Of a stretch of 20,000 nucleotides of DNA, positions 1 through 20,000 are shown piece after piece. Numbering within the stretch: position 1 is the stretch's first letter; every line of letters begins with the position of its first letter. The position numbers and the translations under genes were made by a program. Below the pieces are notes generated by a model that saw only the letters and a list, made by a program, of their open reading frames with translations, had not been told where the DNA came from and did not search any database. This DNA comes from an uncultured virus (IMG/VR IMGVR_UViG_3300028809_000684). Taxonomy: Duplodnaviria; Heunggongvirae; Uroviricota; Caudoviricetes. The stretch lies in the IMG/VR virus record IMGVR_UViG_3300028809_000684. One strand, given 5' to 3'.

Positions 1-372
1 GCCGCCGGATCGCATGCCCGGCAGATCATTGTTCGCGAAGCGGACCGTTGAGAATGGCCCCTCGACACGTCGGTCCTTGACGTCGACCTTGTCCCAGAAA
101 GCGACCTGGAATCGCGTGGACCTCTCCTGCGGCGATGCGAACGCCGGCGAGGTCAGCTGGTTCACGAGGTGCTCGGCGTGCTGGGCGAGCCAACCGTTGC
201 ACAGTCGGTGAAGCGCGTTCGGAGTTTCCAGCAGCACGGCCTCCATCACTCCGGGTGTGACGTGGTCCCGCATCAGGTGGTAGATGAACGCGACCAGCGG
301 CGGGTACTCCACCTCCAGCCCGCCAGAGGCAGCCACCAGCTTTTCACGGGAATCAGTTCTCGTCAGCGTCAT
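1..372 (-). CDS. Hypothetical phage-type protein, 3'-truncated by window edge (MTLTRTDSREKLVAASGG...LVAFIYHLMRDHVTPGVME...CNGWLAQHAEHLVNQL...)
   Basis: Not in the ORF track; translated by hand. ATG at 372 overlaps the end of the upstream gene and the frame stays open to position 1. The LxxFxYxLMRDH..G..E / NGWLA pattern resembles conserved phage hypotheticals. Confidence 0.7.
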   Translation of the reverse strand, partial: MTLTRTDSREKLVAASGGLEVEYPPLVAFIYHLMRDHVTPGVMEAVLLETPNALHRLCNGWLAQHAEHLVNQLTSPAFASPQERSTRFQVAFWDKVDVKDRRVEGPFSTVRFANNDLPGMRSGG

Positions 373-652
373 CGTCTTCCTCGGTTTCGTCGAGTTCTTC
401 CAGGTCCGCTTCCAGCTCTTGCAACTCCTCCCCGATCTCTTCGGCGTAGTTCTCCTCGACTGAGAACAGCAGCGTATGGATCGAAAACTCACCGTTACGA
501 TGAGCGAGGTGGCACAAGTCGACCATCAGATCCGTGATGGCACTCATGGGATCCGCGGTCAGCACTGAGGGGTGATCCCCGCAGGCTTTCACGAATGTTT
601 CGAGCGCTTCCTGCGCCCAGTCAGCCCGTTGGTCGTTCGTGGGCGTTGTCAT
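353..652 (-). CDS. Hypothetical protein with acidic C-terminal tail (99 aa)
   Basis: ATGA overlap with the upstream gene. Has an N..RA.WA..AL and DL..DL.H pattern, and the tail EELDETEEDDDADEN. Confidence 0.8.
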   Translation of the reverse strand: MTTPTNDQRADWAQEALETFVKACGDHPSVLTADPMSAITDLMVDLCHLAHRNGEFSIHTLLFSVEENYAEEIGEELQELEADLEELDETEEDDDADEN

Positions 653-1095
653 GATGGCTTCTCGGGAGCAGGAATCGGTTCAAGCCGAGTCCGCTCGATG
701 AACTTTTTCGCGGCGGACGCCAACGCGTTCCACTGCTCAGTGCTGACCTGGACTTTCGTCCAACCGTCTGCCCCGGGGTGACTCATACTTTCAGCCAGAA
801 CTCCAGCCACCCGCCGCACGATCTGGATCGCCTGGTGGGCATCGGAAAGATCGTCATACTGCGGTCGGAACTGCTGTACGGCGAGATCGTCTTCCCACCG
901 GTCGTCGAACATCTGCATGATGTCGTACTGCACGGTCCCCATCCGTTCGAACAGTTCTCGCAGGTGGAATGCGAGTCTGGCACGCTCTGAAGCGTAGGTC
1001 GTAGGTGGGGACAGTTCTTTGACGACCTCTCTGATCAGGTCGGCGCCGGCGCAGGCCTCCGCTACCCGAGCCAGCAATTTAGTTGCCAGGGCCAC
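649..1095 (-). CDS. Hypothetical helical protein (148 aa)
   Basis: GTG start preceded by AAAGGAGG; coupled to the downstream gene. Confidence 0.75.
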   Translation of the reverse strand: MALATKLLARVAEACAGADLIREVVKELSPPTTYASERARLAFHLRELFERMGTVQYDIMQMFDDRWEDDLAVQQFRPQYDDLSDAHQAIQIVRRVAGVLAESMSHPGADGWTKVQVSTEQWNALASAAKKFIERTRLEPIPAPEKPS

Positions 1096-1110
1096 GTGGC
1101 CCTCCTTTCA

Positions 1111-1434
1111 TTAGGGTCGGACTGCCGTCTCTCCTGTTTCGCCGGTCCGGATACGGATCGCCTCTTCCAGGTTGCTCACCCAGATGAGTCCGTCTCCAGT
1201 CTTACCGGTCCTGGCCTTTGCGATCGCTGCGACGGCCGCGTCGACCTCGCTGTCCAGGACCACGATGTCGAGCTTCAGCTTCGGCAGGAAGTCGGCGCAA
1301 AAGTCCTTCGGGTTTTGCTTCCGACCGATTCCACGAGCCTCGGTCACCGTCATCGCGTGGATGCCGGCTTCGAGAAGTGCTTGCTGGACATCCGACAGCT
1401 TGTAGTGGCGGATGACCGCTTCGATCTTCTTCAC
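1111..1434 (-). CDS. glnB: P-II family nitrogen regulatory protein (GlnB/GlnK-like), atypical T-loop
   Basis: Motifs MKKIEAVIR, MTVTE.RG.GR, DFLPK, TGKTGDG and RIRTGE are present. GAGGAG RBS precedes the GTG start. Confidence 0.93.
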   Translation of the reverse strand: MKKIEAVIRHYKLSDVQQALLEAGIHAMTVTEARGIGRKQNPKDFCADFLPKLKLDIVVLDSEVDAAVAAIAKARTGKTGDGLIWVSNLEEAIRIRTGETGETAVRP

Positions 1435-1445
1435 GTCGATTCTCC

Positions 1446-1916
1446 TCAGACGACCTTGTGCTGGCGGTACACGACCGCCATGTCGACATGGCGGTCAGAC
1501 TCTGGAAGCCGATATCTGCAGGTCTTCGGTTCCGCGGTGAGGTCATAACCTTCTGAGGTTCCGTGGCGAAGCAACCACTTAATCCGGGCAACGGCCGCGT
1601 TCCGATTTGCACAGCCGGCCTGCATCAGGAACAGAAAGGACGCGAGCTGCCCGTTCAATCCAAGATGCGCGGCCGCTGCATCAAACACTCCACGTTGGCG
1701 GGCGTGGATGTCGTCACCGTGCAGATCAAACAAAATGCACGCGTGCCCAGCAACACACGCAGTTGTCCCGCAGTTGTAGACTGCACCCTTCGTGCCTTTC
1801 TTCGCCTGGAACTTCCGCTCGGCTATCGAGCGCCCGAAGTAGATCTTGTAGTTGAACTTCTCGGGCGGAGATTCCAGCAGGTACTTCATCAACCTTCGCA
1901 AACGACCCTTTCGCAT
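1446..1916 (-). CDS. Hypothetical phage-type protein with CGTTACVAGHA motif (156 aa)
   Basis: GAGGAG RBS. The CGTxACxAG motif followed by A...LGL....A..LF is recurrent in phage hypotheticals. Confidence 0.8.
   Translation of the reverse strand: MRKGRLRRLMKYLLESPPEKFNYKIYFGRSIAERKFQAKKGTKGAVYNCGTTACVAGHACILFDLHGDDIHARQRGVFDAAAAHLGLNGQLASFLFLMQAGCANRNAAVARIKWLLRHGTSEGYDLTAEPKTCRYRLPESDRHVDMAVVYRQHKVV
1473..1496. repeat. Perfect 24-bp palindrome GACCGCCATGTCGACATGGCGGTC
   Basis: Read directly; the sequence is its own reverse complement. It lies about 40 bp upstream of the P-II start. Confidence 0.95.
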
Positions 1917-1918
1917 GA

Positions 1919-2200
1919 TTACTCCTCAGATCGGGTTAGAAGGGATTTGTGGAAGCGAACTTCCTCGTCGGGCAGTGCATCGGGAACGAGATACCCGTGC
2001 TCCCAGACCTTTTTGCCGTGGCTGTCTGCGAACATGACGCCGAAGCAACCTGGCCGGTTGAGTCGATGTCCGGTCAGCGGATTCCAGCCGATGATGATGT
2101 AGTCTCGGTATGCGGAATTGGCGTACGGGGTCCGCGTGTAGGTGAACAGCTCCCCGTTCCGCATCTGCATCAGGATCGGAATTCGCTGGTGTGCGACCAT
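1919..2200 (-). CDS. Hypothetical protein (about 93 aa, start uncertain)
   Basis: C-terminal part of track ORF 1919..2365, trimmed to avoid overlap with the upstream gene. Its end contains the RBS of the next gene. Confidence 0.6.
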   Translation of the reverse strand: MVAHQRIPILMQMRNGELFTYTRTPYANSAYRDYIIIGWNPLTGHRLNRPGCFGVMFADSHGKKVWEHGYLVPDALPDEEVRFHKSLLTRSEE

Positions 2201-2261
2201 CCGTGTGACCGTGAAACTCCTCGCGGAGATCCTCGGGAGCTTGGATAGGGGCGTTGAGTCG

Positions 2262-2453
2262 TCAGCCACTCTTGTCCTCCACGACGAGGGTCTCGTTGCC
2301 TTTCGGCTCGCCCTCATCGACCCAGCCGATGCCGACCCAACGGAGGCGTTTGCCTCCGGCGACAACTACCTGCGGCAGGTCCTTGCTGTTGGTGAACTCC
2401 AGCCGTTTGAGGCGGGAGTATTCGATGGTCTTCCGTGGCTTCTTTTTAGCCAT
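2262..2453 (-). CDS. Small hypothetical protein (63 aa, RWVGIGWVDEG motif)
   Basis: GGAG RBS; overlaps the stop of the upstream gene. Confidence 0.7.
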   Translation of the reverse strand: MAKKKPRKTIEYSRLKRLEFTNSKDLPQVVVAGGKRLRWVGIGWVDEGEPKGNETLVVEDKSG

Positions 2454-2835
2454 CACAATCTCCCGGGTTGAACTGGTTGAGCGGGATCATCGGATAGTGC
2501 GTGACCCCGAGAGCCTTCAGAGCGTAGAGGCGATGGTAGCCGTCTCGCAGCAGGCCACGCAGGCAGTCGATGATCAGCGGCGGGAACTGGCAGCCACGAG
2601 CCATCGCAACCACGTACTCCGCAGCTTTCTTGTAGTCCTCACTGGACCAGCAGGCGCCGCTGCTGCGGTCGTCGTTGCACAGATCGTCCCACTCGTCCCA
2701 GTGGTCTGAGATGGGGCGGAGCCACACCTGAATGACCTGGTCAGGCCGAAATCCTCGTCTGACCAGGTCGGTGAGCAGCACCTGCATGTCAGCCGGCAGG
2801 CTGTCGAAGCGAATCCGGAATGGCGGACCGCCCAC
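2446..2835 (-). CDS. ParB/Sulfiredoxin-like N-terminal domain protein (stand-alone)
   Basis: FPPLIID...LLRDGYHRLYALKALG matches the ParB/Srx catalytic motif (P.I......l.DG.HR..A...LG). No HTH follows. Confidence 0.75.
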   Translation of the reverse strand: MGGPPFRIRFDSLPADMQVLLTDLVRRGFRPDQVIQVWLRPISDHWDEWDDLCNDDRSSGACWSSEDYKKAAEYVVAMARGCQFPPLIIDCLRGLLRDGYHRLYALKALGVTHYPMIPLNQFNPGDCDG

Positions 2836-2836
2836 G

Positions 2837-3487
2837 TCAGTTCTGCGGCGTGAACGAGTCGGGATCGGCATCGAACGCCTTCTTGTCCACGATGTCGCCG
2901 TGTGGTGTTCGAACGAGGTTCATGGCAGCCAACTCGGCATCTGAGAGGTGAGGCGCCTGGGCTGGAACGATGTCCTCCGGCCGAGCCGGCATCTGGGGAT
3001 TGTCCGGCAGCCCCACCGCCCGTAGCTGATCGTTGGACGGGTCCACGTAGTCGCGATAGTACCACGTGAAGGTGAGGCGGATTGCTCCAGCCTCCTGTCG
3101 CTCTGCCTCGATCGTAGGCATGGTCAAGAATCGCTGACCGTCCGAGATCAGGTTCTCGCGGATGAAGTCGCCGACCGCCGTCTCCATCGCCAGTTCGACC
3201 GAGTTGGAAAGAAGCACTGCGGTGTAGAAGGCCACCCGCTTCTTGATGTTTCCTGGGGCGCTGCTGGTCGCCATGACGATCGGCATGACGCTGTGGACCC
3301 TCGGGTACGGCGCACCGTTGACGTACTTGGTGACGAACCAGAAGTGCTCGACGGGCTGCTTGGTCCCGACTGGCTCCAGCATGAGCTTTCCAAGCTGCTC
3401 CATCAGGAGCTTCATGGCGAACTGCAGCAGGATGATACCGCCCATTCTCGACTGGGCCTCGTCGATTCCGAATCTCGTAGTGGTCAT
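2837..3487 (-). CDS. Hypothetical protein (about 216 aa)
   Basis: Long ORF with GC3-biased codons; ATG lies just downstream of the recurrent upstream element. Confidence 0.75.
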   Translation of the reverse strand: MTTTRFGIDEAQSRMGGIILLQFAMKLLMEQLGKLMLEPVGTKQPVEHFWFVTKYVNGAPYPRVHSVMPIVMATSSAPGNIKKRVAFYTAVLLSNSVELAMETAVGDFIRENLISDGQRFLTMPTIEAERQEAGAIRLTFTWYYRDYVDPSNDQLRAVGLPDNPQMPARPEDIVPAQAPHLSDAELAAMNLVRTPHGDIVDKKAFDADPDSFTPQN

Positions 3488-3491
3488 TGTG

Positions 3492-3512
3492 TTCAATGCG
3501 CGGGTATTGGAA
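3492..3512 (-). promoter_or_regulatory. Recurrent upstream element, copy 1 (TTCCAATACCCGCGCATTGAA on minus strand)
   Basis: Near-identical to 11097-11116 and 16146-16165; intergenic and directly before an ATG. Confidence 0.6.
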
Positions 3513-3535
3513 TTGGGGATCGGGAATTGGGAATT

Positions 3536-4006
3536 TCAGCCAGTGTGGTCCGGATGCGGGTAGGCCGCGATCGACTCCAGCTGCTGCGGCGTCGGCACAG
3601 GGCGGAATCGCCAGCCCCACGAGAAGCCCAGATCCATCGTTTCTGGGCTGGCCCGGGTCACGCGGATCCGCGGCAGGCAGGCCAGACCCACAAGGCCGCT
3701 CTTCTCGCCAGGGTCGCCGGCCAGTGTGAAGCGCTTGTAGATCTCACGCAGGGCGAGGTAAGTCTGATCCGGCTGACCGACAGCGGCCGACTGCGAGAGG
3801 TAGCCGTGCTGCAGATCACTGGGTTCCCCGGTAATCGCCAGCACCTGCGGAGTGACCAGGTAGATGCGTGGGCAAGGCTCAATCGAGCTCGCCAGCAGGA
3901 AGTACAGCGCCGTCAGATCCTTGGATTGATCCAGGTCGACGCCGGCTGCGTTGCGATGGAGGCGAACAGCCTCCTTGTGGAGCATTTCGTACTGCTCATC
4001 CGTCAC
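3536..4006 (-). CDS. Hypothetical protein (about 156 aa)
   Basis: GAGGAG RBS before the GTG at 4006, within track ORF 3536..4135. Confidence 0.7.
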   Translation of the reverse strand: MTDEQYEMLHKEAVRLHRNAAGVDLDQSKDLTALYFLLASSIEPCPRIYLVTPQVLAITGEPSDLQHGYLSQSAAVGQPDQTYLALREIYKRFTLAGDPGEKSGLVGLACLPRIRVTRASPETMDLGFSWGWRFRPVPTPQQLESIAAYPHPDHTG

Positions 4007-4013
4007 GGGATTC

Positions 4014-4028
4014 TCCTCGGGTATTGGA
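4014..4028 (-). promoter_or_regulatory. Recurrent upstream element, half-site fused to RBS (TCCAATACCCGAGGA)
   Basis: 14/15 identical to 6167-6181 and shares CAATACCCG with the other copies. Confidence 0.5.
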
Positions 4029-4043
4029 GTTGGTAAGTCGGAT

Positions 4044-4223
4044 CTACCAGTTTCCACCGGCAGTGCTGGCGTCGCCGAAGGAGCAGGGACCGCACATGCC
4101 CGTTGCAGGAAGCGTCGGCACACTTCCACAGACACTGCACGGTTTTGACCAGTCTGGCTTCGTCATCTCGGGCGAGAGGACTTCCGGCTCTGGCTCGTCA
4201 TTAGCATTTTCAGTATCAGACAC
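4044..4223 (-). CDS. Small Zn-finger protein (59 aa; ...PDWSKPCSVCGSVPTLPATGMCGPCSFGDASTAGGNW)
   Basis: Below the ORF-track cutoff; translated by hand. GTG at 4223, TAG at 4044-4046, two CxxC pairs, and it fills the gap between neighbours. Confidence 0.75.
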   Translation of the reverse strand: MSDTENANDEPEPEVLSPEMTKPDWSKPCSVCGSVPTLPATGMCGPCSFGDASTAGGNW

Positions 4224-4226
4224 TAC

Positions 4227-5015
4227 TCAGACCTCAGCTTCGAGAAACAGGGCGACGGCTGCCTCCTGCGCAGGCGTGATGCGCGGCACAAACCGACAGC
4301 ACCAGCACATCGAAAACTCGACTTCCAACTCATTGAACCGATTGGCCCACAGATGCGGCGTAGTCGTGAGGCTGACGAGGTCGCCATCGCCTGGATTCGT
4401 AAAAGTGAGGTAGCGAGCGTAGAGCTGGTCTACCGTCGATACGAATCGAGCAGCACTTCCGGCATCGAGCCCAATCGTAAACAGGAGCTGACCGAACTTG
4501 ATGTCGGCGGGCGGGCCAAACATGGCGATAACTTCGGCACCAGCCAGTACGGTGTTCGGCTGCTCCGCCGCGCCGTGAAAGTAGAAGTACGCAGTTTGAA
4601 CCCGCCGCTTTTCGCCGATCGGGAACGCCTTGACCTTGCCAAGGAGTTCCTCGGCGTCTGCGAGCGGCGTGAAAGTCGTATGACGGGATGCGTTTGACAC
4701 GCCAAACTTGTCCTTTCTGTTGAGATCTCGGAGGAAGGCCTGAACGTGGTAGGCCCCGCTCTGAGCGCTAGCCGCAAAGGCATCGACCGGTAGACCGTAG
4801 ATGTGCTGCCGCAGCCGCACAGCAACGAGACCCCGGCACTTTTCGATGAAGCTCTTCTGCAATGGGCCTTCGCTGTGCTGTCCGGCGCGGGCCAAAACGT
4901 CCTCCGCCAGGCCGGCGTCGAACATGGGGAGATCGCCTGCCATCTTACGGAGTTCGTAGTGCGGGCAGTTGCTGAAGATGTTTGGCAGCTTCGGTATGTC
5001 AGTTGGTCTTTTCAC
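4227..5015 (-). CDS. Hypothetical protein (262 aa)
   Basis: Long minus-strand ORF that tiles with its neighbours; no family recognised. Confidence 0.75.
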   Translation of the reverse strand: MKRPTDIPKLPNIFSNCPHYELRKMAGDLPMFDAGLAEDVLARAGQHSEGPLQKSFIEKCRGLVAVRLRQHIYGLPVDAFAASAQSGAYHVQAFLRDLNRKDKFGVSNASRHTTFTPLADAEELLGKVKAFPIGEKRRVQTAYFYFHGAAEQPNTVLAGAEVIAMFGPPADIKFGQLLFTIGLDAGSAARFVSTVDQLYARYLTFTNPGDGDLVSLTTTPHLWANRFNELEVEFSMCWCCRFVPRITPAQEAAVALFLEAEV

Positions 5016-5024
5016 AGCGTCTTT

Positions 5025-5192
5025 TCAACTCCAGATACCGATGGCAAAGAGAGCGAAGAAGAACAGCAGCACCCACTCGTACCAGCTCCAGCCCCACCGC
5101 TCCCGGTCGCAGTGCAGGCAGACGTAGCGAAGCGGAACGGGAAAGCGAGCCGGGCAGTGCGGGTTGTTTCGGTTGCAGCGTTTGCAGTGCAT
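5025..5192 (-). CDS. Small Cys-rich protein with C-terminal transmembrane segment (about 55 aa)
   Basis: CKRC...CLHC followed by hydrophobic WVLLFFFALFAIGIW. Confidence 0.6.
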   Translation of the reverse strand: MHCKRCNRNNPHCPARFPVPLRYVCLHCDRERWGWSWYEWVLLFFFALFAIGIWS

Positions 5193-5205
5193 CAGGTTTC
5201 CTGGG

Positions 5206-5649
5206 TCAGTAGTCGCCGGCAACACGGTACGGGAAGACGTGCGACTTGACCGTCTTCAAGACATTCGGCTGCATCTCGATCCACTCGATGTGCCAGCGCC
5301 GCTCGGGCGCCGCATCTGGATCGTCGGTGTGCTCCTCGAATTCCACGATCCGGATCGACTGAGTGGAGTTAGTGACCGATTTGATCACCTGCCGTCTGAG
5401 GTACGGATACGGCTCCTCGCCGGTGTCGCGCTGTGTTGTTCCGAAGATCGCACCGCGCAGAACCGGCAGAGCCCGTCCTAATTCCGCGTGATCCCACAGA
5501 GCTTTCAACGCTTTGTCGATATCCGCCGTCCCTCGACGCGACTGGCGAACTCCGACAGCCGCGACCAGCCAAGCCACAATCTCCAGACCCTTGGCCGCTT
5601 CTTCCATCCGTTGTCTATGCGCCGGGTTCGTTTCTTCGGTTGCGCTCAT
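5206..5649 (-). CDS. Hypothetical protein, paralog of 5646..6158
   Basis: Shared blocks LWDHAELGRALPVLRGAIFG, SVTNST, WHIE and FPY. Confidence 0.8.
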   Translation of the reverse strand: MSATEETNPAHRQRMEEAAKGLEIVAWLVAAVGVRQSRRGTADIDKALKALWDHAELGRALPVLRGAIFGTTQRDTGEEPYPYLRRQVIKSVTNSTQSIRIVEFEEHTDDPDAAPERRWHIEWIEMQPNVLKTVKSHVFPYRVAGDY

Positions 5650-6158
5650 GATCCGGTGACTTCCTTTCTGAGACGCTTGTAAGGGAATGCGTAGGCGGAC
5701 ACGACACGCAGATCCTCGTCGCGATCGACCACGCTCTCAATCCGCCATTCTTTGTGCTTGAAGACCTGGCCCAGAATCACCGTCTCGACCTGCCGCATGC
5801 GAAGGGTCTTGGTCGAGTTCACCACGGAGGTATTGTCCGCGTACCAGAGGATCGGAGACTCCGTTTGGCCGGCCAGCAGGAGTTCTGGAATCTCGTAAAC
5901 CCCGAAGATCGGCCCTATGAGCACAGGGAGTGCCAGCCCCTCAGAGGCGTGTTCCCAGAGCCGGTTCAGCCATTTGTCCACATCCGCATCCGCCCACGAG
6001 CTATTCAGCTGCTTGACAAACAGGCCACCCAGCAAAGCTCTGACGTATCCCAGCGCAAGGCGGGCGTCCTCTGTTTCTTTGCTCGTCTGCTCGCTGGGCG
6101 CCGGTTTCCGCGGCTCCCGATCAAACGCGGAACCGGCACTTCCTGGTCCGTCACCCAT
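5646..6158 (-). CDS. Hypothetical protein, paralog of 5206..5649
   Basis: Shared blocks LWEHASEGLALPVLIGPIFG, SVVNST, WRIE and FPY; GAGGA RBS; ATGA overlap. Confidence 0.8.
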   Translation of the reverse strand: MGDGPGSAGSAFDREPRKPAPSEQTSKETEDARLALGYVRALLGGLFVKQLNSSWADADVDKWLNRLWEHASEGLALPVLIGPIFGVYEIPELLLAGQTESPILWYADNTSVVNSTKTLRMRQVETVILGQVFKHKEWRIESVVDRDEDLRVVSAYAFPYKRLRKEVTGS

Positions 6159-6166
6159 GTTCGTTG

Positions 6167-6181
6167 TCCTCGTGTATTGGA
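6167..6181 (-). promoter_or_regulatory. Recurrent upstream element, half-site fused to RBS (TCCAATACACGAGGA)
   Basis: 14/15 identical to 4014-4028; lies between a terminator-like hairpin and the next ATG. Confidence 0.5.
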
Positions 6182-6197
6182 ATCAGCCCTGGCCCGG

Positions 6198-6237
6198 AAA
6201 AGGTGAATGAGTGTCGGGGTTGCCTGACTCATTCACC
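6198..6237 (-). terminator. Probable intrinsic terminator
   Basis: 11-bp perfect stem GGTGAATGAGT/ACTCATTCACC (6202-6212, 6227-6237) followed by TTTT on the minus strand. Confidence 0.7.
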
Positions 6238-6302
6238 CTCCCCGCGCCATTTTGCATCACTCTCCCACGCTCCGCCCAGAGGGGCGCAATCGCACGGGAT
6301 GG

Positions 6303-6470
6303 TCAAATTCGGCGTTTCACACTACGCCAGCGAACAAGGGCCGCATCGTGCTCCCGTGACCAGAAGTAGGCAATAATCCACGCCAGCATCAGAAACCGTG
6401 TTTTGCACGTCTTCTGTGGATACGGGCAGATATCGCCGTACCACGTGTGTTTGCTCACCTCGTAGTACAC
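6303..6470 (-). CDS. Small hypothetical protein (about 55 aa)
   Basis: AGGAAGGAG RBS before GTG; part of track ORF 6303..6503. Confidence 0.5.
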   Translation of the reverse strand: MYYEVSKHTWYGDICPYPQKTCKTRFLMLAWIIAYFWSREHDAALVRWRSVKRRI

Positions 6471-6493
6471 ATTCACTCCTTCCTGCGTTGTCT

Positions 6494-6601
6494 TCAGACG
6501 CATCCCTGGTTTCGCATTTCTCTCTCAGGAGTTCTTTCGCCCGTAATCCGCCTGATCTCTCGTTGTTGGCGGGCTTCACGTTCCAATTCTCCCCACGTCA
6601 C
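6494..6601 (-). CDS. Possible 35-aa peptide (MTWGELEREARQQREIRRITGERTPEREMRNQGCV)
   Basis: Strong GGAGGTG RBS before the GTG at 6601; translated by hand. Confidence 0.4.
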   Translation of the reverse strand: MTWGELEREARQQREIRRITGERTPEREMRNQGCV

Positions 6602-6617
6602 TTCGCATCACCTCCTC

Positions 6618-7271
6618 TCACGGCCCCAGCAATCTCTCCAGGGCTTGTAGATCCGCAATCGCGTTCTGGCATTCCGTATCGTTCGAGTCTTCCTCCATGA
6701 CCGCGTACTGCTCTGTTTCCAGCGCAGCAATCTCATCCTTGATCGTGTTCACTGCAGCATTCTTCTGCGCAATGAGGGCGTCAATGCGTGTCAGCTTCTC
6801 TTTTCGCACTTGGGCTCGGCTCGCAATCGTCTCCAATCGGGCGAGTTTCTCCGACAGGGACAGCTTTGGTGGCTCAGGCTCTGGGGTAGCTGCCTCCAGC
6901 GTCTCTGGTTCCTCGTTCGGTGGCAGAAGTTTGTCGTCGTACCGCTCGAAGTGCATGTGGATGTCTCGGGCGTCCCATTCCTTGAAGTCCCCGATGATCA
7001 GGGCTTCATAGATTCCGCCGTTGTCCATTCCATCCGGCCTGAGCAGGACAATGATGGCGTTTCGTTGGTACGGGCGCAGCCTCACTTCCCCTGGTGGGAG
7101 GCCCGACTTCACTCGCCGCGAGATCCGCACCGAATAAGAGCCTGGCGGAGCATCCCGCTCCTGGAGAAAGTCCAGAACCTGCTCCCGGTAGGGATTCCAG
7201 TTCTTCAGAATGAGGTTCCCGGTCTCGAACTTAGAGATCCGGTGCTGGCTTTGGGCCTTGGTGACGTTCAT
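6618..7271 (-). CDS. Hypothetical protein with C-terminal coiled coil (about 217 aa)
   Basis: GGGAGG RBS before ATG 7271; heptad-like C-terminus (LTRIDALIAQKNAAVNTIKDEIAALE). Confidence 0.8.
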   Translation of the reverse strand: MNVTKAQSQHRISKFETGNLILKNWNPYREQVLDFLQERDAPPGSYSVRISRRVKSGLPPGEVRLRPYQRNAIIVLLRPDGMDNGGIYEALIIGDFKEWDARDIHMHFERYDDKLLPPNEEPETLEAATPEPEPPKLSLSEKLARLETIASRAQVRKEKLTRIDALIAQKNAAVNTIKDEIAALETEQYAVMEEDSNDTECQNAIADLQALERLLGP

Positions 7272-7347
7272 AGAGCCTCCCGTGGGTAGAAGTGAGCATC
7301 CAAGGCCGGAGCTCTCTGGCAGGCTCCGGCGCGGGGCGCCCACTCCC

Positions 7348-7815
7348 TTACAGAAGGGCAGAAATGCTGCAGCTCTTCAGCCCAGTCGTGAGATCGGTCA
7401 GCTGCAGCCCCTTTGTGAGCGCTTTCGCCACGTCCTCGTATTCGTCGCGAGCGAAATCCTCGCCGAGACCAGGTCGGCCCGGCCTGCTCAGATGCGTCTC
7501 GAACACATTGTCGAACAAGCGGATCCTGAACTCGTGTCCGTTGACCGGGTTGTAGATCCTCCTGTCCGTCAGGCGTTCAATCGTTGCTTCGACGCTGTCG
7601 GTCTCCAGGTCGCGGCGTGAAACCACACCCGCCTTGAGATCCTCCAACGAGATGTCTCTGCAGGCATTCCAGCACGCCACGAGGCGCTCAGCGTCCTGCG
7701 GATCCGACGCTGTGAAGATGACAGTCCCAGAGAAGTTCGCCGGGACCGCGTTCGTGTAGTCCTGGTCCTTCTGGAGTTTGGGATACACCATCAGGACCGT
7801 AATGGGGTCAGTCAT
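7348..7815 (-). CDS. Hypothetical protein with ERLVACWNACR module (155 aa)
   Basis: GGGAG RBS; the module is shared with 9370..9741. Confidence 0.8.
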   Translation of the reverse strand: MTDPITVLMVYPKLQKDQDYTNAVPANFSGTVIFTASDPQDAERLVACWNACRDISLEDLKAGVVSRRDLETDSVEATIERLTDRRIYNPVNGHEFRIRLFDNVFETHLSRPGRPGLGEDFARDEYEDVAKALTKGLQLTDLTTGLKSCSISALL

Positions 7816-8017
7816 CGGAACTCCCAGGGTTGATTTCGTGAGCCTGGTCCTCCGGATCGAGCTTCCTACTCATCACGCCCATGACGGTCGTGTACTCCTC
7901 ATCCTTGGTGTCGCCGGCCAGGGCCTTCTGGATTGCCGCCTCAAGTGAGTCGGCTTCCACGGTGTAGTCGCACCCGTGCATCTCAGTTGTGATGACGGGA
8001 ACACGATAGAGCGGCAA
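7808..8017 (-). CDS. Small hypothetical protein (about 69 aa, YTVEADSLEAAIQKA)
   Basis: AAAGGAG RBS before TTG 8017; the VEA.S.E.A motif is common in small phage proteins. Confidence 0.7.
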   Translation of the reverse strand: MPLYRVPVITTEMHGCDYTVEADSLEAAIQKALAGDTKDEEYTTVMGVMSRKLDPEDQAHEINPGSSDD

Positions 8018-8028
8018 AGCGGCTCCTT

Positions 8029-8271
8029 TCAGGCTGGTGGAAGAAGTTCCTCGGGCTGGTAGCCATACTTGTTGAGAACGGCAGCCATATCGGCTGCCGT
8101 AAGAGACTGAGTCACCATCCCATCGGACAGCGAGATCGACACATAGCGTTTCGACGGCGTTTCCAGACACTCCGTGCCTGCCACGTAGCCGATCAGCCAG
8201 CGTTCTTTCGTATCTGGCTTTCCATAGCGGCGCCCAGGCTTGATGTCGTCGGCTTGCCATTCAACTTTCAT
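8029..8271 (-). CDS. Hypothetical protein (80 aa)
   Basis: Tiles with its neighbours. Confidence 0.7.
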   Translation of the reverse strand: MKVEWQADDIKPGRRYGKPDTKERWLIGYVAGTECLETPSKRYVSISLSDGMVTQSLTAADMAAVLNKYGYQPEELLPPA

Positions 8272-8485
8272 TGGGCATCATCCATTCTGGGAAGGTGATG
8301 TTGATCCGGACGGGCATCCAGTCCCCGTTCGGGTCGCTCGTCACCTCTACGTTGATCTCTGGCGGGCCGTACACCTCCTCAGCGACAGCCTTGAACGCCT
8401 GCAGGAACTTCGCGTGGGTCTCTGGTGTCAGAGGCTTGCCAATGAAGCCCTGGAGGCGTTCGCGTAGCTGGTCCTTGTAGCTCAC
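8261..8485 (-). CDS. Hypothetical protein (74 aa)
   Basis: GTGA overlap with the upstream gene. Confidence 0.7.
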   Translation of the reverse strand: MSYKDQLRERLQGFIGKPLTPETHAKFLQAFKAVAEEVYGPPEINVEVTSDPNGDWMPVRINITFPEWMMPNES

Positions 8486-8940
8486 GGGAGCTCGTCCGCG
8501 TAGACAGACTCGTAGTGCAAGCCGAGAGCATGTAGCTCACCGCCCAGAACCGAGCACCACATGTGGAAGAGATACTCCAGGGACAACGCGTTGTATCTCC
8601 GCAACAGTTCTCTACAGGTTTCGGGATCGGGTTCCTGAAACCAGAGGCAGTGAGGCGCAATACGATCGCCAGAATGCAGAGCCAACGTGAGAGTCGGCCA
8701 GTTGCGCTGTGGGAACGTAATGCGGATCCCTCGCAGGGCGTACTTCTGGCCAGTGAGGAACTCGTGAGCGGCGGTGATATCGACCAGACGCGGCATGTAC
8801 TTCTGGCAGATGTAGTGCAGCTCCCTGAATACCTCGGCATGGCTGCGTCCGTAGACAGGTGCAGCCGCCGGCACCCTGCTGACGACAAAGGTCGACAGGG
8901 CCGTGGCAGCCATAGTTCGTAGAGCGTCGCGTCTGTTCAT
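8482..8940 (-). CDS. Hypothetical protein with twin-arginine (Tat)-like signal peptide (152 aa)
   Basis: N-terminus MNRRDALRTMAATALSTFVVSRVPAAA; ATGA overlap at 8937-8940. Confidence 0.7.
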   Translation of the reverse strand: MNRRDALRTMAATALSTFVVSRVPAAAPVYGRSHAEVFRELHYICQKYMPRLVDITAAHEFLTGQKYALRGIRITFPQRNWPTLTLALHSGDRIAPHCLWFQEPDPETCRELLRRYNALSLEYLFHMWCSVLGGELHALGLHYESVYADELP

Positions 8941-9173
8941 GGCGTTTCGTTCTCGTGGGCGCTGACATCGAAATCTTCCAGATTCCGTATCGGCACAGTT
9001 TCGTGAAACCAATCCAGAGCATCATCCTCTGTTTCGTCGCGGCCGGCGGGGACCTCGTAGTCCCGATAGGACAGCTTTCCGTCGAGGCCGGCTGGCAGGT
9101 CCACACGATCGTCAGCGTCGAGCTTTTGCGTCGGCACCAGCTGCGTGCATCGCACAATGTAACCGAGGCTCAT
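8937..9173 (-). CDS. Small acidic hypothetical protein (78 aa)
   Basis: ATGA overlaps on both sides; contains EDDALDWFHETVPI..LEDF. Confidence 0.75.
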   Translation of the reverse strand: MSLGYIVRCTQLVPTQKLDADDRVDLPAGLDGKLSYRDYEVPAGRDETEDDALDWFHETVPIRNLEDFDVSAHENETP

Positions 9174-9379
9174 GGCGACTTCCTCCGATACAGGTCAGTC
9201 AGCTGCAGGCGGCGATTCTTCCACCAGCCCTGCATATCGTAGTTCCTCTGTCGCTGGTGGAACTCCTCGTGCTGCATTACCGCTAGGGCTGCAGTCGCAA
9301 GGGCGTCTCGGGAGAGACGAAAGTCCTCGGGGAAGAGGTGTGTCAGAACCATGCTTTGAAAGGGGTGGGTCAGAACCAT
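9170..9379 (-). CDS. Small hypothetical protein with duplicated N-terminus (MVLTHPFQSMVLTHLF...)
   Basis: Fills the gap between coupled genes; the start could be either of the two repeated ATGs. Confidence 0.55.
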   Translation of the reverse strand: MVLTHPFQSMVLTHLFPEDFRLSRDALATAALAVMQHEEFHQRQRNYDMQGWWKNRRLQLTDLYRRKSP

Positions 9380-9392
9380 GCTTTGAAAGGGG
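9339..9392. repeat. Tandem 27-bp duplication (24-bp identical core GTCAGAACCATGCTTTGAAAGGGG)
   Basis: Identical copies at 9342-9365 and 9369-9392. Confidence 0.95.
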
Positions 9393-9741
9393 CCAGGATG
9401 CGACGTAGAGACTTGGTAGCGCTGTACTCCTCGCCAGTCTCATCGTTCCTGTCCTCGCCAGTATCCTGCAAATCCAGCAGCTGAGCACGGGCCGCGTTGA
9501 CCACCTTCTTGAGTGCACCAGTCTTGAGCTGGACTGTCGAAATCCCGCGGCAGGCGTTCCAGCAAGCAATCAAGCGTTCGGTTGTGATCTGCTCAGTGGC
9601 GTCGCTGAATTCCGTACCTGAGCATTTGGCGATGATCGAGTTTGTTGCGTCTCGCCAGATCGTCGCCTTTGGGCCACTCGACAGCTTTTCGAGTGAAAGA
9701 TCAATCGGTCCAGATGACGTTTTCTTCTTCGCCACACTCAC
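9370..9741 (-). CDS. Hypothetical protein with ERLIACWNACR module (123 aa)
   Basis: GTGA overlap with the upstream gene; the module is shared with 7348..7815. Confidence 0.8.
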   Translation of the reverse strand: MSVAKKKTSSGPIDLSLEKLSSGPKATIWRDATNSIIAKCSGTEFSDATEQITTERLIACWNACRGISTVQLKTGALKKVVNAARAQLLDLQDTGEDRNDETGEEYSATKSLRRILAPFKAWF

Positions 9742-10274
9742 CTCCGCTCTTTGAATTCCTTGTGGGCCTTAGCGGTCGCCTCGATCAGCGAGGCCCGCTT
9801 TCCTACAGCGTCAGCCCGCTCCAAGTAGGCCTCACACTGGATCTTGGTCTCGGAGTGATCATCCCCAGGCTTCGTCAGGCCGAGTTTCTCTGCCATCCTG
9901 TGGCGGGTCACCCAAGGCAACTCGAAGAGCTGGAACACAAACGTCCGCAACTCTTCTACGGTGAACTCCTTCTCCGGCGGCTTGCCGAAGGTTTCGGTCA
10001 GAAGGGCCTCAGCCGCCTCCACCTCTTCCTTCGTCACCTTCCCTGGATGAACAGGACAGCCATAGACGTAGATGAACTCGCCAGGCCGCTCGCGATAGCC
10101 GCGGCCGTAGCAGTTGTCGATCGCAGGGCACTGGCAGCCAGCCGCGATCGCTTCTTTGGTCCCAGGGTTGGGCGCCAGCTGCTCCTGGTATTTATCGCCG
10201 CAGAGGCAGTCGTCTCCAGGAGCGTAGGGAGCGTCCTGAGTCGAGCCACAGCTGGGGCATTTGAGAAACGTCAT
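9738..10274 (-). CDS. Multi-domain protein: Zn ribbon + PNPG..A...GCxCP..DN module + C-terminal GAAD-like helical domain
   Basis: CPSC/CLC, then PNPGTKEAIAAGCQCPAIDN...GCPVH, then FQLFELPWVTRHRMAEKLGL....D.........LERA...GK...L. Confidence 0.75.
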   Translation of the reverse strand: MTFLKCPSCGSTQDAPYAPGDDCLCGDKYQEQLAPNPGTKEAIAAGCQCPAIDNCYGRGYRERPGEFIYVYGCPVHPGKVTKEEVEAAEALLTETFGKPPEKEFTVEELRTFVFQLFELPWVTRHRMAEKLGLTKPGDDHSETKIQCEAYLERADAVGKRASLIEATAKAHKEFKERR

Positions 10275-10672
10275 CAGGGATCCTGTCTGAGCAGCCCGTT
10301 CTCACGAGCCTTTTCCTCGTAGATTGCGTGCAGCTGATCGAGCATTTGTTTTGAGTCTGCACGGACCGGGCCTCGACGTATGCGCTCGGCCCGAAGAGCA
10401 AACAGATTCTGGTCGTAGACGACCTCTCGTCGGCGAGCTTCGACATAGTCTGGGCTGTTAGCGTGGCTGCCCACTGTGCCGAGCATGATCGTACGAATCC
10501 GGCTTGTTTTCACCAGGTCGTCGAAGATGTAGATGAGACGCTGCAGTTGTGCGTCCGACAGCTCAGCAAGCCGATAGGGCCTGATGTCTTTCTCGACAGC
10601 ACCGGCAACAGGGATGCTCGGCAGCACGAGGGCTGCCAGCGTGGTCTTGAGAAACTCTCTGCGGTCCATCAT
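10274..10672 (-). CDS. Hypothetical protein with twin-arginine (Tat)-like signal peptide (132 aa)
   Basis: N-terminus MMDRREFLKTTLAALVLPSIPVAGA; GGAGG RBS; ATGA overlap. Confidence 0.8.
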   Translation of the reverse strand: MMDRREFLKTTLAALVLPSIPVAGAVEKDIRPYRLAELSDAQLQRLIYIFDDLVKTSRIRTIMLGTVGSHANSPDYVEARRREVVYDQNLFALRAERIRRGPVRADSKQMLDQLHAIYEEKARENGLLRQDP

Positions 10673-11088
10673 CCCTCCGCCCAGGAGAACCACTCTGCGC
10701 CAGCAGCAATCAATGCAAGGCGAACGGCTACCGACGCTGACACCATGTTGATGTATCCGATCCCGATGAACCATTCCTCGGGAGCTACTTGGCAACGCCC
10801 TACGCGGGCGTCTTCTGAGCCACTGTAGAGAAGACCGAGTTCCGGTTCGAGATCGGCTCGAATGTTGAGCTTGGCCAGGATCTCTTGCTTGAGGGTCAGC
10901 TTCTCCGCAGCAAACCACTCAGGCTCGTAGTCGTCCTCTTCGTCGTCGAGTTCCTCATCATCGAACTCTTCGTCGTCCGCGCCTTCCGCTTCCTGCAGAC
11001 GCTTAGCTTCCAGGAGATGTATGCGAGTGTAGAACTCCTGCGGCACCTGGACGCCGAAGAGAGCATGGACAAAGACGTCCGCGGACAT
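10669..11088 (-). CDS. Hypothetical protein with acidic insert (139 aa)
   Basis: AAAGGA RBS; contains the tract DDEEFDDEELDDEEDDYE. Confidence 0.8.
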   Translation of the reverse strand: MSADVFVHALFGVQVPQEFYTRIHLLEAKRLQEAEGADDEEFDDEELDDEEDDYEPEWFAAEKLTLKQEILAKLNIRADLEPELGLLYSGSEDARVGRCQVAPEEWFIGIGYINMVSASVAVRLALIAAGAEWFSWAEG

Positions 11089-11096
11089 GCTGTCCT

Positions 11097-11116
11097 TTCA
11101 ATGCGCGGGTATTGAA
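11097..11116 (-). promoter_or_regulatory. Recurrent upstream element, TTCAAT-N8-ATTGAA (TTCAATACCCGCGCATTGAA)
   Basis: Perfect 6-bp inverted arms; abuts the RBS of the gene starting at 11088. Confidence 0.65.
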
Positions 11117-11424
11117 TCCGGCTCAGGGCCGGAGGGAGGCGGCGAGATGTGAGCCTGAGCTTCCTCGACCGTGATATGGCCAAGGACGATCAGGTAGTTC
11201 TGCAGACTCGCCAGGGTGGCACACATTCCAGCGTACCGGTCCTGCCTGCCGTACAGACTGATCCGCTCCGCCAGATAGGCTATGTGGTCGTACTTCTCAT
11301 CCTGAGTCCACTTAGGCCAGTGCTTCTCGACAGGGCCGCGGATGGGCTCTGCGTGCGGAAAGAACCCGGCCCTGTAGGTTCTGACCAAGGCTTCCACGAA
11401 GTCCACGTTGAGGACGACCATCAC
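11098..11424 (-). CDS. Hypothetical protein (108 aa)
   Basis: AAGGA RBS; GTGA overlap with the upstream gene. Confidence 0.75.
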   Translation of the reverse strand: MMVVLNVDFVEALVRTYRAGFFPHAEPIRGPVEKHWPKWTQDEKYDHIAYLAERISLYGRQDRYAGMCATLASLQNYLIVLGHITVEEAQAHISPPPSGPEPDSIPAH

Positions 11425-12026
11425 AGTTCCTTGAGGGGAATTTCACCCAGTCGCGGCCATTGCTCATCGAGCCACGCGTTCAGCTCGACAAGATTGGCCA
11501 TCGTCTGAATGTCAGCTTTGATACTCGGGCTGCTGATGTCACAGCGATACTTGCCGTCGTCGTCAACGTAGGCGAGCAAAGCCGCATCAGCGCCGACGAC
11601 AAGAATGCCATGCCCGAAGGCCATAGCTTCTTCAAGGCTCTCGCGATCAAACAAACGAACCACTCCCTTGCTGGCAGCAGACACATTCGGGAGGCCAGAC
11701 ATGGGGATCATGTCCCATGCTTTGGGGGAGAACTCACCCGGCACTGCTGCCGCGTTTACAACCTCACGAGGATCAGCTCCTCCGAGGTGCTTACTGTCAA
11801 AAGCAAGGCTGACCGCGATCTGCTGCTGCGGATTGAGATGAGCCACGACAACAAGCGGGTATCCAGCATCGTCGATGAGCTCCTGCAAAGCGCCTTGTAC
11901 GATCTCAGGAAGTAGCTCAACATCAATGCCTCGCTTATAGAATTCACGCTTGGCGATGTTGATGACCTGGCTGCAAGCCTGTTGAATCTCGGCGAGCACT
12001 TCGGCGTTGATCCGGGGATGCGTCAT
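11421..12026 (-). CDS. Hypothetical protein (about 201 aa)
   Basis: Long ORF; ATG at 12026 or GTG at 12053. Confidence 0.75.
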   Translation of the reverse strand: MTHPRINAEVLAEIQQACSQVINIAKREFYKRGIDVELLPEIVQGALQELIDDAGYPLVVVAHLNPQQQIAVSLAFDSKHLGGADPREVVNAAAVPGEFSPKAWDMIPMSGLPNVSAASKGVVRLFDRESLEEAMAFGHGILVVGADAALLAYVDDDGKYRCDISSPSIKADIQTMANLVELNAWLDEQWPRLGEIPLKEL

Positions 12027-12054
12027 ACCAGCATCTCTTTCTCTTTGCGGCACA

Positions 12055-12462
12055 TTGTATAGCCGGTTCGGGTACGGCTTTGTCCAACTCCTGGGCGGCG
12101 AATGTTTCCACTATGGCCGGCACCCGCCTTCGGTTGACGACGTAGGTGATACTGGGGCTGTGGGCACGTTGCCCGGAATCCCAAATGCTTTCGCAGCGTT
12201 CCGCGAGTGTACCGAGGCGGCTAGCGCTCTCGGCCTGGTTCGCGCTTGGCCCTAGCCGTGGGCCTGTTCGCAGAGGTTGATGATCAGGGCCTCTGCTGAC
12301 TGTTGTTTCTGAGAATATGGCTTGGCAGCCTCAACTCGGTATGTCGAGCAATGCACTACCGGCAAATCTGGTCGGTTGGACCCGGCTGGTTACCACTCGT
12401 TACTGGCTCCCTGTTCGTTACGGCTGTCGGCTTTCCCGGCAAACTTCCATGAGGAAGCGGCT
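12055..12462 (-). ncRNA. Candidate structured non-coding RNA (unassigned)
   Basis: The only ~400-bp gap without a minus-strand ORF. It has many hairpins, two of them capped by GAAA on the minus strand. Confidence 0.35.
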
Positions 12463-12465
12463 CAC

Positions 12466-12693
12466 CTACTGAATGACGAAGACCTCAACCAGGGCTTCGC
12501 CCTCTTCGAAATCTTCAGGCTTGAGATCCTCCGGATCTGGTGCCTGACCAAGGCTGCCATCTGGCAGCTCCAAAGCTGTCGCTGATGACATGTCGTAGAC
12601 CGGTCTATACGCGTGGTCGTCCGCGGGCACGACCAGCCTTACGCTGTCTGGGAGACTCGCCGTGGCTCTTCGCCAGTCGCCGAGCGTCTTCAT
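12466..12693 (-). CDS. Small hypothetical protein (75 aa, MKTLGDWRRATASLPDS...)
   Basis: AGGAGG RBS before ATG 12693. Confidence 0.75.
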   Translation of the reverse strand: MKTLGDWRRATASLPDSVRLVVPADDHAYRPVYDMSSATALELPDGSLGQAPDPEDLKPEDFEEGEALVEVFVIQ

Positions 12694-13003
12694 CTGCTGC
12701 CTCCTGTTCCTGGTACGCTTTGAGAATCTCCGTGGCGTCTCCGGTGATCTCGATGAGCACGAGTTGCTTCCGCTCGTCCATGCCAACAATGCGGTACTCC
12801 AGCTCCATCAGATAGGAAGCGCCGTAGCTGCAGTACTCATCGGCCAGGGCCTCACCCGAGATCTCTTGACTCATGAGATGCTCGAACGAGACCTGGACGA
12901 CGAAGCTGATTTGCGTCTTCTCTGTTGAGCCCTTGGGCGCAAACAGAAGCCGACGAAAGGTCTTCTCGGTGAGAGAATTTCTCAGCGGTCTGACGGTGGG
13001 CAA
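12605..13003 (-). CDS. Hypothetical protein (132 aa)
   Basis: AGGAGG RBS before TTG 13003; the 3' end overlaps the next gene by 89 bp. Confidence 0.7.
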   Translation of the reverse strand: MPTVRPLRNSLTEKTFRRLLFAPKGSTEKTQISFVVQVSFEHLMSQEISGEALADEYCSYGASYLMELEYRIVGMDERKQLVLIEITGDATEILKAYQEQEAADEDARRLAKSHGESPRQRKAGRARGRPRV

Positions 13004-13011
13004 GATCCCTC

Positions 13012-13587
13012 CTAGACAACAAGGCCATCAGTTTCAGGCAGCATCCATCCCCGAGGTTCAGCCAGGATCTGATCCATGTCCCAGACCTCTTCAATGCCTG
13101 CCTGATGCCGCTTCAGCAAGCGGTCGTAGAGCAGAAGATACACTGCCGCGGCCAGGTTCGTACAGTGCCGCGTGGGGATCACGACAAAGCGGTGACAGTG
13201 CCTAGTTTCGACCTTGTCGAGGCTTCCATCCTCCGGGCCGAACACGTAGACCGGATTCTCCGGATGCTCGAACGAGGTCAGCAGCTCGCTGCCCTGTCTG
13301 AGCTCCACAGCGACCGGTGTGGCCCCTGGAAACTGCTCGAAGGGATAATCGTGTTGCCGAAGCTCCACGCTCTTGTAGCCCTTCATACGCTCTTCTCGCG
13401 GCAGCCGCTGGCCCTTGGCGGGGTCCAGGCTGACACGGTCCCCAGTGAACCAAACCTGGTTCACACCAAAGCAGGCTGCAGCACGCACCGCAGCCCCGAC
13501 GTTGTGGGCGTACTTGGGCCGGCACAAGACGATTGCCGGCGCCGTTCCTTGGGGCTTCATCCCCTTGCCATATTGAGCTGTCTGCAT
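13012..13587 (-). CDS. SPOUT-class (SpoU/TrmH family) RNA methyltransferase
   Basis: Motif 1 IVL..PK..HNVGAAVRAAACFG, motif 2 YVFGPEDGSL, motif 3 VVIP...CTNLAAAVYLLLYDR. Confidence 0.9.
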   Translation of the reverse strand: MQTAQYGKGMKPQGTAPAIVLCRPKYAHNVGAAVRAAACFGVNQVWFTGDRVSLDPAKGQRLPREERMKGYKSVELRQHDYPFEQFPGATPVAVELRQGSELLTSFEHPENPVYVFGPEDGSLDKVETRHCHRFVVIPTRHCTNLAAAVYLLLYDRLLKRHQAGIEEVWDMDQILAEPRGWMLPETDGLVV

Positions 13588-13596
13588 GTGTACGAG

Positions 13597-13618
13597 GGCC
13601 GCGGGAGATCCCGCGGCC
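13597..13618. promoter_or_regulatory. GC-rich hairpin in the methyltransferase leader (GGCCGCGGGA-GA-TCCCGCGGCC)
   Basis: 10-bp perfect inverted repeat located between AAAGGA (13623-13628) and ATG 13587. Confidence 0.55.
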
Positions 13619-13638
13619 AGGTTCCTTTCTTGTAGCTA

Positions 13639-14142
13639 TCAGGACTTCGATTCGAGCGGCGCCGGGTACTCGATCAGATGGCCCGTGACGAGCCAGATCC
13701 ACTTCCCCGCCGTCGCCATTGGCTCACAGGAATCCACCGACATCAGCATCCGCGCGATCAGCGGCGCCATGTCCTTAGCAGACTCCCAGTGGTAGACAGG
13801 AATGTTCTCACGAGTTGAAGCTCGGTACTGGACACGGAGTCTAACCGTGGCCTCCCCGCCCTTGAACTCGACGAACTTGAATCGGCTGAAGCCGAACTCT
13901 TCGAGCAGGAGGATCTTCTCACCCGACTTATAGAGTGGCTTCGCCGAGTGGTAAACGTTTTGAGTATGGTTCCCTCCCCACCAAGTCCAGTTTGGCTCAC
14001 CACGATGAGGCGGATCCACACTCCGGTGCTTAGGGTCTGGCGTCGGCTGCGGGTCCATCGGGATGGACTGGGACAGGATCGCTCCTACCCCAGTCGTCCA
14101 CAGCCGCTTTGCGGTGTCGAGATCGACGGCGAGTGTCTTCAC
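13639..14142 (-). CDS. Divergent ASCH/PUA-like phage protein (167 aa)
   Basis: PLYKSGEKILLLEEF...YRA...WESAKDMAPLIARM resembles the P.y..GD.l.vrE ... YrA ... W.ps..MP..aaRi pattern. Confidence 0.55.
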   Translation of the reverse strand: MKTLAVDLDTAKRLWTTGVGAILSQSIPMDPQPTPDPKHRSVDPPHRGEPNWTWWGGNHTQNVYHSAKPLYKSGEKILLLEEFGFSRFKFVEFKGGEATVRLRVQYRASTRENIPVYHWESAKDMAPLIARMLMSVDSCEPMATAGKWIWLVTGHLIEYPAPLESKS

Positions 14143-14420
14143 TCGGCGGGCTCCGCTTTGTCGACTTCGTCGCGGTTCTTGAGCATGGCGTCAAAGAAGA
14201 CGTTCTGCATCATGAACCGAGTTCGACTATGCACCTCGGCAAACCGACTGGCGATATCGGACCGGATCCAGGCAGCCTTTGTCGCCTCGTCCAGGGCCGG
14301 TTGCAGCCCGTCGAAGATGGACATCACGTGCATCGTAGCGGTGAAGTCGACCGGCTCAAGTTGCTCCACTGTTGGAGGGTTGGCCAGCATGTACTCCAGG
14401 CTCTGTAGCCCCTTCTCCAC
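14139..14420 (-). CDS. Hypothetical protein (93 aa or more; may start at 14477)
   Basis: GTGA overlap with the downstream gene; the frame is open upstream of the GTG. Confidence 0.7.
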   Translation of the reverse strand: MEKGLQSLEYMLANPPTVEQLEPVDFTATMHVMSIFDGLQPALDEATKAAWIRSDIASRFAEVHSRTRFMMQNVFFDAMLKNRDEVDKAEPAE

Positions 14421-14895
14421 CAGGGTCAGCAGCTCCGGAACCGTCTCCTGGCTCAGGGTCTTGCCGTTGAACAGAATCGGTCTCAGTCTCCTTCTGGGCC
14501 GGAATCCCGGCGGTGTTGATCATCACGTACGGCATCCCTCCAGGAAGAAGGGGCCAGGTCTCACGCTCAGACATGAACGCGGCGTAGCCGAGGGCCATGC
14601 CCAAGCACAGCAGCCCTTCGGCCTGGATGTGGAACCCCGTCCACATGACTCCATCCTTGCGAGTGACGAGGTTGAGGAAGCTCCATCCTTCCTTGAATTG
14701 ATCCGGGAGCTGGTCGAGCATCGCGATCACGTTTTTGCGTTGCTCCTCCAGCCTCTCGGGATGAAACGCGAGCCTGTGAACTGGCCCGATGACAACCTTG
14801 GCCCACTCCGGAGCCGTGACACCGTCGATCAAGTCCTTCCTATCAAGCAGGCACGCCAATGCGACTGCGTCAACGTTCTCCCCTGTGAGCTCCAT
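14356..14895 (-). CDS. Conserved phage-type hypothetical protein (FHPERL / GWSFLN / WTG / LPGGMPY motifs)
   Basis: AGGTGA RBS before ATG 14895; motif-rich core. Confidence 0.8.
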   Translation of the reverse strand: MELTGENVDAVALACLLDRKDLIDGVTAPEWAKVVIGPVHRLAFHPERLEEQRKNVIAMLDQLPDQFKEGWSFLNLVTRKDGVMWTGFHIQAEGLLCLGMALGYAAFMSERETWPLLPGGMPYVMINTAGIPAQKETETDSVQRQDPEPGDGSGAADPGGEGATEPGVHAGQPSNSGAT

Positions 14896-14896
14896 G

Positions 14897-15241
14897 TCAC
14901 CTGTCCTTTGCTTGGTTGTAGGCCGCGGCAAACTCCGCCAAGGAGTACGGCGTGGCCCGCTTTCCTTCCTCGATTGCGTCGGCGATCTGCTTTCTAACCG
15001 TCTTGCGGTCAGTCGCTTCCAGATCCTTGACGACCTGGTCCAGATCGTTACCGACAATGCCTCCACTCTCATGCTCGACAATCAGTGTTCGGTCAACGCC
15101 CGGCAGATTGACGACATGAAGCTGGACTCCGTGCTTGTACTTCTTCGGGCGTCCGAGACTGACCTCGATCGAAATCGGGGTATGCGGACTGCCGAACAGG
15201 AACGGCCGATATGCGGCGGTGTAGATCTTACGTTTGGCCAC
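14897..15241 (-). CDS. Hypothetical protein (114 aa)
   Basis: AAAGGA RBS before GTG. Confidence 0.75.
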   Translation of the reverse strand: MAKRKIYTAAYRPFLFGSPHTPISIEVSLGRPKKYKHGVQLHVVNLPGVDRTLIVEHESGGIVGNDLDQVVKDLEATDRKTVRKQIADAIEEGKRATPYSLAEFAAAYNQAKDR

Positions 15242-15614
15242 GGCGCTTTCCTTTCTTGCGAGCTTTCACGCGCTCCTGGATGTGGGCTTCGATGAACTCT
15301 TCACGGCTCGCGTAGACGGGCGCGTTCATGTCCATCGCTTCGTAGTCCCACCCAGTTCGAGCGAAGATACGGGCCATCTGGCCCAGGTTCTCCTCCTTGA
15401 GCTGGAGGATCAGATGACCAGCACAATGCTGCGCGGTCGGCGGCGGGGCAAAGACTTTCGGCACGTCGCCTTCATCGTTGTCCACGGTCTTGTGACACGG
15501 GAACACCCCATCCATGTGAGCCACGATCTCCCGCGCTCGGCCCAGTGTCAGGAAGACGGGAATGTCGCTCCTGAACGGGCACTGCGAGCACGGACTCTTC
15601 AGATCGGTGCGCAT
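15228..15614 (-). CDS. Cys/His metal-binding protein, DUF6283-like (128 aa)
   Basis: PCSQCPFR...FPCHKT...HCAG motif series; the family name is from recall and unverified. Confidence 0.7.
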   Translation of the reverse strand: MRTDLKSPCSQCPFRSDIPVFLTLGRAREIVAHMDGVFPCHKTVDNDEGDVPKVFAPPPTAQHCAGHLILQLKEENLGQMARIFARTGWDYEAMDMNAPVYASREEFIEAHIQERVKARKKGKRRGQT

Positions 15615-16135
15615 CAGAGACCCACGATCTTCAAGATCTCGATCGTCCGGTTGATCTGCGTGTAGAAAGTCGTATCACCCTTCGCCCACTGCCACTGACG
15701 TGCAGGATAAACAGGCAGCGGTCGGGGTTGACCGAGGATCTCCGCCAAAGACAAACCTTCGCCAAATCTCCTGACGACTGTCCTCACCCGATTACGAGTT
15801 TCGCGATCGAGTAGCTCCGGAATGTTGTCTGCGCAGGCGATCGCGTGTCGCAAATCACCGCCGCGAAGCGAGTCGACCATATCGAGAAGCCATCTCTCAG
15901 AAGGCAGCGTCGAAGACCAGGCGTTGAAGTCGATAGGTAGTGACGCGGGATCACATCGCCTGTAGAGCATTGCTCCCGCCAAGCAGACATGGCACTTTCC
16001 ATCGCTGCCGCTTGAGAGGAAGGTTCGCATGTTGACAACGACATCGGGCAGATCCTCGATCCGCTGCAAGTCGTCCCGAGCTGCTTCAAGCCAGCCCGAC
16101 ATTGATCTCTGCTCGTTCGCAAACTTCGGTTTCAT
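15614..16135 (-). CDS. Hypothetical protein with CHVCLAGA motif (about 173 aa)
   Basis: GGAGAG RBS before ATG 16135; TGATG overlap downstream. Confidence 0.75.
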   Translation of the reverse strand: MKPKFANEQRSMSGWLEAARDDLQRIEDLPDVVVNMRTFLSSGSDGKCHVCLAGAMLYRRCDPASLPIDFNAWSSTLPSERWLLDMVDSLRGGDLRHAIACADNIPELLDRETRNRVRTVVRRFGEGLSLAEILGQPRPLPVYPARQWQWAKGDTTFYTQINRTIEILKIVGL

Positions 16136-16145
16136 GTTCTCTCCA

Positions 16146-16165
16146 TTCAATCCGCGGGTATTGAA
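16146..16165 (-). promoter_or_regulatory. Recurrent upstream element, TTCAAT-N8-ATTGAA (TTCAATACCCGCGGATTGAA)
   Basis: 19/20 identical to 11097-11116; intergenic and abuts the RBS. Confidence 0.65.
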
Positions 16166-16176
16166 ACGCCCGCAGA

Positions 16177-16425
16177 TCAGTCACCCAGTTTCTGCTGCCA
16201 ATCGTCGTCAACGTCTGGCGGTTCGGCCTCTACATTTCGACGGGCCGCGTCAAGCATGTCGATAGCAACAGAGTCCGGTGCGTTCGTCGACAGATAGCTG
16301 AAGCCGGATTCCGTATGCAGCACGATCGTCATCAACAGAACGCTCGGATGTTTTCGGGTAAGCGCGTCGGTCAGCTCACGCGCGACGTTCTGAAGTTCTT
16401 CCCTTATAGCCTCTTCGTCTGCCAT
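16177..16425 (-). CDS. Hypothetical protein (82 aa)
   Basis: ATG 16425 follows the terminator-like hairpin. Confidence 0.7.
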   Translation of the reverse strand: MADEEAIREELQNVARELTDALTRKHPSVLLMTIVLHTESGFSYLSTNAPDSVAIDMLDAARRNVEAEPPDVDDDWQQKLGD

Positions 16426-16435
16426 GAGTTTCCCC

Positions 16436-16467
16436 AAAAGCACCGGCCCAGTTTCCCGGGCCGGTGC
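16436..16467 (-). terminator. Probable intrinsic terminator
   Basis: GCACCGGCCC-GGGAAACT-GGGCCGGTGC-TTTT on the minus strand (10-bp stem, GAAA-capped loop). Confidence 0.7.
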
Positions 16468-16504
16468 GAACTCATCTAGTTAAGGTCTTACGACCTACTC
16501 AGAA

Positions 16505-16693
16505 CTAACGGTCGCTGTCGGCATCGCCGGCCGCGGGCGGATCGGACTGCTCGGCGCCGGCCTCGGTGGGCTCGCCCGGCGTCGGTTCATCGGCGCTGGC
16601 CTCTTCAACGGGCAGTTTGCTCTCGTCAGCAACGGCCACGCCGCCCTCATCCCGACGACCCCGATACCCGTGACGCGGTTCATTTCCACACAT
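16505..16693 (-). CDS. Small acidic/low-complexity hypothetical protein (about 62 aa)
   Basis: GAGGAG RBS before ATG 16693, within track ORF 16505..16840. Confidence 0.45.
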   Translation of the reverse strand: MCGNEPRHGYRGRRDEGGVAVADESKLPVEEASADEPTPGEPTEAGAEQSDPPAAGDADSDR

Positions 16694-16769
16694 GGCGAAC
16701 TCCTCAGAAACGTTTTGGCTCCTCTCGAAATGAGAGGTCGGCCCAGCAGAGCACCGGAACATCCGGTGC

Positions 16770-17159
16770 TCACTCGTCATTGAGACAGTGGCACATGCGT
16801 CCAGCAGGAGTTTCATCTCCGCAATGAACGCAGAAGTCATGCCTGAGCTGTCCCATCACCTCTTCCCGCTGGAGAGCAGGGAGTGATCGCAAATGAGCGA
16901 AGAACTGCGCGGGGACGCCCGCGGACAGCTCTTCAAAGGTCGGCATCTTCGGTCCAATGGCTGACGGGGCCATGTGGAAGAGCCATTTCTCGCCGGTCCA
17001 GAAATTGAAGAAGTCGACGGTGATCCAGGCCAGGTGGTCCTGCTGCCAGATCTTGCAGGTATACCACCCCGGTTCTGTTGGGTCCTGGATGTCACCGCTT
17101 CCAAGCTCCGGATCCTTAGTCGGAATCTTCGGGTCGCTCTGCGCTTTTGACCGCGGCAT
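16770..17159 (-). CDS. Hypothetical protein with C-terminal Zn finger FCVHCG...CHCLNDE (129 aa)
   Basis: AGGAAGG RBS before ATG 17159. Confidence 0.75.
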   Translation of the reverse strand: MPRSKAQSDPKIPTKDPELGSGDIQDPTEPGWYTCKIWQQDHLAWITVDFFNFWTGEKWLFHMAPSAIGPKMPTFEELSAGVPAQFFAHLRSLPALQREEVMGQLRHDFCVHCGDETPAGRMCHCLNDE

Positions 17160-17316
17160 CAACTTCCTTCCTGGCCTGTTCGGCACGGTTGTAGGTGTTC
17201 GAGAGCTGCTTGACGCCTTCGGCGATGGCAGGATGGCCGAGCACACGCAGATTGGCCTCAACATCTGCGAAGCCCTCCACCGTCTCCGAGGCTGTTTGTT
17301 TACGCGGTTTGGTCAT
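17116..17316 (-). CDS. Small hypothetical protein (66 aa, MTKPRKQ...)
   Basis: C-terminal part of track ORF 17116..17535. Confidence 0.6.
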   Translation of the reverse strand: MTKPRKQTASETVEGFADVEANLRVLGHPAIAEGVKQLSNTYNRAEQARKEVDAAVKSAERPEDSD

Positions 17317-17455
17317 GGCTCTTTCGAGGCAAGAGAACGGAGGGCCTAGCGGCCAACTCACCACACGGCAGGTGACGCCTCTGGACGGCCAAGTGTGGGG
17401 TAGGGCTGGCCGCACCGTCCCTGGATGGGGAATGTGCCGCGGTGCCCTGCTCGGC

Positions 17456-17680
17456 CTATACGGTGACCGGAACCGTTCGCGCGATCCTTCGACCCTCGCG
17501 ATCGATCCGGTAGTTCTTGACATGGCAAGCCGCACAGAGGTGCAGCTTGGCCTTTCGATAAATGTCCCACTTCGAGCGCCTAGCCTCCTGTACAGCTGTA
17601 CTGAAGTTGCGCGCTTCGAAGCTACGAACGGCTCCGCAAATGGTGCAGACGAGCTTCAAAACGGTCGTTTGGCGGTCCAA
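17456..17680 (-). CDS. Small basic C4 Zn-finger protein (74 aa)
   Basis: AGGAGG RBS before TTG; CTIC...W...HLCAAC. Confidence 0.75.
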   Translation of the reverse strand: MDRQTTVLKLVCTICGAVRSFEARNFSTAVQEARRSKWDIYRKAKLHLCAACHVKNYRIDREGRRIARTVPVTV

Positions 17681-17721
17681 AGTGGCCTCCTAGGGCGTTG
17701 AGAAAGTTGCCCACGTGGTCT

Positions 17722-17790
17722 CCAAAATCCGGTTTCATTTGTCAACAAGACCGGTTTTGGGCGATTTTCCTGGAACTATTTCGATTTTCT
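17722..17790 (-). promoter_or_regulatory. Candidate promoter/operator region
   Basis: AT-rich intergenic gap. TTGACA (minus, 17740-17745) sits inside an imperfect inverted repeat, and GAAAATCG is repeated at a 20-bp period. No consensus -10 was seen. Confidence 0.45.
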
Positions 17791-17797
17791 GTCCGAG

Positions 17798-18616
17798 TTA
17801 CGGTCGACTGAGACGCGCAATCACAGGCACCTTCCAGAGCCACGGAGAGGGATGCTGGAAGGTGTCGGTCGTCGCGACCGTGTCGTACATACTCAGCGCG
17901 TCGAGGCCTTTGGAGAAGATTCCGTGGGCCACAAACAGGGCTGTTGATCTGGCGCCGGCGAGCCGCGGATGAAGCATCTTGAAGGTTGCTCCACCATCGC
18001 AGATGTCGTCCACAACGAGGACGTGCAGACCAGTGGCATCAACAGGCTTGTCGTCAACGCCGCGGATCTCCTTGTAGACGAGAGATCCGGTCGACGGATC
18101 TCGCGACTTCTCGCCGTACCAGACGTGAAAAGAGGGAACACGAACCGCCGCTTCCTGCTGACTGCGAAGGAAGGCTCCCTTATCCGGCAACAGGATGACC
18201 GTATCTTCGCTTGGCCAGCCCAGGCGCTGCAGGAGAGTGTCGACCTCGGGCCACATCGAAACGTTCTCAAGATTGTCGATCTCAGCGAACGCTGCCGCAC
18301 TGTGGGCCTCGTAGGTACGCACGCGGGAGTAACCGAGCTCGTTGATCAGCCGGCCGAACACGCGTAGCGAGAACGGCGACAGCTTCTCAGGGTCAGTCAC
18401 ACGATCCTGCCGGCCGTACGGTAGATAAGGGAGAACGAGAGTCCTCGGCTGCATACCGTTCCGCTTGAGGACGTCTGTCGCAAGGAGCAGATTCATCAGC
18501 GCGGAACTGGATCGAATGTCGGCCAGGAGAAACCCGTCGTTCTCCATGCCGGCTTGCAGCACAACATGCTGCTCCCCGGCGGAGAAGGTCAGCGTCTTAA
18601 AACTGGACAGAAGCAT
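17798..18616 (-). CDS. prs: Ribose-phosphate pyrophosphokinase-like protein (probable NARP1 ADPR-PP synthetase, Adps)
   Basis: Motifs FSAGE, LPYLPYGRQDR, EAHS, PDKGA, KSRD, VLVVDDICDGGATF and HGIFS. AAGGA RBS before ATG 18616; overlaps the Nampt-like gene by 20 bp. Confidence 0.92.
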   Translation of the reverse strand: MLLSSFKTLTFSAGEQHVVLQAGMENDGFLLADIRSSSALMNLLLATDVLKRNGMQPRTLVLPYLPYGRQDRVTDPEKLSPFSLRVFGRLINELGYSRVRTYEAHSAAAFAEIDNLENVSMWPEVDTLLQRLGWPSEDTVILLPDKGAFLRSQQEAAVRVPSFHVWYGEKSRDPSTGSLVYKEIRGVDDKPVDATGLHVLVVDDICDGGATFKMLHPRLAGARSTALFVAHGIFSKGLDALSMYDTVATTDTFQHPSPWLWKVPVIARLSRP

Positions 18617-20000
18617 GGAAGTTCCTTCGCACTTCGTCGAACGTGTAGCGCCGCAGGATCTGCCCGTTTCGGAAAACAGGCATGAGTTCGCTGGGCGCGT
18701 CGGGCGGTGCCGAGTCGTAGGTGACCCCGGCGCGGAGAGCGACCCGGCCAACATGGCTCTTCTTGCCAGAGTCGGTGATCGGGTCCTTGAAGATGTTGAC
18801 GTTGCGACCGTTCCGCGTGATCTGCGTGGCCTTGATCGCCATCCCCAGAGTGTCCCGCGTGCCGGCCCGGAGCAGACCACCAGCTCCGATGACGATATTC
18901 GATCCGTCGTACCCAGAGCCGACAGAGCGAATCAGCGTCTCCTCGTACCGCTGATGGTACATCCCGTCCCCGTAGATCAGCCCGATCTTCGGATTCAAGA
19001 TACGGTACGGACTGTCGGCCAGCCGCTCGCTGCCGAACAACTCGTCCAACAGGACCAGCACACCCTTGGCCTCCGGCGTACCTGGCTCAGCCTTGGCATC
19101 ACCGCAGATGATGTCCGGCGGGTAACCGCTATCGGGACGGATGATGACCCGACCGTTACGGGCAAGGATCTTGTCCTTCAGCCGCGGCAGAATGTTCGTA
19201 CAGACGTGCCAGATCGAGTAGGTGTCCGAGACGATGGAAACGTAGCCGTCCGGATACAACTCCAGCATCCGCTCGAACGCCTCGAACTCGAACTCGCGAC
19301 CGTAGGAGCACATGACAGAGTGCTCGGAGGCGGGCACAGACATCATGCACGGCGATTCCGTTGGGAGGCTGTAGTACTCCTCAATGAACGGCTCGGCCAC
19401 GATCGTGTCGCTGCCGCGGAACACGATGAGATGCGCTGCGCCGGAGATTGCCGCTGACTCCTCAGACGTGTCGCTCCGGTAGCCGAAGTCGTGCACGTTG
19501 AATTCCAGAGGCTGTCGCGAGTAGCGACGAGCGATTCGGTAATACTCCAGACTGTTTGTCGCGACGGTGCAGGGATACCACACCTTCAGCAGCAACGATT
19601 CCAGAAAGCCCGGCGCCCACGGGAAGTCGTCGTGCGTCGACTCCAGCGTGAGCAGGGCATTCTTCACCGGCAGGACGGTGCCCTCAGGCACGGCGCTGAT
19701 CTCGACAGGCCACTGACCGAGGTCAGCGATGCCGTGGAGCTTCTCCTTGATGTCGTCGCTCGGCTCGGACCCGAGGATCCGCCGACGCCGCTTGAGGAAG
19801 TCCTCGACGTTGGCCGTCGTGATGGGCTGAGTCAAGTACTCCATCAGGTAGTACTGCAAGCCGAAGAACAGGAGCTCCTCGAAGTACTTGTCGCTTCGGG
19901 CGTTCAGATACGAAATCACCCGGGTGGTCCCGGGTGCGTACTGTTCCATGTGGCCCATCTTGTAGACGTCAGTCCGCAGAAGCGGGTGAACTAGCTTCAT
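18597..20000 (-). CDS. nadV: Nicotinamide phosphoribosyltransferase-like protein (probable NARP1 Namat)
   Basis: Motifs TDVYKMGH, HDFGYR, PASEHSVM, SIVSDTY, IRPDSG, LIYGDG, RDT, KAT and KDPITDSGKKS. ATG lies at the window edge. Confidence 0.95.
   Translation of the reverse strand: MKLVHPLLRTDVYKMGHMEQYAPGTTRVISYLNARSDKYFEELLFFGLQYYLMEYLTQPITTANVEDFLKRRRRILGSEPSDDIKEKLHGIADLGQWPVEISAVPEGTVLPVKNALLTLESTHDDFPWAPGFLESLLLKVWYPCTVATNSLEYYRIARRYSRQPLEFNVHDFGYRSDTSEESAAISGAAHLIVFRGSDTIVAEPFIEEYYSLPTESPCMMSVPASEHSVMCSYGREFEFEAFERMLELYPDGYVSIVSDTYSIWHVCTNILPRLKDKILARNGRVIIRPDSGYPPDIICGDAKAEPGTPEAKGVLVLLDELFGSERLADSPYRILNPKIGLIYGDGMYHQRYEETLIRSVGSGYDGSNIVIGAGGLLRAGTRDTLGMAIKATQITRNGRNVNIFKDPITDSGKKSHVGRVALRAGVTYDSAPPDAPSELMPVFRNGQILRRYTFDEVRRNFHASVQF

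Follow-up and report, generated by a model that had tools for sequence, protein, structure and literature searches.

Why would a phage carry a P-II gene whose signalling loop has been shortened and rewritten, and what could such a protein do in an infected cell? P-II proteins are among the most widespread sensors of metabolic status, and in model bacteria they control nitrogen assimilation, UMP and NAD metabolism and fatty-acid synthesis. To our knowledge, no viral P-II has a demonstrated function. The gene considered here encodes 107 amino acids between a GTG start and a TAA stop and lies at 1111..1434 on the minus strand of the 20,000-nucleotide stretch of viral DNA that was analysed (the window). 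The first-pass annotation had proposed that its product is a decoy of host nitrogen control, blind to the usual signals. The reading favoured here, to which we assign a probability of about 0.5, is that of a host-derived P-II that is not uridylylated by GlnD, is probably unresponsive to 2-oxoglutarate (2-OG), and acts constitutively or interferes during infection. Judged from the sequence, a decoy is one among several mechanisms that fit equally well.

The phage protein is a member of the P-II family. Its PF00543 score is 85.8 bits (cut-off 25), with residues 1–99 aligned to positions 1–102 of the 102-position profile, and matches no other Pfam family. The AF2 model (mean pLDDT 84.2, pTM 0.76) has the beta-alpha-beta-beta-alpha-beta order of a ferredoxin-like fold, and strand segments 28–35, 54–65 and 91–106 are near-identical to the consensus of 136 comparators. 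All of the top 50 Foldseek matches in the PDB are canonical P-II proteins (probability 1.00, TM 0.72–0.79); PDB 4aff and 2xbp are among the fold matches. The BFVD fold search returned weak ferredoxin-fold matches only (TM ≤0.51, identity ≤18%), and the sole PHROGs match is phrog_28307, of unknown function. The protein falls below the cut-offs of the equivalog models for GlnB (NF008111, 96.3 versus 202 bits) and GlnK (NF007946, 87.1 versus 181 bits). So does P0002 from Planctomicrobium sp. SH664, a genuine P-II of a planctomycete (153.6 and 144.3 bits, respectively), and a test this narrow carries little weight. A Shine-Dalgarno-like GAGGAG, read directly from the sequence (1442..1447, minus strand), lies 7 nt before the GTG and shares bases with the upstream gene's stop codon. 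The codon-usage log-odds of the P-II gene is +23.3 under a model trained on ORFs of the same phage.

The remodelled, shortened T-loop comprises residues 36–47 (IGRKQNPKDFCA), encoded at 1294..1329 on the minus strand. A 6-residue deletion with Phe at the Tyr51 position had been described by the first-pass annotation, and both features were recovered with MAFFT and HMMER. The deletion is a single gap, which MAFFT places at canonical positions 44–49 and HMMER, in alignment with solved P-II chains, one residue earlier. In the MAFFT alignment it forms an 18-nt in-frame gap between the codons of K43 (1306–1308) and D44 (1303–1305). The loop apex residues Glu44, Tyr46, Arg47 and Gly48 are absent from the phage protein in these alignments, and the equivalents of Gly35 and Lys58 delimit a span of 17 residues. 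Phe45 (codon at 1300..1302, minus strand) stands opposite Tyr51 in both alignments, at a position occupied by Tyr in 136/136 comparators. Gln39, likewise present in all 136, is replaced by Lys39 (1318..1320, minus strand). In the B-loop, which reads TGKTGDG, canonical Lys90 is replaced by Leu83 (1186..1188, minus strand); Lys is found here in 99% of the 136 comparators and Leu in none. This lysine after Gly-Asp-Gly is presumably part of the PROSITE C-terminal signature of GlnB/GlnK. Q39K, G41N, G27A and K90L (GDGKIF to GDGLIW) had all been listed earlier and are all present in the alignment, in which K58, the B-loop glycines (G84/G87/G89) and RIRTGE are intact, again as described. Other changes in the MAFFT alignment are F36I, K40Q, H42P, E50D, I86T and F92W, a 1-residue gap in helix 2 and a 2-residue C-terminal extension; Thr86 is found in 2 of the 136 comparators. 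The AF2 model predicts disorder in the new loop, with a pLDDT of <50 at residues 37–39 and 43–47.

In canonical P-II, Tyr51 is the site of uridylylation by GlnD (PMC11617674), and the Mg2+ bridging ATP and 2-OG has Gln39 as its sole protein ligand (PMC3198391, PMC8395244). Lys90 is salt-bridged to the ATP beta-phosphate and the backbone of Gly41 contacts 2-OG (PMC8395244). Of the side chains listed for the Mg-ATP/2-OG complex (PMC8395244), Arg9, Lys58, Arg101 and Arg103 are kept in the phage protein, Gln39 has become Lys and Lys90 has become Leu; Gly41 is Asn. Eight of 11 ligand-contact positions are kept (Arg9, Thr29, Lys58, Val64, Gly87, Arg101, Arg103 and an aromatic residue at 92), and adenine-nucleotide sensing may therefore survive. 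The earlier claim that modification and sensing residues had been lost thus stands for the Tyr51 site and for several effector contacts, which are replaced within a conserved body; with most contact positions in place, the protein may be less than fully blind to ATP, ADP and 2-OG. In addition, a Gln at position 40, directly after the replaced Gln39, could stand in for it in a flexible loop, as far as the alignment can indicate.

These retained residues bear on whether the gene is simply an ordinary auxiliary copy, sensing ATP, ADP and 2-OG while adding to host P-II dosage. Such a protein would be expected to keep Lys58, Arg101, Arg103, the B-loop glycines and Arg9, as this one does, and to exceed the PF00543 threshold widely; motif-intact viral P-II proteins are on record, and all 26 other copies found on viral contigs are full-length. 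However, Gln39, Gly41, His42, Glu44, Tyr46, Arg47, Gly48, Glu50, Tyr51 and Lys90, each present in 99–100% of the 136 comparators, are lost, and the GlnB-model score drops from 153.6 bits in the planctomycete P-II to 96.3 bits in the phage protein. We regard ordinary P-II function as improbable.

The distribution of the changes separates remodelling of the loop from decay of the whole gene. Columns at least 95% identical among the 136 comparators were taken as conserved, which gives 39, and the phage protein differs at 13 of them (27, 36, 39, 41, 42, 44, 46, 47, 48, 50, 51, 62 and 90). Ten of the 12 conserved columns in positions 36–53 are changed, versus 3 of 27 elsewhere (Fisher p = 2.4e-5), and this concentration in the T-loop region makes general decay unlikely. 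Eight other long-branch P-II sequences show 0–1 changed loop columns. Of the 67 variable columns outside the loop, the phage protein departs from the majority residue at 21, and each of these eight controls does so at more (25–44). The change in the P-II protein, at the level of sequence, is focal and goes beyond chance.

A focal pattern is as compatible with relaxed selection on the loop alone as with adaptation. Either the body would still be needed, for instance as a nucleotide-binding trimer, or nothing would be, the loop would have drifted and shrunk, and the host would feel little or no effect. The predicted disorder of the new loop is what such drift might leave behind. The frame, though, is intact after 0.57 changes per column on the terminal branch, and the deletion is itself in frame. 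Outside the loop the protein retains 24 of the 27 conserved columns, and its body has diverged no more than that of ordinary P-II proteins. G27A and K90L, two of the three conserved-column changes outside the loop, both map to the nucleotide cleft instead of being scattered. A good ribosome-binding site precedes the gene, whose codon usage is phage-like. Loop drift on its own is judged unlikely.

Relatives were sought in viral_contigs, metagenome_contigs, genome_contigs, 5.8 billion clustered proteins and 1.84 billion representatives, and viral_contigs was scanned twice, with the phage protein alone and then with an alignment. The scan with the protein alone gave three weak partial matches, over residues 59–94. 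The 6-residue deletion is absent from 26 viral-contig loci, 150 cluster representatives and 16 GenBank phage records; the first-pass annotation had suggested looking in viral databases for homologs with the same deletion, and these viral loci and phage records supplied none. It is equally absent from 160 metagenome and genome loci (the best 80 of 494 and the best 80 of 531 relatives). The Gly35–Lys58 span is 22–24 residues in the 26 other viral-contig loci and 23 in all 160 metagenome and genome loci from those best 80 of 494 and best 80 of 531. No relative of between 64% and 99% identity occurs among the matches kept from all scans, and the phage P-II is known from one near-clonal lineage (clustered proteins, contigs). 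By sequence comparison its loop is unique among the P-II proteins examined.

Sporadic natural loop variants do occur in metagenomes, on contigs of 1–234 kb. In P0213 (110 aa) the loop is shorter by 3 residues and position 90 is Leu, while Gln39 and Tyr51 are kept; P0155 is without Gln39 and Tyr51, and P0196 has Met at 90. They resemble the phage P-II in this respect but have neither its 6-residue deletion nor its loop sequence. P0213 and P0155 were not found in viral_contigs, where the search gave only more full-length viral P-II genes. The existence of such rewired loops elsewhere, and the restriction of this one to a single lineage with no relative sharing the change, are in keeping with loop-confined drift.

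The P-II gene is located in a phage genome. The record that carries it is a soil virus of 229,210 bp (CheckV 100%). It encodes a large terminase and baseplate J, along with a PolA-UDG fusion, ThyX, ligase, a multisubunit RNA polymerase and seven tRNAs; what had been described as a phage-like region is thus a phage genome. The gene lies 20 kb inside the record, flanked on both sides by phage hallmark genes, and 242 of the 249 ORFs of the record share one strand. Contamination by host DNA is rejected by these flanking genes, by the common strand and by the matching codon usage. The identical protein is found on 4 + 3 contigs of different sources, including an independent assembly of 229,285 bp, and the loop codons are covered without difference by contigs of two further soil runs (X3 record 1; X5 record 18, window 1252–1402). 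An assembly or sequencing error behind the deletion is dismissed on the basis of these seven contigs and two runs, and the probability that any such artefact accounts for the gene is negligible. Contigs of four soil runs show one difference in the 1,801 bases covered, at window position 964, outside the P-II gene. Among the 7 runs listed for the sequence, none is of RNA.

The immediate setting is a long run of small same-strand ORFans. The upstream neighbour (1446..1916, minus strand, 156 aa) ends 11 nt before the P-II start and matches phrog_889, of unknown function (E 4.2e-8); it has no Pfam family and no relative in viral_contigs. The downstream neighbour (649..1095, minus strand, 148 aa) starts 15 nt past the P-II stop with its own AAGGAGG, and has no Pfam, PHROG or PADLOC match and no relative in viral_contigs. 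PADLOC gave no match for the P-II gene or for seven neighbours. A promoter scan of window positions 1–7000 gave no sigma-70-like site, and terminator-like sites were no more frequent there than chance would give. Neither an ammonium transporter (PF00909) nor a glutamine synthetase was found when the full 229-kb record was searched in six frames, which bears out the description of the gene as a stand-alone P-II lacking an amtB or glnA neighbour; the amtB linkage of GlnK-type genes is absent. A nicotinamide phosphoribosyltransferase gene and a PRPP-synthetase-like gene lie ~17 kb from the P-II gene. Genes of these two kinds form part of phage NAD-restoring counter-defence.

By sequence, the phage P-II is of planctomycete type by descent. 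Its closest named matches are Planctomycetota, at 54–59% identity (clustered proteins and the best 80 of 531 genome_contigs relatives), and its identity to bona fide P-II proteins is 55–64%. The phylogeny that the first-pass annotation had called for, along with the PF00543 alignment given above, places it in a clade of 92 sequences, supported at 99, that holds all seven Planctomycetota-named ones, on a terminal branch 0.57 changes per column long. The planctomycete-like N-terminus that had been recognised earlier is indeed shared: P0002 starts with the same 13 residues. The phage itself encodes a DUF1559/N-methyl protein, of a family typical of planctomycetes, and the host of the 229-kb phage is probably a member of the Planctomycetota. 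In all five planctomycete genomes checked, a gene matching TIGR01693 (GlnD; four over the cut-off) lies 156–337 nt from a P-II gene on the same strand. Since the likely host phylum has GlnD beside P-II, the loss of the tyrosine is meaningful. We know of no study of the planctomycete P-II/GlnD system. The glnD-adjacent planctomycete proteins, of GlnB type (such as P0002 and those of genomes G001, G004 and G005), have 55–66 identical residues of 105–107 with the phage protein, belong to its well-supported clade and share its N-terminal signature, strands, B-loop glycines, Lys58 and RIRTGE C-loop. In contrast, they are all 112 aa long with a full loop, Tyr51, Gln39 and Lys90, none of which the phage copy has, and they are chromosomal and linked to glnD, whereas the phage copy has no nitrogen gene beside it.

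The favoured reading of a signal-deaf, host-derived P-II can be cast as follows. The phage would have captured a host P-II gene of the glnD-adjacent type, keeping the trimer-building part and most of the nucleotide cleft while the signalling loop was rebuilt. The product probably still trimerises, is presumably not a substrate for uridylylation by GlnD, and would fail to enter the Mg-ATP/2-OG complex through which P-II normally lets go of its targets. With neither uridylylation nor this complex, it would behave permanently as an unmodified P-II at low 2-OG. One possibility is constitutive binding to targets for which the loop is not needed, as seen for laboratory loop-deletion mutants with DraG, UmpH and NAGK; the other is that it mixes into host trimers and leaves them with fewer working loops. 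P-II paralogues are reported to form heterotrimers (van Heeswijk 2000, cited in PMC5448240). Either way, the carbon, nitrogen and nucleotide metabolism of the infected cell would be uncoupled from its real nitrogen status.

Engineered proteins provide the nearest parallels. GlnZ-delta42-54 of A. brasilense has been solved with DraG (5ovo) and also binds UmpH in a complex that is no longer regulated by 2-OG (PMC11617674), and PII-deltaT-loop of S. elongatus forms an encounter complex with NAGK (bioRxiv 10.64898/2026.08.10.743959). As described in these sources, such mutants combine a trimer body, a truncated loop and body or B-loop target binding that is deaf to effectors, which is the behaviour proposed here for the phage protein. 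They differ in being engineered, with 13 residues removed and a wild-type nucleotide cleft, whereas the phage P-II is natural, lacks 6 residues, and has the remaining loop rewritten and Gln39, Lys90, Gly27 and Ile86 changed. A second parallel is the I86N variant of S. elongatus PII, in which the loop is compact and NAGK binding is reported to be constitutive and 2-OG-insensitive (PMC6908673; PDB 4aff and 2xbp). Both proteins are substituted at B-loop position 86 (Asn versus Thr), but I86N has a full-length loop with Tyr51, Gln39 and Lys90 intact, contrary to the phage P-II. The phage protein is a natural counterpart of such mutants, which were made so that target binding could be studied apart from signal sensing. 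If stable and trimeric, it would offer a direct test of whether a phage profits from freezing P-II signalling in one state, supply a ready-made dominant "signal-deaf" P-II for planctomycetes, and show which P-II parts are dispensable to a virus. Its value is that of a well-defined, cheap-to-test case; it opens no new field.

A job outside nitrogen control has also to be weighed, in which the short, stiffer loop and the altered phosphate-binding cleft would fit the trimer for another adenosine ligand or a phage partner, for instance to bind, sequester or cleave a defence nucleotide. Phage SAM and SAM-AMP lyases are described as P-II-fold trimers with short T-loops of 10–12 residues. Their adenosine ligand occupies the same cleft between subunits, the loop has a catalytic Glu at its C-terminal end, and a Gln is conserved in the B-loop (PMC12255297). 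The phage P-II loop, compared here with the published description of the lyases, has ~13 residues and ends in Asp44 and Asp48, acidic like the lyase residue but not Glu, and the TGKTGDG B-loop is without the Gln. The lost Lys90 is a phosphate ligand, and the same-strand ORFan run, with the nicotinamide phosphoribosyltransferase and PRPP-synthetase-like genes ~17 kb off, would suit a gene of this sort. For the lyases, however, no more than a fold-level kinship is described, and the phage protein stands close to true P-II proteins in sequence (55–64% identity, no other Pfam family, canonical P-II throughout the top 50 PDB matches). It also keeps the phosphate and 2-OG binders Arg101, Arg103 and Lys58 and has no PADLOC match. 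A function of this kind is considered unlikely. The more specific version, in which the sensor has been turned into a counter-defence or takeover tool and has stopped reading ATP/2-OG, has a slim chance of being right. Through its shortened loop and altered phosphate pocket such a tool would bind, sequester or process a different adenosine-based molecule, for example a SAM-type compound or a second messenger of defence. It would repeat the route of the SAM and SAM-AMP lyases, here from a recent and recognisable P-II ancestor.

Viral P-II genes, including a clade without the tyrosine, were already published in 2016. The ocean virome genes of Roux et al. (2016; bioRxiv 10.1101/053090) are reported to have been acquired repeatedly from different host phyla; three of four clades keep both conserved motifs and two adjoin an ammonium transporter. 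Clade P-II-3 is without the conserved Tyr, and its function was called ambiguous by the authors. The portion of that text available to us makes no mention of loop shortening or of the loss of Gln39 or Lys90. The hosts given there are Bacteroidetes, Proteobacteria and possibly Verrucomicrobia, as opposed to a soil habitat and, probably, Planctomycetota in the present case. Common to the ocean genes and to the phage described here is the presence of P-II on a bona fide viral genome.

The phage P-II gene (window 1111-1434, minus strand) comprises 107 codons from a GTG start in the ORF listing. In the sequence, a GAGGAG motif that shares bases with the stop codon of the preceding gene lies 7 bases 5' of this start, and 15 bases separate the P-II stop from the following gene, which has its own AAGGAGG. 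The phage protein covers the whole PF00543 profile in the Pfam search, with a score of 85.8 bits (cut-off 25), and matches 41 distinct solved P-II chains (HMMER, best E = 3e-26). AlphaFold2, run on an alignment of 58 sequences, gave a model (mean pLDDT 84.2) with the P-II order of strands and helices, in which pLDDT is below 50 solely at loop residues 37-39 and 43-47. When this model was compared with the PDB by Foldseek, the top 50 matches were all P-II proteins. The codon-usage score of the gene, from an ORF model trained on the phage's codon usage, is phage-like (+23.3).

The first-pass annotation had described a 6-residue deletion in the T-loop and a Phe at the position of Tyr51 (canonical numbering). 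Indeed, a single 6-residue gap is required by both MAFFT and HMMER, and Phe45 (the phage protein's own numbering) faces Tyr51 in both alignments. The substitutions G27A, Q39K, G41N and K90L that it had read were confirmed against 136 comparators, namely the 119 nearest database proteins (from 5.8 billion clustered proteins) and 17 viral-contig copies, as was the retention of Lys58, the B-loop glycines and RIRTGE. Arg9, Thr29, Arg101 and Arg103 are likewise retained in this alignment, which adds F36I, H42P and E50D to the changes. I86T and F92W are also present; Thr at 86 and Trp at 92 occur in 2/136 and 10/136 comparators, respectively. Helix 2 has a 1-residue gap, and the C-terminus is longer by 2 residues. 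At 39 columns the comparators are at least 95% conserved, and the phage protein deviates at 13 of these (canonical positions 27, 36, 39, 41, 42, 44, 46, 47, 48, 50, 51, 62 and 90). That the protein is an ordinary working P-II is improbable, as ten residues of 99-100% conservation have been lost.

The altered conserved columns are concentrated at positions 36-53, with 10 of 12 changed versus 3 of 27 elsewhere (Fisher p = 2.4e-5). In eight further rows with long branches, taken as controls, the corresponding changes number 0-1 (of 12-13 loop columns) and 0-3 (of 27-28 columns elsewhere). Outside the loop, 67 columns vary, and at 21 of these the phage protein departs from the majority residue, against 25-44 in each control, so the body evolves as that of any working P-II does, and the long branch is almost entirely due to the loop. 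Two of the three outside-loop changes, G27A and K90L, fall in the nucleotide cleft. Judged by this alignment, the signalling loop and the effector pocket are focally rebuilt. The focal changes, the intact frame, an in-frame 18-base gap, the ribosome-binding site and the phage-like codon usage argue against a dying gene. The focal pattern fits adaptive remodelling and relaxed selection on the loop alone, and does not separate the two; drift of a loop no longer needed is regarded as rather unlikely. A sister lineage for dN/dS comparison was not found in the protein and contig databases searched.

Loop length was gauged as the residue span from the Gly35 to the Lys58 equivalents, which is 17 in the phage protein. 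All 26 other viral-contig P-II loci have a span of 22-24 and Lys at position 90. The span is 23 in each of the 160 best-matching loci of metagenome and species-genome contigs, with canonical residues throughout in 159 and Cys at 51 in the remaining one. Of the 150 best of 1.84 billion cluster representatives (50% identity), 142 show the canonical pattern throughout; among the exceptions P0213 comes nearest, its loop being 3 residues short and its position 90 Leu, but it retains Gln39 and Tyr51. The GenBank phage records with a P-II (16/16) all encode one of canonical length. The 6-residue deletion is absent from these 26, 160, 150 and 16 entries, and the phage P-II has no counterpart among the few hundred close or viral P-II proteins compared.

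In the 5.8 billion clustered proteins, nothing but the phage's own cluster exceeds 64% identity. The next-nearest matches are 112-aa P-II proteins, several of them named Planctomycetaceae, Planctomicrobium or Lacunimicrobium, and 7 of the 9 best loci among species genomes belong to Planctomycetota. A maximum-likelihood tree of 137 rows places the phage protein, on an end branch of 0.57 (median 0.047), within a 92-row clade (SH-aLRT 99) that includes 7/7 rows named Planctomycetota and 0/4 named otherwise; the tree is short (112 columns) and supports membership of the clade, not a place within it. The resemblance of the N-terminus to planctomycete GlnB, noted in the first-pass annotation, is confirmed by P0002 of Planctomicrobium sp., whose first 13 residues are identical. 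Another phage gene, at L035:8964-10205 (minus strand; L026 and L032-L035 are pieces of the same 229,210-base virus record), codes for a DUF1559 protein (PF07596, E = 9.4e-46) that bears a prepilin-type methylation motif at its N-terminus, an odd cargo for a phage. This family is typical of planctomycetes and greatly expanded in them, and offers a clue to the host. From the P-II ancestry and the DUF1559 protein together, a planctomycete is the likely host.

GlnD uridylyltransferase is present in all five planctomycete genomes (G001-G005) reached via P-II loci; four of the GlnDs pass the TIGR01693 cut-off, and the fifth scores 510 versus 519 bits. Every one of the five has one to three tandem P-II genes immediately followed by glnD (e.g., G001:C6:123566-127625), on the same strand and at a distance of 156-337 bases. 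With GlnD at hand in this phylum, the loss of the Tyr is meaningful. Of the P-II proteins of these genomes, the glnD-adjacent copies are closest to the phage protein, with at most 66 identical residues. Full-length loops are found in all ten P-II proteins read from the five genomes. In one of three tandem G001 paralogues the full-length loop is rewired, with Gln39 replaced by Ala, and Lys58 and Lys90 by Arg.

The identical protein is recorded on four contigs of one source and three of others, the longest being 229,210 and 229,285 bases, and seven soil metagenome runs contain all or part of the stretch. A contig of one soil run spans window 600-2400 with a sole difference at 964, outside the P-II gene, and a 151-base contig of another run matches window 1252-1402 exactly, loop codons included. 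The same protein on several contigs and the independent-run contigs across the loop codons rule out an artefact, the chance of which is negligible.

The window corresponds to bases 19,686-39,685 of the 229,210-base record, which CheckV rates as complete. ORF calling trained on codon usage predicted 249 genes, which occupy 83% of the record and of which 242 lie on the minus strand; Pfam scans took in 220 of the 249 ORFs and the window's larger ORFs. The Pfam hallmark genes are those of a large tailed phage, in agreement with the phage-like region claimed previously. They include large terminase, baseplate J and a collagen-repeat fibre; a 1,362-aa fusion of uracil-DNA glycosylase, 3'-5' exonuclease and DNA polymerase A (L026:7058-11146, minus), a RecA-like protein, an SbcCD-like pair and a ligase; ThyX, dCTP deaminase and dCMP deaminase; and fused multisubunit RNA polymerase subunits, with beta-like and beta'-like domains in one 1,486-aa protein (L032:8518-12978, minus). 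A caspase-family peptidase (PF00656) is encoded at L033:8802-9605 (minus). The P-II gene lies in a long stretch of small same-strand ORFs without known families, and a SpoU-family RNA methyltransferase gene (PF00588, 55.4 bits; window 13012-13587, minus) also sits amid small ORFans. The description of the P-II as stand-alone was upheld: a six-frame search of the whole 229,210-base record revealed neither an ammonium transporter nor a glutamine synthetase. The P-II gene is genuine and intact, is carried by a phage and has planctomycete ancestry.

In the accessible text of PMC3198391, the Mg2+ bridging the ATP phosphates and 2-oxoglutarate (2-OG) has Gln39 as its sole protein ligand; Gln39 pairs with Lys58 in the ADP state, and the loop-tip Arg47 inserts into the Amt channel. 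The accessible text of PMC8395244 gives as ATP ligands Thr29, residue 38, Gln39, Gly87, Lys90 (through a salt bridge to the beta-phosphate), Val64, Arg101 and Arg103, with Phe92 stacking on adenine, and as 2-OG ligands the backbone of Gln39 and Gly41 plus Arg9 and Lys58. There, a C-terminal tag that disturbs Lys90 abolishes 2-OG binding; the phage protein has K90L plus a 2-residue C-terminal extension. Tyr51 is the GlnD modification site (PMC11617674, accessible part).

The most likely mechanism, at a probability of about one half, is that of a permanently signalling P-II that GlnD cannot mark, each step of which we infer. The protein would fold and trimerise as P-II does and would be unmarkable by GlnD. 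With Gln39 lost and the phosphate pocket altered, it would fail to assemble the Mg-ATP/2-OG complex by which P-II is normally released from its partners. Lacking both, it would therefore act as a permanent 'unmodified, low-2-OG' signal, either by binding loop-independent targets or by mixing into host trimers. Mixed P-II trimers containing loop-deleted subunits were reportedly the subject of work by Jiang and Ninfa in 1997. Also bearing on mixing, E. coli GlnB and GlnK are reported as in vivo heterotrimers (cited in PMC5448240, accessible part). Binding of loop-independent targets has precedents in partially accessible sources: the laboratory loop deletion GlnZ-delta42-54 was crystallised with DraG (5ovo) and binds the UMP phosphatase UmpH in a complex deaf to 2-OG (PMC11617674), and PII-deltaT-loop forms an effector-independent encounter complex with NAGK. 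In the I86N variant, one B-loop change suffices for constitutive target binding (PMC6908673, accessible part); the phage protein has Thr at this position.

That the protein has acquired a new ligand or partner outside nitrogen control is unlikely. This reading is best argued from SAM and SAM-AMP lyases, known phage members of the P-II superfamily with 10-12-residue loops (PMC12255297, accessible part), but the phage protein is near true P-II in sequence and keeps the phosphate-binding arginines.

As for the permanently signalling P-II, UMP breakdown and NAD synthesis are also under P-II control in model organisms (PMC11617674, accessible part) and, speculatively, such control would suit a phage with its own nucleotide and NAD-salvage genes. 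A nicotinamide/nicotinate phosphoribosyltransferase with a NAMPT_N domain (window 18597-20000, minus; NF006629, 439.7 bits, cut-off 405) is overlapped, by frame, by a ribose-phosphate diphosphokinase-like ORF (window 17798-18880, minus; TIGR01251, 99.6 bits, below the cut-off of 113), and a Nudix gene lies elsewhere in the phage genome (L034:9586-10062). Together these look like a phage NAD-salvage set. Such sets counter NAD-depleting defence.

Viral P-II genes were described from ocean viromes in 2016, on ten contigs and in four clades, two of them beside amt (bioRxiv 10.1101/053090, accessible part), and the phage P-II belongs with these auxiliary genes, a kind already described. One ocean-virome clade is without the conserved Tyr, as is the phage P-II, and its function was called 'ambiguous' in the same text. 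No description of a phage P-II with a shortened loop was found in the accessible literature searched, mostly outside subscription journals. The interest of the phage P-II is as a natural, directly testable analogue of laboratory loop-deletion mutants, with a predicted role.

Other unusual P-II proteins were encountered. In the metagenome protein P0155, position 39 is Glu and Tyr51 is absent; P0273, a member of its cluster, is on a 233,823-bp contig. P0192, also from a metagenome, consists of two P-II units in tandem, each with GDGL(I/A)W, and lacks RIRTGE. Seven loci on IMG/VR contigs of 22-129 kb (L211-L217) represent a second, distant viral-contig type with Glu at 39 and Arg at 58; two of these copies (L212 and L216) are on one 128,733-bp contig.

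Elsewhere in the phage, two adjacent unassigned ORFs (window 5206-5649 and 5646-6158, both minus) look paralogous by eye, with a common ...LW.HA..G.ALPVL.G.IFG... stretch. Seven tRNA genes (Gln, Glu, Ser, Leu, Tyr, Trp and Phe) are clustered at L034:3999-5470 (minus). A separate tRNA with anticodon TCA (L035:19545-19619, minus), labelled SeC by ARAGORN, may act as a UGA suppressor. A Ro60/TROVE protein (PF05731 and PF25045) is encoded at L034:10115-11740 (minus). Immediately 5' of this gene, on its strand, Rfam gives a tRNA match of 138 nt (L034:11883-12020, 31.9 bits; no ARAGORN call), a candidate for a Y-RNA-like RNA that includes a tRNA-like domain.
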